Below, piece after piece: positions 1 through 64,000 of a stretch of DNA of 64,000 bases. The number at the start of each line of letters is the position of its first letter. Positions within the stretch are counted from its first letter, which is position 1. Position numbers and translations under genes: made by a program. A model generated the notes under the pieces. It did no database searches. It saw only the letters and a list, made by a program, of their open reading frames with translations, and had not been told where the DNA came from. Origin of the DNA: Thermoplasmata archaeon (GTDB lineage: Archaea > Thermoplasmatota > Thermoplasmata > GCA-020350865). The stretch spans positions 532,903 through 596,902 of the forward strand of contig CP070751.1 of assembly GCA_020348445.1 (NCBI GenBank), read 5' to 3'.

Positions 1-10
1 TTCTTGGGAG

Positions 11-3000
11 TTGGCATCAGGAACCACAGATTGGTCTTTCGAATGGGACACCCGCTTATTTTCTGATGGGGATCATACAATATATGTTAGGGGAGTCAAC
101 GGAACAATGTATTCGAAAGTCAAGTCAGTTGAGGTATCGCTTGATAACACCCCCCCGACAACCTCGATTATTGTAGGAGATCCAAAATACCTAAACGGCT
201 CCCAATTGTTCGTCTCTGATTTGACTCAATTCAATTTAAATGCCGCAGACAGCGGAAGCGGATTATTTTATACACGATATCGGATAGTTTACGAGGGAAA
301 CGAGGTTGTGGGTTGGACAATTGGCAATTCATTTACACTTTCGTGGGGTGAGGGCTACTATACGATCCAATACGACAGTGAAGACATGTTAGGAAACAAA
401 GAGGCTACCAATACAACCTTCGCGTATGTGGATTCATCCTCTCCAAAAACCAGTTTACAGATTGGAATGCCAAAATACCGCGACTACTCTTTTCATGTAT
501 TGAATGTTACTAACTCTACACCTTTTACCATATTGCTTTTGGAGGAGGCAAGCTCAGTGGATTTTTTCTGGTACACTATCGATGGGGCATATTTTTTGGG
601 TCAGACCTTTGATTTGACAGGTTTTCTTGACGGTATTCATATAATTACTTGGGGGAGCCAGGATGTCTTCGGCTTTAATGAATCTGGCAATGAAATCAAT
701 GTGACTCTGGATTCAACAGCCCCCGATACATTCTTGGATATTGGTCCTTTAAAATTCCGCGAATTTTCATTTGACTTGTGGAATGTCACATCAGCTACGC
801 AATTCTCCCTTAGCGCGAGCGATACTCATGTTGGCATTAACTTCACATGGTACACCATTGATGGAATCTTTTTTATGGGGGATGAATTTAACCTTACAGG
901 CTTCCTGGGTGGCCTGCATACTATATGCTGGGGTAGCGAGGACCATTTTGGCAATAACGAAACTGACAAATCAAAGGATGTAATTCTTGATTCCGGGCCC
1001 CCGAATACCATAATAGATGTGGGCCTGTCCAAGTTCCGTGGTTCTTCATTTGACTCCTGGAATGTTACTCCATCCACAAAATTTACCCTGAGCTCAATTG
1101 ACGATGCAGCAGGTGTCGATTTCACATGGTATACCATCGATGGAGTCTATTTTGAGGGTACGAGCTTTACAATGGATGGTTTAGACGATGGGCTACATAC
1201 AATAGCAATGGGAGCCATGGACAATTTAGGGAATAATAGATCCGAAGCCGCGATTACGGTTTACCTGGACTCCAGGTCACCTGAATCGAACCTCTCAATC
1301 GGTGAGCCAAAATATCACTTGTCCATAGACGACATCTGGAATGTAACAGAATCCACCTCCTTTTTATTGTCATCCTGGGATGAGCATGCAGGTGTGAAGA
1401 GCATATGGTTCAAGATTGATGGTGTTTACTTTGTAGGTTCTTTATTCAATCTCTCAGGTTATACGAACGGATTTTATACAATTGTCTGGGGTGCAATAGA
1501 TAACCTTGGACATAACGAGACTGGACATTCTACTACCGTATTTTTGGATACTGACTCTCCTTATACGGAACTCGCCATTGATGAGCCAAAACATCGGGAT
1601 AAAGACGGAGATATCTGGAATATATCGACATCCACCACATTTTCACTTTTATCTCTTGATAATCGCTCGGGTGTAAAATTCTCGTGGTTCACCATTAATG
1701 GAATGTATTTTGAAGGCACAGGCTTTAGTCTTTTTGGCTATCCAGAAGGTTATTACATCATCATCTGGGGAAGTGAGGACTTCCTTGGGAATAACGAGAC
1801 AGGAAAAACAGAAACAGTTTATTTAAGCTCAGCCATTCCAACCACCACGTTGGAGATGAATGGGGAAAGATATTGGGACTCGATTAATGATCTATGGATT
1901 GTTACAGATGAAACACTCTTTCTCTTGACACCCGAACCCACGCCTATAGGGATAAACTTCACCTGGTACATGATCGATTCTAATTATTTTGTTGGAGCTC
2001 AATTCTCGCTCTCCGGTATAGAGGAAGGAATTCACAGGATAAAATGGGGAAGTCAAGATACCATGGGTTTCAACGAAACTGAAAACTTCCAGTATGTGAT
2101 TCTGGATTTACAACCTCCAGAGACAAATTTAACCATGGGCAGCCCCAAATATCGAGAACCTGAAGAAGAGGTTTGGGCCGTTAGTAGAAACACTAAATTC
2201 ACAATTATATCCTCGGATAATCACTCTGGAGTATCCTCCATCTGGTACATGATAGATGACGATTTCTTTTTGGGCTCGAGCTTTACATTGGATGGATACG
2301 ATGACGGTCCACATAGGATAAGTTGGGGTGCAGTGGACAATCTCGGCTATAACGAGACAAAACGGGAAATGAATATCTTTATTGACAATGACGGTCCAAC
2401 AGTTACTTTTGAAATCGGGGAACCAAATATTCCCTACAACGATTATATTCTGATAAATTCTTCATCTGCCATATCTTTTAATGATGAGGATTCGGGTGTT
2501 GGTAATACCGTGATTTATTACTCTATTGACGGTGGCATAACATATCAGGTGTACGATTCGCCTTTCACGGTCCCCTACAAAACCATGAGGATCATTTACT
2601 GGGCTGAGGATATCCTGGGCAACAGGGCCAACGAATACGTAATCAACGTGAAGGTGGACAATACTGATACTGATTCTGATAAAATAGATGATATCGTCGA
2701 TACTGATGATGACGGGGACGGTTTACTTGACATCGAAGAAGATATAAATCAAAATGGAATCGTGGATCCTGAAGAGACGGATCCTAAGAACCCAGATACC
2801 GATTATGACGGATATTTGGATGGAGACGATCCTTATCCTTTGGATAAGAGTGACTGGGAAGGGGAACAAGAATCCGTTTCTGTATTCCTCATACTCATTA
2901 TCCTTGTGATTGTGGTATTTGCTATCCTCTTTATCTTCATCATGATCATGGATAGGGACAGCATGGCAAAAACCCAATGGACTTTCCCTGCCCACCCACA

Positions 3001-3364
3001 AGTTCCTGGTCAAGGGGGATATGAACGGACTGGCCAACAAGAGACAGGTGTTAATATCCAAAAAGAGCAGGCTGAGTCAATAGGTGAAGAGGAGATTGCA
3101 TTTGAACCCCATGATGAGGAATCCTATGAAGAGGAGGTCGAGTTTGAGCCCCATGATGAACCGACTGAAGAGGAAGTCGAATTTGAGCCGCATGATGAAG
3201 AATCCTATGAAGAGGAGGTCGAGTTTGAACCACATGACGAACCGACTGAAGAGGAAGTTGAGTTTGAGCCCCACGATGAACCGGATGAGGAAGTTCAATT
3301 TGAACCGCATGATGAACTATCTGAAGGGGAGGGGGAAGAGGAGCCTCCACCTCCTGATGATTAA
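11..3364 (+). CDS. Large membrane-anchored surface protein (probably 5'-partial): about 9 Ig-like repeats, Ca-binding TSP3-like DxDxDG repeats, one TM helix, acidic repeat tail
   Basis: About 95-aa repeats of type DxxxPxTxLxIGxPKY...WNVT...WYxIDG...WGSxDxLGxNET. DTDSDKIDD/DTDDDGDG/DTDYDGYLD motifs. Hydrophobic VFLILIILVIVVFAILFIFIMI segment. Six FEPHDE repeats. The ORF begins at the window edge with TTG, so the true start may lie upstream. Confidence 0.8.
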   Translation: MASGTTDWSFEWDTRLFSDGDHTIYVRGVNGTMYSKVKSVEVSLDNTPPTTSIIVGDPKYLNGSQLFVSDLTQFNLNAADSGSGLFYTRYRIVYEGNEVVGWTIGNSFTLSWGEGYYTIQYDSEDMLGNKEATNTTFAYVDSSSPKTSLQIGMPKYRDYSFHVLNVTNSTPFTILLLEEASSVDFFWYTIDGAYFLGQTFDLTGFLDGIHIITWGSQDVFGFNESGNEINVTLDSTAPDTFLDIGPLKFREFSFDLWNVTSATQFSLSASDTHVGINFTWYTIDGIFFMGDEFNLTGFLGGLHTICWGSEDHFGNNETDKSKDVILDSGPPNTIIDVGLSKFRGSSFDSWNVTPSTKFTLSSIDDAAGVDFTWYTIDGVYFEGTSFTMDGLDDGLHTIAMGAMDNLGNNRSEAAITVYLDSRSPESNLSIGEPKYHLSIDDIWNVTESTSFLLSSWDEHAGVKSIWFKIDGVYFVGSLFNLSGYTNGFYTIVWGAIDNLGHNETGHSTTVFLDTDSPYTELAIDEPKHRDKDGDIWNISTSTTFSLLSLDNRSGVKFSWFTINGMYFEGTGFSLFGYPEGYYIIIWGSEDFLGNNETGKTETVYLSSAIPTTTLEMNGERYWDSINDLWIVTDETLFLLTPEPTPIGINFTWYMIDSNYFVGAQFSLSGIEEGIHRIKWGSQDTMGFNETENFQYVILDLQPPETNLTMGSPKYREPEEEVWAVSRNTKFTIISSDNHSGVSSIWYMIDDDFFLGSSFTLDGYDDGPHRISWGAVDNLGYNETKREMNIFIDNDGPTVTFEIGEPNIPYNDYILINSSSAISFNDEDSGVGNTVIYYSIDGGITYQVYDSPFTVPYKTMRIIYWAEDILGNRANEYVINVKVDNTDTDSDKIDDIVDTDDDGDGLLDIEEDINQNGIVDPEETDPKNPDTDYDGYLDGDDPYPLDKSDWEGEQESVSVFLILIILVIVVFAILFIFIMIMDRDSMAKTQWTFPAHPQVPGQGGYERTGQQETGVNIQKEQAESIGEEEIAFEPHDEESYEEEVEFEPHDEPTEEEVEFEPHDEESYEEEVEFEPHDEPTEEEVEFEPHDEPDEEVQFEPHDELSEGEGEEEPPPPDD
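3086..3316 (+). repeat. Coding tandem repeat, six copies of EE(E)xxFEPHDE with alternating ESY/PT spacers
   Basis: Read directly in DNA (units such as gaagaggaggtcgagtttgagccccatgatga) and in the translation. Confidence 0.9.
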
Positions 3365-3525
3365 GAATTTGAATCCATTATGCTCGTGATGAGAATATAA
3401 AGTTCAAGTCCCACAAGGAAAAGATCGGATTCGAGCTGGCCAAATAGATCATAAATTTTCTTATCTGCAACTTTTATTACCACGCAACACATACCCCAAC
3501 TCGACGATATGAGGTGGTTGGGAAT

Positions 3526-4410
3526 ATGATCACAGAAAATGTAGTGAAACAAGCTACTTTTGAGCTTTTAAGAAATGCCGTGACCGTTTTGCCAAGGGAT
3601 ATAAATGAGGCCCTTAAAAAAGCCTATGAAACTGAGGAGGAGGCCATACCCAAGATGCAACTTAAGAATATACTCGATAACATCGAACTGGCAAAAGCTG
3701 GTCCCCTCCCCATGTGCCAGGACACCGGCATCCATATTTTCTATGTGACATATGGGAAAGATATGATTATGAAAGTCGAGGAAGCGATAAAAGATGGCCT
3801 GAGGGAGGCCACAAAATCGGTTCCACTTCGACCAAATGCTGTACATCCTCTGACAAGGAACAATCCAGGGGATAACACGGGATTGAAAATGCCCTACATA
3901 AACTACCGTTTCTCGGATGAGGACTTCTTAGAAATCGCAGTGATGCCAAAAGGAGCAGGTTCTGAAAACATGAGCGCATTGAAGATGCTAACTCCATCTC
4001 AAGGTCTTGCCGGTATAAAGGAATTTGTTTTGAACACCATGGTAAATGCGGGGGGAAAACCCTGTCCTCCCACAATAATAGGAATGGGCATAGGAGGTTC
4101 TGCAGACATATCAATGAAGCTTGCCAAGGAAGCGCTCCTAAGACCTGTTAACGCACCTAACAAGGACCCCCAAATCGCAGAGCTGGAAAAGGACCTTTAT
4201 GAGGCCATAAATACCCTGGGAATTGGACCAATGGGCCTTGGTGGAAAGACCACTGTATTGGGTGTTAACATCGAATATGCATACTGCCATACAGCGAGCC
4301 TGCCAGTGGCTGTGAATATTCAGTGCTGGGCAGCGAGAAGGGCCACTGCAAGGATTCACAAAGATGGTTCAATTGAGCATATCACCCATCCCAAGGAGGG
4401 AGAAATATGA
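3526..4410 (+). CDS. Fe-S hydro-lyase (fumarate hydratase/tartrate dehydratase), alpha subunit
   Basis: PMCQDTG, KGAGSEN, KPCPP, GIGPMGLGG and HTASLPVAVNIQCWA motifs. Start placed at ATG 3526, downstream of the GAGGTG RBS at 3511. Confidence 0.92.
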   Translation: MITENVVKQATFELLRNAVTVLPRDINEALKKAYETEEEAIPKMQLKNILDNIELAKAGPLPMCQDTGIHIFYVTYGKDMIMKVEEAIKDGLREATKSVPLRPNAVHPLTRNNPGDNTGLKMPYINYRFSDEDFLEIAVMPKGAGSENMSALKMLTPSQGLAGIKEFVLNTMVNAGGKPCPPTIIGMGIGGSADISMKLAKEALLRPVNAPNKDPQIAELEKDLYEAINTLGIGPMGLGGKTTVLGVNIEYAYCHTASLPVAVNIQCWAARRATARIHKDGSIEHITHPKEGEI

Positions 4411-5009
4411 CTGAGTTTTCGTTGAGTACACCTTTGGATGAGGCAGCAATCAGGCAATTAAATATCGGGGATGTGGTTTATTTAAATGGAACGATTTTCA
4501 CAGGAAGAGATGAGGTACATATCCACGCATTGAAGTTACTCAATGAAGGTAAAGATATTCCCGTGGAATTAAAGGATGCTGCGCTTTTCCATTGTGGACC
4601 AATAATGCAAAAAGAACATGAGAAATGGCATCTTGTGGCTGCTGGGCCCACCACAAGCTCCCGTATGAACTCTTTGGAACCTGAATTTATATCAAAATTT
4701 GGTGTAAGGGCAATTATCGGTAAAGGTGGTATGTCGAAACCAACTTTGGATGTAATGGGAGATTTTGGATGTGTGTACCTGGCGATAACAGGAGGAGCAG
4801 CACTTCTTGCCGCCAAAGGCATAAAGAATGTATTAGGTGTGCATTGGCTTGATCTGGGTATGCCCGAGGCTCTTTGGGTTTTGGAGAGCCAAAATTTTGG
4901 ACCGTTGATCGTCGCCATGGATAGTCATGGAAAAAGCCTATACGAGAAGGTCAGAAGTGATACCGAGAGAAATATGGAGGATGTGAGAAAAATATTAAAA
5001 TTGGACTAA
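4407..5009 (+). CDS. Fe-S hydro-lyase (fumarate hydratase/tartrate dehydratase), beta subunit
   Basis: TGRDEVH, HCGP, GPTTSSRM, IIGKGG and MPEALW motifs. ATGA overlap with the alpha subunit. Confidence 0.92.
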   Translation: MTEFSLSTPLDEAAIRQLNIGDVVYLNGTIFTGRDEVHIHALKLLNEGKDIPVELKDAALFHCGPIMQKEHEKWHLVAAGPTTSSRMNSLEPEFISKFGVRAIIGKGGMSKPTLDVMGDFGCVYLAITGGAALLAAKGIKNVLGVHWLDLGMPEALWVLESQNFGPLIVAMDSHGKSLYEKVRSDTERNMEDVRKILKLD

Positions 5010-5012
5010 GTT

Positions 5013-5531
5013 TCAGCGGGCCTTCCATGATTCTATGAAGCTCTCCACGATATTATCCAAGAATGAGGGTCTGTAAGTGATAAGAACGTTGGCGATGGCC
5101 TCCTCATCCACAGCTTTATATATTGTCGTTCTACCCTTTTTCTTCTTTTCGATGATCTCCTTTTTCACCAACTTGTTCAGATGATATGCCAGCTTGGAGG
5201 GAGCCAGTTCGAATTTGCTGGCAATTTCGTTAAACTGCGAGTCTGGGTTGAGCATCAGAAAAAGGACCAACCCCCTTGCCGTCTCGTTTCGAAGACATGC
5301 AAGAATCCTTTTTTCACTCCCTTTTACCTTACCGACGATATAATAGCGTTTCAAATTCCCGTCATGGATGGACACCAATAAGTCATGTTTGATCATATAA
5401 TTCAGCTGATAATTTAAATTACCACTGGATATCTCAAGTCTACGCAAAATCTCCCTGAAATGAAGACCTGGGAAATTTGAAATGAGATCGAAAATATCTC
5501 TTCTGGTCTCCAAATCAACTTCTTTTGCCAT
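5013..5531 (-). CDS. Archaeal double winged-HTH transcriptional regulator (ArsR-like)
   Basis: PGLHFREILRRLEISSGNLNYQL and PDSQFNEIASKFELAPSKLAYHLNKLV are two HTH-like units. ATG at 5531. Confidence 0.8.
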   Translation of the reverse strand: MAKEVDLETRRDIFDLISNFPGLHFREILRRLEISSGNLNYQLNYMIKHDLLVSIHDGNLKRYYIVGKVKGSEKRILACLRNETARGLVLFLMLNPDSQFNEIASKFELAPSKLAYHLNKLVKKEIIEKKKKGRTTIYKAVDEEAIANVLITYRPSFLDNIVESFIESWKAR

Positions 5532-5657
5532 ATTCAATGTTCTCCCGAGCTCTTCCCCCTAAAGTTCCCAAAAATCACGGTCAAACACATGATATTTCCC
5601 CGCAAATGTCCTCTTTCACATTTACCATCAATCCATTCATAGGAATCCAACGTCACT

Positions 5658-5984
5658 TCACTTAGCATCTTTGTTTTGGTTCTTCTTGGATTCGGACTCT
5701 GACTTTTCCCTGCTTTTCGGCGGAGTCAAAATCCAAAAGAACAAGAATATAAGGATGGCAGCATCGAAAAAGACACTGTAAGTAAGGAGGTCCGATTCGT
5801 CTTTAAAAGATGATGTAAAGATGGATAGGGTCAAGATGATACCCTTTACAAGAAAAATCAAGAACACCAGGGCTGCAAACAGTATTCCCCTGGATCTTTC
5901 CCTTTTGTAGGCAAGGGCACTTATTATTAAAAGCACGAAAGCCAACACCGTTACCATGGCTACTGCTATTTCAAAACCTTCCAT
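5658..5984 (-). CDS. Small 3-TM membrane protein, co-oriented with the wHTH regulator
   Basis: Three hydrophobic helices and a basic tail. GGATGTG RBS upstream. Confidence 0.7.
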   Translation of the reverse strand: MEGFEIAVAMVTVLAFVLLIISALAYKRERSRGILFAALVFLIFLVKGIILTLSIFTSSFKDESDLLTYSVFFDAAILIFLFFWILTPPKSREKSESESKKNQNKDAK

Positions 5985-6058
5985 TTTATCACATCCTTTG
6001 ATAAGGAATTGATAATAAATAGACTTTTTGGGGTCTTTATCTCCCTATCCAGAAGTGG

Positions 6059-6589
6059 CTAAAATGTATGGAAGGCCAGCTTGGAATCATTGGATTTTTT
6101 TATTATTTGTATCCCATCCCCCACATATGCGTTTTGAACCATGAACTCATCGTCAGGATCCAACCTACCATTTTTATTTTTATCGTGAAAGATGCACCGA
6201 AGATCACCTTGGGTTTCCACCACAATACCGTCTGTTAATACTTCAGTGCTATTTGAACTATCGGTGCCAGCATCCCTTAGAACCAGTTTAACCTCCGATA
6301 AATCCACGTTCACATCCCTTACGTTGCCAGAATATGAATCCATAACATCCTGATCCCTGTAGAAAACCATATTCTTGGTGGGATTGGGATTGTTCTGCCC
6401 AGAGAATATCACTGTGGAGACGAACAAGATGATGATGATAATGGCAACGACCAACAATTTCAAGTTGGTTTTTTGCTTTGGGGCAGAAACTTCATCTACC
6501 TTTGCTTTATCCTCTCTCTCTTCCTCCCTCTCTTCCTCCCCTTCTTCCTTTACCTCTTCATCCTCTTTGTTTTCCGAATTCTCCATCAT
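6059..6589 (-). CDS. Hypothetical single-pass membrane protein with an acidic N-terminus and an EF-hand-like loop
   Basis: Glu-rich N-terminus, LLVVAIIIIILFVSTVIF TM helix, DKNKNGRLDPDD loop. Confidence 0.7.
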   Translation of the reverse strand: MMENSENKEDEEVKEEGEEEREEEREDKAKVDEVSAPKQKTNLKLLVVAIIIIILFVSTVIFSGQNNPNPTKNMVFYRDQDVMDSYSGNVRDVNVDLSEVKLVLRDAGTDSSNSTEVLTDGIVVETQGDLRCIFHDKNKNGRLDPDDEFMVQNAYVGDGIQIIKKSNDSKLAFHTF

Positions 6590-6631
6590 ATCACGAAAGA
6601 ATTGTTTTTTTCGAATTTCATTCTATTTTAC

Positions 6632-7444
6632 TTATTCCACAACCACAGCCCCGTAGCCAACAACATCCCTCATCTCCATAACATCGCCGGAAGTGGAATA
6701 CTTTAATAAACTGGCCTTGCTGCCATTTACAGCCTCTATCATGGCCATGACTGGGCCGTAACCGCACATGGAGATATTGTATTTATCTACAGTCTTGTAC
6801 AATGACTTTGCATCCAAATTGATGATGGCATCGATTGCCATCTTATCCTTCTTTTCAGCCATCTCCTTGGGGACATAATGTGAAAAATCGGTTGAGGCGA
6901 TCACAACCACATCCTTACCCTCGATAGCCTTGGAGATAATGATCCCCACTTCTTTTGCCATCTTGTAGGTTTGATGACCAATGCATAATGGAACGAATTT
7001 GATATCTGGTTTAAGAAACTGCAAAAACGGCAACTGCACCTCTATCGAGTGCTCATTTCTGTGGGCCATCAAATCGTTATCGATGACACCTGTGTGAAGT
7101 TTCTGTGCTAATTCCATATCAATGGCCACATCGCCAAGAGGGGTATTGAATTCCTCAGTTGTTATGGCAATAGGGCTTCCAAAACCACCATGCTTTGGGC
7201 CTATTACTATGAATGTATCTGGGAAGCCATCTTTTGCCAAAGCAGTGCACACATGTGCCGCAACAGGCCCAGAAAACATATAGCCCGCATGGGGCATTAC
7301 AGCTCCTTTGATATTTCTTTCCCCACTCTTCAGTTCTGGTATCTCCCCAGGGCCCAATCTGTGAAGAAAACATGCCTCAATCTGCTTTCTTAGCGCACCT
7401 TCCTTTCCCTCATAAAACTGTCCTGCCACAGCCGGGTATCTCAT
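6632..7444 (-). CDS. MEMO1 family protein (AmmeMemoRadiSam protein B)
   Basis: RYPAVAGQFY, PHAGYMFSG, EHSIEVQLPFLQ, ASTDFSHY and SMCGYGP motifs. Confidence 0.92.
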   Translation of the reverse strand: MRYPAVAGQFYEGKEGALRKQIEACFLHRLGPGEIPELKSGERNIKGAVMPHAGYMFSGPVAAHVCTALAKDGFPDTFIVIGPKHGGFGSPIAITTEEFNTPLGDVAIDMELAQKLHTGVIDNDLMAHRNEHSIEVQLPFLQFLKPDIKFVPLCIGHQTYKMAKEVGIIISKAIEGKDVVVIASTDFSHYVPKEMAEKKDKMAIDAIINLDAKSLYKTVDKYNISMCGYGPVMAMIEAVNGSKASLLKYSTSGDVMEMRDVVGYGAVVVE

Positions 7445-7508
7445 ATTCTACCTCCGTCCCTTTGATTATGAAATATCTAAAAAACAATATACATTTTGAG
7501 GTATAAAA

Positions 7509-8123
7509 CTATAGTGATGCTTCAAAGTCCTCCATGGTGGGGGTGAAATCCTCATCTTTCTCTATTGCGCCTTTTAATTTTAGAAATTCTCTTGTGAGTA
7601 TCCAATAGACGGCCGCAAGTGCCATCCTTCCCTTGTTGTTTGCAGGGATTATCAAATCCACATTTCTTGTTTCATTGTTTGCATCACAAATTCCAACAAC
7701 TGGTATGCCGATGTTCACAGCTTCCCTTAGTGCTTGCTGATCGGCAGCAGGGTCGGTCACCATCAACACATCAGGTTCCATGTATGTGGGCAGCAGGGGA
7801 TTGGTCAGGGTGCCTGGAACGAATCTTCCGGGTATTACCATGACCTTGGTATGTTGGGCAAATACCTTGACAGGTTTTTGGCCGTACTGTCTTGTGGAAA
7901 CCACGAGTATCTTTTTAGGCTCATATCTCGAGAGAAACCTCGATGCTTCCCGAAGGCGAGTATCAGTCTGTTTTACATCTAAAACGTAAAGGCCATCTGT
8001 ACGAACCCTGAAAATGAATGGTTTCATATCTGCGCTCTTTTGTTGAGTACCTATATGAACCCCTGCAGTCAGATAAACATCCTCAGTCACCAATAAAGGC
8101 TCTCCTTTAATTTCTTCTTCCAA
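7509..8123 (-). CDS. rps2: 30S ribosomal protein S2 (uS2)
   Basis: [24 protein letters not shown] and IPANNKGR motifs. Confidence 0.97.
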
Positions 8124-8124
8124 A

Positions 8125-9339
8125 TCAACCCTCCGATTGTATGATTTCCTCTTCTATTCTTATCAATTCATTTAGCTTGGCGGTCCTTTCCCCCCCAACC
8201 ACCCCTGTCTTTATGGCATGACAACCGAAGGCAACAGCCAAATGGGCTATTGTAGAATCTGTTGTCTCACCACTTCGGTGAGAGACTACGGTCTTATAAC
8301 CATTTTCATGGGCCACTTTGATGGTTTCTATTGTCCTGGTCAGCGTACCAACCTGATTGGGCTTGATTAGAACTGCATTGGTCGCGCCCATTTGGATGCC
8401 GTTTTTTAACCTATTTACGTCAGTTACGAACAGATCGTCACCTACGATGGTGCATTTACTACCCACGGCCTTTGTTAGTTTGGAATACCCTTCGAAATCC
8501 TCCTGATCCAGAGGATCTTCCACCAGATTTAGCTCATAATTATCGATAAGATGCGTTACAAATTCTATCTGATCTTCAGTGTTCAATTTTCCGTTCTTGT
8601 AATGATAATAACCATCTTTGAAAAGTTCTGAGGCCGCGATGTCCAAGCACGGTCTGATTGAAAAACCGGCTGTATCTGATACTTCCTTGCACGCGTCAGC
8701 AACAAGCTCCAATGCCTCCTCATTATCCATCTTCGCAACCCAGGCACCTTCATCTCCCTTGCCGATGGCTGAATCTGGAAACTTATCCTTCAACCTTTTT
8801 TTTACGTGTGCATGAACCTGGGCATTAGCGAAAATGGATTCTTTTGCTGTTTTCCCCAGGGCAATGGCCGAGTACTCCTGAATATCTGTTCCACCCACCG
8901 CGTGCTTTCCTCCCCCTAAAACATTGCCCAAGGGATAAGGTGTTCTTTTGGCAAATGCTCCACCTAAATAATGATATAACGGAAGTCCCAGGACAAATGC
9001 AGCGGCCTTGGCATTTGCAAGGGAAGTTGCCACAGACACGTTACCGCCCATATTTGAGAAGTTATCTGAGCCGTCGAGCTCGACCAAAATAGAATCTATT
9101 TCTTCCTGCTCTATCACATCCATATCAATTAGCTTTGGTGCAACGTTCTCTTGGAAATTCTGTATAGCGAAATCCACTCCTTTCGTGGGAAATGCCGTAA
9201 CTTCATTTGCCCCTGTGCTTGCTCCACTTGGTGCCGAGGCTGTGCCAAAACCACTTTGGGTATATATGTCCACTTCAACTGTGGGATTGCCCCTGCTGTC
9301 AAGAATCTTTCTTATGGCAACCTCCGTGATTTGCGTCAA
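8125..9339 (-). CDS. eno: Enolase
   Basis: [42 protein letters not shown] and IKTG motifs. Confidence 0.97.
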
Positions 9340-9348
9340 AACTCTCCC

Positions 9349-9522
9349 TCAGATATCTCTTAACGCGTTAATGGGAATAATCCCTTTTCTATATTCCCTC
9401 TCCGCCAACTCAACAGGGCTTATTATTCCCTTCTTTTCCCTGATTAACAACGGTGCACCCATTGTTATCTGTAATGCCCGAGCACCTATTATTCTCGCCT
9501 TCTCGAATCTTGTATGTTTCAT
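9349..9522 (-). CDS. rpoK: RNA polymerase subunit K (Rpo6); 57 aa, not in the ORF track
   Basis: Hand translation MKHTRFEKARIIGARALQITMGAPLLIREKKGIISPVELAEREYRKGIIPINALRDI*. The TRFEKARIIGARALQI signature is present, and the gene sits directly upstream of eno. Confidence 0.95.
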   Translation of the reverse strand: MKHTRFEKARIIGARALQITMGAPLLIREKKGIISPVELAEREYRKGIIPINALRDI

Positions 9523-9660
9523 TTTTACCAGCCCAAAGTCGGATTATACAATGAAATGGATGGGTATACCCCTAATAAAGAGGCTATAGATAAATGTTTT
9601 GCAGTTTGAATGAAAAAGATGATTATTAATCTTCACTTTCATTTTATATCTTTGATTATT

Positions 9661-9693
9661 GGGTGGGCGGAGGGGGTAATGGAAGGAGGGAGG
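9661..9693 (+). other. Intergenic G-rich tract with four G3+ runs (possible G-quadruplex)
   Basis: gggtgggcggagggggtaatggaaggagggagg in otherwise AT-rich DNA. Confidence 0.35.
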
Positions 9694-9782
9694 AAAAACA
9701 ACATATTGCCTACCATTAAATAAAAATGATAACTACAATAGAGAGGTAGGATTAAATAATAAATAGGTCATAAACTTATTAT

Positions 9783-10025
9783 ATGCCTCTCCCAAGAGAA
9801 ATTCTAAATGAACTCAAATGGCGCGAGGATAGAAACCTGTCTTCTACAGAGATATGGTATGTTCACAGGGGCGCTGCCAACGATACAAAGATAGTATCAG
9901 GTGGCGAGATTTTGGATTTGGAGCATTCGTTCATGATTTTAGAGGATGCATCCATCCCCTATCATAGAATTTTTAAAATCGTGTACGAGGGAGAGGTTAT
10001 ATTTGAAAGAGAAAAAAGAAAGTGA
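9783..10025 (+). CDS. DUF504 / MJ1316-like small protein
   Basis: REILNELKW, YVHRGA and IPYHRIFKI motifs. Confidence 0.85.
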   Translation: MPLPREILNELKWREDRNLSSTEIWYVHRGAANDTKIVSGGEILDLEHSFMILEDASIPYHRIFKIVYEGEVIFEREKRK

Positions 10026-10030
10026 TATTA

Positions 10031-10468
10031 ATGGAATCTCGTGAAAACACCGAATTTGTCCCCTCCCCTGAAGAAATCAAGGACATCCTATCGAAGTCGA
10101 AGGTGATAGCAGTTGTAGGGCTCTCCAATGACAGGATGAGGCCAAGCAATAGGATCGGAAAATTCCTCAAGGTCAAAGGTTATAAGGTCATTCCCGTCAA
10201 TCCAAATTACGATTCTGTATTGGATTTGAAGTCGTATCCAACCCTGCTTGATGTTCCAGAAGAAATTGATATTGTAGATATTTTTAGAAAACCAGAAGCC
10301 GTTGGCGATGTGGTTTCCGATGCCATTAAAAAGGGCGTTAAGGTGGTGTGGATGCAGGAGGGCATAATAAATATTGATGCCGCGCAGAAGGCAAAAGAAG
10401 CGGGAATTACAGTGGTAATGGACAGATGCATCTACAAGGAATATGATATACATTTTATGCGTCATTAA
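10031..10468 (+). CDS. CoA-binding domain protein (YccU-like)
   Basis: IAVVGLS, VIPVNP, DIVDIFR, VWMQEG and MDRC motifs. Confidence 0.9.
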   Translation: MESRENTEFVPSPEEIKDILSKSKVIAVVGLSNDRMRPSNRIGKFLKVKGYKVIPVNPNYDSVLDLKSYPTLLDVPEEIDIVDIFRKPEAVGDVVSDAIKKGVKVVWMQEGIINIDAAQKAKEAGITVVMDRCIYKEYDIHFMRH

Positions 10469-10514
10469 TTCATCATGATTGCTTGATGGTTCAATTTCTA
10501 ATGATTTTGTAGGT

Positions 10515-10543
10515 GGGTATGGAGGTGGGGGTAGGTGGGTGGG
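10515..10543 (+). other. Second intergenic G-rich tract with four G3+ runs
   Basis: gggtatggaggtgggggtaggtgggtggg. Confidence 0.35.
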
Positions 10544-10700
10544 TAAATATAATTTTCCTAATACTAAATGATCAAATCCACCGATAATTTCTATCATATT
10601 CGGCACTCCTGACACCTTATTCAGTGACAGCTCAATCTTTATATAGAGTTAACCCTATTGCGGTTATGTTAATACCGTGCAAAACCGCGGAGGTGTAAAA

Positions 10701-11111
10701 ATGGATGAACTCGAAGAGATAAGAGCAAAAAAAATACAGTCATATTGGAATGACATGCAACCACCTGCTGTAACACTTGAAAGGAAGATGCCGAATGTAC
10801 CAATAGAATTAACCGACGAGAACTTTGCTGAAATAATTCAGGAATTCGACTTCATTATCGTGGATTGTTGGGCGCCATGGTGCGGACCCTGCAAGATGCT
10901 TTCTCCTGTAATAGATGAGCTTGCAGGTGACTATGAAGGTAAGTCGGTCTTTGGCAAGCTTAACACAGATATGAACAGACAGGTTGCCACTGAGTTCGGT
11001 ATCATGAGCATCCCAACACTTCTATTTATTAAGAACGGAAGATTGGTTGATACCATCATAGGAGCAGTTCCAAAAGAGGTTATAGTATCAAAAATGAAAA
11101 GGTTTCTCTGA
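10701..11111 (+). CDS. trxA: Thioredoxin
   Basis: WAPWCGPC active site and IMSIPTLL cis-Pro loop. GGAGGTG RBS before ATG 10701. Confidence 0.95.
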   Translation: MDELEEIRAKKIQSYWNDMQPPAVTLERKMPNVPIELTDENFAEIIQEFDFIIVDCWAPWCGPCKMLSPVIDELAGDYEGKSVFGKLNTDMNRQVATEFGIMSIPTLLFIKNGRLVDTIIGAVPKEVIVSKMKRFL

Positions 11112-11137
11112 TGATGCATAAAAAGGGGTTTTGATAA

Positions 11138-11323
11138 ATGCGTGCAATTGTGGATGAAAGTCGATGTTCCGGATGCGAAGCCTGTGTGGGCCTTTGCCCC
11201 ACCGATGCAATATCCATTAAGGAGGGAGTTGCCAAGATCATGGGGCCATTTTGCAAGGGATGCGGATTTTGTATCGAGGATTGTGGGGAGGAAGCAATTA
11301 GAGTCCTTGAAGATGTGTTTTGA
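11138..11323 (+). CDS. 2[4Fe-4S] ferredoxin
   Basis: CSGCEACVGLCP and CKGCGFCIEDC motifs. Confidence 0.9.
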   Translation: MRAIVDESRCSGCEACVGLCPTDAISIKEGVAKIMGPFCKGCGFCIEDCGEEAIRVLEDVF

Positions 11324-11380
11324 CTCCGTACATTGCCATAAAAAACCTTTAAATAAGAAAAGCTTCATGCAACACCCCCT

Positions 11381-13405
11381 ATGAGCATTCTCGTTGTGTG
11401 TGAAAAACAAAACGCTGCAAAACGTATCGCAGTTATACTTTCCAATGGAAAAGCTAGGGAGACATATATCCACAAAGTGCCTGTCTATTTTTTTGAAAGA
11501 AAAGGGACGAATTACGCTGTAATCGGTCTTCGTGGCCATATCCTGGAATTGGACTACCCTGAGCAGTATCTGGGATGGCATAGGATAAAACCAAGGGAAC
11601 TAACACATATTGCCCCTGAGAAGAGGGTGTCCAAGGGTGCAAGGAACATAGTTTCTGCCCTAAAGGACCTTGCAAGGGAAAATGAGGGAGTAATCATTGC
11701 CACAGATTATGACAGGGAAGGTGAGTTAATTGGTGTAGAGGGCCTGGACATAGTAAAGGATATAAATCCAAGATTGGAGGTGAAAAGAGCGAGGTTCAGC
11801 GCCCTGACAAAGGATGAGGTAGAAGGTGCTTTTCAGAATTTGGTTGATGTTGATTACAACCTTTCAGCATCGGCAGAGTCAAGGCAGGTCGTGGATCTGG
11901 CATGGGGAGCTTCCCTTACAAGATTCATATCAATTGCATCCAATCAAAGTGGTAAGGATTTTCTATCAGTTGGAAGGGTTCAGAGCCCAACATTGGCATT
12001 GCTTGTAGATAGGGAGAAGGAAATCGAAAGTTTCGAGCCTGAACCTTACTGGGAAATCGAGGCGAAATTGGAGAAGAAGAATAAGTTCACTGCAAAACAC
12101 ATAAACGGGAGGTTCAAGGACAAGAATGAGGCCAAGAAGGTACAAAAGAGGGCAGAAGGTTCAGAGAATGGTATCGTCGCAAAAGTCATAAAAAAAGAAA
12201 AAAAGGACAAACCTCCTGCGCCGTATAACACCACCGCATTTCTCAGGGATGCCACAAGGCAGGGATTCACGGCAGCAAGGGCCATGGCTGTTGCAGAGGA
12301 TCTTTATACCAATGGATTCATAAGCTACCCCAGAACAGACAACACCGTATATCCAAAGTCACTTAATTTGAGAAATCTTTTGGAAAAAATGAAGAATTCC
12401 GAGTTTTCCTCGGAGGCTTCCGAGCTTCTAGCAATACCCCGACTTATCCCCACAAGGGGAAAAACACTCGCAACGGACCACCCCCCGATTCACCCCACAG
12501 GTGCAGCCAAGAAGAAGGACTTAAACAGGAATCAATGGAAGGTTTACGAACTTGTTGCAAGAAGGTTTTTTGCCACATTGGCAAAACCTGCCGTCCAAGA
12601 GGTTACGAATGTAGAAATCGATCTTAGCAAAGAGATTTTCACAACCAACGGACTCAGATTTATCGACCTCGGTTGGAGAAAGTATTTTCCTTATTACACC
12701 CCCAAGGAGAAAATTCTGCCCAAAATGATAGAAGGGGATATGGTGAAAGTTCTAGGGGTGGAGATGATCGAGGATCAAACCAAGCCTCCAAACAGGTATG
12801 GACAGGGAGCCCTTATCGCCGAAATGGAGAGACTCGGCCTTGGAACCAAAAGCACCCGCCATGAGATAATCCAAAAGCTCTACGGAAGAGGCTACGTAAA
12901 AGATTCCCCGCCAAAACCCACACCCTCTGGCATAGCTGTAATAGAGGCATTAGAGGAGCATGCCAGGACCATCACCAGGGCCAGGATGACAAGTACCCTT
13001 GAAAATGACATGGCAGAGGTTGCTGAGGGAAAGAAGGATTTTGTAGATGTTGTGAATGAATCACAGGAGATGCTGGACAAGGTCTTCATAATACTTGAGG
13101 AAAACAAGGAGAATATAGGAAGCTCCATAAAAGAGGCCTTGAAGAAGCAGAGGATCGTCGGGGAGTGTCAGCGGTGTGGTGGAGAACTTTTGATAACCCG
13201 CTCGCGGCGGGGCAAGAGATTTGTTGGCTGCTCGAATTTCCCGAAATGCAGAAACTCTTACGCCTTACCTCAAAGGGGAAAGCTCGATTTTGCAGATTTC
13301 ACTTGCGAGAAGTGCGGGGCACCCATGATAAAGTTCGGAAGAGGCAGGGGAAGGAAAAAGGACGTATGCATAAACATGAAGTGCGAGGCAAGTAAGGTCT
13401 CTTAG
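11381..13405 (+). CDS. topA: Type IA DNA topoisomerase
   Basis: TOPRIM VCEK, GHI, ATDYDREGE, SVGRVQSP, active-site ISYPRTD, DHPPIHPT, GLGTKSTR and C-terminal Zn ribbons. Confidence 0.97.
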   Translation: MSILVVCEKQNAAKRIAVILSNGKARETYIHKVPVYFFERKGTNYAVIGLRGHILELDYPEQYLGWHRIKPRELTHIAPEKRVSKGARNIVSALKDLARENEGVIIATDYDREGELIGVEGLDIVKDINPRLEVKRARFSALTKDEVEGAFQNLVDVDYNLSASAESRQVVDLAWGASLTRFISIASNQSGKDFLSVGRVQSPTLALLVDREKEIESFEPEPYWEIEAKLEKKNKFTAKHINGRFKDKNEAKKVQKRAEGSENGIVAKVIKKEKKDKPPAPYNTTAFLRDATRQGFTAARAMAVAEDLYTNGFISYPRTDNTVYPKSLNLRNLLEKMKNSEFSSEASELLAIPRLIPTRGKTLATDHPPIHPTGAAKKKDLNRNQWKVYELVARRFFATLAKPAVQEVTNVEIDLSKEIFTTNGLRFIDLGWRKYFPYYTPKEKILPKMIEGDMVKVLGVEMIEDQTKPPNRYGQGALIAEMERLGLGTKSTRHEIIQKLYGRGYVKDSPPKPTPSGIAVIEALEEHARTITRARMTSTLENDMAEVAEGKKDFVDVVNESQEMLDKVFIILEENKENIGSSIKEALKKQRIVGECQRCGGELLITRSRRGKRFVGCSNFPKCRNSYALPQRGKLDFADFTCEKCGAPMIKFGRGRGRKKDVCINMKCEASKVS

Positions 13406-13485
13406 ATATGACAGGATCCTTTTATTCAACAATTCCATTATTTAACAAGATTGTTATGTAAAATACGATATGTACCAACGGATAT

Positions 13486-14208
13486 TCACCTCTCCCTCAT
13501 ATCTTCTATCAACTTAACAAGTTCATTTATTATAAAATCGTTGATTTCATTTCCTTTTTCTTTTGAAGCATCCCTTGGATCACCCATAACACCCGAAGGA
13601 AAATATTTTTCTGGATCTGGTAGAACCATGAACTTTGGGGGTCTATCTTTACCTGCTGTGCCTTTTCCTTTTACCAAGTCCCCCCTTATAGCCATTACCC
13701 TTGAGGTTTCTATTAAACCTGAATGACTGTCGTCATTTGGTATGCTCTCATCAGAATCTAGCAGATCATACGCGATATCGTAGTCCGAGAGAACCATGAT
13801 ATTGACCTTGTTCTCCCGAACCACCTTCTCTGCAGCCAAACGCAGAGCTGCCATGTGCACCCTGCCAGCGTGACCCGAAAGCACCACTATGTTTTTAATG
13901 CCGTTTCGTAAGAACTCGGAGAGAATATCGTAAACTAGAGAGCGTAGGGTATCAAAGGAGATTGTTATGGTTCCCGCTAGGTTCCTTGTGGAGGAACAAA
14001 ATCCGTACCTTATGGGAGGGGCTATTAGGGCTTTTGTCTGCTGGGCAACCTTTTCTGCCACATATTCCGGCTGAATGGAATCCGTACATAAAGGTAAATG
14101 AGAGCCGTGCCCCTCTATTGCACCGATGGGTAAAATAACCACTGTATTCTCGTTTACATTTTCCTTGAATTCCTTCATAGAGAGCTCGTCGAGGTACATG
14201 AACATCAC
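13486..14208 (-). CDS. Creatininase family amidohydrolase (creatininase/ArfB-like)
   Basis: PIGAIEGHGSHLP, SGHAG and DSHSGLIETS metal-ligand motifs. The start may be ATG 14205 or 14199. Confidence 0.85.
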   Translation of the reverse strand: MMFMYLDELSMKEFKENVNENTVVILPIGAIEGHGSHLPLCTDSIQPEYVAEKVAQQTKALIAPPIRYGFCSSTRNLAGTITISFDTLRSLVYDILSEFLRNGIKNIVVLSGHAGRVHMAALRLAAEKVVRENKVNIMVLSDYDIAYDLLDSDESIPNDDSHSGLIETSRVMAIRGDLVKGKGTAGKDRPPKFMVLPDPEKYFPSGVMGDPRDASKEKGNEINDFIINELVKLIEDMRER

Positions 14209-14323
14209 GGGTACGGCATTAAAATGAAATATGAAAAAGGTTTTGATTGGAACTTAGGCAGAAACGAAACAAACCACCACAACGTTTTTTAAGCAAGCTC
14301 GCGTTTATAGAAATGGTGAGTTT

Positions 14324-14848
14324 ATGCGAAGGAGCCTGGCATTATATACGATTATAACTACATTCTGTGTCTTTGCAGGGATTGCCAGTGCAGGGGAACC
14401 GGATGTATCTGCAAATAATGTAATTGGTATTGAGCCAGAAGAGGAATTCGACTTGGTGATATTTGTTGAGAGTCATGCCGATGATTCGAACTACACCGTG
14501 ATAGTCACATTGCACAGGAGGTTCGAGTTCGTTGAGAATAAAAGTGACATGATCATCTCAGGCGATGAAGCCTCGATAACTCTTGAGGGGGATGATAAAG
14601 ATGAATTGAGGTTCGAATTTCCCATGATGGCCGAAGAGGATACTCCTGAAGGTAGTTATCACATAGACTATGAAGCATATTGGAATGGATCAGAGACTGA
14701 CTTCGAAAATAAGCTCATTAAAATGGACTCGGTTCGTGTTTCTGTGGGAGAGGGAGGAAGAAGTTCCTGTTCCACCACAGATTTTTTAATACTACCTGTC
14801 CTGGCAATAGGACTTGTATTCTGTATAGTCAAAAAGGAGAAAAGGTGA
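14324..14848 (+). CDS. Hypothetical secreted protein with a C-terminal membrane anchor
   Basis: N-terminal signal peptide MRRSLALYTIITTFCVFAGIASA. C-terminus GEGGRSSCST + hydrophobic helix + KKEKR. Confidence 0.7.
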   Translation: MRRSLALYTIITTFCVFAGIASAGEPDVSANNVIGIEPEEEFDLVIFVESHADDSNYTVIVTLHRRFEFVENKSDMIISGDEASITLEGDDKDELRFEFPMMAEEDTPEGSYHIDYEAYWNGSETDFENKLIKMDSVRVSVGEGGRSSCSTTDFLILPVLAIGLVFCIVKKEKR

Positions 14849-14853
14849 TTATC

Positions 14854-15123
14854 ATGGAGCCAAGGGTATTTTCAAGCGGAAAAATGCGATCTGCAAGGGG
14901 ATTTTCAACCCTGGAACTTAAGAAAGCAAGAATCGATGTCAGGATTGCTAAGAGATTGGGATTGAGGGTGGATTTTAGAAGAAAAACAGCCTACGATGAG
15001 AACATCAAGCTCATAAAAGAAAAGCTCGAGGATGAGAAAAAGAAGAGAGAAATAAAGAAGAAAACGAAGAAAGGGAAGGTTGAAAAGGCCAAGAAAGTAC
15101 CCAAATCTAAAAAAGAGGATTAA
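14854..15123 (+). CDS. rpl13e: Ribosomal protein L13e-like (eL13)
   Basis: RSARGFSTLELKKA...AKRLGLRVDFRRKTAYDEN matches the eL13 core (GRGFSxxEL...LGxxVDxRR...EN). AGGTGA RBS before ATG 14854. Confidence 0.85.
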   Translation: MEPRVFSSGKMRSARGFSTLELKKARIDVRIAKRLGLRVDFRRKTAYDENIKLIKEKLEDEKKKREIKKKTKKGKVEKAKKVPKSKKED

Positions 15124-15137
15124 TTAGAATAAAAATG

Positions 15138-16226
15138 TCAAGGTCTAACACGTTTTAATCTCACATACTCGGATTTTACTTTGTCCACTCTTCCCAAAAG
15201 CAGCTCCTTTTTTACTCCGTGAGCCAGTCGAACTGCCCTGGAAATCTCAGGCCATGTACTGTGGTAGGTTTTGGAAACTGCATGTACCAAATATAGGGCG
15301 TGCTCCTTGTCTGGATCCCCTTTGTAGACCCTAAAGTGCGTACCGTACTTGAATCCAGTTTTAACGATGAGGCCCCTGCTCTTCAGATCCTTGTACACCT
15401 TCAGCCTGACACCGAAATCAGGCTGGATTTTCTTTGCTTTTCTCGTGAATTGATTAAAGTTGATTCTCCTGCCCGATTTTGCGTCCCTCACCAAAAGGGC
15501 ATCCATTTCTAGTAGGTACGCTGTTTCTAATAGAGAAAGCTGCAATCCCTCTCCAATGAACTTTCCAAAGAATTCGGCATCATGTAGGATATCTGCCTCT
15601 TCTGAATCTGAAATCATGACCCTGTCCCCAAAAAAAAGAGCCTCGCACTGGATCTCAAACTCCTTTGTTTTTATGCGGCCCTTGGGTCGAATTAGCTTTG
15701 CCTGGTAATAGGTTAGATCACCCTCCTCGTCAACGATACCGATAAGTAGTTTCTTTCTGGCCTTAAGGACACTTCTGATGTGGTGAACCATTCCCTCCAT
15801 GTCAAATACGCCGCGCTCGCTTGCCGCATACACCCAGAATTTTGACGGATTTTTCGAGGGTTTTCCACCCCTTGGAAATACACGAAAATGCATTGGTGAA
15901 ATGTCGGGTTTGACAACGTATCCCCTCATCCTCAAATCCCTGTAGACTATGTACTTTATTTCAAAATCAGGATAGAGCTTGTTTGCATAGCGAAAGAGCC
16001 TTACGTAGTTCACCCTCCTTCTATTACGTTTAATATCCAATCTCCCTGATTCAAAAAGATATACGGCTTCTATTAAACCCAGCTTTAGTCCTCCACCTGA
16101 AAGAGGTGTGCCGTAATACCCTTTATTGTAGATCTGGCTGGCCTCCTTTTCGTCTTTTACCTCAACGAAGTCCTCGATCAACTCACCAGGCAAATTTCCA
16201 ACCTCTCTATCATCTATAAATTGCAT
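15138..16226 (-). CDS. endA: tRNA splicing endonuclease, two-unit (alpha2) type
   Basis: Two repeated units. The C-terminal unit has KTGFKYGTHFRVY, EHA and AHGVKK (catalytic Tyr/His/Lys). Confidence 0.93.
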   Translation of the reverse strand: MQFIDDREVGNLPGELIEDFVEVKDEKEASQIYNKGYYGTPLSGGGLKLGLIEAVYLFESGRLDIKRNRRRVNYVRLFRYANKLYPDFEIKYIVYRDLRMRGYVVKPDISPMHFRVFPRGGKPSKNPSKFWVYAASERGVFDMEGMVHHIRSVLKARKKLLIGIVDEEGDLTYYQAKLIRPKGRIKTKEFEIQCEALFFGDRVMISDSEEADILHDAEFFGKFIGEGLQLSLLETAYLLEMDALLVRDAKSGRRINFNQFTRKAKKIQPDFGVRLKVYKDLKSRGLIVKTGFKYGTHFRVYKGDPDKEHALYLVHAVSKTYHSTWPEISRAVRLAHGVKKELLLGRVDKVKSEYVRLKRVRP

Positions 16227-17049
16227 CCGTCATTTTCACTGCTCTTTTTACTTCCTTTACATTGTGTACCCTAACGATATCTGCACCATTTATTATGCTC
16301 ATGGTCACGGTTGCCAATGTACCTTCAAGCCTCTCATCAACATCCAAGCCCAACGTCGTGCCGATAAATGATTTTCTCGAGGTTCCAATTAGGATCGGGA
16401 AGTTCAATTCCCTAAGTTCTCTCAACCTCTTTATTATATCATAATTGTTCTGGAGGGTCTTTCCAAAACCAATTCCTGGATCGATAATTATATTTTCTCT
16501 GGGTACGCCTTGGGAAACTGCAAAAGCTGCTCTTTCTTTCAAGAATTCCTTGATATCCTCCATAACATCGTTGTATACGGGATTCTTCTGCATGTTCTTT
16601 GGGGTGCCCTGCATATGCATGAGAACTATGGGGACTTCACATTTTGCAGCCATTTCCGCGATTTTGGGATCAAAGCGCGCAGCTGAGATATCGTTGATAA
16701 TACAGGCTCCCGCATTCAATGCAGCCTTTGCCACTTCGGATTTGCAGGTGTCGATTGAGATGGGTACATTCACCTCATCAGCTATGCCTTCTATTACAGG
16801 TATTACCCTCTTCTGCTCCTCCTCTTGGGTTACAGAATCGGAACCGGGGCGTGTGGACTCACCACCAATATCGATTATGTCAGCACCTTCTTTTACAAGT
16901 TGTTTTGCATGGGAGATAGCCAACTTGGAATCATAGAACTGGCCCCCATCTGAGAATGAATCGGGTGTGACATTCACAATACCCATAATCAGGGTTCTTT
17001 TTCCCAGTGCAAGGGAGTAATTGCCACATCTTATTATTCTAGATGACAT
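16210..17049 (-). CDS. folP: Dihydropteroate synthase
   Basis: MGIVNVTPDSFSDGG, DIGGESTRPG, DPGIGFGK, GTSRKSF and IVRVHNV motifs. Confidence 0.95.
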   Translation of the reverse strand: MSSRIIRCGNYSLALGKRTLIMGIVNVTPDSFSDGGQFYDSKLAISHAKQLVKEGADIIDIGGESTRPGSDSVTQEEEQKRVIPVIEGIADEVNVPISIDTCKSEVAKAALNAGACIINDISAARFDPKIAEMAAKCEVPIVLMHMQGTPKNMQKNPVYNDVMEDIKEFLKERAAFAVSQGVPRENIIIDPGIGFGKTLQNNYDIIKRLRELRELNFPILIGTSRKSFIGTTLGLDVDERLEGTLATVTMSIINGADIVRVHNVKEVKRAVKMTDAIYR

Positions 17050-17168
17050 TAATATCCTCTTTTATTAGTAAAGTCGATATAGTAATTCATTATTTTAAGC
17101 TATAGGTTGACATGCATTTAATACAAAATTTTTTTATCCCTCCAGTACAATAAAGAGTACAGAGGTAG

Positions 17169-17480
17169 ATGAAAATGTTGGCAGAGTTTACCATTTTCCC
17201 CATAGGAAAGGATGTCAGTCTCAGCAAGTACGTGGCAAGAAGCCTTAGACTCATCGATGAAAGCGGCCTTTCATACAGAATCAATCCCATGGGCACTGTG
17301 GTCGAAGGTTCATGGGATGAGGTAATGGAGCTTGTGAAAAAATGTCATATGGCGATACTTGAAGATACTGAGAGGGTATCCACCACCATTAAAATCGACG
17401 ACAGAAAAGGTGTTGTCAACGCACTTGACAGGAAGATCAAAAGCGTAGAGGAGAAGGTTGGAAAGGAACTTAAGAAGTGA
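17169..17480 (+). CDS. Thiamine-binding/MTH1187 (UPF0045) family protein
   Basis: AEFTIFPIG, SKYVA, NPMGTVVEG and IKIDDR motifs. Confidence 0.88.
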   Translation: MKMLAEFTIFPIGKDVSLSKYVARSLRLIDESGLSYRINPMGTVVEGSWDEVMELVKKCHMAILEDTERVSTTIKIDDRKGVVNALDRKIKSVEEKVGKELKK

Positions 17481-17618
17481 AAAATGGTAACTCAAAAACT
17501 TCTTTCAACCCCCGATACAGCCATGTATTGGGCAGAATCCTACCAAAAAAAAATCAAAAACATTATATACAGACACATATATTCTCCAATATATAGGAAT
17601 ATATGGCAGGTTAAAGTA

Positions 17619-17630
17619 AGGTTATAACCT
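17619..17630. promoter_or_regulatory. Perfect palindrome AGGTTATAACCT (candidate operator or bidirectional TATA)
   Basis: Read directly. The same GGTTATAACC core recurs at 40408 and 40518. Confidence 0.4.
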
Positions 17631-17658
17631 CAAATTTCCATGGAAAAATGGTGAATTT

Positions 17659-18387
17659 ATGGCCATCTCGGAAGAAGGGCAATCTACGCAGAAAGCAAAG
17701 AAACCAGTTTCCCCCATAATAATCTTGATAATAGCATTTATTTTCATATTATGGATGATGCTATTGTTCACTAATAAGAGTGTCTACGACGATTATGGAA
17801 TGGAGATAAGCAGGGAATGGTGGGTTTACATAGGTTCCATTGTAATGATCATCTTAATCTGCGTTCTTATGGTTGCTGGGTTTCCTTCGAGAGTTAAGCT
17901 TCAGGAAATGGTCTCTGCCCAGGCAGAAACATCATCTGCGGGGGAAGGTGCTGCGGGTGAGGCTCCAAAGGGTGTCGTGATCACAGAGATGAAAACAGTT
18001 ACTGCGACGCCAGTACCAGTTGAAGCTGAGATCGCTGTGGTTGAGGCCGAACCAATCGTGGTCGAGGCGGAAATAGTGGAGGCAGAGGTGGTGGAGGAGG
18101 AGGAAAAAGAGGTAAAAAAAGACCTGAAAACCAAAAAACCCAGGCTCATTGAATACCCCAAGAAAGTACCGGGCGGTGTTTACGGTGACACCATCATAAG
18201 GGTGGATCCAAGAACGAAGTTGAATACAAGAACACTGCTGGTCAGATCCTGCATGATATGCGATCGTCAGGGCAAATGCTGGGAAGAAGTTCAGGACACA
18301 GTCCCGGAAGATATATTCTTGGAGAACATCGAATGTAAAAAGGGTCTTCGGAAGCATAAGAGTGCGGGAGGGAGTTCCCCGGGATAA
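17659..18387 (+). CDS. Hypothetical 2-TM membrane protein with a Glu/Val-rich linker and a Cys-containing C-terminal domain
   Basis: Two hydrophobic helices, VEAE repeats, and SCMIC...C...C. Confidence 0.7.
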   Translation: MAISEEGQSTQKAKKPVSPIIILIIAFIFILWMMLLFTNKSVYDDYGMEISREWWVYIGSIVMIILICVLMVAGFPSRVKLQEMVSAQAETSSAGEGAAGEAPKGVVITEMKTVTATPVPVEAEIAVVEAEPIVVEAEIVEAEVVEEEEKEVKKDLKTKKPRLIEYPKKVPGGVYGDTIIRVDPRTKLNTRTLLVRSCMICDRQGKCWEEVQDTVPEDIFLENIECKKGLRKHKSAGGSSPG

Positions 18388-18557
18388 ATATAGAAGAGGA
18401 GCGATTCTGAAGATACTTTCATGTCATTACGAATCTAACTCAGTTATTTTTTCTTTAAGGATGCAAGATACTCCAAGGCAGAAGGTATAGCATACAACAA
18501 TTTTTAAGTAGTAAAAAGAGTATGCCTTTTCCTCCCGTAAACTGCTGGAGGACAAAA

Positions 18558-19013
18558 ATGGCAAGAATTCATGCAAGAAAAAAGGGAAAATCCTCATCCA
18601 CAAGACCATATAAACCCGAACCGCCTGAATGGATCACCATGAAGCCAAAAGAAATTGAAAGAACCGTAATCAGGCTCGCTGACGAAGGGCATTCAACCAG
18701 CGAAATAGGAATGAAACTTCGTGATCAATTTGGTGTGCCCAGCGTCAAGTTATCAACAGGAAAGAGCATCTTGAAAATTCTTGCTGAAAATAAACGATCG
18801 CCAAAGCTTCCAGAGGATCTAAAAAACCTGATGAAAAGGGCTGTAAATATAGGTGAACACCTTTCTGAGAATCCAAAGGATATCCACAACCAAAGGGCAT
18901 TGGGGTTGACGGAGGCTAAGATTCGGAGACTTATACGTTATTATAAATCTCAAGGCACACTGCCAGAGGATTGGGAATATAACCTCAAGACGGCAAAACT
19001 TTTGGTAGAATGA
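18558..19013 (+). CDS. rps15: 30S ribosomal protein S15 (uS15, archaeal S13e-like)
   Basis: MARIHARKKGKSSSTRP, IGMKLRDQFGVP, LPEDL and EAKIRRLIRYYK motifs. GGAGG RBS before ATG 18558. Confidence 0.97.
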   Translation: MARIHARKKGKSSSTRPYKPEPPEWITMKPKEIERTVIRLADEGHSTSEIGMKLRDQFGVPSVKLSTGKSILKILAENKRSPKLPEDLKNLMKRAVNIGEHLSENPKDIHNQRALGLTEAKIRRLIRYYKSQGTLPEDWEYNLKTAKLLVE

Positions 19014-19093
19014 TTTGCATTTACACTTCTTATCCAAAATAGGGTATTCTCCAAATTTGGAGTATCTCATGAATAGAGCGGAGGAAAATAAAG

Positions 19094-20470
19094 TTGAAGA
19101 ATGTAAACGATATTCCTAAGGGCCTTGTTAAAAAACTAAAGATCGCCCGGGAAATTGTGCTCAATGAAAAAGACACCATAAGATTAATTTCGCATTATGA
19201 TGCAGATGGAATCTGTGCAGCTGGTATTCTTTGTCACACACTCCTTCGCCAGGGCCTCAAATTCCATGTCACCTTGACACGAAGTTTGAAGGATGAATTC
19301 GTGGATATTCTGAAGAAAGAGGATTATCCTGTCACAATATTTTGTGATATGGGAAGTGGACATTTGGATGCTCTTAAAGAATTTAAGAATAAGGTCATCA
19401 TTTTGGACCACCACACCGCGCAAAGCAACTCCGATGAGCCATTATTGATCAATCCTCATTTTTATGGAATGGATGGCACATACGACATCTGTGGCTCTAG
19501 CCTTGCCTTCATGTTCGCATGCGTAATAAACGAAAAAAACTGGGATTTATCAGCATTGGCCTTGGCAGGAATAATCGGTGATAAACAGCATTTAGACGGC
19601 CTATCTGGCTACAATGCCCATCTGTTTGAGATGGCCAAGGATAAAGGTATCGTGGATGAGAGGAAAATGTTGAAGTTCAGTTCCAATTTGGTGAAAAACG
19701 CACTGCTTGAGGATCTGGACCCATTTATTAAGGGAATGACAGGAAGGGAAGATAGGATCTTGGAATTTATAAGAAATATGAAACTCGATTCTGATATTAA
19801 ATTCGAGGATCTGGATGAAGAGCAGATGCGGTTATTATTAAGTGCTATTATCATCAGGCTTCTTGCCCAAAAGGTTCGGCCGGAGATTGCAGAGGGCGTC
19901 ATTACAAAGAAATACTGGATTTGGAAAATGAACCTTTATGCAAGTGATCTTTCTAACTTTATCAATTCCTGCGGTCGCATGGATAATATGGGTACTGGGT
20001 TGGCATTATGCCTTGGAGAGGAAATGGCACTAAAGAAGGCAATCAAGCTGAGGGCAACTTACAAAGACGAGCTGAGATTTGGGCTTTTAAAGCTGGAGGA
20101 AGAAGGTGCCCATGATATGCAGAACATACAGTTCTTCTACAATGATAACTCTTCGCTTGCTGGTGCCTATGCAGGTTTGGGTATGATGTATCTTTTTAAT
20201 TCCGAAAAACCCACGTTCGCCCTTTCTGTTGAGGAAGAAAAAACAAAAGTTTCGTGTAGAGGGACCAAATATCTCGTATCAAAAGGACTTGACTTGGCAA
20301 GAGCCTGTAGAGATTCTGCAAATGAGGTGGGGGGAAGGGGAGGGGGGCATCCTGTGGCCTCAGGCGCCACGATACCCAAAGGAAAGGAGGAGGCGTTTTT
20401 AAAACATGTTGATGAAATTGTAGGGAAACAGCTTCAAGGTGCAGATGATACACCGGGAAATTCAGTTTAA
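19094..20470 (+). CDS. DHH/DHHA1 family phosphoesterase (archaeal RecJ-like)
   Basis: SHYDADGI, DMGSG, LDHH and GGGHPVASG motifs. It follows rps15, as in many archaea. Confidence 0.9.
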   Translation: MKNVNDIPKGLVKKLKIAREIVLNEKDTIRLISHYDADGICAAGILCHTLLRQGLKFHVTLTRSLKDEFVDILKKEDYPVTIFCDMGSGHLDALKEFKNKVIILDHHTAQSNSDEPLLINPHFYGMDGTYDICGSSLAFMFACVINEKNWDLSALALAGIIGDKQHLDGLSGYNAHLFEMAKDKGIVDERKMLKFSSNLVKNALLEDLDPFIKGMTGREDRILEFIRNMKLDSDIKFEDLDEEQMRLLLSAIIIRLLAQKVRPEIAEGVITKKYWIWKMNLYASDLSNFINSCGRMDNMGTGLALCLGEEMALKKAIKLRATYKDELRFGLLKLEEEGAHDMQNIQFFYNDNSSLAGAYAGLGMMYLFNSEKPTFALSVEEEKTKVSCRGTKYLVSKGLDLARACRDSANEVGGRGGGHPVASGATIPKGKEEAFLKHVDEIVGKQLQGADDTPGNSV

Positions 20471-20527
20471 ATGCAATAATATATATATGACATAATATTT
20501 TTATAATACCCAGGATCGTGATATTGT

Positions 20528-21352
20528 TTGTTAAAACAACCTGTGGATGAAAACATCTTTGAATATATTTTCAGCCGTTGGGATGTTAAAATCAAAATAG
20601 AGGACGAGGCAAGGGAATACAAAAACAGGATTTTAACGAGTCAGTACGGATTCGAAGATGGACCAATTGCTAAAAGAAAAAAGGAACTGGATAATCCAGA
20701 AGAAAATACGATATTTATTAAGGACCTAGCCCTGGATTTAGGTGCTGATTTGGTTGGGATCTCCAAGGTCAGGCGGGAGTACTTCTTCAAAGGCAGTGAG
20801 CTTGATCACAGGTTCGCAATATCCTTGGCCATGGAGATGGACTATGATAAAATCCAGGATTCGCCTGGTCCTCCATCCGCTACCGAAGTTATCAAAATAT
20901 ATTGCCTGCTTGGGGAAATTACTATAAAACTTGCATCAAAAATCAGGGAAATAGGTTACCCTGCTTTTGCCCATCATCCCAGGGCGAGCAGGAGGATTCA
21001 CGCGCGAATTCTACATATTCCAACTGCAATCGAGTCAGGTCTTGGAGAGCTTGGGAGGCTGGGTCTTTTAATAACACCTCAATATGGACCAAGGGTCAGG
21101 CTGGGCACAGTAACCACGAACCTTCCATTGATCCCTGATGAGCCCCTTAACTTCGGCGCATCCGAGTACTGTGAAAAATGCGATATCTGTGTTCGAGAAT
21201 GCGAGGGGGATGCCGTCCCCAAGAAGAAATCCAATGTCCGGGGATTTAAAAAGTACAGGGTGGATCCCTATAAATGCGGGCCGTACTTTGCTGAATACGA
21301 TGGCTGCTCTGTTTGCTTGAAGGTGTGTGCACTCAATAAACGGCCAGAGTGA
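20528..21352 (+). CDS. Cobalamin/Fe-S oxidoreductase of the reductive dehalogenase/QueG superfamily
   Basis: LGADLVGI, SGLGELGRLGLLITPQYGPRVRLGTVTTNLPL, CEKCDICVREC and KC...CSVCLKVC motifs. Confidence 0.8.
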   Translation: MLKQPVDENIFEYIFSRWDVKIKIEDEAREYKNRILTSQYGFEDGPIAKRKKELDNPEENTIFIKDLALDLGADLVGISKVRREYFFKGSELDHRFAISLAMEMDYDKIQDSPGPPSATEVIKIYCLLGEITIKLASKIREIGYPAFAHHPRASRRIHARILHIPTAIESGLGELGRLGLLITPQYGPRVRLGTVTTNLPLIPDEPLNFGASEYCEKCDICVRECEGDAVPKKKSNVRGFKKYRVDPYKCGPYFAEYDGCSVCLKVCALNKRPE

Positions 21353-21387
21353 CAGAAATTGGTATTTTTGGGATTTATACTGTTATT

Positions 21388-24300
21388 TTACCCTTCATCC
21401 CACTCAACAACCACGATCCCGATTACCGCCTTCTCGCCAGCCAGTTCCTTCTCCACAACGTAATAACCTGAATCCCCTCCCTCGAAAATATTGTCGAATG
21501 GAAACTCCACAGAATATGAGCGAGTTTTTGATGTGATGAGTTCCTTTTGGCCTTCAAGAATCTCGGCAGTTTTATCTGGAACAAAGATCTGAGTTTCTAT
21601 GTAGTCTTCCTCTTTGATCTTCAATTCCTTTCTCATGTCATTTATGTACCCGATAAGCTCATCAACGATCCCTTCAGATTTCATCTCCTCTGTCAATTCT
21701 TTATCGATGTAAATCTTTCCCTTTTCGAACTCCTTTTCCACCACATTTTCAGGTGTGCTCAGCTTGAATTCCAACATAGCGTTTGTGATTTTTACAGGAT
21801 AACCCTCTACACCAAGGGTGTATTCCCCTTCCTTTTCTAGGCTCTCTTTGATCTTCCATGGTGATTGATATCGAAGGAGAGTCATCACCTTGCTGGCCTG
21901 CTGCTTGTAGGCACGAAATATTACCTCTTTTTTTGGAATCAATTCCAAATTTAGACCCTGCCATTCCGTACCCGGCTTTAAGAGCTCCAAATTCTTTGCC
22001 TTCACCTTTCTAATAATTGGGATCTCAAACTTTGTTACAGCGTCTCTTACCTCATCTTCCGAGGATTTTATCACTACATTCTTTATTGGATCTGTTTCAT
22101 TTAATCCAGATTCATTTCGCATACCTAAAATAACCTCGATAACCCCGTCTACTATTTTCAGATAGTGCTCTAGGCTGTCACCGATATCCCTTATAATATG
22201 CTCATCAACATCACTTAATAACGCATGTTTGAGCTCTTCCATTCCCTCCTTTTTTGTCCGGTATTCTGCACTGGTTTCCTCTGCTTCGCGGCTCATCTTT
22301 TCCAGGTAGTTCCACGCGTTTTCAAATCCCTCCTTTTCTATGATTTCGATGAGCTTATTGGTAAAGGTCTCAGGGCCCACGATGTCAACACCCTCCTCGC
22401 TTGCAGCTTGGATCAGTCTGATCGTCGAGGCCACGGTTCCTGATTCAAATCCCTCAACCTCTGCTCCCTTTTCATCCGTGACCTTCATTAACTTTTCTAT
22501 TAGTTCTTCTAAACCTCCCAGTTTATCATAAGTACCATCCCAGTCTCCGAGTACAGAACCGTACTTCTGCTCCACTTCATTTACAACTTCTAACATGTAT
22601 AGCGGCAGATATTTGGGTTCTCCCCCTATAAGGACGGCAACCAGGTAGGTATATCGACCATGCTCAATCATCAACTTGCTCGGTCCAAAATCCATTCTTT
22701 TAAGACCCACATCCTCCATTCTCTTAAACGAATCCTTAACAAAATCCTGAATCGCTGTCAACATCCCACTGAACACATCACTGTCCACATCCGTCTGCAA
22801 TCTTCTGGTAACCTGAGTTACCAAAATCCCGCTATTATGTATGAGAAATACATTTTCTATTGAGTATGTCCCGCTCTCATCAATTTCAATTTTCTTTCCC
22901 AGGGTAAGCTGATAGATGGTATCATCAAAGGCTCTTTGGTATGTAAGGAGGACATCTGTATCGAGATCTCCGGATTCTTTAGGTTTCAATCCTATTTCTA
23001 TCTGCTTCTTCTCACCTGCATCGAGTTTTTCTAATCTGTCAAGCCCCTTAACTTCCACCTCCCCCTGAAAGCTGATATCCACATTTTTAGCTGCAAGGTC
23101 TCCTGTGTTGTCTATCTCGATTACACATTTGTTCCAATAATCAGCCTCCATGCCGCCCTTTGGAAGTTTCAAAGTAAACTTTGGGAATTTACCTTGTATA
23201 TACTCTTCTACATTGCTTGAGGTTATACCTCTTGCTTTTTCTATCAATTCCTTTGCCTCATGAAAGTGATCAATATTCAGCTCATTTTCGGCCTCAACCA
23301 AAAGATCATATGCCTCCTGAACATCAACCTTCATTTCCTTTATCTCGGCCAAAGTCTCCTTTACAGTTTCAAGTTCCACTTTTATATCGTGTTTTATCCT
23401 CAGGTCCTCGGCAAGTTTTTCTGCCTCATCAACATGTTCCTTTGCAGATTCGAATTTATTGGTTTTAAATTCCTTGTCTGCGAGAGCCAAAATTGCCTCT
23501 GGTTTTTCGACATCAATTCCCATTTCCTTAAATTGTGATATAAGGACCATTGCGTTTTTGATCCTTCTCCATATTATGTCTGTCTTTTGCTTTAATTTCA
23601 CTTCCTCAAGTTTCTTTTGGAATTTATCCTGAAAATTATCGATTTCTTCGAAGTTACCAGCATCTATGGCGCGTTCGGCCTCTTCAATTAGGGCCAAGAA
23701 TTCATCCTCACTCATTCCCCCTTCCTTTGCAACCGACATAAGATCCCTCATAGCAGAAATCTTTGTCCTGGCGGTGTCGGTGCTTATCTCTTTTTCCACC
23801 TCTTTTCCTTTATTTTGAAGGTAGGACCATGCTCGTTCGAATCCCCCTTCTTCAATGTTCTCGAGAAACTCATTTATAAATGCTTCCTGTCCGCTCTCCA
23901 ATACACCCTTTTCCTCAGCTTCCTCGATTTGCCTGATTGTGGAAGCTACCAATCCTGATTCAAATCCTACAATATCTGCACCTTTCTCGTCAGTGACCTG
24001 CAACAGCTTCTTAATGTAAATTTCTATTCCTTCGAGTTGGGAAAGATCACCACGCCATCCTTCAAGAATAGCGCCGTACTCCTCCTCCAATTCCTTTATC
24101 ACCTCAACCATATACAATGGAAGGTATCTTGGCTCACCGCCTGCAAGTATAGCAGTAAGAAAGATGTCGTGACCGTGCTCAATCAATATCTTGTTTCCGC
24201 CAAAGTCCATTCTCTTAAGTCCCACATCATCTGTTCTCTGAAAGGAATCCTTTATGAAGTCCTGAACAGCCGTGAACATACCGCTGAATATGTCTCTGTC

Positions 24301-27300
24301 AAGTTCTGTTTCCATTTTTCTGCTAGCTTGGCTGATAAGGATACCACTGTTGTGTATCAGCAGAACCTCTTCTATCATGTAAGTGCCACTAGCGTCAGCT
24401 ATGATATTCTTCCCGATATTTAGCTGATAGATGGTATCATCAAAAGCCCTTTGATAGGCCAAAACAACATTCATATCCAATTTTCCGGCTTCTTTTGGTT
24501 TTATACCGATGTCCACCTGCCATGTCTCTCCAATTTCGATTTTTTCAATTCTTTCTATGCCTTTAACCTCCAAATTTCCGCTGATGCTTATGTTCACATT
24601 CTTTGCATAAAGTTCCCCTATATTTGAAATCTCTATTTGACATTTGTTCCATACATCGGCCTCCATTCCCCCCTCCGGTATATCTAATGTGAACTTTGGA
24701 TATTTCCCTTCGATAAAATCCTCAATATTATTTGAAATGATGTTCCTCGCCTTTTTAATCAATTCCCTTGCTTTTTCCAAGTTGAACACTATTATCTCAT
24801 TCTCTGCTTCAATCAAAATAACATCCGATTCACCAACATCAACACCCAACTCCCTGATCTCATCTTGGGTCTTGCGTACAGAATTTAGCTCGATTTCTAC
24901 ATCATGCTTTCGCCGCATTTCATCGGCAATCTGTTCAGCTTCATCCACGAGCTCCTCTGCTTTTTCGTATTCACCTGCCTTAAACTTTAAATCGGCCATG
25001 GCCAAAAGCTCCTCTGGCTTTCCCACATCAACTCCCATATCCTTAAACTGAGAAATCAGAACCAAGGCGTTATTTATCCGCCTTTCGATGATATCTGTCC
25101 TTTGTTTAAATTTAGCTTCTTCCATTTTTTTCTCGAATGTATCCTTGTATTCATCGATAACGTCAAAATTTTCAGAGGCAAGGGCTGACTCGGCCTCGCT
25201 AACTATAGAGAGGGTTTCTTCGGTGCTTATACCCCATTCCTTTGCAGAGGATAAAAGGTCTCTCATAGCCGATATCTTTTCTTTGGCCTTCTCGGTATTT
25301 ATTTCCTTAGTTACATATTCTCCTTTATCTTCAATATAGTTCCAGGCATGTTCAAATCCCATATTTTGCATGGTTTCTATGAACTCTTCTACAAAGGCTT
25401 CCTGCCCCCCCTTGAGAATACCATCAGCTTCAGCAGCCTCAATGAGTCTTATTGTCTCAGCAACCTTACCAGATTCGAATCCAGCTACATCAGCACCTTT
25501 TTCATCTGTTACATGCAGAAGTCTTGCAATAATTTCGTCAACACCATCCACCTCTGAATGGTCCCCCCGCCATTTTTCAAGAACAGGACCGTATTTCTCT
25601 TGCACCTCCCTTAGAATCTCCACCATGAACAGCGGTAAAAATCTCGGTTCACCTCCAATAGTTATGGCTGTAAGAAAAATATTATTCCCGTGCTCTAGTA
25701 ATATCTTATTTGCCCCGAAATCCATCCTTTTTAGCCCCACATCAGCGGTTTTTTGAAAAGAATCCCTGATAAAATCCTGAACAGCCGTGAACATCCCGCT
25801 AAATATATCTCTGTCAATATCCATCTCCATTTTTCTGCTGGCTTGGGAAATGAGGATGCCGCTTCTGTGTATCAAAAGTACCTCTTCGATAAGGTAGGTT
25901 CCGCTGGTGTCAGCCATGATCTTCATCGCCATATCGAGCTGGAAAACGGTTTCATCAAAGGCTCTTTGATATTTGAAGAGAACATCCATATCGAGTTTTC
26001 CAGACTCCTTTGGTTTTACCCCGATTTCCATACGTTTTTTCTCACCTGCTCCCAGCTTTTCGATTCTGGAAAGCCCCTTTACATCCATGTCACCCTTGAA
26101 AATCATATCAACATTTTTAGCCCCTATATCACCTGTGTTAGCTATCTCGATTGTACATTTATTCCATGTATCTGCCTCTATACCGGTTTCAGGGAGTTTT
26201 ACCAAAAACTTGGGGGATTTGCCCTCGATGAAGTCCTGAATTCTGTTTGAACTGATGCTTTTTGCTTTTTGAATCAATTCTGTTGCCTGGTTAACATTGT
26301 TGGCCCCAATTTCAATCTCAGCTTGGGTCAATAGAGAATTTGCCTCTTCAATATCGACACCTGAATCCCTTGCTTCAGTTATTATGTTTTTAATGGACTC
26401 AAGTTCATGTTCTGTGTCGTGTTTCTGATGATGCTCTTTTGCTGTTTTTTGGGCATTATCCGCGTGCTCATCGGCTTTTTCGAAATTATGTGCGGACAAT
26501 TCTTGATCTGCAAGCATCAGAAGTTCCTCGGCCCTTTCGACTTTTATCTTCTGTTCTTTTAATTGGGCAATCATAGCTCGGACTTTCTCGATTTTCTTAC
26601 CGATTATATCGGTCCTGTGCATTACTTTGGCTTCATCCAGCTTATCCTCAAATGACTCCTTGTACTCCTCAATTATGTCGAAATCCTTGGCCTCGAATGC
26701 CTCCTCGGCCTTTTTTAGCAGGGTCATGAATTCTGGTCCCTCTATCCCCAATTCCTTTGCTGAAGTTAAAAGGTCCCTCATGGCAGTTATTCTTGCCCTA
26801 GCCATCTCCGCACTTATCTTTCTTTCAGCCTCACTGAAAATCATATCGATCTTCTCGAGATCCACGAGCTTTGCTTTGGAGAACAGATCGGATGCAAGAC
26901 TTCCTATGGGTATATTCAATGATTTGGCTATTGCATTTAACTCCGAGATTATCTGTTCTATTTCTGAATGGTCTATTTTCTCAGCTGCCACCTTGGCCCT
27001 TTCAAAGAGCATTCTTAAATCAGTTGCATCAAGGCCTCTTGCCTCGGCCTTATGCATTATATGGTCTATGGTTGCTATCAAAACGTTTGCGGCTTTGCGT
27101 TCCATGGCCTTTTTAATCCTTCTTTTTATCTTCCTAATCAGGCTTCTGACCTCTGCATAATCTCGCATCTCCAGGGATGACTCCGCCTCTACAAGCAGCT
27201 CCTCGATTTCCTCGGTCTGAACTCCCACGTGTTTTAAAGATTCTACTTCTGGTTTCAAACCCGCTATGAGTTCTTTAACCTTCATATGTTTTTGAAGTTT

Positions 27301-27903
27301 GGTTGCTGCGTTTTTTGCATTTCTTACCAATTGGCTGACAACACCGTAATCCTTTTTTTCCAGGGCGGCCCGAGCCTCATCTAGGAATTTTTCGGCCTCT
27401 GTTACATCAGCTCCCACCATTTTTGCGTTTGCGATATCGTTCTTACTATTTTCGATCATGAGATATGCCCTATGGTATCTCTTAGCCTCCTTGGCCTCAC
27501 GCTTGGCAGATCTTATATGTTCACTAACATCACCGTACATCTTATTTTGAAGGGATTCCCTGGCCCTCTCAATAAAACTCTCGGCTGCGCTTGCATCGGC
27601 TCCGGCCCTTCTCGCATCATTTACCACAGGCAAGGCATGTTTGATAAGAAGATCAGCACGGTGATAGCGTTTTGCATCAGCAGCAGCGGTTTTAGCCTTT
27701 TTAACAGAGATCCTTACCTGTTTAATATTCAATTCAGAAAGAAAGGCCCTAGCCTCATCCAGGTACATCTTTGCCTCAGATAAATCTGCACCTGTTTTCT
27801 CGGCCTCATTTATGTCGATTTCCGCACTTTTTACAAGTACTTCTGCGTCTTCAAGCTCTTTCGAGCTCACTTGGGGTCTTTCACCTGTATCTTCATCTGC
27901 CAC
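21388..27903 (-). CDS. 2171-aa soluble multidomain protein: helical repeats, three 505-aa modules (helical + Ig-like + longin-like) and an IleRS-C-terminal-like domain
   Basis: Uninterrupted ORF with a GGGGAGG RBS. The triplicated motif Y.IE.V.LIH.SG begins at nt 25896, 24381 and 22866 (1515-nt spacing). The C-terminus carries IDKELTEEMKSEG...INDMRKEL...DYIE. No TM or signal peptide seen. Confidence 0.8.
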   Translation of the reverse strand: MADEDTGERPQVSSKELEDAEVLVKSAEIDINEAEKTGADLSEAKMYLDEARAFLSELNIKQVRISVKKAKTAAADAKRYHRADLLIKHALPVVNDARRAGADASAAESFIERARESLQNKMYGDVSEHIRSAKREAKEAKRYHRAYLMIENSKNDIANAKMVGADVTEAEKFLDEARAALEKKDYGVVSQLVRNAKNAATKLQKHMKVKELIAGLKPEVESLKHVGVQTEEIEELLVEAESSLEMRDYAEVRSLIRKIKRRIKKAMERKAANVLIATIDHIMHKAEARGLDATDLRMLFERAKVAAEKIDHSEIEQIISELNAIAKSLNIPIGSLASDLFSKAKLVDLEKIDMIFSEAERKISAEMARARITAMRDLLTSAKELGIEGPEFMTLLKKAEEAFEAKDFDIIEEYKESFEDKLDEAKVMHRTDIIGKKIEKVRAMIAQLKEQKIKVERAEELLMLADQELSAHNFEKADEHADNAQKTAKEHHQKHDTEHELESIKNIITEARDSGVDIEEANSLLTQAEIEIGANNVNQATELIQKAKSISSNRIQDFIEGKSPKFLVKLPETGIEADTWNKCTIEIANTGDIGAKNVDMIFKGDMDVKGLSRIEKLGAGEKKRMEIGVKPKESGKLDMDVLFKYQRAFDETVFQLDMAMKIMADTSGTYLIEEVLLIHRSGILISQASRKMEMDIDRDIFSGMFTAVQDFIRDSFQKTADVGLKRMDFGANKILLEHGNNIFLTAITIGGEPRFLPLFMVEILREVQEKYGPVLEKWRGDHSEVDGVDEIIARLLHVTDEKGADVAGFESGKVAETIRLIEAAEADGILKGGQEAFVEEFIETMQNMGFEHAWNYIEDKGEYVTKEINTEKAKEKISAMRDLLSSAKEWGISTEETLSIVSEAESALASENFDVIDEYKDTFEKKMEEAKFKQRTDIIERRINNALVLISQFKDMGVDVGKPEELLAMADLKFKAGEYEKAEELVDEAEQIADEMRRKHDVEIELNSVRKTQDEIRELGVDVGESDVILIEAENEIIVFNLEKARELIKKARNIISNNIEDFIEGKYPKFTLDIPEGGMEADVWNKCQIEISNIGELYAKNVNISISGNLEVKGIERIEKIEIGETWQVDIGIKPKEAGKLDMNVVLAYQRAFDDTIYQLNIGKNIIADASGTYMIEEVLLIHNSGILISQASRKMETELDRDIFSGMFTAVQDFIKDSFQRTDDVGLKRMDFGGNKILIEHGHDIFLTAILAGGEPRYLPLYMVEVIKELEEEYGAILEGWRGDLSQLEGIEIYIKKLLQVTDEKGADIVGFESGLVASTIRQIEEAEEKGVLESGQEAFINEFLENIEEGGFERAWSYLQNKGKEVEKEISTDTARTKISAMRDLMSVAKEGGMSEDEFLALIEEAERAIDAGNFEEIDNFQDKFQKKLEEVKLKQKTDIIWRRIKNAMVLISQFKEMGIDVEKPEAILALADKEFKTNKFESAKEHVDEAEKLAEDLRIKHDIKVELETVKETLAEIKEMKVDVQEAYDLLVEAENELNIDHFHEAKELIEKARGITSSNVEEYIQGKFPKFTLKLPKGGMEADYWNKCVIEIDNTGDLAAKNVDISFQGEVEVKGLDRLEKLDAGEKKQIEIGLKPKESGDLDTDVLLTYQRAFDDTIYQLTLGKKIEIDESGTYSIENVFLIHNSGILVTQVTRRLQTDVDSDVFSGMLTAIQDFVKDSFKRMEDVGLKRMDFGPSKLMIEHGRYTYLVAVLIGGEPKYLPLYMLEVVNEVEQKYGSVLGDWDGTYDKLGGLEELIEKLMKVTDEKGAEVEGFESGTVASTIRLIQAASEEGVDIVGPETFTNKLIEIIEKEGFENAWNYLEKMSREAEETSAEYRTKKEGMEELKHALLSDVDEHIIRDIGDSLEHYLKIVDGVIEVILGMRNESGLNETDPIKNVVIKSSEDEVRDAVTKFEIPIIRKVKAKNLELLKPGTEWQGLNLELIPKKEVIFRAYKQQASKVMTLLRYQSPWKIKESLEKEGEYTLGVEGYPVKITNAMLEFKLSTPENVVEKEFEKGKIYIDKELTEEMKSEGIVDELIGYINDMRKELKIKEEDYIETQIFVPDKTAEILEGQKELITSKTRSYSVEFPFDNIFEGGDSGYYVVEKELAGEKAVIGIVVVEWDEG

Positions 27904-28021
27904 TACTTTATCCTCCCCAGGTGTTGTGAATATCTATCTCCAACACTACCACTTAAATATATATTAATTATTAAATTTATCGACATTTTTATCAAGTATT
28001 TAAGTATATCATATTAAAATC

Positions 28022-28033
28022 AAAAAAAAAAAA
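28022..28033 (-). terminator. Oligo-T tract downstream of folC (archaeal-type terminator)
   Basis: A run of 12 A on the + strand, 35 nt beyond the folC stop. Confidence 0.4.
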
Positions 28034-28067
28034 GCGGCCAGTGCCTCAAAATGAAGGAAAAGTGGAA

Positions 28068-29369
28068 TCAATGTCCCTCTATATTTAAGGTAGCCATGGC
28101 CTCACTGACATTGAAAATCGAGCCTGATATGCATATAATCCCGTTTTTTTCCGCTTTTTTTATTGCTTGGCTAACAGCCTCTGCAACATTTTCGATAACA
28201 ACAACATCGCTAAGGTACTTTTTTGCCTCGCTTTCTATCCTTTCAGGTAAAGCAGCCCTTTCGAACTTCGGTTTCGTGACTATGATGCAATGTGCCTTAG
28301 GGGCCACCTCCTTTATAATCCCTGGGATATCCTTATCCCTCATTATACCAATTACAAATGTAAGTGGTCTTTTTGAAAACAAATCCGTCAATGTGGATAC
28401 CAAAGCCCTCATCCCCGCAGGATTATGTGCGCAATCAAGTACTATAGTTGGCTCTTTTTGTACTATTTCCATTCTGGCGGGCCACCTTGTGGTCTCAAAT
28501 CCCCTTTTGACACTTTCTTCGGGAATGTCCATTCCTTTCTTTTTTAAAACCTCCAGCGTTAACACGCAAACCAGTGCATTTTTAAGTTGATACTCCCCCA
28601 AAAGTGGTATCTTTAAATCTTTATATCGACGATCTTTCAATTCTATCTCAAATATCTGCCCATCAAGACTCGATTCATTACTAATTATATTCCCTTGCTC
28701 CTTATGAGAATATATCTGGGCCTTTTTCTCCTCACATATCTTTTTTATAATATTTAGTATGTCATCATCCTCTATCCCCGTTACAACCGGAACATTATTC
28801 TTTATTATACCAGCTTTTTCCCTTGCCACTTCCTTAAATGTTTTTCCCAGAACATGTGTATGATCCAAGGCAATGGTTGTAATGACCGAAGCTGTGGGAT
28901 ATACGACGTTCGTGGCATCCAGTCTTCCACCTAGTCCCACCTCCAGTATGGCGATATCCACTTTTTCTTCCTTAAAGTGCTCAAATGCCATTGCACATGC
29001 GGTCTCAAAAAAGGTTGGATGGTCGAATTTTCCGCTCTTTACCATTGATTCGGATATGGACTTAATTCTTTCTGCCAGCTGGATTACCTTGTCCTTGGAA
29101 ATTTTATTTTGGTCAACCAGAATACGCTCCTCGAAGGATAATAGATGGGGAGATGTAAACAAACCCACCTTGTAACCTGCCGAAACCAAAATAGATGAAA
29201 GCATGGCACAGACCGAACCCTTGCCGTTTGTACCAGCGACATGTACGGCCTTCATGTTTTTTTGCGGATCGCCCAGTGTTTTTAAAAGAAACTCGATTCT
29301 CTCAAGCCCCAAGCTCATTCCGTATATCTTGAGGTTAAAGAGATATTCAATGGCTTCATCGTAGTCCAT
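28068..29369 (-). CDS. folC: Folylpolyglutamate synthase/dihydrofolate synthase
   Basis: HVAGTNGKGS, FTSPHL, PTFFE, EVGLGGRLDATN, DHTHVLG and LDCAHNP motifs. AGGAG RBS before ATG 29369. Confidence 0.95.
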   Translation of the reverse strand: MDYDEAIEYLFNLKIYGMSLGLERIEFLLKTLGDPQKNMKAVHVAGTNGKGSVCAMLSSILVSAGYKVGLFTSPHLLSFEERILVDQNKISKDKVIQLAERIKSISESMVKSGKFDHPTFFETACAMAFEHFKEEKVDIAILEVGLGGRLDATNVVYPTASVITTIALDHTHVLGKTFKEVAREKAGIIKNNVPVVTGIEDDDILNIIKKICEEKKAQIYSHKEQGNIISNESSLDGQIFEIELKDRRYKDLKIPLLGEYQLKNALVCVLTLEVLKKKGMDIPEESVKRGFETTRWPARMEIVQKEPTIVLDCAHNPAGMRALVSTLTDLFSKRPLTFVIGIMRDKDIPGIIKEVAPKAHCIIVTKPKFERAALPERIESEAKKYLSDVVVIENVAEAVSQAIKKAEKNGIICISGSIFNVSEAMATLNIEGH

Positions 29370-29491
29370 TTTTCTCCTGCCACCCAAAGCCTTTCTGGTT
29401 AATAAGGCTGACGAAAGAGCAGGTAACCTACTACAACACTCACTGAGGTTTTATGTCCCCTTAAAATCCAAAAGGTATCTTTCGAAAAAGC

Positions 29492-29770
29492 CTATGTTTT
29501 TTTAAGAAAGATTTCTATTGAGGACACATTAGCCGTGGTTCCTTCCTCCCCTCTTTCTAAGATCTCAGTGTCAATCTTTATGTCTTTGATGACTGCATCT
29601 TGCACGAATCTGTGTCTTACGATCTCTGCAACGTCAACTGCTCTGGAAATGGCTCTTCCCCTGGCTTTTATTATGACCTCGTCGAGACCGCTGTTGAATT
29701 GCGTCACCACTGCCAAGACATAGTTCATGGTTGCTTTTTTCCCGATGAATACTGTGTTGTCATCTGCCAT
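29492..29770 (-). CDS. albA: DNA/RNA-binding protein Alba
   Basis: [27 protein letters not shown] and VSSIEIFL motifs. Confidence 0.97.
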
Positions 29771-29897
29771 ATTCTCTCACCTCTCTGTAACTATGGGGGT
29801 AAGACAGAAGCAGATATACATATAAATATCTTTCGTCAAAAATAGTACGAGTGGAGTAAATAGAGTTCGGGATAGCTCAATTCCATATCCTAGCAAT

Positions 29898-32855
29898 TTA
29901 TTCCTGAACATATTCAGGTTCAACTTCTGCTACCTCCCCCTTGAACTCCACTTTGTCTGTTTTTTCGGCACTGAGAATTGCATAGATGGAAGGCAACAGG
30001 AGCATGGCACCTGCCATACTGAAAATGAGCAAGATAATAACCATGGTTATGAATTCCTGGATGGATTGGATATTGATTAAGAAAATGGAAAGCAGTCCCG
30101 CAACGATGGTGGCGGTGGCCTCCAAGAATGTATAACCTGAGGTCTCCACTGATTTTCTTATGCCAGAGAAATCTTCGCCTGATTCCCTTATTCGTTCCGT
30201 CATGTGGATACCATAATCGATACCTATGCCAACTATAATTGAGCCTATCATGGCTGTAATCAGGTTCAGATCTATACCAGTCACACCCAGGGTGAGGGGT
30301 TCCCAGGCCACAACCATGGAAACGGGTATCATGGTCAGTGCGGCAAGTCTAAGGGAGCGGAAGATAATTATTAGAACAAAGAATACTATGACCAGTGCCA
30401 CGAACAGGCTGAACAGGCTATTGAACATGATCAGGTTGTTCACGGCAACAATAAGGGCCGCAAACCCAGTCAGCTTGGACGTTGATTTTCCAGCAGGAAA
30501 TTCATCAACAACGTCGTTTACTGCATCAACAGCTTTCTCTGTTCTTGCCGCATCCATAGAGGGCATGTCGATATAAACCAAGGCCTTGGAATAATCTTGG
30601 TTAACAAGAAAACCCCTCATTTCCACGGTGAGGCTGTTGTAAAAAATATCTATGATGGCATCTTGAAAGGTTTTTCCCTTTTGATTCAACCATAAAGTGT
30701 TGATGTTGTCCAGTTGCCCAGCCCTGTCAATAGCATCCCAGAAACTCCTGTTAAGGGTATCTTCCACCTGAGCATCAAAAGCATCAGGCACCACCGTTAA
30801 TATTTGATCTACTATATCTTGGGGTATCTTGATCATCTTCATTACATCTACAACGCTGATGGGCGGGTTTATCTTTATTTTTGGATCATCAATCCTTTCG
30901 TTAATTTTCTTAAGCTCGTTTTCCATGTCATTTATTTCGTTTAAAACATCGATGTCTTTCATGGAACCTTGACGTCTTTGCACATCCTCTTCGTAAGGAT
31001 TTCCCCGAATAAGAACCATACCCAGCATTCCTCCGCCGAACTGCTCGGTGTATTCTTCCATTTTTATTATGGTGGGCTCATCCTGGGGTGCCATCTCAGT
31101 GAGATTCATATTGGCCTGTATCGAGGGAATCAGGGCCAGGGAAAAAATCGTGATAATTATCGCGGCAATTACTATCTTTTTTCTATGTCTTATTGGAATC
31201 ATGCCTATCTTTTCGGCGGAATAAATCTTACCCTTCTTCTCGTAGTCCAAAAGCAAGACCAAACTTGGCACCGTGAGCATGGTGACAATGTAACATATCA
31301 TGATGCCAGTTGTTAAACCAAAGCCCAAGACTATCATGGGTACCATGTTCACGAACATAAGAGAGGAGAATCCCACAGCTGTGGTGACTGCAGAGAGGAA
31401 TATCGCCTTTCCCGTGGTGTCAATGGCCACCTTCATTCTTTCCTTTTTATCTTTAATATTCTTTTTTTCATCTGAGTATCGATTGGCTATATACAAGCCG
31501 TACGCCACCCCCAAGGCGAGAAGGATAGGTGCCACCAGAATCACCTGGGGTGAGAGAACCCAGCCCGTAAGACCCATAAGGCCCAGGGTTATAATCAAAG
31601 AACAGAATATCGGGAATCCCGAAATAATAACTATCTTCGGGGTCCTGTGAAGTAAAATGAGCATACCGCATATCAGGAGCAAGGCAGCAGGCAATACCAC
31701 AGAAAATTCCTGATAAGTCCTTGCGGTCAGGGCCACTGTCATGGGAACAGGCCCTGTTGGGGTCATGGCACAGTGAACATTTTGGGCTTCAACTCTTTCC
31801 CACCATTTCTCTTTACTGTTTTCATGGCCACTTTCCACCCTTGTGTCTATAAAATATGGCTTTATTAACTTGTATACATCATCCATCAACTTTTCCTGAT
31901 TATCACTTACAACACCCATTATGACGCCTGCGCTGTCCCATATTCCGTCATTGTTTGTATCTGCCACCAGTAATCTTCTGGTGTCCTCTGGGATTTGGGC
32001 AACTATCCGGTCTATATCCTCCTGATCATCGGGTATCTCGTAATCCCCCGAAGGCTCAAAGAGGCTAAATGGAATCCCGACTTCATTTGATGCCTCTTCT
32101 TGTATGCGTTTTGGTGCGGAGTTTATTTCTTTTATAAGGGTCGATATGCTCAAAACAAAGGATATCTCGTCCTCTTCCCCATTATCTTCCTTGTTATAAT
32201 CCAAGGTCTCCTCGATTGTGCTGATTTCATCTAAAACAACTTTATCGGTGATATTTGTGGGATAGGTGATATCGAATTTATTCGGGGTTTCCACAAAAAA
32301 AACTATCATATCTGTGGACCAATCTTGGTTTACCTCGTTTAAAATCTTCGATGTATCATCATCCTGGGGAAGATAGACTTTCATGTCACCGCTTATATTT
32401 TCTATCATTCGCGGGATTCCTGCGACACCGATTATTATTGTAATAAGCAGAACGATAATGATTATCATTTTGGGGTAGGTAAGTACGGTATCCATTATTG
32501 CAGTAGGTGAACTGGCTCTGCGCATTCTCTTTGTGAAATAAAGACTCTTTTTTTCGATTACTTGGGCCTTTTTCTCGGCTTTTTCTGTAATTTCCGTTGC
32601 TTTAACCACAGCCTGCTTCCCTATGGTCTCCAGACCCTCCTTTGCCTCATCTGCGGTATCCACGGCCTTTGACATCTTGGAATCTATCGCCGTATCCATC
32701 CTGTGGAATCTTTCCTTTATTTTTGTTATGAACAGTGGGGTTGTACTTGCCGCTGTTTCCTCTGCTGGTATTACCAAACCCACCCCGCATTCATCGCAGA
32801 GATTCCAATCCTCTTCAAACTCCTTTTGGCATTTTGGGCATATCTTTTGGGTCAT
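29898..32855 (-). CDS. RND superfamily (MMPL/HAE3-like) transporter with an N-terminal Zn ribbon
   Basis: Two blocks of TM helices with GLGVAYG/GIGIDYGIH, SAVTTAVGF and large soluble loops. N-terminal CPKC...CDECG. Confidence 0.88.
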   Translation of the reverse strand: MTQKICPKCQKEFEEDWNLCDECGVGLVIPAEETAASTTPLFITKIKERFHRMDTAIDSKMSKAVDTADEAKEGLETIGKQAVVKATEITEKAEKKAQVIEKKSLYFTKRMRRASSPTAIMDTVLTYPKMIIIIVLLITIIIGVAGIPRMIENISGDMKVYLPQDDDTSKILNEVNQDWSTDMIVFFVETPNKFDITYPTNITDKVVLDEISTIEETLDYNKEDNGEEDEISFVLSISTLIKEINSAPKRIQEEASNEVGIPFSLFEPSGDYEIPDDQEDIDRIVAQIPEDTRRLLVADTNNDGIWDSAGVIMGVVSDNQEKLMDDVYKLIKPYFIDTRVESGHENSKEKWWERVEAQNVHCAMTPTGPVPMTVALTARTYQEFSVVLPAALLLICGMLILLHRTPKIVIISGFPIFCSLIITLGLMGLTGWVLSPQVILVAPILLALGVAYGLYIANRYSDEKKNIKDKKERMKVAIDTTGKAIFLSAVTTAVGFSSLMFVNMVPMIVLGFGLTTGIMICYIVTMLTVPSLVLLLDYEKKGKIYSAEKIGMIPIRHRKKIVIAAIIITIFSLALIPSIQANMNLTEMAPQDEPTIIKMEEYTEQFGGGMLGMVLIRGNPYEEDVQRRQGSMKDIDVLNEINDMENELKKINERIDDPKIKINPPISVVDVMKMIKIPQDIVDQILTVVPDAFDAQVEDTLNRSFWDAIDRAGQLDNINTLWLNQKGKTFQDAIIDIFYNSLTVEMRGFLVNQDYSKALVYIDMPSMDAARTEKAVDAVNDVVDEFPAGKSTSKLTGFAALIVAVNNLIMFNSLFSLFVALVIVFFVLIIIFRSLRLAALTMIPVSMVVAWEPLTLGVTGIDLNLITAMIGSIIVGIGIDYGIHMTERIRESGEDFSGIRKSVETSGYTFLEATATIVAGLLSIFLINIQSIQEFITMVIILLIFSMAGAMLLLPSIYAILSAEKTDKVEFKGEVAEVEPEYVQE

Positions 32856-32979
32856 TTCTTACCGCCCTATAAGTTCTGGTTGATGGTAATGAAGTTGCGA
32901 GGTAAATATATTATGGTTTGGATTTTTGACTTTTTGTGCATCTGGACGCATCATCCTGCTTCACCTCGTAATCTAAATT

Positions 32980-33288
32980 TCAACCATCATCTGTTTTTTT
33001 TGTGGATTTACCACTCCCGTTGCACACGCTGCATGTTACAGGAATAACAACAGGTCTTTCAAGAATCCTGAACTTCTTTGCACAAGCGCCGCATCTGCAA
33101 GTTCCTGTTCCATAGCAGTGGGGACAGCGATCAGATTCCTTTCTTATAATCAATGTATCTTCTTCGCAGTAGATGAGCACCTCATCCTTGTCTTTTATAT
33201 CCAGGGCTGTGCATATCTCGTTTGGAAGTGTTACCTGAAGGGAACCGCCCCGCTTTTGAATTCTCCTCTTCCACTGGATTCTGCCCAT
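32980..33288 (-). CDS. AbrB/SpoVT-like DNA-binding domain fused to a CxxCxGxG zinc finger
   Basis: RRIQKRGGSLQVTLP...LDIKDKDEV..., followed by CPHCYGTG, CGAC and CSVCNGSG. Confidence 0.72.
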   Translation of the reverse strand: MGRIQWKRRIQKRGGSLQVTLPNEICTALDIKDKDEVLIYCEEDTLIIRKESDRCPHCYGTGTCRCGACAKKFRILERPVVIPVTCSVCNGSGKSTKKTDDG

Positions 33289-33502
33289 AGTTACACCCGA
33301 GTGGCATTCAAGTTACATTTAGATATAACTTATTATACTATTTAAATGTTTCTTGGAATAGAACATTTTTTAGATAATTTTGGGCAGTTCCTCTAATTGG
33401 TGACAAACTAAAGGTTATAAGAAATCCGAGCCCATACTTGTCTTTTTGTAAGTAGAAATATAACCAATAATCGGCATACTATTTCGAAAGGGCGTAAGAT
33501 GT

Positions 33503-34525
33503 ATGAACAGAGGCTGGAACATTATTATAATACTGGCAATGGTGTTTGGAATCATAATTGCTATAATCGCTGTAAATATATCCACCCAATCAGAGATAAC
33601 ACCAACAAATGAATTCTTTGTAGTATCAATTAGCGAGTCTCCAAAAATCGATGTGGAAGATTGGACCCTCAGGGTGAACGGTCTTGTTGAAAATCCATTG
33701 AACTTATCCTATGATAATATTACCAATTTCCCTTCCACAAGTGAAATAGTGACTCTTCAATGTGTCGCGGGCCCATCAGGTACGGCAAACTGGACTGGTG
33801 TGAGGTTGAAGGCTGTACTGGATATGGCTGGAATATTGCATAATGCACATGAGGTGATTTTTTATGCCGCAGACGGATATTCCAGCAGCCTAACCCTGGA
33901 CTATGCCCAAAATCCTGATGTGATACTTGCCTACAAAATGAATGGTGAAACCCTGCCCAGGGACCACGGATATCCCCTTCGTTTGGTTGCACCTGGAAAA
34001 TATGGATACAAATGGGTCAAATGGATCACGCATATTGAGGTTGTTGATTACGATTACAAGGGATACTGGGAAAGCAGGGGATACGATGATGAGGCAGATA
34101 TACCGGCGTATTCAAATTGGGGAGCTCACAGCATCGCCCTTACTGTGTCGGCCTATTTTGGATCCCTTGCCCTTATTTCTGGTTTAAACTATTCAAATCA
34201 AGTGGAATTTGGTAAGAAATCACAAAAGATGTTTTCCAGGAAATTTCATTTTGGAACGTCCATTATGTACCTTGGTATCCTGCTTCCAGTTTCTATTCAT
34301 CGTGTTTTTTTTACCATTGAAAATCGGGGTAGTTTTCCCAATTCAAGTCATGGATATCTAGCATTGGCCGTGATAATTCTCGGAATCCTGAATGTCAGTA
34401 CAGGTTATCTTTTAGCCAAGAAAGTCGAAAAGATGAGGATGATTCACTTTATCGTAACCTTGTTTGGATTTCTCATTTTACTTGGAACGATATTGACAGG
34501 ATTATTCATCATTGGATTGAATTAG
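33503..34525 (+). CDS. Sulfite oxidase family molybdopterin domain fused to a 4-TM His-containing (cytochrome b561-like) domain
   Basis: Moco Cys in TLQCVAG, plus WTGV, DGYSSS, HGYPLRLVAPGKYGYKWVKW and GYWE. C-terminal helices carry AHS, KFH, SSHGYL and MIH. Confidence 0.85.
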   Translation: MNRGWNIIIILAMVFGIIIAIIAVNISTQSEITPTNEFFVVSISESPKIDVEDWTLRVNGLVENPLNLSYDNITNFPSTSEIVTLQCVAGPSGTANWTGVRLKAVLDMAGILHNAHEVIFYAADGYSSSLTLDYAQNPDVILAYKMNGETLPRDHGYPLRLVAPGKYGYKWVKWITHIEVVDYDYKGYWESRGYDDEADIPAYSNWGAHSIALTVSAYFGSLALISGLNYSNQVEFGKKSQKMFSRKFHFGTSIMYLGILLPVSIHRVFFTIENRGSFPNSSHGYLALAVIILGILNVSTGYLLAKKVEKMRMIHFIVTLFGFLILLGTILTGLFIIGLN

Positions 34526-34633
34526 AAAGAATGTTACCCATCTGAAAAATTCTAAGACTGTTGAATTTTCCCATAATTATTAAAAGCAGTATTTCATAAA
34601 TCTTATTACCATCAAACCACCTTCTCCCTTACA

Positions 34634-35578
34634 ATGAATTTCACTGAATATTTCTATTCTCTTGTGAAGCAGATACCAAAAGGCAAAGTGAGCACTTACG
34701 GTGCACTGGCCAGGGCGTTGGGTGATATCAGGGCCTCAAGGGCAGTGGGAAGGATGCTAAATCAAAATCCCTACGCCCCTATTGTTCCATGTCACAGGGT
34801 TGTGATGAGCGACGGCTCCCTGGGCGGATTTGGGACCGGAATCGAGAAAAAGATCAAGCTTCTTAAAAAGGAGGGTGTGAAGGTATCTGGAAACGACATC
34901 TTGGATTTTGAAAAGGCATTATTTACGGATTTTATGTCTGATTTCCCCCTAAAAAAGATGAGGAATGAGCAAAAGAGGTTAAGAAAATCGGTAAGGCTAG
35001 AAGATGGGTTTGATGACATTGAAACTGTTGGTGGGGTGGATGTTGCGTATTCCCACAAGGGCTTCGGGGGATTGGTGGTATATGATTACAAGAGTTTCGA
35101 TATAAACAAAAGGGTAAGTGTAAAGGATGAGATCGACATGCCCTACATTCCAACATACCTTGCATTTCGTGAATTGCCCCTCATCGAAAAATTACTAAAA
35201 AAATACAAGCAAGGGCCTTCTGTTCTTCTGATCGATGGAAACGGTGTACTTCATCCGTATGGAATGGGCATAGCCTCCCATGTTGGTGTGAAACTAGATA
35301 TACCCACGATCGGTGTGGCAAAAAAATTATTATGTGGAGAACAAAAGGATGATAAGATTTTACCTGGTGAGTATTCTGAGGTGGAGTACGAGGGTAATCT
35401 GGTTGGATACGCATACCGGAGTTCTCCAAGGACAAAAAAACCGATCTACATCTCCCCTGGACATATGGTTTCCTTTGAAACTTCATTAGAGGTTATCAAG
35501 AACTTTTGTAAATACAAATTACCTGAACCAATTAGGTCTGCACACAAACTTGCCACAGAAGCGAGAAATTCCGCATAA
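34634..35578 (+). CDS. O6-alkylguanine alkyltransferase domain fused to endonuclease V (AGT-EndoV)
   Basis: IPKGKVSTYG, RAVG and active-site PCHRVV, followed by GVDVAY, PYIPTYLAFRE, IDGNG.LHP, GVAK and PIYISPGH. Confidence 0.92.
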   Translation: MNFTEYFYSLVKQIPKGKVSTYGALARALGDIRASRAVGRMLNQNPYAPIVPCHRVVMSDGSLGGFGTGIEKKIKLLKKEGVKVSGNDILDFEKALFTDFMSDFPLKKMRNEQKRLRKSVRLEDGFDDIETVGGVDVAYSHKGFGGLVVYDYKSFDINKRVSVKDEIDMPYIPTYLAFRELPLIEKLLKKYKQGPSVLLIDGNGVLHPYGMGIASHVGVKLDIPTIGVAKKLLCGEQKDDKILPGEYSEVEYEGNLVGYAYRSSPRTKKPIYISPGHMVSFETSLEVIKNFCKYKLPEPIRSAHKLATEARNSA

Positions 35579-35655
35579 CAGATATTACTTTCATTCACCC
35601 CCTCTGTCCTGATTTAAGTATTTAATAAACATAGCTTCCCATAAGAGGGGAGCAT

Positions 35656-35790
35656 TTGGATAAAAATAATCACCATAGAATCCTTCGATTTGGAAAATAT
35701 TCACACTTATGTCCCGATTGCGGGGAGGATCTTGTGGCCTTGAGCGGTTGCCTTGTTTGTCGAAGCTGTGGATATTCACCCTGCGGATGA
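35656..35790 (+). CDS. 44-aa zinc-ribbon microprotein resembling the NrdJ C-terminal Cys motif; not in the ORF track
   Basis: GAGGGGAG RBS + TTG. Hand translation MDKNNHHRILRFGKYSHLCPDCGEDLVALSGCLVCRSCGYSPCG*. Confidence 0.7.
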   Translation: MDKNNHHRILRFGKYSHLCPDCGEDLVALSGCLVCRSCGYSPCG

Positions 35791-35889
35791 GGGTGTTATA
35801 ACCGTTAGTATAACATTAATTCTTATTATTGATACTTTCACCCACCTCCTGAAATCTCACTTAAATAAGACTTTGCTCATATCATATAT

Positions 35890-35935
35890 TGTCTTCGGAG
35901 TTCCCGTTTCCCGGAGACAGAGAATAACCAAACGG
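35890..35935 (+). promoter_or_regulatory. Candidate 5'-UTR H-type pseudoknot abutting the RBS
   Basis: Stem tgtcttcgg (35890-98) / ccggagaca (35911-19). Loop ccgttt (35904-09) is complementary to aaacgg (35930-35). TTAAATAA lies at 35861-68. Confidence 0.35.
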
Positions 35936-35947
35936 AGGTGAAAATGT

Positions 35948-36169
35948 ATGGTACAATCCGATCTGATTGGCTATGTGCGCAAGAGCAACGGCGGTAACGC
36001 TTTGAAGCTCAGCATATCGGCAGAGGCTTTTGATTCGGCTCAGAGGTACCTGTCCCAGGATGGGAAGGAGTACGTCGGCCTTATAGTCAACCTCGCAAAA
36101 GTTCAGGAAATCCTGGACGACACAAGAGATGTGACAAGCATCTGCCAGATAATAAATGAGGAAGTGTAA
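35948..36169 (+). CDS. Small hypothetical protein (73 aa)
   Basis: Strong GGAGGTG RBS, globular-looking composition, T-rich tract downstream. Confidence 0.8.
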   Translation: MVQSDLIGYVRKSNGGNALKLSISAEAFDSAQRYLSQDGKEYVGLIVNLAKVQEILDDTRDVTSICQIINEEV

Positions 36170-36183
36170 AGCCCCCTTCTATC

Positions 36184-36234
36184 TTTTTGATTTTTTTATT
36201 TTTTTTTATTTTTTCTAATTTTTTTTTACTTTTT
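36184..36234. terminator. T-rich terminator region between convergent genes
   Basis: Multiple oligo-T runs immediately after the 36169 stop. Confidence 0.5.
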
Positions 36235-37095
36235 CAAAGTGAATTTTTCCCCGCAGTCCGGGCATTCGAAGACGATTGTATCTTTCGTGCTCTTTGTGGT
36301 TATAAAAACATAATTTTGGCATTTTATGCACTGCTCGAAGGTCTGCCCATCCTCGTTTATGTGTCTTGCCCATCGAAGTAATGCCTTTTCTTCTTCGCTT
36401 GAGGGCTCCCTTGTGAGCATTTCCACTTTCTCGGATACAGTAGGTGTTGGTTTGAGCTCAGTAACCACCTCTTTTGGTCCGACATCTTCCTTTACCACCA
36501 CACTGACAGGTCTTTCGGGCTCAACAGGGGCAACAACCTCTGAAGATGGTTCTGCTGTTACCTCTGCAGTGGGTTTTGGTTCTCTTTTGGGGAGACGAAC
36601 TTTTGGGACTCCTGGGCCTGATGCGCTTGGAAGGCGCCATTCGAGAAAACCCACGACGGCGCATAATAAAAATCCGATAATAATCAGCCAGAGCCCCACA
36701 CCAGGATATCGGGCATATTTGCCATAGCCACTATCCCAAGAATCTGTAAAACGGGAGGCTTCAACAGCATAAGTTAAAAAGAACCAAAAACCCCAAATCA
36801 TAAGAATAAATGGTTTAATATTGATTCGTGTAGTACCTTTCTCAACAAATAAATTGAACTTCAAATAAAGGAGGGTAGCAATTAGGATCGCTGAGAATAG
36901 GGGTAACAATATGAATAAACCCCAAAAATCATAGTCAAAATAAGAAATAGAACCGGAATTTGTAGTGCCCTCATACTCAAAATCTTCGACGAAATAGGGT
37001 AAAAACGGTCCAATAATCAAGAAAAGGACGGCCAGTAATCCCAGCTTCTTTCCAATTGACCAAGTGGAAGGCTTCTCGAAATCCAAAGAGACCAT
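36226..37095 (-). CDS. 4-TM membrane protein with a Pro/Glu linker and a C-terminal Zn ribbon
   Basis: Four hydrophobic helices, then CIKC...CPDCG. Confidence 0.75.
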   Translation of the reverse strand: MVSLDFEKPSTWSIGKKLGLLAVLFLIIGPFLPYFVEDFEYEGTTNSGSISYFDYDFWGLFILLPLFSAILIATLLYLKFNLFVEKGTTRINIKPFILMIWGFWFFLTYAVEASRFTDSWDSGYGKYARYPGVGLWLIIIGFLLCAVVGFLEWRLPSASGPGVPKVRLPKREPKPTAEVTAEPSSEVVAPVEPERPVSVVVKEDVGPKEVVTELKPTPTVSEKVEMLTREPSSEEEKALLRWARHINEDGQTFEQCIKCQNYVFITTKSTKDTIVFECPDCGEKFTLKK

Positions 37096-37295
37096 ATTAC
37101 CTCTCTCACGCCGGCAAATGGTTTTAATTATAATAAAGATGTTGGTAATCCCTGTTAAAACCCTGTTTTTCAGAAAAACAATAATAACAAAATCAAATCA
37201 AAAATTTTATATAGACACATCACATTACCCTATTTGTCTGACACATGTAAGTCGCAAGAGGTCATATTGACCTACGTCAGAGGAACAGTGGATTT

Positions 37296-37532
37296 ATGAG
37301 GCCAGAGACCGAAAAAATTACAATACGTGTGCCTACAAAGTTCGTTTCCGCCTTGGACTTCCTAGTGGAAGTAGATGACTTCCCTTCGAGGTCAGAGGCG
37401 ATACGCGCTGCCATTCGCGATTTGGTCTATTCCCGAGTTGAATTGGTGATGGACAAAATCAAGAAGATGCAAGAAGCAGAACAAACACTTTCTGCGATGA
37501 AGGAATTCGAAAGCGAGTTCCTAAAAAAATAG
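37296..37532 (+). CDS. Ribbon-helix-helix (CopG family) protein, CdrS-like
   Basis: EKITIRVP...FPSRSEAIRAAIRDLV motif. Confidence 0.85.
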   Translation: MRPETEKITIRVPTKFVSALDFLVEVDDFPSRSEAIRAAIRDLVYSRVELVMDKIKKMQEAEQTLSAMKEFESEFLKK

Positions 37533-37651
37533 GATGGTAAAAAGCAAGCCTTGTCAGAGGGATCACGACTCTACACCAATTATTCGGATGGGAAGTGACA
37601 GGACAATAAACTAGTGTAAACTCACAAGTTCAGGATTACCCTCCCCCCTTA

Positions 37652-37685
37652 AGGATGCTGGGAAAACCTGGCATCCTCTTTTTTT
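37652..37685 (+). terminator. Hairpin + T7 terminator-like element
   Basis: aggatgctggg-aaaa-cctggcatcct (11-bp stem with two G-U pairs), followed by ctttttttc. Confidence 0.6.
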
Positions 37686-37844
37686 CTGTTTTGTATTTAC
37701 CTGTGAATTTACTATAATTGATTACTATTGAAATCGTAAATTCACATTGGAAAACCAAGGGATAAGCTGGAAGGATGGAGGATTGGGATTGATTTAGAAA
37801 AAGGATTATATGATTTGCTTCTTATTGGGGAGGCGGGAATTTGT

Positions 37845-39488
37845 ATGCAGAAAGAGATTAAGGCCCATCGGGGGACGCAGATTTCATGCAAAGGCTGGAG
37901 GCAGGAAGCATTTCTAAGAATGCTGCAGAATAATCTGGAGAATGCAGAAAAACCTCAGGAGCTCATCGTCTACGGGGGAACTGGCAAGGCAGCTCGAAAC
38001 TGGGAATGTTACGAGAAGATAGAAGAGAGCCTTAAGAATCTTGAGAAGGATGAAACTCTCCTTGTTCAATCAGGAAAACCAGTAGGAGTCTTCAAGACCT
38101 TTGAAAATTCTCCCAGGGTGCTTATCGCAAACTCAAATCTCGTACCTGCATGGTCAAACTGGGAGATTTTCAACGACCTTGAAAAACAGGGTTTGATGAT
38201 GTACGGCCAGATGACAGCAGGCTCATGGTGCTATATCGGAACCCAGGGAATAATCCAAGGCACCTACGAGACCTTTGCGGCAGTTGCAAAAAAACATTTT
38301 GGTGGTTCATTAAAAGGAAAGTTCGTTTTATCAGGTGGATTAGGTGGAATGGGGGGTGCTCAGCCCTTGGCAATTACCATGAATTTCGGCGTGGCCTTGG
38401 TGGTGGAGGTTGATAAGAATAGAATAGAAAGGAGATTGAAAGCAGGCTTCTGTCACGAGATGGTAGGAGACTTGAATGAGGCCTTGGAGATTGTCAGCAA
38501 TGCTAAAGAGGAAGGGGAGCCTAAATCTGTTGGCCTTATTGGAAATACCGCCGATATTCATACAGAACTGGTAAAACGGGGTATCGTACCTGATGTTGTG
38601 ACAGACCAGACGTCCGCCCATGACGAGCTCAACGGGTACGTCCCTGGGGGTATGAGTTTTGAGGAGGCCCTTGAACTGAGAAAAAATGACCCAAAGAAAT
38701 ATATAAATCTCTCTTTCGAGAGTATGGCAAGGCATGTCAAGGCGATTTTGGAATTCCAAAAAAAAGGAGCTATTGCATTTGACTATGGAAACAATCTGCG
38801 GGGACAGGCAGAGAAGGCAGGTGTAAAAAATGCTTTTGATTATCCCGGCTTTGTACTGGAGTACATCAGGCCAATGTTCTGTGAGGGAAGGGGACCTTTT
38901 AGATGGCTTGCACTTTCTGGAGAGCCCGAAGACATATTGAAAACCGATGAAATTGTTATTAAAGAATTCCCAGAGAACCAGCAGCTAATAAACTGGATTA
39001 AATTGGCTGAAAAGCATCTGCCTTGGGAAGGCCTGCCGGCAAGGGTTTGCTGGCTGGGATATGGAGAAAGAGCGCATTTTGCAAAGATCATAAACAGCAT
39101 GGTGGGTTCTGGAGAGCTCTCGGGACCCATTGCCATAACCAGGGATCATCTTGACTGCGGTTCAGTTGCCTCACCTAATAGAGAAACCGAAGATATGAAG
39201 GACGGCACAGATGCAGTTGCCGATTGGCCCCTTCTCAATGCACTTTTAAATTGCGCGGCAGGAGCTGATTCTATTTCAGTCCACAACGGTGGTGGAGTGG
39301 GAATCGGTCTTTCCACACATGCGGGGATGGTTGTTGTGGCAGATGGATCCAAAGAGGCAGAAGAGAGAATCGAGAGGGTATTTACAACTGATCCAGGTAT
39401 TGGCATAGTGAGGCATGCGGATGCTGGATACGATAAGGCAGTGGAGATTGCAAAAAAAAGTGGAATTAAGATGCCTATGTTACCATAA
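37845..39488 (+). CDS. hutU: Urocanate hydratase
   Basis: [48 protein letters not shown] and HNGGGVGIG motifs. Confidence 0.97.
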
Positions 39489-39549
39489 AAATAGAGGAAT
39501 ATAATGCACGGGATCAGGGTCTTGCACAATTTATTTTGGAGGAGCAATC

Positions 39550-40308
39550 TTGACATCTGAAAATGAAAAAGATGAACAAAGATTGTACCATGACCTTGCT
39601 TGGGTATGGCCAATTATCAGCCCTCCTGAGGATTACATCGAAGAGGCTGAGCTTATTGCAAAGAGTATTTTGAAGGCCTCGAAAATTCCTGTAAAAACAC
39701 TTCTTAACCTCGGTTGCGGAGGGGGACATGAGGATTATACATTGAAGAAATATTTTACTATTACAGGGGTGGATGTAAGCGAAAACATGCTTGAGATCGC
39801 AAGGAACCTGAATCCTGAAAATACCTATTGTCAAGGTGATTGGAAAACAGTTTCTTTAAATAAACTCTTTGATTCAGTTATCGCCACTTCACTAATCTAT
39901 GTGAAGAGTGAAGAGGAACTTCGCATAACCTTTCTCAATGTTATTAAACATCTGAAACCAGGGGGCGTCTTCATAACTTTTGCCGAGAAATTGAAAGGAT
40001 CTTTTCAACAAAACGATACCATTTGCTCAACTCATAAAAAGGACGATGTGGAAATCACTTTTTTAGAGAATTATTATGATCCCGATCCCTCTGGTACCAT
40101 CTTGGAGGCAACATTTATTTATCTGATTCGAAGAAATGGCAAACTTGATGTCCAAAAAGATAGTCATCTGTGCGGCATCTTTCCATTGGATACCTGGCTT
40201 GAAATTTTAAAAGAGGTGGGATTTGATGTGGAGACAAAGATAGTAAAGCTTTCAGTTGCTACAGTTAAAGAATCTTTTCCAATGTTGGTCTGTACAAAAC
40301 CTTTATGA
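39550..40308 (+). CDS. Class I SAM-dependent methyltransferase
   Basis: LNLGCGGG, GVDVSENML, QGDW and HLKPGG motifs. Confidence 0.88.
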   Translation: MTSENEKDEQRLYHDLAWVWPIISPPEDYIEEAELIAKSILKASKIPVKTLLNLGCGGGHEDYTLKKYFTITGVDVSENMLEIARNLNPENTYCQGDWKTVSLNKLFDSVIATSLIYVKSEEELRITFLNVIKHLKPGGVFITFAEKLKGSFQQNDTICSTHKKDDVEITFLENYYDPDPSGTILEATFIYLIRRNGKLDVQKDSHLCGIFPLDTWLEILKEVGFDVETKIVKLSVATVKESFPMLVCTKPL

Positions 40309-40406
40309 TGGCCTACAATGAGTACCAAAATTCCTTGTCTTATGATTTTTTAAAAAATATAAACACAACATACCAAATTTGTCGGTCCCTTTGTTGGTGA
40401 ATATCA

Positions 40407-40418
40407 TGGTTATAACCA
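40407..40418. promoter_or_regulatory. Palindrome TGGTTATAACCA followed by a TATA-like tttatata
   Basis: Read directly in the intergenic DNA upstream of the pilin gene. Confidence 0.4.
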
Positions 40419-40517
40419 CATCATTTTTATATATAGGTAGTAAAAAAACATAAAGATTGGCATGTTTTTTTTGTTAGTTTTTTTCTTTTTTATTGAATAT
40501 GATTTGGTGTAAAATCA

Positions 40518-40543
40518 GGTTATAACCACACCAGGTATAAATA
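40518..40543 (+). promoter_or_regulatory. Palindrome GGTTATAACC followed by a TATA box (tataaata)
   Basis: Second copy, 110 nt downstream of the first, sharing ggttataaccaca. Confidence 0.4.
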
Positions 40544-40613
40544 TGGTGATTGTCATAATATGCCATGATACGAGATATCAATGTTGATCTCAAAAAATCA
40601 AGAGGGTGTTAAG

Positions 40614-42269
40614 ATGGGTGAAAAGGTCAAGATAAAGAAGATATGGAATGAAGATGGTGTCACGGAAATTTACGGTGATCTGCTCATATTGGGCATAACA
40701 ATGACTCTGTTTACAGGTATTTTTCTCTTCGTGTATACGATGCCCGCACCAGAAAAAGGTGTTTCCGCGGAGTTCGATTCTGCATTCGAGTTTTGTTCCG
40801 GAGGAGGAACCATCAATGTAACCCATATGAGTGGAGAGACATTGCTTGGGGAATATACGAGAATCTTGCTAACAAAAAACTTTGATGAGGAGATCAGGAT
40901 TTTAAATACGCAAGGCTCTGATTTGGACAATCCTTTCTACGGTATCGAGGGCGATCTCAATTGGGACCCACAGGAGAGATGGAGCTATTTCTATAAAGAC
41001 ATTGTATCAAGTGATGACCTGCAGATTTCTGTAGTTGATATAAAATCGGGCGTGAACGTCATGAAATCCAATTTGTACGGCTCAGGTTTTAATTCCCCTC
41101 CCATAATCATGGAAAGAGGTTATAATCCTGTGCCTGTAATTAATGGCAGCGAGGTAGTTATAAATTCGAAAGTGTTCGATCCCAATGGTCACTATGATAT
41201 AGATTCAGTTTATTTCAATGCATCAGTATTAAATCATGAACTTGGAAATGTGGAATTGACTGATGGGGATGGAGATGGAATCTTTCAGGGAAATGCCATG
41301 ATCACAAGTGGGGGTGGTAACTACAATCTAACCATCGTTGCCCAGGATATGGAGGGTAAAATGGAGAAGAGAAGGCTTCATATCCAGGTGATGGATGCAT
41401 CAAGACCAATTGTAGAGTTCATAACAATAGAGCCAAATAGTGTGGAAGCAAAAAAGGAGTTTGCGATAAGGGCGGTTGTGGTGGACCTGGAGGATGATTT
41501 GAATTTCTCTGATATCACAATTACACCTGAGCAAATATTCTATGATAACCTCGGTACAATAGAAACATCATTATCACTGGTTGATGAAATTCCAAATGGG
41601 GGGATATTTGAAACAACGGGTTCTTCTCCTACAAACGAAAGGTTTTACAACATGACTCTTAAAGCATACGATTATTCCGGCCTTGTTACCACCAAAATAA
41701 TAAATCTTGCAGTTATTGAGGATGCGGCTTTTGGGAACGGTTCCTTCAACGACACCATATGGGCTTACCTGGGTCCCGAGAGTTTGGATTTTAAAAAATT
41801 TTATTACACTATTGACGATCCACCTACCAATTCGTCAACGTATCATCTTGCCGTATATATCCAAGAAGAGCACATAGGTGATGACTGCTTTTTACATGTC
41901 AATATCATCAATCATTACTATGAGGATGTTTACATAGACGGTAATTCAAAGATAAGGCTCCTTCAAATTGGAGGAGCAGCATCCAACAAGGATCTTGGCA
42001 TCGTGCAGAATGGATCCAGTTTTGGTGATCCTGTAGGTACAATCCCTGATGGTTCGTGGTACAGAATACATGCCCCTTCCGATGGAAATTACTTTAAGGG
42101 AGGCGATCCAGTATCGTTGGTGTTCGGACCATTTGACATGAGCTCTGCAAATGAAAATGATGTATTTGGCTCGATTTTGGTACTTACTGGAAGCTTTGGA
42201 TCGGAAAGCATAACACCTGAAGACAGGTACGGCCAGACTATACCTTTTCAGGCTATAGTGATCGCTTGA
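40614..42269 (+). CDS. Large archaeal type IV pilin-like protein (class III signal peptide) with Ig-like domains
   Basis: KKIWNEDG|VTEIYGDLLILGITMTLFTGIFLFV. GAGGGTG RBS before ATG 40614 (an alternative ATG is at 40581). Confidence 0.8.
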   Translation: MGEKVKIKKIWNEDGVTEIYGDLLILGITMTLFTGIFLFVYTMPAPEKGVSAEFDSAFEFCSGGGTINVTHMSGETLLGEYTRILLTKNFDEEIRILNTQGSDLDNPFYGIEGDLNWDPQERWSYFYKDIVSSDDLQISVVDIKSGVNVMKSNLYGSGFNSPPIIMERGYNPVPVINGSEVVINSKVFDPNGHYDIDSVYFNASVLNHELGNVELTDGDGDGIFQGNAMITSGGGNYNLTIVAQDMEGKMEKRRLHIQVMDASRPIVEFITIEPNSVEAKKEFAIRAVVVDLEDDLNFSDITITPEQIFYDNLGTIETSLSLVDEIPNGGIFETTGSSPTNERFYNMTLKAYDYSGLVTTKIINLAVIEDAAFGNGSFNDTIWAYLGPESLDFKKFYYTIDDPPTNSSTYHLAVYIQEEHIGDDCFLHVNIINHYYEDVYIDGNSKIRLLQIGGAASNKDLGIVQNGSSFGDPVGTIPDGSWYRIHAPSDGNYFKGGDPVSLVFGPFDMSSANENDVFGSILVLTGSFGSESITPEDRYGQTIPFQAIVIA

Positions 42270-42437
42270 GTATCACTTTTGAAATTTACGATTTCAAGAC
42301 AATCCAGAAGTAGAATGTACCTGTTATATACTATTGGTACATTAGCAATTATGAAAATCACCGTTAAATCCCGGTTCAAAATTATTATATATATCCCAAA
42401 TCGTTCTGAAAATTCCAATATCCTGGTGCGAGTTGAA

Positions 42438-42725
42438 ATGGCGATGAGAACCATACCAAAGGAAATAACAAGGAAATTATCAACAAAAGAAATTAAATTG
42501 GCCCGGCAGATGTATAATGTAGGCATGGAAGCAGGTGAGTACATGACCAACGTTGGTTTGGCTTGGGCTGATTTTAAAAAGAACGAAATATTGACGTTCA
42601 TAAACAGTGACCCCGAGATGGCGAATTTTTTTAATGAGGTATTTGAGAGGGGAAAATCAATGGGTGAGAGAAGGAAGCATAAAAATAGATTTTTTGACAT
42701 CTCATCTATAGGTAAAGAAAGGTGA
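42438..42725 (+). CDS. Hypothetical protein (about 95 aa)
   Basis: Helical-looking ORF from ATG 42438. Its 3' end overlaps mtaB by 24 nt. No family recognised. Confidence 0.45.
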   Translation: MAMRTIPKEITRKLSTKEIKLARQMYNVGMEAGEYMTNVGLAWADFKKNEILTFINSDPEMANFFNEVFERGKSMGERRKHKNRFFDISSIGKER

Positions 42726-43988
42726 TCTTAACAGAATCCTTCCCATAAGGTAGGTATCTCTTGCCTCTATAATCTCAATCTCAAAAAAATTACTGAGCGC
42801 AACATCATCCTCAACAACAACAGGTAAGTATGAATCTGTTCTTCCCATCATGGTTTTGTTCTTTCCCGGCTCTGTAACAAGGATCTGTTCCCTTTTTCCC
42901 ACAAATCCCTCGTTTATGTTGCGGGATATGTCAGAATGAATCTTGGTTATTGCCCTTGATCTGTCCTTCGCAATTCTGCTTGGGATCTGGTGGTCCATTT
43001 CCATTGCTATTGTTTTTGGCCTGGGGGAGAATCTAGTGATGTTTAGAATATTTGGTTTTAATTTTTCCACCAGTTGCACAGTCTTAGTAAAATCATCATC
43101 TGTTTCCCCAGGGAATCCAACTATAATATCAGTGGAAATAGTGATGTTGGGAAAGGTTTTTCTTGCCTGGTTCACAACGTAAAAAAAGTCATCTATCATG
43201 TACTTTCTTCCCATACGTTTTAATACATCTTCACTTCCACTTTGAACTGGTATATGAAGAAACTTGTAGATTCTTGAGTCCTTGTATGCATTCAATACCT
43301 CATCCAAAATCGGAATCAGATTATTTGGATTCATCATCCCGATTCTTACCCTGAAATCACCTCTTAATTTCTGGATTTCATTGAGTAAGAAAGGCAAGTT
43401 AAAATTGATGTCCAAACCGTATATTGCATTGTCCTGGGAAGTGAGCCTTATTTCCTTATTGCCTTTGGCCAGGGCTTCTTTTATTTCTTTGATAAGCACC
43501 TCAGGAGGGCGGCTTCTTAAGTCTCCCCTTGCTATCTTTGTTATGCAGTATGTGCAGCTTCCAAAGCACCCGCTGGAAATGGGTATTATGGCTTCAGTTG
43601 TTTTCTTATCATAATCTAGTGATTCAGTTGATGCTTTCCCATCAATTGGCCTTTCTTTTGAAAGCTCATCTGCAATTGCTCCTATCCTTTTTAAATCCTG
43701 AGGAACAAGAATATGGGCATCTGGATTGAGTTCCAATATCTGATCCTCTTGTACAGATGCCATACAACCTGCAACCACAACAGATTTTCTTGTCTTTGAA
43801 TATGCTCTAATTCTTTTTTTCATCTTGAGTTCTGTGGTCTCTATGACCGTACAGGTCACTAAAACCAGGGCATCTGATTGTGTAATGTCATCCACAATAA
43901 CATGACCTTTTTCTTTGAGAATACCTTCCATTTGCCTTGCTTCACCCTGGTTCATCGTGCATCCATAGGACTCAAAATAGAACCTCAT
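42702..43988 (-). CDS. mtaB: tRNA t6A methylthiotransferase (archaeal MtaB/e-MtaB)
   Basis: SYGCTMN, TCTV, AGCM, GCFGSCTYC, HIPVQSGS, DIIVGFPGET and a C-terminal TRAM domain. Confidence 0.9.
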   Translation of the reverse strand: MRFYFESYGCTMNQGEARQMEGILKEKGHVIVDDITQSDALVLVTCTVIETTELKMKKRIRAYSKTRKSVVVAGCMASVQEDQILELNPDAHILVPQDLKRIGAIADELSKERPIDGKASTESLDYDKKTTEAIIPISSGCFGSCTYCITKIARGDLRSRPPEVLIKEIKEALAKGNKEIRLTSQDNAIYGLDINFNLPFLLNEIQKLRGDFRVRIGMMNPNNLIPILDEVLNAYKDSRIYKFLHIPVQSGSEDVLKRMGRKYMIDDFFYVVNQARKTFPNITISTDIIVGFPGETDDDFTKTVQLVEKLKPNILNITRFSPRPKTIAMEMDHQIPSRIAKDRSRAITKIHSDISRNINEGFVGKREQILVTEPGKNKTMMGRTDSYLPVVVEDDVALSNFFEIEIIEARDTYLMGRILLRSPFFTYR

Positions 43989-44014
43989 TTCTTCACCTTA
44001 ACATATTATGATCT

Positions 44015-45322
44015 TCAATCGAAAAGTACCTTTTTTACAACCTTCTCCACCTTAGTCACATATCTAGGCGAAGATGAAACCATGATCTCCCAGTCATATA
44101 CCTCTCTGACCTCCAGGGCCCTTGCCAAGGGACTGAAACGGGAAAGGGGAGCCAACTTGTCGTTGTCCAGTATTTTTACGTTCGTTGCCCTGATTCTCGG
44201 CTCAGATATCTGCAGTTCCTTTTCTGGAACATCGATGATCACATATCCATTGGGTACCTGGGCCCTTCTGCAGATTTCTTCCTCTTTTTTCCTTCTTTGC
44301 TTTGGCTCCTTCAGCTCTTTTATTACCCGCATTTCAGTGTCACTGGCCTGTCCTTTGGTCAATGTGAAGGCCCTTTTAAACAGCTTCCTGAACTTGAGCA
44401 TCGAGGCGATTTCCTTCTGAAAACCTCCGTGCTCCTTCAATCTCGCCATGAGCTCGGAGTCGTTCATCTCGTGAATTTCACCAAGTGGTTCATCTAGTAA
44501 TTCCACGGCCCTTGCAAGCATGAGCTCGGCTATGCGCACTGTTTTATGGAAGTAAACCGAGGTGTACATCAGAGCACGGGCAACGAGCATCCCTTCGACT
44601 GCTGGAACCCCCCGCTTGTGAACCACAAGATCGTTGTTGAATATCTCCATAGTCTGGATCAACCTGTCTATGTCGATTGTGCCATGGGCAACCCCCGTGT
44701 AAAAAGAATCCCTTAAAAGGTAATCTATCTGATCCGCATCGATTGCACCGTGAATCATCTGGGAAATGTATCTCTTTTCGTTGAAGAATTTCTGGTTCTT
44801 GTGTGTCGGAAAATCCTCGATCTTTGTTGAACCATCGTTCGCACTGTAACCAAATATGAGGCTCGCCACATCCTCGGGATCTAGATCGTATTTCTCAAGA
44901 AGATCAGGTATGTAATCTCGATTTTTATCGGGTTCATCATCAGATAGTATCCTGCGCTTGCCCAATATGATTTCTTTTGTTATGTCCATGTGATCGGCCT
45001 GCATATCGCTGTGAACCGCGATCTCCAGTGTATGGGAATAGGGACTGTGTCCTATGTCATGGAGCATTGCAGCCGCCATTGCCAATTTTTTTTCATCTTC
45101 CAAAAGACCCAGTGAATCGGCAATTCTGCTTGCCACAAAACAGGTGCCAATTGAATGCTCCAATCGGGTGTGATTCGCGCCTGGGAAGACTAAATATGCC
45201 AATCCAAGCTGATTTATTCCGTGAAGTCTTTGTATCTCGGGAGTCTCCAGCAAATCAAGGAACAGGCCCTGGAGCTTTATGCTGCCATGAACTGTATCAT
45301 GGATGATCTTGTAATCGGGCAT
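44015..45322 (-). CDS. HD-domain phosphohydrolase (SAMHD1/dNTPase-like)
   Basis: DTVHG, QRL..I.QLG, HTRLEHS, LHDIGHSPYSH, DADQIDYLLRD and VYFH motifs. Confidence 0.92.
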   Translation of the reverse strand: MPDYKIIHDTVHGSIKLQGLFLDLLETPEIQRLHGINQLGLAYLVFPGANHTRLEHSIGTCFVASRIADSLGLLEDEKKLAMAAAMLHDIGHSPYSHTLEIAVHSDMQADHMDITKEIILGKRRILSDDEPDKNRDYIPDLLEKYDLDPEDVASLIFGYSANDGSTKIEDFPTHKNQKFFNEKRYISQMIHGAIDADQIDYLLRDSFYTGVAHGTIDIDRLIQTMEIFNNDLVVHKRGVPAVEGMLVARALMYTSVYFHKTVRIAELMLARAVELLDEPLGEIHEMNDSELMARLKEHGGFQKEIASMLKFRKLFKRAFTLTKGQASDTEMRVIKELKEPKQRRKKEEEICRRAQVPNGYVIIDVPEKELQISEPRIRATNVKILDNDKLAPLSRFSPLARALEVREVYDWEIMVSSSPRYVTKVEKVVKKVLFD

Positions 45323-45356
45323 GGGATTGGAAAAGCATAAACGTTGTATTTATGGT

Positions 45357-45388
45357 TGTCGGAGATGTAGTCTCAGGACTAGCCGACA
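45357..45388. other. Bulged hairpin just downstream of the giant protease gene
   Basis: tgtcgg...ccgaca outer stem (6 bp) and tagtc-tcag-gacta inner stem (5 bp). Confidence 0.3.
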
Positions 45389-45410
45389 TTCTTGTCACTT
45401 ATCATCCCTA

Positions 45411-48400
45411 TTATGTCACTTGTATTAATATGAAATTATGCGAAATCCAATTTTCCTCCTCACCAGGCGGCCCTACATAAACGGGCTCTCCGGTTGCGAA
45501 ATCCCAATACCAATACATATCGTCGTCGATAATCTGCAAATCCACATAGTACAAGCCAGTTTCATTCCAAACATGCGATATTGTAGGTATATCCTCATTG
45601 CAACTTCCAAGATAATCCCAATCTGTGATGGTACCGTCTCCAAAATCCCATCTATATGCAAACCATTCCGTGGGCTGGCACATAGCGGGATCAGATACTT
45701 TATATCCTTCGAAATCGTGGGGCTCGTCTACCCTTGCTGTATCAGAGGATTGACCCACTGCTGCTGGGAACTCGTTGTAAATGGTAAGCTCTTCTGTGGC
45801 ACTACCTAGACCATTTATTATGTTTATTTTTAGCTGATAGAATTTTATATTATCAATTGCCCATGTACCACCATTCTCGATTACAGCCCTGAACCTCAAA
45901 CACACATCAGAATGACCTCCAAGGAAGGAAACATCGAAAGTCATCATATCTGTGAAATCAGAGGGAGGCATCTCCCAGATCAAGTTCCAATTGGACCCTC
46001 CATCGGAACTTGCTTCAATATAGCCATTCTGTATTCCGAAACCCCAATTTTCCCATTCAGTTTCAAATTCCAATATGATCTGTTCATTAAGGTCGGTTAG
46101 ATCAAAGTGAATAGAAGACAAAATTCCGGTACTGTTGGTTATCGCCCAATAACCACCTGTTGAATCAGGATCAAGTCTCCATCCACCACTTCCACTCCAG
46201 CATGGGGGCCATTCTTCTGAAGGGAAGTCTGTCTCACAGATGATAGTTTCACATGGAACATTTCTATTGTGGTCGTCGTCTCTTACCTGCACCTCAACTT
46301 GGAAGATATCCCAAGGAGTCATGGTTTCTGGGTGGTCATCTGCATAGATATGTGTTATTGGATCCAATTGAATGGGCATATCCAATGGATTGGGAGGTGG
46401 TTGTCCTGAAGTCCATACAATCGCGTTAGCTATCAATTCTACCCAGTCGTCATCTACATGGGTAGCTATTGGGTAGAATTGAAGTGCACAGGATCTGGCA
46501 TCATTTGGAAATTCTTTTACAGCTGCAAGTACAGTACCATCTGTCCAATCTACAATCCTTATTGCACCGGGAGTAACGCTTATTGCATTATATCTGTAAA
46601 ATGCTCTTACATTTGAAACGCCCTCTAATATTGGATGGTCGACCTCGTATATAGTTCCCTTATCTGCCCAGCCAAAGTTTAAGGAGCTAAACTCCACAGC
46701 ATTGTATTGATCATCTTTGAATCTCCCTTTTATTCCAAATGGACCATTATCCAAAGCAGCACACATCGTAATCACATTACCTCCAAAATCCATATAATCA
46801 GCCAGAACATCCCCCACATCCTCTGCAACAGACATTGAAGGAGCATAGTTTGTGCCAACAATAACTACATCATAATTTAAAAGAAGTGCCAAAGTAGGTG
46901 CAGCATCATTGCCAAATGGACCGAAATCATAATCATCGATAATCCTGCAACAAGGAGGACTATTCTCTTCCAGAGTAACCTTGAAATCATCGATAATATC
47001 AGTCCATGTATGGAGTATGAGAATGTCCGCTCCTCCTGCATACTTTTGTATTGGATACCATTCTGTTGCCGTACCATCTCCGAAAATCCATCTGTATTCC
47101 CAGGTATCGCACGTACCTGGATCGATAAACGAAGCTGTAAACTCAACCTCTTCTCCTTCATAGGCAGGATTTGGAGTCATGGCAATTTCGCCTACAATGG
47201 GGGGTCTATTTGTTACCCATACATCTGCGGTATCCTCGCATATCTCAAGTAATGTCTCATTCCAACCTATATGTATATCCACCATAGGAAGGGGTGAGTC
47301 GCCAATATATATACTCGGGAACGATATGCTCCAAAAATAATATGCTCCAGTTGGCTCTACACAATGATTTGGTCCTGGATTTTCTACTGCCGGGCATTCG
47401 CGACCATAGTAGCTTATACTCACTCTGTAATATCTGCCAGCTAAAAGTGGGACATCGGGAATATCGTACCAGTTCCATTGGTCGGGAATCCCCCATGGGT
47501 ACCATACCTGGCGTAGGAGGACTCCATTATCTGTCCAAAGGCGGAGGTTGTATACGTAGTATTGGGACAAGGAATCATAATATCCAAGTTCTTTTACCCA
47601 ACAATCCTTAAATACCTCAAACCGCCATCCAACTGTTTTTATCATTGGTGTTGGCACCATGGATGTAGTCGGGTCTGCTTCACCTAACACCTTTTTCTGA
47701 ATTGTTTCCATACTGGCTGAAATCCCATCCCATGCCTGTACCACCACCTTACCATAATAGTCATCGCAGTAATGATATTGGTAATCATCAGATGTTGCCG
47801 TTGTACCTGGATGCCAAGGTGTATCCCATACCCCGTCATCGTTGAAGTCCCAACGAAACAGATACCAAATTCCTGGCTCGGGATTGACCTTATCGGCATG
47901 GAATACAATTGTGTTGCATTCATAGAGTGGATCGTCTTGTGTTCCATAGGGACCGTTTGCATCAACACATGTCGTAAGTATAAGTTTCAAAGGTGGTGCC
48001 GCTACAGCAGTGCAGTATAGTAGATCGGAATCGATATCATCTTCTGGTTGAAATGTGCTATCTCCATTGCCCCTGATATAGAAGAAAGTGCATGGTCTAC
48101 CTTGTGGTGTGATAGAATCATAAGTCTTTGTACCAACGACGTCCAAATTACCATCCTTGTCAAAGTCGTACGAATCCACGTATCCCGCACCAAGTTGATC
48201 GTATCCGGATTCGGCTGGACCTTTATCAAATACCTCAAGTGGTGGATCAAATGTCTTATCGCCATTGCCTTGATACAACCAATATTGACCAGGATCTCCA
48301 TCATCATCGCCTCCGATGATGGTGTCATAATTATAATCGTTGTCAAAATCTCCAGCAGTTATGGTGTTTACGGAATGTTCTGTCTGGAAGATATAATTCA

Positions 48401-51400
48401 AATTGAAGGTGAAATCTCCGTTTCCCTGGTATAGATATACGGCCTCCTGAAAGTCTGCGCCATGAGGATAATCAAATATCAAGAAGTCCCAATTTCCATC
48501 CTCATCAAAATCACCTGAATCCATATCCTTAGCATGTGTTGCCCAAGTGGCTTCGAGATACGGATCAATCTGACTGAAAGGATCTATTGTATCCCCATTG
48601 TTATTATGGAATCTGTAGATTCTTGTTACAGTGTTGTTACCACTAATGGACACCACAAAATCTGTATATCCGTCGTTGTTGAAATCAGCTGCAGTAGAAT
48701 CCGATTTGCTCGTGCCCCAATCTCCTTGAAAAGTAGGTAGTGAGTTGGTGATGGGTACTATGTTGAAATTACAGCAGCCATCATTGAGGAAAAGATATGC
48801 ATCGAAATGCCAGAGATCGTTGATTGGAGGGGTTTTTATTAGGGCTATGAAGTCAAGATCGTCGTCATTTTCGAAGTCAAAAATGTCCAAACCAAGAACA
48901 GGGCCATTAAAGTCTGCAACCAATATTTTTGGACCGAAAGTTGTGCCAATCCATGGAAACAGCCAAATATCACCGTCATATTCACCGACAAGTGCATACT
49001 CTTCTGCGCAAGGAAATGGAATCACCTCAACGTCTGCATGGCCATAAGGGGAATACCCGGCATGTGCAGATACAGTGTATACACCTATTTCGATATCAGT
49101 GGGAACATGCCAGGTAAGTGTACCTGTCCATTCTTCATCAGGATCTAAATAATATAATACCATCAGATGAGAATCATGTTGAGATGCCACATAGTCTACT
49201 TCAACAGGACCAGGATCCCATTTCATTATATGAGCCCATGCACACACTGGCTCCATGTTCCATAATAATGTGGCTTCATCACCGATGTTTTTTACTGTAA
49301 TCCCTATTTCTACGTCCTGTCCCGGGTACACAACATCAGGTGTTAATTCAATCGTGGTTTCCAACAAAGGATTAGGTGGCCCTGTATATTCAGAACAATG
49401 TACATCTAATGTTATCGGACCGTCCGTAATCTCCACAGAAGGCCCCTCTGCGCCAATACCAAGACTATCCCATGCCCAGAAATAATATGAATAATCATCT
49501 CCAGCTTCTGGTAAAATGACTGAGCATCTATAGATTTTACCATCTGTGTAATCATCATCGGAGGGGTCCAGCTCGTACATATCAAATGGGCTGCCATTGA
49601 TTTGTATATCACCTTTGAACAAGTAAAGTTGGGGAAAGCCCAAGAGAGGTGCATGATTATCCTCATCTATATATGTCACAGTAAACAAATAAACTGTACC
49701 TGGCCCTCCACCGGGGGGGTCAACAGTACCTCCTGTTAGAATTGGAGGATGATCTTTAACCACATTAAAATCAATGCCACCAATTATATCCCCTTTAATT
49801 GATCCCGTGACCGTAAAGATACGCGTTTCACCAATGGTTGCATCATCTGGAACATTGACTACAAGAGTCGCTGTTTGGGTTTCAAGGGGGTTTAGTATTT
49901 GTGGATACTCACGTGAACATTTAGTTCCCCATATGTTTTCCATGTCATTAATTTGAGTTACCTCCAGGTAGACCAATGCCGGAGCATCCGTTGGGTTTGT
50001 AACATCGAAAGTAATTACTGCAGGAGAAGAGCCATGGTTTACTTGACAATTCTCCTGACCCTTGTTATTATCTAAATCTGAATCCGATGGATGATATATC
50101 TCAACTTTGATACAACAATGTCCAGCTAAAGTGGGTGTCCAAAATACGCTTGCAGTGGCAGAACCAGGAGATGAGGGGATATTAACATTATCAGTTCCAA
50201 GAAGATTCCAAAGACGCTGGCCCATACCAATCTTAGCCCATTTGAAGTCAACTTGAGTGCCAGATGCAGCAACGCTTCCTGAATTATGAATGGTTGCATC
50301 TATCCTGTACGATGTACCTACCCTAAGATTACCAGAATTAACCAGGGTGGTGCCATCATATATCTTAATTTCCGGGTTGTTCCAAACCGGATTCCCACTA
50401 CCTGGATTAAGATGCCATGTTGAAGGATCCCATTGAGAGTAAATATATGGATCTGGTAATGGTGAAGGCGGAAATACAGTGAAGACACTTACGCCAGTTC
50501 GACCAGAAGTTTGGCCAGTAGCAATGACATTTGCTGGGCCAACAGAATATGGAGAAGGAACTGATTGAATATCATCGATATTACCACTTGATGCGGGGGT
50601 TGAACCAAGATATGTAGTATCAAAATAGAATCTTACAGTTTCTCCATTCGAAAAATCCTTACCTTTTATCCTAAACGGTTGACCGGGTACTCCAGAGCTG
50701 GGTAGTAATTCTGTTATTGCCGCTCCATTAGCTGTAACTGCTATCGATCCTTCATACGGTAAGAAATCTTGTTTGGTTACAGTTATATCTATACTCCCAC
50801 TAGAATATGGCCTAACATTAAATATTACATTCCCAGCTGCGTCTGTATATCCAATTGTGTGCGAGACAACCCCAGATTTATACAGACAAACCCGGGCATG
50901 TGTTACTGGGTCCGTACCATCCGTGACTTTCACCACAAAGTTTTGATAATTGCGAGAGCCTATCGTTGATGGGTGATTAACAGTAAGAGATTGGGGTTGT
51001 CTTGTCCAGATGGGCATTTCTGGGTCGCCAAGAAGATGGAATATCTCAAATTCTTTCTCGGTCGTGGAATCTGTATAACCTGAACCGTGAGTCATTAACA
51101 TATGGATTTTACCATATAACAAAACCTCAGCAAGACTATATAATGAATTTTGGGTGGGTGCCACAAAGTCCGGCCAGATAGCGTCATAGAATCCAAGATC
51201 CATTTGGTCATTATAAAATGTATAACTTATTCGAGTTGCACCTATAAAACCAACAACTCCTGAATTGTTAGCTTTTAATAATGCTTCCCCAAAACAGTCG
51301 GCAGTTTGATCAAATCGACCACTCAGACAATTCATGCTGAACATAACTGGAAGTTCTTGCCCGTTAGTGAGCGATGGGATATGGTTTATTCTAAAGCTGG

Positions 51401-54400
51401 GATGGGACCAACCATTTGGCGAACCGTGGTCTCTATGATTTGCTATAAGTATACCATTATTAAAGGAAGATATAATATCCTGTGTAAGTTGGGCGCTATT
51501 TGGATCACTTGGATAATCATAATATACTTTAGTGCAAGTATATCCTTCACCGGTAAGATAATTATCAATTGTATCTGAAGTTTGAATCCAAACAGGTTGA
51601 CCGGCTGATCCACGAGGCTCATCACTTGCAGCAAGTAATACGTTATCAAACCAATTTGTACCCGTAGGAGGATTTTTTTCATAATTAATGATTTTATCTA
51701 CAACAATTCTCGCTTCCTCAGTTGTTTGAACAGGAATTCGCCCTCCAAAAATATCAGGTAGATAGTCGGGACCATCCACCGTAAAATAATAAAGATCCGT
51801 TCCCGCTGCAGAGGTGGGAATATCCCCCACATCTCCAAATAATAGGACATAAGTTGGTGGTGGAAGCCAGTTATCATACGCATCCTGAATATAATCTTGA
51901 ATATCACTAGCTGTGGTGCCTGTAGTTGCTGTGGTTACCGTCAGCACCCTTAAACCCTTTTTCTGTTTCCAATCGGCTAGTGGTTTAACCTGATTGAGGA
52001 ACTTTTCAGGGGTTATTATTAGATAGTCTACACTGGGTCCCTTAAGCCAGGGGAAATATCTACGTAAAACATATCTTTCTGGAAGTTTGTAATTTAAAAT
52101 ATAAGCTTTACCCAATATTTCAAAGGCTGGTGATTCAAGCCTTTCTTCAATTCCTAATATCTGGGAGGGATGATGATAATTTATCCGCACTTCAATTTTT
52201 GAATATGCTCGTAGTTGTTTGGTAACAGGGTTATATTGAACAGGGTTGATAATAAGTGGAGAGATTCTATGTCCTCTCATTATTACAGGGTCTTCAATTA
52301 TAACATTATTTGCTGGATAAAATGCATCTTTAGAATAGGTCTCGTTGTCTATAACAAATGTCCAATTTGATTGGTTATCTGATAATGGTTCCTGGGCAGG
52401 AAATACATTGTATCCATCTAGTATTATAATGCCTGTGTAGAGTATTTCCACTGATAAATTAACATCGTAGGGTATTTCCAAATACTTTCGTATTTCGGGA
52501 ACTTCCGGCTTACCAATCTCAATTGTCTGTCCCGCATATGGAATATCAAGTTTTTGATATATCTCACCATCGACAGAGACATTAGTAACATACATCCCGG
52601 GGATATCGGAATCTACTACCAATCCTGTGGTATCTGAACATTTCATTTGAACAATAGGTGGAGCTCCGGGTTCTGCTCCAGGAGTAAACTGAATCCATTC
52701 CTTTCCGAATTCACCAACAGTGGGCCCATGAAATGTTTTTGTGCGAACAGGACCTGTGAGACCATCGGAAGCATAGAAGAAATGAGTATAATCATCGCCA
52801 ACTTCAAATAGGGTGACTGTACATGTGTAGATTTTTCCATCCTTGTAGCTTGTATCGTTCAGATCCAACTCATTCATTGTAAACGGGCTTCCATTAACAG
52901 GGACACCTCCCTTGAATAAGGAAAGCTTTGGATGACCTACTACCGGTGGATGCTCGTTTACATCCCTATATGTCACCGTGAATGTAACAATGTCACCCGG
53001 ATTAACAGGATCGGGTGTAACTTTAGGATCTATAAGGTCTGGAGGATTATTCTTTACAACAGTGAGTTCAACCCCTCCAATTAGTTCTCCATTAATACTT
53101 ACAGTAACTGAAATAACACGGGTATCTCCGATTCTTGCATAGTCTGGTGCATTTACTGTCAATCTAGCGGTCTGATTCTCACCTGGTCTCAGGATCTGCG
53201 GGAAATCTCTGTCCACTCTAGTCCCCCAGAGTTGCCAATCTTCCAGGCTTTCGTTCCCCACTCCTGTTTGAGTCACCTCAATATAAGGCAGACCAGTCTG
53301 GTTTGTGGGATTTTCAACAGTGAAAAGAAACTCTCCTGGGGAAGTAATGGGTGATACTCGGGTATTTTCTTGACCTTTATTATTACCTAAATCAGTATCC
53401 CAGGGATGATAGACCTCGACGATTAGGCAGCCAAACCCGGGCACAATGGGCGTCCATTCTACACTCGCGACTACAGGACCACCAAATCCAGGCACATCAA
53501 TTGTATCAGTACCAATATCATGCCAAATATTCTGCCCAGCAGCCCAAAATGACGATTTGAAAGTAACAACAGTGCCAACGGCGTCTCCTGGGCCTGCGTT
53601 ATAAATATCCGCTTCTATCGTATATGTAGTCCCTACTATGAGATCATAGGAGGAGACCGCAACGGCTCCCTCATAAAGCTGGATGCTCGGACTATCCCAA
53701 TGTTGGGCGCCGTCTGCGGCAAGATGCCATGTTGAAGAATCCCATTGACAGTAGGTATAGGGATCTGGTAGAGGTACAGCAGGTAATACCCTGAACAATG
53801 CCACAGCGACGCGGCCTGAGCTCTGTCCTGTGGCAACAACATTGGTGGGTCCCTCAGGGACACTGGGGACTGTAAAGGAAGCGGAAAAAGCGCCTCCTGA
53901 GGCAGTTGTCCATCCGAGATACGTCCCACCAAATACTATGTCTACTGTTTCCCCGTTGTCAAAATTGCTGCCAGTTATGGTGAAAGTAATACCCGGAGGT
54001 CCGATATCAGGGGACACCGTGATAGTTGCTCCACTGGAAGTGACTGCGATAACTCCTTCGTAAGGTCTGTAATTATGCCTGGTTACTGTGATATCCATAT
54101 TCCCACCTGTGGTGGGGGTGATATCAAAGAATGCATGTCCACTCGGGTTTGTATATTCCAAGGTGTGGATTTCAGTTCCTTTTAACAAGCATACAGCAGC
54201 ATTAGATACAGGGCTGGTGCCGTCTGTAACAGTTACTACAAATCTCTGCGGTCCTCCGGAGCCGATTTCCGATGGATGGGAGACAGTAAGAGCCTGGGGC
54301 TGCTGCGTCCAGAGAGACATCTCTGGGTCTCCAAAGAGATGGAATTCTTCATACACAAGTAGTTCCATACTTGCGGATGTAAAAGTTGTGTCCAAGGCCA

Positions 54401-57374
54401 TAAGTAGTTTACCATAGGTATGAATCTGACCAAGCTCAAACATGGCCCCTGTCGTCATCGTAGGATCAAAATCAGGCCATACAGCATCGTAAAAGCCTCT
54501 CGCCAGAGCATCGTTATAACCACTGGGACTATCCCGTGTGGAACCAATAATCCCAACCGCGCCTCCAGAATCATATCTAAGAATTTCTTCGCAGAAACTC
54601 TCAGTGTTCCCGGTATATGGATCTGTTTCGCCATCAAACCAGCCAGTTTGACACGTCACACTGAATACAACAGGTAATTCATCACCGTTTGTCAATCCAG
54701 GAATATCACCATTATGGAAGTCTGGATCACCCCATCCTGTAATTGATCCATGATTCCTGAAATTCACAATAAATCGTCCGGCATTGAAAGCGTTGGTAAT
54801 ATCTGGGGTATCACCATTCCATGGAAAAGGTGGTTGTAAAGCAGGTGGTAGTGGAGCTCCAGCATCGTAAATACCGTTGTTATAATTTGTCGGAGTTACA
54901 CCAGGATCTGTGTTGTAGATCCTTTCTACATCGTAACCTTGTGTTAATAGATAATCTCGAATCTCCTCTGAAGTCAATACAAAACGCCTGTCTTCGAAAC
55001 CATCTCTATCATCCTGTGGAGTACCGGGATCATCTCGATCTTGAAAATGAGCCAATACCGATATATCATCATAAAAGTCGGCATCAGTTGGAGGATTTCG
55101 TTCATAATCGAGGATCTTGTTTACTATTGTAGTGGTTTCTGCGGCAGTATCAACTGAGATCCTACCTACGAAGATATCTGGAAAATGATCGGTCCCATCA
55201 AGTGTACTGTAATACAGATCTGTAGCAGTCATTGTACCATGAGAGGGGTGGACTGTTTGATAATGTGTCGGGATGAACTCTGAATCGCCAACCAATAGAA
55301 CATAGGTAGGTGGCGGGTTCCAGGTATCGTACGCATTCTGTAGATAATCGGTAATCTCATCCTCATCATCAACGAGAGGATCAGTACAGATATTGCTCGT
55401 GACTTCTATCTCTGTCCTCAAGCCTTTCTTCTCTTTCCAATCAGCCAAAGGCTGAACCTGGGTGTCGAAATCATCATGAGATATAATCAAATAGTCCACG
55501 GCAGGACTGTTATGTGGATTATTTCTTCGTGTAGGATATCTATCTGGTGGTTTATAGTTCAGGATAAATGATTCTGCCAACGTTTCAAATGCTTGAGATT
55601 CAAGTCTCTCTTCAATACCCTCTATCTGTGCTGGTTGATTATAATTTACCCTGACTTCGATCTTTGAATGGGCTCTTAATTGTTTGGTAACGGGATTATA
55701 TTGGACAGGGTACAGCTTAAGAGCGATAATTCTATGCCCTCTCATTATTGCAGGTTCTTCCACCGAGACATTAAAAGACGGATAGAAGGCATCAGTCAAA
55801 TAGGTGGTGTTGTCTTTTACAAAATCCGGTTCTTCCGCAGTCTCAGTGTCATAAGGAAATTCCTGTGCAGGGAAAACATTGTATCCGTCCAGTATAATAA
55901 TGCTCGAGTAAAGTATCTCCACTGATAAATTGATATCATAGGGTATTTCCAAATAACTCCGAATTATGGGAACTTGCGGTTTTCCAATATCAGTTGTATG
56001 TGCCGCATTAGGAATTTCAAGTCTTTGATATATCTCATCCTCGACAGGGACATTATTTACATACATCCCAGGAATACTAGAATCTACAGCCAATCCTGTG
56101 TTATCTGAACATTTCATTTGAACAATATATGGAGTTCCGATTTCCACTCCTGGGATGAACGGAACCCATATCTTCACTGTTGGTGGTATAGCTTCTCCAC
56201 CTCCAAGTGAGGTCGTCATAGGTGCTGCGATTGCTGTTACATGGAAGCTTAGCACAGCGATTTCATCTGGGGGCTGGAAATCTTTGGGAGCCGTTCTTCT
56301 GAGGAAATGAACTTTGGGTAGACCGGGATCGGTGAGAGTAGGATTGCTTGCAGCAACAACATCCATCTTGCCATCACCATCAAAGTCGTATGAATCTGCA
56401 GGTGATCCATCACGTTTATCATTTGAGGGGTAGCCGTGAAGCAGGTTCAAATCGAACACTGCCTCGGGATGATCTGGCAAGTTTGCATTGCCATCGCCAC
56501 TGTATATCCAATGCTGACCTGGGTCCCCATCATCGTCTCCTCCAATAATGATGTCAGGATTGCTGTCATGATCAAACTGCCCTGCTGTTATCGTGGCTAC
56601 TGAATTTGGAGTCTTATATGAAGCGAAAATTGGTGGTGCAAAATTAAAGCCTCCAGTCCCGCGGTATATGGCTACCTTGCCTTGGAAGTCTGCCTCTAGT
56701 GGGTAATCAAAGGTCGCAAAATCTCCAAAGCCATCGCCATCAAAATCAGCACTATCCATTTTAGCTGCATGTGTGGCCCAAGTGGCAATATAGGCTGGGG
56801 GAAGGCTGTCAAGTGGTGTAAATGAATTAGTGCCATCGTTGCTAAACCTAAAGTACTCAGTTAGGCCAGACCAATCAATGGAGACTATGAAATCAATATA
56901 ATTATCATTATTAAAGTCCGATGATGTGGTATCTGAGAGGCTGGTCCAATCCAAAGTGGATGGTATACGTGGTATTATCGACATCCATACATTGGTAAAG
57001 GAAGTGCCAGTATTCTCAAAGAGATAGACAGTAAACGAACACGGAGCAGTTGAAGATCTCACCAAGACTATAAAGTCGAGATCATTGTCGTTATCAGAGT
57101 CGAATATGTCCAACCCCATCGGTACACCGTTTGGCACCATGGTGGTAACATCCGCTGCTACTCCCCAGAACGCAAAGGGATAGAATTGGTACAACAAGAT
57201 TTGTCCGTTGTCTTCTCCCACTAATATGAATTTGTCGGGGATTGTATCCGATCCCATACCTCCGCTATCCGAACCTTCATCGCCATTCCCAGCATTTATT
57301 GGCATTGCAAGAACGGTCGAGATCATCATTGCACACATCGCTACACTCCAAAATTTTGATTTCATTCTTTTCAT
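45411..57374 (-). CDS. 3987-aa secreted protein with FG-GAP/VCBS repeats, two propeptide + peptidase C25 (gingipain) modules, CARDB/Ig-like and PKD domains
   Basis: Signal peptide. DxDxDGxxD repeats. VDYLII, YVLL.GD, TDLYY, GRI, NFRNHG/NHRDHG, SVTC/SMNC, GIIGSTR/GFIGATR and FHL.GDPEM each occur twice. YxWDFGDG PKD motifs. Confidence 0.9.
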   Translation of the reverse strand: MKRMKSKFWSVAMCAMMISTVLAMPINAGNGDEGSDSGGMGSDTIPDKFILVGEDNGQILLYQFYPFAFWGVAADVTTMVPNGVPMGLDIFDSDNDNDLDFIVLVRSSTAPCSFTVYLFENTGTSFTNVWMSIIPRIPSTLDWTSLSDTTSSDFNNDNYIDFIVSIDWSGLTEYFRFSNDGTNSFTPLDSLPPAYIATWATHAAKMDSADFDGDGFGDFATFDYPLEADFQGKVAIYRGTGGFNFAPPIFASYKTPNSVATITAGQFDHDSNPDIIIGGDDDGDPGQHWIYSGDGNANLPDHPEAVFDLNLLHGYPSNDKRDGSPADSYDFDGDGKMDVVAASNPTLTDPGLPKVHFLRRTAPKDFQPPDEIAVLSFHVTAIAAPMTTSLGGGEAIPPTVKIWVPFIPGVEIGTPYIVQMKCSDNTGLAVDSSIPGMYVNNVPVEDEIYQRLEIPNAAHTTDIGKPQVPIIRSYLEIPYDINLSVEILYSSIIILDGYNVFPAQEFPYDTETAEEPDFVKDNTTYLTDAFYPSFNVSVEEPAIMRGHRIIALKLYPVQYNPVTKQLRAHSKIEVRVNYNQPAQIEGIEERLESQAFETLAESFILNYKPPDRYPTRRNNPHNSPAVDYLIISHDDFDTQVQPLADWKEKKGLRTEIEVTSNICTDPLVDDEDEITDYLQNAYDTWNPPPTYVLLVGDSEFIPTHYQTVHPSHGTMTATDLYYSTLDGTDHFPDIFVGRISVDTAAETTTIVNKILDYERNPPTDADFYDDISVLAHFQDRDDPGTPQDDRDGFEDRRFVLTSEEIRDYLLTQGYDVERIYNTDPGVTPTNYNNGIYDAGAPLPPALQPPFPWNGDTPDITNAFNAGRFIVNFRNHGSITGWGDPDFHNGDIPGLTNGDELPVVFSVTCQTGWFDGETDPYTGNTESFCEEILRYDSGGAVGIIGSTRDSPSGYNDALARGFYDAVWPDFDPTMTTGAMFELGQIHTYGKLLMALDTTFTSASMELLVYEEFHLFGDPEMSLWTQQPQALTVSHPSEIGSGGPQRFVVTVTDGTSPVSNAAVCLLKGTEIHTLEYTNPSGHAFFDITPTTGGNMDITVTRHNYRPYEGVIAVTSSGATITVSPDIGPPGITFTITGSNFDNGETVDIVFGGTYLGWTTASGGAFSASFTVPSVPEGPTNVVATGQSSGRVAVALFRVLPAVPLPDPYTYCQWDSSTWHLAADGAQHWDSPSIQLYEGAVAVSSYDLIVGTTYTIEADIYNAGPGDAVGTVVTFKSSFWAAGQNIWHDIGTDTIDVPGFGGPVVASVEWTPIVPGFGCLIVEVYHPWDTDLGNNKGQENTRVSPITSPGEFLFTVENPTNQTGLPYIEVTQTGVGNESLEDWQLWGTRVDRDFPQILRPGENQTARLTVNAPDYARIGDTRVISVTVSINGELIGGVELTVVKNNPPDLIDPKVTPDPVNPGDIVTFTVTYRDVNEHPPVVGHPKLSLFKGGVPVNGSPFTMNELDLNDTSYKDGKIYTCTVTLFEVGDDYTHFFYASDGLTGPVRTKTFHGPTVGEFGKEWIQFTPGAEPGAPPIVQMKCSDTTGLVVDSDIPGMYVTNVSVDGEIYQKLDIPYAGQTIEIGKPEVPEIRKYLEIPYDVNLSVEILYTGIIILDGYNVFPAQEPLSDNQSNWTFVIDNETYSKDAFYPANNVIIEDPVIMRGHRISPLIINPVQYNPVTKQLRAYSKIEVRINYHHPSQILGIEERLESPAFEILGKAYILNYKLPERYVLRRYFPWLKGPSVDYLIITPEKFLNQVKPLADWKQKKGLRVLTVTTATTGTTASDIQDYIQDAYDNWLPPPTYVLLFGDVGDIPTSAAGTDLYYFTVDGPDYLPDIFGGRIPVQTTEEARIVVDKIINYEKNPPTGTNWFDNVLLAASDEPRGSAGQPVWIQTSDTIDNYLTGEGYTCTKVYYDYPSDPNSAQLTQDIISSFNNGILIANHRDHGSPNGWSHPSFRINHIPSLTNGQELPVMFSMNCLSGRFDQTADCFGEALLKANNSGVVGFIGATRISYTFYNDQMDLGFYDAIWPDFVAPTQNSLYSLAEVLLYGKIHMLMTHGSGYTDSTTEKEFEIFHLLGDPEMPIWTRQPQSLTVNHPSTIGSRNYQNFVVKVTDGTDPVTHARVCLYKSGVVSHTIGYTDAAGNVIFNVRPYSSGSIDITVTKQDFLPYEGSIAVTANGAAITELLPSSGVPGQPFRIKGKDFSNGETVRFYFDTTYLGSTPASSGNIDDIQSVPSPYSVGPANVIATGQTSGRTGVSVFTVFPPSPLPDPYIYSQWDPSTWHLNPGSGNPVWNNPEIKIYDGTTLVNSGNLRVGTSYRIDATIHNSGSVAASGTQVDFKWAKIGMGQRLWNLLGTDNVNIPSSPGSATASVFWTPTLAGHCCIKVEIYHPSDSDLDNNKGQENCQVNHGSSPAVITFDVTNPTDAPALVYLEVTQINDMENIWGTKCSREYPQILNPLETQTATLVVNVPDDATIGETRIFTVTGSIKGDIIGGIDFNVVKDHPPILTGGTVDPPGGGPGTVYLFTVTYIDEDNHAPLLGFPQLYLFKGDIQINGSPFDMYELDPSDDDYTDGKIYRCSVILPEAGDDYSYYFWAWDSLGIGAEGPSVEITDGPITLDVHCSEYTGPPNPLLETTIELTPDVVYPGQDVEIGITVKNIGDEATLLWNMEPVCAWAHIMKWDPGPVEVDYVASQHDSHLMVLYYLDPDEEWTGTLTWHVPTDIEIGVYTVSAHAGYSPYGHADVEVIPFPCAEEYALVGEYDGDIWLFPWIGTTFGPKILVADFNGPVLGLDIFDFENDDDLDFIALIKTPPINDLWHFDAYLFLNDGCCNFNIVPITNSLPTFQGDWGTSKSDSTAADFNNDGYTDFVVSISGNNTVTRIYRFHNNNGDTIDPFSQIDPYLEATWATHAKDMDSGDFDEDGNWDFLIFDYPHGADFQEAVYLYQGNGDFTFNLNYIFQTEHSVNTITAGDFDNDYNYDTIIGGDDDGDPGQYWLYQGNGDKTFDPPLEVFDKGPAESGYDQLGAGYVDSYDFDKDGNLDVVGTKTYDSITPQGRPCTFFYIRGNGDSTFQPEDDIDSDLLYCTAVAAPPLKLILTTCVDANGPYGTQDDPLYECNTIVFHADKVNPEPGIWYLFRWDFNDDGVWDTPWHPGTTATSDDYQYHYCDDYYGKVVVQAWDGISASMETIQKKVLGEADPTTSMVPTPMIKTVGWRFEVFKDCWVKELGYYDSLSQYYVYNLRLWTDNGVLLRQVWYPWGIPDQWNWYDIPDVPLLAGRYYRVSISYYGRECPAVENPGPNHCVEPTGAYYFWSISFPSIYIGDSPLPMVDIHIGWNETLLEICEDTADVWVTNRPPIVGEIAMTPNPAYEGEEVEFTASFIDPGTCDTWEYRWIFGDGTATEWYPIQKYAGGADILILHTWTDIIDDFKVTLEENSPPCCRIIDDYDFGPFGNDAAPTLALLLNYDVVIVGTNYAPSMSVAEDVGDVLADYMDFGGNVITMCAALDNGPFGIKGRFKDDQYNAVEFSSLNFGWADKGTIYEVDHPILEGVSNVRAFYRYNAISVTPGAIRIVDWTDGTVLAAVKEFPNDARSCALQFYPIATHVDDDWVELIANAIVWTSGQPPPNPLDMPIQLDPITHIYADDHPETMTPWDIFQVEVQVRDDDHNRNVPCETIICETDFPSEEWPPCWSGSGGWRLDPDSTGGYWAITNSTGILSSIHFDLTDLNEQIILEFETEWENWGFGIQNGYIEASSDGGSNWNLIWEMPPSDFTDMMTFDVSFLGGHSDVCLRFRAVIENGGTWAIDNIKFYQLKINIINGLGSATEELTIYNEFPAAVGQSSDTARVDEPHDFEGYKVSDPAMCQPTEWFAYRWDFGDGTITDWDYLGSCNEDIPTISHVWNETGLYYVDLQIIDDDMYWYWDFATGEPVYVGPPGEEENWISHNFILIQVT

Positions 57375-57380
57375 ATTATC

Positions 57381-57444
57381 ACCTCATCCTATTACGGTCT
57401 AACCACAATCATATAACCTCATCCTATTACGGGCTAACCGCAAT
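57381..57444 (-). repeat. 29-nt direct repeat (period 35, 2 mismatches) duplicating the RBS region of the giant protease gene
   Basis: acctcatcctattacggtctaaccacaat (57381-409) and acctcatcctattacgggctaaccgcaat (57416-444). Confidence 0.9.
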
Positions 57445-57573
57445 TAATTATATTATTTGTGATATATTTATACGATGTCCCTTGTTTCATCGTTAAATCA
57501 TCGAAAAACTTAAATCGGCAGTTTCATATTCATATGCTAAGTCGTTTAGCAGGTGTCGGGGAGGGAGACATAT

Positions 57574-58677
57574 ATGGACGAGGGAGAGGAGCGTGTAATT
57601 AAACAATCAGGCAATTGCACACGAGATACCATCAATTTGGCCCTGGAAGAAGAGATTCTTTTATTTCTAGATGTTCATCAAAAGTACAGAGATGAGTTCG
57701 TAGTTCCCTTTGCAGCATCGCAACGCGGGATTGCAGACGCAACAGGTGTCGCAATAAATAACCTACCGCGGACTTTGAAGAAAATGATTGACAAAGGGCT
57801 GATCGAAGAAAAACTGAAACATGTAAAAGGCGCATCACGAAGGCTAAAGACCTACTTCTTAACTGAGGATAAAGGAGTTGCGGAAGCACAGAAACTCTCG
57901 AAATTTATCAATGAAGTGCAAGTACTACTTAGAGAACATGATGGCTCAATAAAAGAAATCAGAGTATCTGAATTAAATAGACAACTAAGAATGCGATTGC
58001 ATCCTTATGATTTGCTTTGTCTTCTGATTGGTAATTGTTCTTCCAGTATTATTTCAACATATAAAAGCGATAATCCTACAACCCAAATCCACTCAAATGA
58101 TGATAATGGGGGAGATGAGATTGAATTATTACATTTGTCTAATTGCTTGATTGCCCCCCGATTTAAAAGGCGTAATGGTGTGTGGAACCATGACCGAATA
58201 GGACAAGCGAATGTGGATGAGAAATTACCACCTAACCACCACGAGATTTTGAAAGTATCTGCAAAAAAAAGGCAGTCAGAGACAAATAACAACGGACAAA
58301 TGATCTATCATACTTTTGAAATAAATGGTAATTCATCGAGAAAAAAGCGCACTGTAGCTATAAAATTAACAATTACTTCAAACGACGATTTCGAGATTTT
58401 AGGTAAATATGGGATCACTGCCATGAGAAGAAACAAAATTCAACGACTGACCAAGGAAGCCTATGAGCAAGGCGGTCTATTAACCAAGAAGGATCTTGTG
58501 AGTTTGATGTGTTCTAGTCCAAAAACCATTAAAAAGGACTTGTCAAATCTACGAAATAATGGCTACTTTATACCCACTAGGGAACATATCAACAGGTTTG
58601 GTATGGAATTATCTGGAATAATTATGGATGAATATCCAAAACATCACAAGTATATAGAAATTAAAATTGTAAATTGA
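57574..58677 (+). CDS. N-terminal winged-HTH fused to a DUF1670-like C-terminal domain
   Basis: SQRGIADATGVAINNLPRTLKKMIDKGLIEE (wHTH). RRNKIQRLTKEAYEQGGLLTKKDL...TIKKDL..L...GYFIPTR (DUF1670-like). Confidence 0.7.
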   Translation: MDEGEERVIKQSGNCTRDTINLALEEEILLFLDVHQKYRDEFVVPFAASQRGIADATGVAINNLPRTLKKMIDKGLIEEKLKHVKGASRRLKTYFLTEDKGVAEAQKLSKFINEVQVLLREHDGSIKEIRVSELNRQLRMRLHPYDLLCLLIGNCSSSIISTYKSDNPTTQIHSNDDNGGDEIELLHLSNCLIAPRFKRRNGVWNHDRIGQANVDEKLPPNHHEILKVSAKKRQSETNNNGQMIYHTFEINGNSSRKKRTVAIKLTITSNDDFEILGKYGITAMRRNKIQRLTKEAYEQGGLLTKKDLVSLMCSSPKTIKKDLSNLRNNGYFIPTREHINRFGMELSGIIMDEYPKHHKYIEIKIVN

Positions 58678-58772
58678 TACACCTTATAAAGGAACCAACG
58701 GGATATCATATCGTTTCTACCTTCATTTATTCTTCTTGAGCCTTATTTCATGCAAAATATTAATCCCAAGCC

Positions 58773-59123
58773 TTACCCGATCTCGATATCCAGCACATCC
58801 GCACCCTTTATCTTTGCATACTCTCTTTCCCTTTCTATGAGCTGGCCTCCAATGCCCTCGCCCAATCTGTCCAGGGGAATTAGCAGCATTATTACCCTGT
58901 CCACCTTCTTGCCGTCCTGATTTAATTGGATCTGCGACCTCAAGAATCCAACTATTTTATTATCCTCGAGAGCCAGAAGCATATGATCGGAGCCAAAGGC
59001 TTTGGAAATTTCGTTTTCAAAATTTCTTTGGTCTTCTTCCTTGTTCTCCCGAGGGGGCACGATCCCGCTGTAGTACTCAACAACCTGTGCTATTTCATTT
59101 TTCTGCATCTCTCTTATTTCCAT
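58773..59123 (-). CDS. GNAT family acetyltransferase-like protein, apparently C-terminally short
   Basis: EIREM, LLALEDNKIVGF and RLGEGIGGQLI (motif A). It ends at DIEIG*. Confidence 0.65.
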   Translation of the reverse strand: MEIREMQKNEIAQVVEYYSGIVPPRENKEEDQRNFENEISKAFGSDHMLLALEDNKIVGFLRSQIQLNQDGKKVDRVIMLLIPLDRLGEGIGGQLIEREREYAKIKGADVLDIEIG

Positions 59124-59149
59124 GATTTTACCTTCCATAAAACTTGATC

Positions 59150-60208
59150 CTAAACATCCCAAAAGGGCACGATATCGCAGCATCCACAGGCATGACACAT
59201 GGTCTTGAAGGTGCCAGTGGAAAGGTTATGGTTCTCTAAAATCCTCTTTTGCTCTTGCGCCAGCCGAATCATCCTTTGCGGGAGAACGTTTTGGATTTCG
59301 TGTCCCAAAGCCTTTACTATCCTGGCGTGGTTGTAATCGTTGATTCTCAGAACACGAATCACGGCAACGACTCCCATCTCTGCGAAATGTTCGAGGCCCT
59401 CCAAAACATTTTCGTCGCTCTCCCCAAGACCGATTATTATGTTCGTCGTGACCTTCCCCCTTCCAAAAACTTTCACGGCGTGCTCCAGCATCTTCAATAT
59501 ATGATCATAATCAAGCTCAGGGCATAGTTTATCAAAAATGTTTTTGTCAAATGTCTCGATATTTATTTTTATCTCTGTAGCACCTGCATCATGAAGTCTT
59601 TCTATGTCCTCTGGTTTCATAACATATGGCTCTACGCCGACCTCCACATCTCCAAGGTTCTTTTTCACCTTCCTAACAACTTCTAAAATATCATCAAAGG
59701 TTTCCTTTGGTGATTCTACAATCCCGCTTGTTATGGCCACAGACTGAAAATCACCATCCTCTGCCGCCTTTAAAATCATCCTCACGATCTGATCTGGATC
59801 CTTTTCCTTCTGACTCTCGAGCATCGGAGTGGCACAGAACTCGCAGTTGTAAATGCAGCTATCCTGAAGATTGACAAAGGCCTGGTTCGGCGCATGAAGA
59901 AGTGTGGGTATGATTTTTACACCATCAACAAAGACAGTCCCGCTCTTTAGGATTTGATATTCCTCTCCATTTTTTCTAAGGGAGAATTTCGAATCTTTCT
60001 CCTTTGTTACACCCAACTTCAACCTCGTGCCTCCAAAGGATAAGGCCAGGGCTTTTTTTCCAGCTCCTGGTCCTGCAGTTGAACTGCTTAAGGGATATGG
60101 TAATTTTATGGAATCGGGCACGAAAATCTTGCCGTGATGAATAAGCTCGGCCTTCTTTTTCGTAATTTCCGATATAAAGTTCGAATCTTCACTTCTCATA
60201 CAGTTCAC
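59150..60208 (-). CDS. Archaeal radical SAM protein of unknown function
   Basis: CIYNCEFC, AITSG, INIET and NIIIGLGE motifs. N-terminal STAGPGAG and C-terminal CHACGCC. Confidence 0.88.
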   Translation of the reverse strand: MNCMRSEDSNFISEITKKKAELIHHGKIFVPDSIKLPYPLSSSTAGPGAGKKALALSFGGTRLKLGVTKEKDSKFSLRKNGEEYQILKSGTVFVDGVKIIPTLLHAPNQAFVNLQDSCIYNCEFCATPMLESQKEKDPDQIVRMILKAAEDGDFQSVAITSGIVESPKETFDDILEVVRKVKKNLGDVEVGVEPYVMKPEDIERLHDAGATEIKINIETFDKNIFDKLCPELDYDHILKMLEHAVKVFGRGKVTTNIIIGLGESDENVLEGLEHFAEMGVVAVIRVLRINDYNHARIVKALGHEIQNVLPQRMIRLAQEQKRILENHNLSTGTFKTMCHACGCCDIVPFWDV

Positions 60209-61166
60209 TTCTGATTCTTGGGATTATTGCCATGAGAACAGCCTGCTCAGTTAGTCTTGTTCTGTCGAAAAGGTCCTTGGAGAGGTACCCTATGGCCCCC
60301 TTCTTCTTTCCCACATCCTTGATTTTAAATTTCTCTTCTATACCCTGGCTTATTGTTCTTCCCTGTTTCACTAGATCAATTAAAATGGAAGGATAGTAAA
60401 ATCCTGAGCCGTGACCAATGGTCGTTCTCTTTGCCCTGTCAATTACAGCGCAGTACTGCACATCAAAATATTTATCAGCCACATCGTTGTAAAAAAGCCC
60501 TGCCTCGATACCAACTCCGAAATCACATTCTTGGGAAAGAGCAGATTTTGCCCTTTCTATGGCGCCTTCAATGACCTCTTTTTCCATTGGTTGCTCGGGC
60601 ACGCTTTTCTTGACATCTGTTCCCTTTACTTGAACTCGTCTAAAAAGCTTGGAGAAAACATTGTTCACTGCATTTATCTTGACGTGATTCTCAGAACCCA
60701 CGCAAACAACAACCTTCCTCATCATCTTTCCATTTACGTCCATCTCTCCGCGTTTGATCCTGGTTGCCGAGATCACGTCCCCGTTTTCTGCCAGTGCTAA
60801 TTCCACAATGAGTATTTCGAGAGGTTCCAGCCCGTTTTTTTGGCGCTCTAAATTGATGTCCTCTGCACCTGACACTGTATCCTTTGAAACCACAATGGCA
60901 TCAAAATCCTTTTTTGTCGCAGGACCAAGCTCATCCTCCAATTTCGTTATTTCGTATCTTCCACCCCAGTCTTTCCCGTTTAAATAAGACTGGAGGTTCT
61001 TCTTCCGAATCTCATAGCTGTCTATTTCAACGTCTTTTTGTCCTCTTACAAGTTCATCGGAGGTAAGGCCAATTGCGACCTGATTGCCGTCCTCAAAGGC
61101 CTTTTTAAATAGCTGCTCGTGGCCCTTGTGGAGGATGTTGAATGTGCCGCCAAGGCAAACCTTCAT
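60189..61166 (-). CDS. coaD: Phosphopantetheine adenylyltransferase fused to a YjjX-like inosine/xanthosine triphosphatase
   Basis: GGTFNILHKGH, GLTSD, IVVSKDT and ISATRI, followed by VGSENHVKI, EQP, GIEAG and GAIGYLS...RTRL. Confidence 0.92.
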   Translation of the reverse strand: MKVCLGGTFNILHKGHEQLFKKAFEDGNQVAIGLTSDELVRGQKDVEIDSYEIRKKNLQSYLNGKDWGGRYEITKLEDELGPATKKDFDAIVVSKDTVSGAEDINLERQKNGLEPLEILIVELALAENGDVISATRIKRGEMDVNGKMMRKVVVCVGSENHVKINAVNNVFSKLFRRVQVKGTDVKKSVPEQPMEKEVIEGAIERAKSALSQECDFGVGIEAGLFYNDVADKYFDVQYCAVIDRAKRTTIGHGSGFYYPSILIDLVKQGRTISQGIEEKFKIKDVGKKKGAIGYLSKDLFDRTRLTEQAVLMAIIPRIRSELYEK

Positions 61167-61195
61167 TTCCTCTCCCTCTTAAAATAAATTCATCT

Positions 61196-61393
61196 TCAAA
61201 AGGCTGACATCAGAATCATGGCGAAAATTATGAACACGACCATCCAGAGAATCGTAATCCAGAACTTCTTCTTGTTGGCCTTGATGAGCTGGTTCCATTT
61301 CTCGTTGCATTCCTCGTTGCAGAACTCCTCACCCACAGGTATGGCCTTCTCACAAACCCTGCAGTGGCGGTGCTGAATCAATTTCTCAGCCAT
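61196..61393 (-). CDS. DUF2116 family Zn-ribbon membrane protein
   Basis: QHRHCRVCEKAIP...FCNEEC followed by a TM helix. AAGGAG RBS before ATG 61393. Confidence 0.85.
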   Translation of the reverse strand: MAEKLIQHRHCRVCEKAIPVGEEFCNEECNEKWNQLIKANKKKFWITILWMVVFIIFAMILMSAF

Positions 61394-61420
61394 ATTTTTC
61401 TGTCTCCTTGAATTCAAACC

Positions 61421-62014
61421 CTATTTTCTTTTTCGATATTTAAGGTTTGGCTTTGGGCTATTTCTGGAAGCCATCTCAAAATCCCTCTTTACAAGTTGCC
61501 TGTCGGATTCTATAAAACGATTATCCTCTTCTGAATCTATCTGTAACACTGACACTTGGTAAGCCACCGAAAGACTAAAAACCTCTTTTAACGAGTGCCA
61601 GATTTTGCATAATTCCTCGAAAGACATATGATGGGGGGTGATTCTAATCTTTTCTTGAGAATCCTTTGATTTTTGTTTTGAATATTTTTTCTCTGACCCA
61701 TAAGCTGTATCAAGGTTTATTATCGAATTATCATGAAAAACACGCATAGCATCCCCTAGCAATGCCTGTTTTTGGGTTTCTTCTTTATCAAATGGAGTCA
61801 CAAGGTAATACAGGTCCAACCATAACTTAGATTCATCATTTTTCAGGTGCTTATTCTCCATTACCTGGAATAGAAAAAGATTGATCTGGTTTCTATTATT
61901 TGATGCATTTTCGGGATAACCTATTGTAGCTATAACATTTTCAGTTTTCATTTGGGATTCCAGCAGTTTTTTCAAGGTAATACTGGTTTTGGCAATTGCC
62001 TCATAATTTCCCAT
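61421..62014 (-). CDS. DUF4255 / Pvc16-like tail-terminator protein of contractile injection systems
   Basis: AIAKTSITLKKLL, QINLFLFQVMEN, LDLYYLVT, LLGDAMRVFHD, ELCKIWHSL and SVAYQVSV motifs. Confidence 0.82.
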   Translation of the reverse strand: MGNYEAIAKTSITLKKLLESQMKTENVIATIGYPENASNNRNQINLFLFQVMENKHLKNDESKLWLDLYYLVTPFDKEETQKQALLGDAMRVFHDNSIINLDTAYGSEKKYSKQKSKDSQEKIRITPHHMSFEELCKIWHSLKEVFSLSVAYQVSVLQIDSEEDNRFIESDRQLVKRDFEMASRNSPKPNLKYRKRK

Positions 62015-62075
62015 TCGTTTTCACCTTCTTTTTATTATGAATATTATTTATAATATATAACTTACCAGGAGTGCT

Positions 62076-62576
62076 TTAGCTCTCTGTTGGTTCCTGGACA
62101 CCTTCATCACGTTCCCAACCTTCATTTTCCAATGTTATTCTTTCAATGGCTACGATGTTCTCCCCGGCATTTAATTCAGGCAATGCCTGGTACTCTGAAA
62201 TCCAACATCGGAAAACGTTGTATGCGATAACCGTAGTACCTTGCTCGTTTAACAGCTCGATTGTGATATTCTTACGGAAATTCTTAAGCGACATCAATGA
62301 ATCCCCTTTGAAGTTGTGAACCATATTTGCCCATTTCTCAAACTCAGGATCATGGGTTACTCCTCTTTCCAAGGTAATAGGGTGGTATACAGTCTGTCCA
62401 GGTGATTTTCTAACTGTACTTGGATCTCCACCTTCCCTATGGGTGATAACCTCTGTAGTGCGCATAAGGCCGCTTACCTTGGATATCCCAGCAACATACT
62501 TTCCGTCCCATCTTACCTTGAACTTAAAGTTCTTGTATGGGTCAAATCTTTCAGTATTCACATTAAACTGTGCCAT
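62076..62576 (-). CDS. T4 gp19-like / Afp1-Pvc1-like tail tube protein
   Basis: RFDPYKNFKFKVRWDG.YVAGISKVSGL..TTEV..HREGGD, ITLERGVT, FRKNITIELLNEQG, CWISEYQALP.LNA and IE.ITLENEGWERD. GGAGGT RBS. Confidence 0.93.
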   Translation of the reverse strand: MAQFNVNTERFDPYKNFKFKVRWDGKYVAGISKVSGLMRTTEVITHREGGDPSTVRKSPGQTVYHPITLERGVTHDPEFEKWANMVHNFKGDSLMSLKNFRKNITIELLNEQGTTVIAYNVFRCWISEYQALPELNAGENIVAIERITLENEGWERDEGVQEPTES

Positions 62577-62750
62577 TCTCTTACCTCCTTTTTTCCCTCA
62601 AATCTTGACTTTTTTTATTCTCCAAGTTCCATAATGGCCTAGGTGGATTTGGAATATGATGCACAAAATTCTTTACTATTTTTGTTTATCACAATTCCCC
62701 CTTTCGCCTATCCGAAATCAAATTATAATACTAATATTTTTTCGCATGAT

Positions 62751-63470
62751 TCAAATGAAAAACGGCACCCTCTCCTTGTATTCCCGATACTCATCAATTT
62801 CTGATAACTCAGTCTCCTCCTTCTTGCTGACCCGAACGTATACAAAGACCAGTATGGGTGCAAATACCAGGGTCAAAATAGTGGGCCAGCCAACAAGCCA
62901 CCCTACAACTATCAGAATAAATCCGAAGTATTGCGGATGCCTTGAATAGGAATAGATGCCCCTTGTCACAATTTTATCGCTTTCCACATTCTTATAGAGG
63001 GTTACCCACCCGATAATGATGAGGACCATCCCTATCACCATCAATACCGTTGCGTATACCATGGCCGCGGTCATACCTATATTGACTCCGAGAAATTTGA
63101 AATTGAATATCGTGTTGGGTAGCTCCACCGATGATCCAGGAATGTATTTTGAGGCAAAAAAAACAGTTAATGGAATCCCGTACATCTCAAAAAACAGAGA
63201 CACGAAAAAGGCAGTGACGATTCCGTATTCTTTCCAGTTCATCCTTCTCCGAAATGACAAGGGAACCAAAAAAGAGAGGAACAACACTATGTTTAAAATC
63301 ACGATATGCCACTGGTTGGTTATGGTATGAGAAAGCAAGGTGCCTGTAAAATGAGCATGGGAGTGGGCATAGAAATCCACAATAAAAATAAATGGAATTA
63401 TGATTAAGATAACGAACATCATCCGATACCAAAAGTTCCTGTGTTTTACAAATTCCATTAGCTTTCGCAT
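62751..63470 (-). CDS. Isoprenylcysteine carboxylmethyltransferase-like membrane protein
   Basis: Multiple TM helices, FFEMYGIPLT, GIYSYSRHPQYFG, EE..L and Y.EYKERVP.F motifs. Confidence 0.85.
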   Translation of the reverse strand: MRKLMEFVKHRNFWYRMMFVILIIIPFIFIVDFYAHSHAHFTGTLLSHTITNQWHIVILNIVLFLSFLVPLSFRRRMNWKEYGIVTAFFVSLFFEMYGIPLTVFFASKYIPGSSVELPNTIFNFKFLGVNIGMTAAMVYATVLMVIGMVLIIIGWVTLYKNVESDKIVTRGIYSYSRHPQYFGFILIVVGWLVGWPTILTLVFAPILVFVYVRVSKKEETELSEIDEYREYKERVPFFI

Positions 63471-63630
63471 GCAAATAAAAATATACAGAATGGATTAAAT
63501 ACTTTTGGTTTAACCAAAGATAAAAAAATCGATCATATTCACAAAAACAAAAAATAAAAAAAATTGAAAAAATGGAGAAAGTTTTTGACTTTCTCCTTTG
63601 CGTTTTTAGGTTTTAGTTGGCTGTCTTAGT

Positions 63631-63999
63631 CTATAGTCCAGTAAGGTCGACTTCCACATTTGCCATGTCGCAACCGCTTTGTAAGTGTAGCTCTGTTGAT
63701 GGATAGGGCTCGCCAATATCATCATCATTGACGACGATGCAGCAGTAGTAGTAGTAGGCATCACTGAATATATGGCTGATAGAGTCGGTTACGTGTATCT
63801 GGTTCAAATCTGGGCTTCTTTCGTCGTTGGGATCGTACTCGAACCACGGATCCGCGTCATCACCTAGTTGGGTGAACATCAACTCGGCATCCTGGGTGTA
63901 ACCCTCAATGGGATCGTCTTGTGCGATATTGGCGTAGAGGTGTACTCCGTGCGGTGTTGTGTCTCCGTAGTTGTAGATGAAGGCCAGATCGTCGCTTCC
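63631..63999 (-). CDS. 3' end of an unknown CDS running off the window edge
   Basis: The frame is open from 63999 (GSDDLAFIYNYGDTTPHGVHLYANIAQDDPIEGYTQDAELMFTQ...) to the stop at 63631. Acidic and beta-rich-looking. Confidence 0.65.
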   Translation of the reverse strand, partial: GSDDLAFIYNYGDTTPHGVHLYANIAQDDPIEGYTQDAELMFTQLGDDADPWFEYDPNDERSPDLNQIHVTDSISHIFSDAYYYYCCIVVNDDDIGEPYPSTELHLQSGCDMANVEVDLTGL

Positions 64000-64000
64000 T

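What the first reader, a model, noticed from the sequence alone, without database searches (positions are those of the whole stretch)
21388..22150. Isoleucyl-tRNA-synthetase C-terminal extension grafted onto a non-synthetase giant protein
Seen: the last ~250 aa read VIEVILGMRNESGL...DPIKNVVI...IIRKVKAKNL...LIPKKEVIFRAYKQQASKV...KIYIDKELTEEMKSEGIVDELIGYINDMRKELKIKEEDYIET...LITSKTRS. Established: type-2 IleRS ends with R...ikvRQPL..I..ELNVK..lkPnf..lG....V.LDt.lTpEL..EG.aRElv..iQ.mRK..gl.v.DrI......yI..Etla. The order and spacing match, but no HIGH/KMSKS catalytic domain is present. Inference: the tRNA- or partner-binding appendage of IleRS has been co-opted by a large scaffold, possibly linking translation components to a longin-domain assembly. 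I know of no description of this architecture.
Basis: partly seen in the sequence, partly recalled or inferred. Interest (0 to 1): 0.8.

Follow-up and report, generated by a model that had tools for sequence, protein, structure and literature searches.

The report
IleRS tRNA-binding tail on giant scaffold
A 2171-residue cytoplasmic protein of an uncultured Thermoplasmata archaeon ends in a true, well-conserved copy of the tRNA-binding tail of isoleucyl-tRNA synthetase without any catalytic part; this fusion occurs in many related genomes, I found no paper describing it, and what the tail binds is still unknown.

Summary
The last ~270 residues of the ORF at 21388-27903 (-) are a real homologue of the archaeal/eukaryotic-type IleRS C-terminal unit (ARD2 + INS + ARD3, Pfam DUF5915):
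- Pfam scores 55 bits against a cut-off of 27.
- It is 39% identical (E 4e-54) to residues 800-1052 of this genome's own IleRS.
- The AlphaFold model (pLDDT 93) matches solved IleRS2 and yeast IleRS tails (Foldseek E 1e-14).

The protein has no Rossmann or anticodon-helical (ARD1) domain. The genome's single IleRS is intact and keeps its own tail.

The fusion is not an assembly artefact. The same architecture occurs in 22 of 121 sampled genomes of the class (9 of 29 families). The tree does not reject a single origin. In two families (7 of 7 sampled genomes) ileS lies directly downstream of the scaffold gene. The INS-like part is the most conserved segment of the whole protein. A second paralogue pairs ARD2+INS with three SAP domains and a basic tail.

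The scaffold's α/β domains belong to a longin/roadblock-like family that is enriched beside this genome's 35 Ras-like GTPase genes.

The ligand of the tail is not shown. My best guess is tRNA/RNA docking (~0.4) against a purely protein-binding role (~0.35). The scan has only untested first-reader notes on this same stretch, none on other DNA.

The parts
21388..27903 (-). Whole ORF, 2171 aa (GTG start). Soluble and acidic (pI 4.8), with no TM segment or signal peptide.
   Evidence: Orthologues of identical length 2171 aa.
26782..27903 (-). N-terminal helical-hairpin repeat region (aa 1-374). No known family; Thermoplasmatota-specific.
   Evidence: no significant Pfam match; only unnamed Thermoplasmatota clusters.
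25267..26781 (-). Module 1 (aa 375-879): helical repeats, CARDB/Ig-like sandwich (561-665), longin/roadblock-like α/β domain (666-800), helical linker.
23752..25266 (-). Module 2 (aa 880-1384). Same order of domains; 57% identical to module 1.
   Evidence: (exact 505-aa period).
22237..23751 (-). Module 3 (aa 1385-1889). Same order of domains; 50-56% identical to modules 1 and 2.
21967..22203 (-). ARD2-like part of the IleRS tail (yeast 'C-ter A'; aa ~1901-1979). Starts with the long helix that carries the Arg equivalent to yeast R838. Boundaries are approximate.
   Evidence: PMC11685878.
21697..21966 (-). INS-like subdomain (yeast 'C-ter B'; aa ~1980-2069), carrying the GEYxLGxEG...P..M motif shared with Thermoplasmata IleRS. 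It is the most conserved segment of the protein across orthologues (71-77%).
   Evidence: role of INS in D-loop contact from PMC13752280.
21391..21696 (-). ARD3-like domain (yeast 'C-ter C'; aa ~2070-2171). R2091 and K2092 correspond to PmIleRS2 R964/K965 (yeast R999). N2088 replaces Q961 and I2096 replaces L969.
   Evidence: PMC13752280 and PMC11685878.

Best explanation
Shown: the gene encodes a cytoplasmic multi-module scaffold. It has N-terminal helical repeats, then three 505-aa modules (helical repeats, Ig-like sandwich, longin/roadblock-like domain, helical linker). Its C-terminus is a complete paralogue of the IleRS C-terminal tRNA-binding unit (ARD2 + INS + ARD3). That unit came from the long, DUF835-tailed IleRS lineage of Thermoplasmata, and the tree does not reject a single ancient fusion followed by vertical inheritance. 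Inferred mechanism: the tail still works as a docking module for the L-shaped tRNA body (D-loop/elbow through INS, anticodon loop through the ARD3 arginine pocket) or for a related RNA. Without ARD1 and the catalytic body, this binding would be low in affinity and relaxed in specificity. The tail would then tether tRNA(Ile)-like RNA to a scaffold whose three longin-like domains engage Ras-like small GTPases or the matching longin-like tails of membrane proteins. My confidence is about 0.98 in the homology and the graft and about 0.4 in RNA docking. The confidence figure of this field refers to the mechanism.
For: Homology and fold.
Genuine and inherited: at least 14 close clusters and about 40 clusters at 50% identity carry the tail at their extreme C-end. 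It occurs in 22 of 121 genomes of the class, mostly all-or-none per family. IleRS tails and scaffold tails are separated by one branch (SH-aLRT 97-98).
Selection: INS-like 71-77% and ARD3-like 65-75% identity across orthologues, equal to or above the longin domains.
tRNA-contact residues: the Arg equivalent to Pm R964 / Sc R999 is R in 22 and K in 3 of 25 scaffold tails, and K965 is K or R in 16 of 25 (residue roles from PMC13752280 and PMC11685878).
Paralogue L085:500-4036(-): combines longin-like domain + ARD2 + INS with three SAP domains (Pfam E 8.7e-19) and a Lys/Arg-rich tail. These are nucleic-acid-binding hallmarks.
Link to ileS: ileS lies about 250 nt downstream on the same strand in 6 of 35 loci, which fall in one clade, and in 7 of 7 sampled genomes of families f15 and f20.
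GTPase context: the genome has 35 Ras-family genes. 8 of 19 loci with this longin-like domain lie within 15 kb of one, against 2.6 expected.
Against: ARD1, whose Arg (Pm R721 / Sc R739) is essential for reading A35/U36, is absent (PMC13752280).
The Gln of the N34 pocket is lost in all 25 scaffold tails although invariant in 16 IleRS. The Arg-Arg just before it is also lost.
The conserved Arg also has a structural role in yeast IleRS (PMC11685878), so its retention does not prove RNA binding.
The tail is acidic (net -12), although the genome's own IleRS tail is equally acidic (-13), so charge does not discriminate.
ARD3 is dispensable in the paralogue.
In this genome the gene is 1.65 Mb from ileS and 27 kb from the nearest GTPase gene.
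Confidence: 0.4

Rival explanations
1. The tail has been exapted as a protein-protein interaction module and no longer binds RNA. It could bind IleRS itself, another synthetase or a lineage-specific partner. The precedent is the ARD3-like UNE-I repeats of vertebrate IleRS, which bind EPRS in the multi-synthetase complex.
For: The base-specific pocket residues (Gln, Arg-Arg) are lost while the fold is strictly kept. Foldseek and the profile search also hit the chicken IARS1 UNE-I:EARS1 complex 7wrs_B (E 2e-3; 9e-6), so this fold is known to serve protein binding. Trp at fragment position 137 (aa 2016) is conserved in the scaffolds but not in IleRS, which suggests a new surface. The domain is acidic.
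Against: No partner was identified. No gene neighbour is conserved apart from ileS in two families. The SAP/basic-tail paralogue points towards nucleic acid. The motifs conserved in INS are shared with IleRS, which suggests a shared ligand.
Confidence: 0.35
2. The tail is a structural cap or slowly decaying relic of a fusion with a neighbouring ileS copy and has no ligand of its own.
For: ileS adjacency in one clade fits an origin by local duplication and fusion. ARD3 was lost in one paralogue.
Against: The INS-like and ARD3-like parts are among the most conserved parts of the protein. They are retained at the C-end of all full-length relatives examined across 9 families. The model is confident and compact (pLDDT 93).
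Confidence: 0.1
3. The fusion is an assembly chimera or a mis-joined pair of genes near 22150-22240.
For: None found. The genome is a metagenome-type assembly (81.7% marker completeness).
Against: The frame is uninterrupted. The same junction and the same length (2171 aa) occur in independent assemblies from NCBI, JGI and Logan and in 22 GTDB species genomes. The paralogue shares the ~25 residues upstream of the IleRS-like part.
Confidence: 0.01

Closest known systems
C-terminal tRNA-binding domains of archaeal/eukaryotic-type IleRS (ARD2-INS-ARD3 = C-ter A/B/C; PmIleRS2 8C8V, ScIleRS:tRNAIle 8WND; Pfam DUF5915)
   Same: Same fold and same order of the three subdomains. 39% identity to the host's own IleRS tail. 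The N34-reading Arg and its neighbouring Lys are conserved, as is the lineage-specific INS motif.
   Different: It is not attached to a synthetase: no Rossmann fold, editing domain or ARD1. The pocket Gln and the preceding Arg-Arg are lost. It sits at the end of a 1900-aa scaffold.
UNE-I domain of vertebrate cytoplasmic IleRS (7WRS), which binds EPRS in the multi-synthetase complex
   Same: A domain of ARD3-like fold reused for something other than anticodon reading. Weak fold and profile match.
   Different: UNE-I is still part of an active IleRS and is a eukaryotic addition. Here the whole tRNA-binding unit has left the enzyme.
Synthetase-derived domains in non-synthetase proteins (Trbp111/Arc1p/EMAPII tRNA-binding OB folds, AlaX, YbaK, HisZ; from my general knowledge)
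   Same: The same evolutionary theme: a piece of an aaRS lives on in a protein that does not charge tRNA.
   Different: Different fold and different donor. I found no report of the IleRS ARD2-INS-ARD3 unit outside IleRS (0 papers mention DUF5915). No OB-fold tRNA_bind domain is present.
Asgard multidomain proteins with adaptin-appendage (Ig-like) + longin + TPR domains (PMC10936438), and MglB/Roadblock partners of small GTPases
   Same: The scaffold modules pair an Ig-like sandwich with a longin/roadblock-like β-β-α-β-β-β-α domain and helical repeats. Relatives of this domain lie beside Ras-like GTPase genes.
   Different: No Pfam longin or Roadblock match. The organism is a Thermoplasmata archaeon, not an Asgard one. 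The domain is triplicated and fused to an IleRS tail. GTPase binding is untested.

Membership tests
DUF5915 / type-2 IleRS C-terminal unit (ARD2-INS-ARD3) | Pfam PF19302 score above the gathering threshold | tested here: met
   55.1 bits against a cut-off of 27 (E 9.4e-15) for aa 1880-2171; 40.7 bits in the whole protein.
DUF5915 / type-2 IleRS C-terminal unit (ARD2-INS-ARD3) | Fold matches solved IleRS2 / yeast IleRS C-terminal domains | tested here: met
   AF2 pLDDT 92.9. Foldseek hits 8c9d, 8c8v, 8wnd at E 1.5e-14 to 1e-13 over ~260 aligned columns.
DUF5915 / type-2 IleRS C-terminal unit (ARD2-INS-ARD3) | N34-reading arginine (Sc R999 / Pm R964) | tested here: met
   R2091 here; R in 22 and K in 3 of 25 scaffold tails.
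DUF5915 / type-2 IleRS C-terminal unit (ARD2-INS-ARD3) | Supporting pocket Gln (Pm Q961 / Sc Q996) and the conserved Arg-Arg before it | tested here: not met
   N2088 here. Q occurs in 0 of 25 scaffold tails and in 16 of 16 IleRS. The Arg-Arg pair is largely lost in the scaffolds (R in at most 5 and 3 of 25 at the two positions).
Isoleucyl-tRNA synthetase (enzyme) | Class I Rossmann catalytic domain with HIGH and KMSKS motifs | tested here: not met
   No PF00133 match. phmmer with the genome's own IleRS residues 1-790 finds no scaffold protein.
Isoleucyl-tRNA synthetase (enzyme) | Helical anticodon-binding domain ARD1 (PF08264) with the A35/U36-reading Arg | tested here: not met
   No PF08264 match. 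Homology to IleRS begins at IleRS residue ~800.
Longin / Roadblock-LC7 domains (scaffold modules) | β-β-α-β-β-β-α fold similar to solved longin/roadblock proteins | tested here: inconclusive
   The model has that order of elements. Foldseek hits to AP-1 sigma, zeta-COP and Ragulator are weak (E 1e-4 to 1e-3, TM 0.2-0.5). The language-model search gives Roadblock/LAMTOR2 and Fuz/Mon1 longin clusters at 0.89-0.92. No Pfam hit.
Longin / Roadblock-LC7 domains (scaffold modules) | Binds or regulates a small GTPase | not testable with these tools
   Only genomic association: 8 of 19 loci with this domain lie within 15 kb of a Ras-like gene, against 2.6 expected. The scaffold gene itself is 27 kb away.
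Trbp111/Arc1p-type tRNA-binding proteins | OB-fold tRNA_bind domain | tested here: not met
   No such Pfam match. The resemblance is functional analogy only.

The most novel reading that the evidence does not exclude
The scaffold is a prokaryotic coupling device between the aminoacylation system and small-GTPase signalling. Its IleRS-derived tail would sense or capture tRNA(Ile), charged or uncharged, or IleRS itself. Its three longin/roadblock-like domains would present that information to Ras-like GTPases at the membrane. This would be an archaeal analogue, outside Asgard, of the eukaryotic LeuRS/IleRS-Rag-Ragulator nutrient-sensing logic.
Probability: 0.08. Interest if true: 0.9.

Novelty: new variant of a known kind. 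Interest (0 to 1): 0.6.

Why it matters
Pieces of aminoacyl-tRNA synthetases that escape into other proteins have repeatedly revealed new tRNA biology, for example Arc1p, Trbp111 and trans-editing factors. This appears to be the first case I could find for the ARD2-INS-ARD3 unit, whose role in reading the wobble base and the D-loop was solved structurally only in 2023-2026.

The unit sits on a large, conserved, triplicated Ig + longin-like scaffold. The host is a non-Asgard archaeal lineage that is unusually rich in Ras-like GTPases. The protein is therefore a concrete, testable handle on two questions. Can this IleRS tail bind tRNA on its own? What do the longin-like domains of Thermoplasmata do?

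If the tail still binds tRNA, the protein would physically connect tRNA to a GTPase-type scaffold in a prokaryote.

Tried and rejected
1. Complex prediction of the scaffold tail (A1) with the DUF835 end-domain of the genome's own IleRS (A4) gave no verdict (score 0.01; controls not run). It counts neither for nor against binding.
2. Conserved gene neighbourhood: only the closest relative (L006) shares the window's neighbours. De novo clustering of neighbours in 35 loci found housekeeping genes, and ileS in 6 loci. No GTPase or tRNA gene recurs next to the scaffold.
3. Net charge and pI of the subdomains in scaffold tails versus IleRS tails are equally acidic, so they do not discriminate.
4. 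Strict co-occurrence of the scaffold with DUF835-extended IleRS is rejected. Extended IleRS occurs in many families without the scaffold, and family f22 has the scaffold with a standard-length (~1060 aa) IleRS.
5. The search for related loci with the broad alignment A2 failed because no stretch was conserved enough. It was repeated with the narrower alignment A3.
6. Literature: no paper mentions DUF5915. The one paper that mentions DUF835 calls it an inactivated KaiC-like output domain. The 2026 IleRS C-terminus paper does not mention extensions or non-synthetase homologues.
7. Assembly chimera: rejected (see rival explanations).
8. The N-terminal helical repeats have no named family.
9. Whether ileS adjacency is ancestral could not be decided. 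The adjacent cases form one clade (support 93) that is not demonstrably basal.

Full report
**Observation**

Window 21388-27903 (-) is a single uninterrupted 2171-codon ORF.

Pfam finds three CARDB-type Ig domains and DUF5915 (PF19302) at the C-end. Scanned alone, residues 1880-2171 score 55.1 bits (E 9.4e-15) against a gathering threshold of 27. No class I catalytic domain or Anticodon_1 domain is detected. NCBIfam gives only a sub-threshold trace of an IleRS model over the same residues.

**The genome's own IleRS**

A whole-genome search with PF19302 finds three places:
- a true IleRS,
- this ORF,
- a weak match in ValRS.

The IleRS (L004:104-4102(-), 1332 aa) has tRNA-synt_1, Anticodon_1 and its own DUF5915. 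It also carries a zinc ribbon and a terminal DUF835 domain. The KMSKS-type loop (RMSKS) is present, and the HIGH position reads HLGT. BLASTP of the scaffold tail against this enzyme aligns residues 1907-2165 with IleRS 800-1052 at 39% identity, E 4e-54.

**Structure**

- An AF2 model of residues 1880-2171 on a 41-row alignment reaches pLDDT 92.9.
- The best Foldseek matches are P. megaterium IleRS2, including the entry with the fully resolved C-terminal tRNA-binding domain (8c8v), and yeast IleRS bound to tRNA(Ile) (8wnd). E-values are 1.5e-14 to 1e-13.
- A sequence profile of the domain hits the same entries at E 2e-23.

Two recent papers give the anatomy. The unit is ARD2 (C-ter A), with the INS subdomain (C-ter B) inserted in it, followed by ARD3 (C-ter C). 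INS touches the D-loop. ARD3 reads the wobble base through an Arg (Pm R964, Sc R999), helped by Gln, Lys and Leu. A35/U36 are read by an Arg of ARD1 (PMC13752280; PMC11685878). The scaffold carries all three C-terminal subdomains and lacks ARD1.

**Not an artefact: a family**

- Word-indexed and exhaustive protein searches find 14 close clusters (58-71% identity in the tail) and 495 proteins in all at E ≤ 1e-3.
- I classified the best 150 with phmmer. About 40 are non-synthetase proteins of 1.3-2.4 kaa. They share the helical, Ig and longin-like parts and bear the tail at their extreme C-end. The others are IleRS or fragments.
- In one genome per species, 22 of 121 sampled genomes of the class have the scaffold. 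These fall in 9 of 29 families, mostly all-or-none per family, with one gene per genome and two or three modules.
- Titles of matching GTDB records name Thermoplasmata, Methanomassiliicoccales and 'Methanobacteriota' MAGs.
- Trees of the tail place all IleRS on one side of a single branch (SH-aLRT 97-98) and all scaffolds on the other. One origin is therefore not rejected.
- The IleRS most similar to the scaffold tail are the long, DUF835-tailed ones. These share the INS motif GEYxLGxEG...P..M with the scaffolds.

**Link to ileS**

In 6 of 35 fetched loci, ileS lies directly downstream of the scaffold gene on the same strand, about 250 nt away. These six fall in one clade of the tail tree. In the class sample, the same adjacency can be read from the coordinates in all four f15 genomes and all three f20 genomes.

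This fits either an origin by local duplication and fusion or a functional coupling. It does not decide between them. In the window's genome the two genes are 1.65 Mb apart. Its neighbours are unrelated housekeeping genes: a Mur-ligase-like gene, MMPL, a ferredoxin, a DHH phosphoesterase and S15.

**Constraint and residues**

- Across five orthologues, the INS-like part is the most conserved segment of the protein (71-77% identity). ARD3-like follows at 65-75%. The longin-like domains are at 57-79% and the helical repeats at 32-61%.
- Of the PmIleRS2 N34-pocket residues, the Arg is kept (22 R, 3 K of 25) and the Lys is partly kept (16 of 25 K or R). The Gln is lost in all scaffolds although invariant in IleRS, and the preceding Arg-Arg is lost.
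- The yeast study notes that this Arg and its ARD2 counterpart also stabilise the fold. Retention of the Arg is therefore compatible with RNA binding but does not prove it.
- Net charge does not separate scaffold tails from IleRS tails.

**A second paralogue**

L085:500-4036(-) (1178 aa) has the following parts in order:
- one longin-like domain plus linker (49% identity to the scaffold),
- a coiled coil,
- three SAP domains (Pfam E 8.7e-19),
- ARD2+INS only (41% identity over 193 residues),
- a proline-rich, Lys/Arg-rich tail in place of ARD3.

The pairing of 'longin-like domain + IleRS ARD2-INS' is therefore conserved in two architectures. In one of them it is joined to classical nucleic-acid-binding elements. 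This is my main reason for ranking RNA docking slightly above a pure protein-binding role.

**The rest of the protein**

- The three modules have an exact 505-aa period and are 50-57% identical to one another.
- A model of one module (pLDDT 86.8) shows an Ig sandwich, a β-β-α-β-β-β-α domain and a helical bundle.
- Foldseek gives TRAP and adaptin-ear Ig domains, and weakly AP-1 sigma, zeta-COP and Ragulator.
- A language-model search gives Asgard Roadblock/LAMTOR2 and Fuz/Mon1-longin clusters at 0.89-0.92.
- There is no TM segment.
- The same α/β domain occurs in at least 18 other ORFs of this genome, many of them giant. In other Thermoplasmatota it is the cytoplasmic tail after the TM helix of large surface proteins.
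- The genome has 35 full-length Ras-family matches. 8 of 19 loci with the domain lie within 15 kb of one, against 2.6 expected by random placement (P ~0.003; the loci are not independent).
- One of these loci is the STAND ATPase with a roadblock-like insert that earlier follow-ups of this scan described.

The scaffold's modules therefore probably belong to a GTPase-associated domain family, although the scaffold gene itself has no GTPase neighbour.

**Mechanism**

Shown: homology, fold, single-family inheritance, strong constraint on the tail, an intact separate IleRS, and ileS adjacency in two families.

Inferred: the tail docks the tRNA body or another RNA with relaxed specificity (~0.4), or it has become a protein-binding module as UNE-I has in vertebrates (~0.35), or it is a structural relic (~0.1). 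A test of one protein partner, the IleRS DUF835 domain, returned no verdict and is not evidence either way.

**Novelty**

No paper in the library mentions DUF5915. The 2026 study of IleRS C-terminal evolution does not mention homologues outside the enzyme. Databases only auto-label some relatives. Recruitment of synthetase pieces into other proteins is a known theme, so I class this as a new variant of a known kind. The ligand is open and the GTPase-rich context is unusual.

Noticed in passing
L004:104-4102 (-) = G000:C1:2199003-2203001: The genome's only IleRS is 1332 aa. After its own ARD3 it carries zinc ribbons, an acidic linker and a terminal DUF835 (inactivated KaiC-like) domain. Its HIGH position reads HLGT. 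At least 30 clusters of IleRS at 50% identity end in the same DUF835. I found no description of this fusion.
   Followed up: partly
class sample, (e.g. G003, G009, G022, G040): Many genomes of the class have two IleRS-type genes, one of ~1040-1075 aa and one of ~1330-1500 aa. Family f9 has IleRS open frames of 2300-2900 aa (G008, G088, G110; also P0055, 2329 aa).
   Followed up: no
L085:500-4036 (-) = G000:C1:3106499-3110035: A 1178-aa paralogue: longin-like domain, coiled coil, three SAP domains, IleRS ARD2+INS without ARD3, then a Pro-rich basic tail. SAP domains are uncommon in archaea.
   Followed up: partly
G000:C1, e.g. 3131858-3138148, 4122467-4123678, 5073516-5085574, 18561-26220: The genome has 35 full-length Ras-family small-GTPase genes. 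Several lie in rows beside giant ORFs that end in the same longin/roadblock-like domain as the scaffold modules.
   Followed up: partly
L065:6245-10465 (+); L051:7-1653 (+): In other Thermoplasmatota (including an Aciduliprofundum MAG), the longin-like domain is the cytoplasmic tail after the single TM helix of large PKD/cadherin-like surface proteins.
   Followed up: no
L009:1586-7519 (+): Scaffold orthologues of other families start with a CxxC...CxxC zinc ribbon that the window's protein lacks. It is similar in type to the ribbons in the IleRS extension.
   Followed up: no
L005:141-2771 (-): The genome's ValRS (876 aa) has a weak, sub-threshold DUF5915 match at its C-end (E 0.0024). This fits a shared ancestry of the first C-terminal domain in ValRS and IleRS.
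   Followed up: no

What the first reader, a model, noticed from the sequence alone, without database searches (positions are those of the whole stretch)
61421..62576. Two-gene 'tube + cap' cassette from a contractile injection system, with no sheath, baseplate or spike
Seen: an intact, highly canonical eCIS-type tube gene with a strong RBS, followed by an intact short DUF4255/Pvc16-like gene. They are flanked by an ICMT-like gene and the housekeeping DUF2116-coaD operon (27 nt from the DUF4255 stop to the next ATG). No sheath, VgrG/PAAR, gp25, baseplate J, ATPase, capsid, terminase or integrase occurs in the window. Established: in Afp/PVC-type eCIS these genes sit in large clusters, and Pvc16 caps the tube/sheath. 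Inference: a domesticated, sheath-less tube whose length or end is controlled by the cap (cytoplasmic filament, nanotube or storage conduit), or an eCIS dispersed around the chromosome. Either would be new for this lineage. No frameshifts are visible, which argues against simple decay.
Basis: partly seen in the sequence, partly recalled or inferred. Interest (0 to 1): 0.75.

Follow-up and report, generated by a model that had tools for sequence, protein, structure and literature searches.

The report
Orphan injection-system tube and cap genes
An archaeon carries only two pieces of a phage-tail-like injection machine, the inner tube and a shortened tube cap, as a small acquired insert between housekeeping genes; the same two-gene remnant survives intact in two other archaeal-type contigs, so it is probably kept for some use other than injection.

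Summary
On the minus strand lie an intact CIS inner-tube gene (62076-62576) and an intact Pvc16_N/DUF4255 cap gene (61421-62014).

The 5.16-Mb MAG (82% complete, about 350 contigs) has no sheath, gp25, baseplate J, VgrG, T4_baseplate or CIS_tube gene. The window ends at a contig end 1.4 kb beyond the tube gene.

The pair is not a lineage-wide domestication. It is a 1.33-kb accessory insert at a variable ICMT|DUF2116 junction. That junction is empty in two same-genus genomes and holds a toxin-antitoxin cassette in a third.

Both genes come from one eCIS lineage. Its usual order is sheath, tube, T4_baseplate-like, X, long cap (395-622 aa, with TIG), AAA ATPase. Our cap keeps only about the first 167 residues, and its last 11 codons read into the host DUF2116 promoter.

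The same tube + ~180-aa cap pair occurs on two other metagenome lineages in different contexts. The three short caps form one clade (support 93/85). Their codon-position divergence and a neutral simulation indicate purifying selection.

Best reading: a rare, mobile, sheath-less tube+cap remnant retained for an unknown, non-injecting role.

The parts
62076..62576 (-). CIS inner-tube gene (166 aa), full length. It aligns without gaps to tubes of canonical eCIS operons.
   Evidence: PF06841 151 bits; TIGR02241. 75-81% identical over 166/166 residues to tubes in sheath-bearing operons. Matches PDB tubes of Anabaena tCIS and AlgoCIS at E 1e-16.
61421..62014 (-). Truncated cap / tail-terminator gene (197 aa): Pvc16_N domain only, plus a 30-aa tail.
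   Evidence: PF14065 109 bits. Residues 1-167 are 55% identical to residues 1-172 of a 594-aa cap. AF2 model pLDDT 84.6; top Foldseek hits are CIS caps 7b5i, 7adz, 9qgn, 6j0f, 9gts, 6rap. Profile hits to Pvc16 and Afp16.
61432..61455 (-). Host promoter-like motif CAAAGCCAAACCTTAAATATCGAA of the DUF2116-coaD operon. It is read as the last codons of the cap ORF (PKPNLKYRKRK*) and marks the right junction of the insert.
   Evidence: The same motif lies upstream of DUF2116 at the empty sites of G001 and G003, and after the TA cassette of G004.
62577..62750 (-). 174-bp spacer between the ICMT stop and the tube start, with AAGGAGGT at 62583-62590. The left junction of the insert lies somewhere in here.
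   Evidence: Sequence. No similarity to the empty sites and no remnant of a sheath gene.
62015..62075 (-). 61-bp AT-rich spacer between tube and cap, with GAAGGTGA before the cap ATG.
   Evidence: Sequence. In canonical relatives two genes (1.2-3.2 kb) lie here instead.
62751..63470 (-). Resident ICMT-like membrane methyltransferase gene (left flank).
   Evidence: PF04140. 69-73% identical orthologues next to DUF2116 in G001, G003 and G004.
60189..61393 (-). Resident DUF2116 gene (61196-61393) and PPAT-type cytidylyltransferase + NTPase_I-T fusion gene (60189-61166) (right flank).
   Evidence: PF09889, PF01467, PF01931. Syntenic in four same-genus genomes.

Best explanation
The locus is a 1.33-kb, horizontally acquired, two-gene remnant of an extracellular contractile injection system (eCIS). 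It holds the inner-tube gene and the tube-binding N-terminal domain of the cap.

Shown: the genome as assembled has no other part of the machine, so the pair cannot build a contractile injector.

Shown: the pair belongs to a small clade of identical reduced pairs (three known) that sit in different chromosomal contexts and have stayed intact while diverging.

Inferred: the pair is kept by selection and moves as a unit.

Inferred mechanism: the tube protein forms hexameric rings or short stacks, and a cap hexamer closes one end, as the two proteins do in the parent machine. Without baseplate, tape measure or sheath, the product would be a static capped ring or short tube. Its role is not injection and is still unknown.
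For: Identity of the two genes.

No other CIS gene in the MAG.

Insertion: ICMT abuts DUF2116 with an 80-110 bp gap in G003 and G001. A UPF0175 + PIN-like cassette fills the same junction in G004. G002 has a different upstream neighbour. The host promoter motif is read as the end of the cap ORF.

Origin: the closest relatives of both genes lie in the same type of operon, ordered sheath, tube, T4_baseplate-like, X, Pvc16_N+TIG, AAA ATPase. In a survey of 80 more distant cap loci, 32 of 32 had the tube 1.2-3.2 kb upstream and never adjacent, 45 of 45 had the ATPase downstream, and 24 of 24 well-flanked loci had a sheath.

Recurrence: tube + 179-aa cap lies between HypC and PolD-DP2 on a JGI contig. 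The same pair lies before a NosD-type giant gene on ENA/NCBI contigs.

Common descent: the three short caps form one clade (93/85) inside a 100/98 clade with the long forms.

Selection: cap differences by codon position are 0.43 / 0.31 / 0.60. Fewer than 0.1% of neutral replicates keep the frame open at half the observed distance. Tube dN is 0.12-0.13 with saturated dS. P0131 and P0275 are 76% identical.
Against: The MAG is only 82% complete and fragmented, and the contig ends 1.4 kb from the tube gene. Missing parts therefore cannot be strictly excluded.

Support for the short-cap clade is moderate (93/85, not starred), and one subclade sits on a long stem.

The tube tree does not resolve the three pairs as a clade.

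Another eCIS lineage has tube and short cap adjacent inside a complete cluster. Adjacency alone therefore does not prove an internal deletion.

Only three instances are known. Nothing shows expression or interaction. Other reduced fragments of the same tube lineage exist: a tube-T4_baseplate-CIS_tube trio, and a tube alone. These fit a decay series as well as they fit selection. Small genes also survive decay longest.
Confidence: 0.6

Rival explanations
1. Neutral fossil. The pair is what is left after deletions whittled down an acquired eCIS fragment. The two ORFs are intact only because they are small, and they have no function.
For: The cap is truncated and its end reads into host promoter DNA, as a deletion stopped by an essential promoter would leave it. 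Other partial fragments of the same tube lineage exist. The pair is absent from congeners. The short caps evolve 1.5-3 times faster than the long ones.
Against: If the three pairs share a reduced ancestor, both ORFs stayed open over about 0.68 substitutions per site. Fewer than 0.1% of neutral replicates manage that even at half this distance. Third codon positions differ most and second positions least. The tube keeps 75-85% identity without a single indel. Ribosome-binding sites are kept before both genes.
Confidence: 0.2
2. Satellite or dispersed part. A complete eCIS lies in the unassembled 18% of the genome, and this pair supplies extra tube and cap subunits.
For: Completeness is 81.7%, there are about 350 contigs, and the contig ends 1.4 kb away. 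eCIS with long caps occur in one family of the same phylum.
Against: None of seven CIS families, and none of the canonical-cluster proteins, was found in 5.16 Mb. In all 24 well-flanked reference loci the parts are clustered within 12 kb. Both flanks of the pair are resident syntenic genes. The same lone pair occurs on two other contigs between unrelated genes.
Confidence: 0.08
3. Assembly poison or decoy. The pair acts as a small accessory defence cassette. Its tube and cap subunits interfere with the assembly of tails of infecting tailed viruses or of related CIS.
For: It sits at a junction that holds a toxin-antitoxin cassette in a sister genome, so the site is a slot for small accessory cassettes. 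It is patchy and apparently mobile. A cap without its outer part could end tube growth early (inference).
Against: No match in PADLOC. No defence genes next to it. No literature found. There is no evidence that local viruses use compatible tubes.
Confidence: 0.1

Closest known systems
eCIS operons of the sheath / tube / T4_baseplate-like / X / Pvc16_N+TIG cap / AAA ATPase type (metagenome loci L014, L034, L123)
   Same: The tube is 71-80% identical and co-linear. The cap N-domain is 50-55% identical. Both closest relatives sit in one operon type.
   Different: Here there is no sheath, no T4_baseplate-like gene, no ATPase, no spike and no baseplate. The tube and cap are adjacent. The cap lacks the TIG domain and C-terminal part.
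Solved CIS caps and tubes: Anabaena tCIS (7b5h/7b5i), AlgoCIS (7adz), PVC (6j0f), Afp (6rap), Streptomyces CIS (9gts)
   Same: Same folds. The cap model matches 7b5i and 7adz best (Foldseek E about 1e-9). The tube matches All3324 and the AlgoCIS tube at E about 1e-16. In these machines the cap hexamer sits on the last tube ring (entry titles; established knowledge).
   Different: Those caps work in complete sheathed particles. Sequence identity to them is only 15-18% for the cap.
Reduced tube + 179-aa cap pairs on other contigs (P0002/P0275; L040-L042 with P0131)
   Same: Same two genes in the same order, with a short spacer. The cap ends at nearly the same residue. The caps form one clade.
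   Different: Different flanking genes: HypC and PolD-DP2 in one case, a NosD-type giant in the other. Cap identity to ours is 40-44%. The L040 pair is bracketed by a 90-nt direct repeat that ours lacks.
Orphan tube + shortened cap in an Acidimicrobiia bacterium
   Same: It is described as tube and shortened cap left among housekeeping genes and still under selection.
   Different: It is a bacterial host, and no sequence resemblance to our cap was found in the scan's index. I did not examine it myself.

Membership tests
Extracellular contractile injection system (Afp/PVC-type eCIS) | Inner tube protein (PF06841) | tested here: met
   151 bits; PDB tube matches.
Extracellular contractile injection system (Afp/PVC-type eCIS) | Contractile sheath (PF04984 / PF17482) | tested here: not met
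   No match in the 5.16-Mb MAG or by tblastn with three sheaths. The MAG is 82% complete.
Extracellular contractile injection system (Afp/PVC-type eCIS) | Baseplate and spike (gp25, Baseplate_J, VgrG/Phage_GPD) | tested here: not met
   No match.
Extracellular contractile injection system (Afp/PVC-type eCIS) | AAA ATPase next to the cap | tested here: not met
   The gene downstream is DUF2116. 45 of 45 reference loci have the ATPase within 3 kb. The only AAA hits in the genome lie far from this locus and are weak (23-37% identity).
Extracellular contractile injection system (Afp/PVC-type eCIS) | At least four linked core genes (criterion of Geller et al. 2021, PMC8213781) | tested here: not met
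   Only two core genes are linked here. The criterion was read.
CIS cap / tail terminator (Pvc16, Afp16, DUF4255) | Pvc16_N domain above the Pfam cut-off | tested here: met
   109 bits against a cut-off of 27.
CIS cap / tail terminator (Pvc16, Afp16, DUF4255) | Cap fold | tested here: met
   AF2 pLDDT 84.6. The six best Foldseek hits are CIS caps; phage terminators (T5 p142, T4 gp15) follow.
CIS cap / tail terminator (Pvc16, Afp16, DUF4255) | C-terminal part as in its closest relatives (TIG domain and beyond) | tested here: not met
   The alignment ends at residue 167. The tail is unique and its last 11 codons are host DNA.
CIS cap / tail terminator (Pvc16, Afp16, DUF4255) | Hexamer that binds the distal tube ring | not testable with these tools
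   Needs multimer modelling or biochemistry.

The most novel reading that the evidence does not exclude
Tube + N-domain cap is a self-sufficient, mobile two-gene module that has arisen from eCIS more than once, in archaea here and in an actinobacterial lineage according to an earlier scan note. It would build a closed, non-contractile ring or nanotube with a new cellular role, such as a cargo container or an inhibitor of viral tail assembly.
Probability: 0.2. Interest if true: 0.75.

Novelty: new variant of a known kind. Interest (0 to 1): 0.45.

Why it matters
Surveys of contractile injection systems only count loci with at least four linked core genes (PMC8213781). Two-gene remnants are therefore invisible to them. 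If a tube + cap pair is really maintained by selection without sheath or baseplate, then these two interacting parts have a use outside injection. That would parallel other phage-derived parts that were co-opted by cells. It would also offer a minimal self-assembling capped tube for study. If the pair is only a slowly decaying fossil, it still records transfer of eCIS DNA into this archaeal lineage, and it marks a small cassette slot next to an essential operon.

Tried and rejected
- The scan of genome contigs with the cap found no relative.
- The metagenome scan returned only distant cap loci (30-38% identity), all canonical. I used them as the baseline; none is a further example of the pair.
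- The DNA of the P0002 contig is not held, so no codon analysis of that pair was possible.
- Pairwise dN/dS failed because dS is saturated in every comparison with our genes.
- The tube tree is too poorly resolved to show that the three pair-borne tubes are one clade.
- A search for relics of sheath, T4_baseplate-like or cap C-terminal sequence in the two spacers gave only noise.
- No direct or inverted repeat brackets our insert.
- PADLOC gave nothing.
- Full-text searches found no paper on orphan tube-cap pairs.
- Single-sequence search of the cap against PDB found nothing; only the profile worked.
- The idea that the second tube gene of the genome marks a dispersed system was rejected. It belongs to a separate family with an N-terminal hydrophobic helix.
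- The region next to PolD-DP2 in our genome has no match to the pair and a differently arranged neighbour, so the P0002 contig does not look syntenic with ours there; the neighbours' families were not determined.

Full report
**What is there.** Both genes lie on the minus strand.
- The 166-aa product of 62076-62576 matches Phage_T4_gp19 (PF06841) at 151 bits and TIGR02241 at 151 bits. It also matches the solved inner tubes of the Anabaena thylakoid CIS and of AlgoCIS at E about 1e-16.
- The 197-aa product of 61421-62014 matches Pvc16_N (PF14065) at 109 bits. A profile of its relatives hits the solved caps Pvc16, Afp16, the AlgoCIS cap and All3327. An AlphaFold model (pLDDT 84.6) has CIS caps as its six best Foldseek matches, followed by phage tail terminators.
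- AAGGAGGT lies 6 nt before the tube ATG. The cap stop lies 27 nt before the DUF2116 ATG.
- The flanks are an ICMT-like gene on one side. On the other side are DUF2116, a PPAT-type cytidylyltransferase + NTPase_I-T fusion, and a radical SAM gene.

**State of the assembly.** The 'one-contig' genome of 5,156,303 bases is about 350 contigs joined by 100-N spacers. A spacer starts directly after window base 64000, so the contig ends 1.4 kb beyond the tube start. Completeness is 81.7%. The organism is an archaeon: it has PolD-DP2, which in the control set rings only in archaea.

**Is the rest of the machine elsewhere?** None was found.
- Family searches of the whole MAG found no Phage_sheath_1, Phage_sheath_1C, GPW_gp25, Baseplate_J, Phage_GPD, T4_baseplate or CIS_tube.
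- tblastn with every gene of three canonical clusters found only the tube, the cap N-domain, distant AAA ATPase matches far from this locus (23-37% identity), two weak matches to part of one cap's C-terminal region, and a second, distant tube gene at C1:474183-474707.
- That second tube gene stands alone between FG-GAP/PKD giant proteins. Its product starts with a hydrophobic helix. It is not a piece of a dispersed system.

**The pair is an accessory insert.**
- All four same-genus genomes have the DUF2116, coaD-fusion and radical SAM genes in the same order. None has a tube gene of this type: the tube protein finds nothing in them, and the PF06841 family gives only one match below its cut-off, in G003.
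- In G003 and G001 the ICMT gene abuts DUF2116, with 80-110 bp between them.
- In G004 the same junction holds a 1.29-kb UPF0175 + PIN-like toxin-antitoxin cassette.
- In G002 the upstream neighbour is a different membrane protein.
- All empty or differently filled sites keep the motif CAAAGCCAAACCTTAAATA(T/G)CGAA just upstream of DUF2116. It looks like the operon's BRE/TATA promoter (inference). In our window the same 24 bases (61432-61455) are read as the last codons of the cap ORF, PKPNLKYRKRK-stop. The right junction of the insert therefore lies inside the cap ORF.
- The left junction lies somewhere in the 174-bp spacer. That spacer resembles neither the empty sites nor any sheath gene.

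**Where it came from.** The tube is 75-81% identical, without any gap, to tubes on metagenome contigs. It is about 70% identical to tubes of several bacterial phyla.
- On the contigs that show a canonical cluster, the order is sheath, tube, T4_baseplate/DUF6760 protein, a 294-501-aa protein, a 478-594-aa cap made of Pvc16_N, TIG and more, then an AAA ATPase. Spike and baseplate genes follow further on.
- Our cap aligns over residues 1-167 with residues 1-172 of the cap in the same contig that holds an 80%-identical tube (55% identity).
- All five closest cap relatives carry the TIG domain. Four are 395-622 aa; the fifth is a 257-aa product of a 1.3-kb contig and is probably cut.
- As a baseline I classified 80 more distant cap loci from metagenomes. 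All 32 with enough upstream DNA have the tube 1.2-3.2 kb upstream, never adjacent. All 45 with enough downstream DNA have the ATPase. All 24 with at least 4 kb on both sides have the sheath.

Our locus departs from this baseline on every count.

**The same reduced pair elsewhere.** Three short caps are known in the protein collections searched: ours, P0131 and P0275.
- P0275 (179 aa) follows an 81%-identical tube (P0002) on a JGI contig, between HypC and the PolD-DP2 gene. That contig is therefore from an archaeon.
- P0131 (179 aa) follows a tube on ENA and NCBI contigs, ahead of a NosD/beta-helix giant gene. The apparent break in that tube is a 10-N scaffold gap.
- The L040 pair is bracketed by a 90-nt direct repeat (83% identity, 1504 bp apart) that includes a promoter-like stretch.
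- In trees of the N-domain, the short caps form one clade: 98/89 with two of them, 93/85 with all three. That clade sits inside a 100/98 clade with the long forms.
- The short caps end within a few residues of one another, at the start of the TIG domain, and share the stretch IE(S/A)D..LV just before the end.

The simplest reading is one reduction event, followed by spread of the two-gene unit to three different chromosomal sites.

**Selection.**
- Between our cap and P0131, nucleotide differences by codon position are 0.43, 0.31 and 0.60. This is the pattern of a constrained coding sequence.
- In a neutral simulation with substitutions only, 0.085% of replicates kept the frame open at half the observed distance of 0.68 per site.
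- P0131 and P0275 are 76% identical, close to the 82-85% of their tubes.
- Tube dN between the pairs is 0.12-0.13 with saturated dS.
- The short caps do evolve faster than the long ones, about 1.5-fold for ours, and there is a long stem before P0131/P0275. This points to altered or partly relaxed constraint.

These arguments depend on the shared reduced ancestry, which has moderate tree support. The tube tree cannot confirm it.

**Points that temper the reading.**
A short cap is therefore not in itself a sheath-less adaptation.
- In another eCIS lineage, a tube gene is directly followed by a 191-aa cap inside a full cluster. Adjacency alone is therefore not unusual across all eCIS.
- Other fragments of the same tube lineage exist: a tube-T4_baseplate-CIS_tube trio without sheath, and a tube alone beside a Fic gene. 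This looks like a decay series in which the tube is the last survivor.

**How it probably works.** In the parent machines the cap hexamer stacks on the last tube ring (titles of the solved entries; established knowledge of Afp and PVC). The two retained genes thus encode direct binding partners. Without baseplate, tube initiator, tape measure and sheath, there is no contraction and no controlled length. I infer a static product: tube hexamers or short stacks closed at one end by the cap. Its cellular role is unknown. Candidates are a small container or carrier, or a poison of foreign tail assembly. No tool result bears on this choice. PADLOC has no match, and I found no paper on such pairs.

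**Verdict.**
- The pair is not a lineage-wide domestication and not part of a dispersed system.
- It is a rare, acquired, sheath-less tube + cap remnant that appears to be maintained as a unit.
- I rate it a new variant of a known kind, of moderate interest.
I did not check it. If it is sound, the pattern recurs across domains.

Noticed in passing
outside the window: G000:C1:474183-474707 (L004:19184-19708, minus strand); also L025, L026, L027, L028, L024: A second lone tube-family gene (PF06841, 103 bits) lies between FG-GAP/PKD giant proteins. Its product starts with a hydrophobic helix followed by an 'AP' motif. Tube genes of five other genomes of the class (G249, G083, G075, G176, G106) have the same N-terminal helix. 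None of the five has a sheath or a cap gene. This looks like a family of exported or membrane-anchored tube-fold proteins.
   Followed up: partly
window 61394-61455 and 62577-62750; L033:1914-3150; L032:3088-3168; L030:8679-8805: The ICMT|DUF2116 junction is a slot for small cassettes within this genus. It is empty in G001 and G003, holds a UPF0175 + PIN-like toxin-antitoxin pair in G004, and holds the tube + cap pair here. In every case the insert lies just upstream of the conserved motif CAAAGCCAAACCTTAAATA.
   Followed up: yes
L040:998-1087 and 2502-2591: A 90-nt direct repeat (83% identity, 1504 bp apart) brackets the sister tube + cap pair. Each copy holds a promoter-like stretch, one before the tube gene and one before the NosD-type giant gene downstream.
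   Followed up: partly
window 62703-62715 and L040:2346-2358: An identical 13-mer, TTCGGATAGGCGA, lies upstream of our tube gene and downstream of the L040 cap gene (E 0.13 in a small search). It may be chance, or a shared end of the cassette.
   Followed up: no
L023:4723-6283 and 1716-4496 (G273): In another genome of the class, a close tube homologue (154 bits) is followed by a fusion of a weak CIS_tube match (21.5 bits, below cut-off) with TPR_12. Next comes a 926-aa STAND-type NTPase with TPR repeats. No sheath or cap gene was found in that genome.
   Followed up: partly
L013:10001-12001 and L038:1078-1695: Other sheath-less fragments of the same tube lineage exist: a tube-T4_baseplate/DUF6760-CIS_tube trio behind NosD/PKD giants, and a tube alone beside a Fic gene. 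The Fic protein of L013 is 70% identical to one in our genome (C1:3595296-3596144).
   Followed up: partly
whole genome G000; window base 64000: The genome offered as one contig is about 350 contigs joined by 100-N spacers, sorted by falling length in its first 2 Mb. Distances across spacers mean nothing. The window's last base is a contig end.
   Followed up: yes
window 63631-63999, minus strand: The C-terminal 122 residues of a gene cut by the contig end. There is no Pfam match. It is acidic and rich in Asp and Tyr, and may be the tail of a surface protein.
   Followed up: partly
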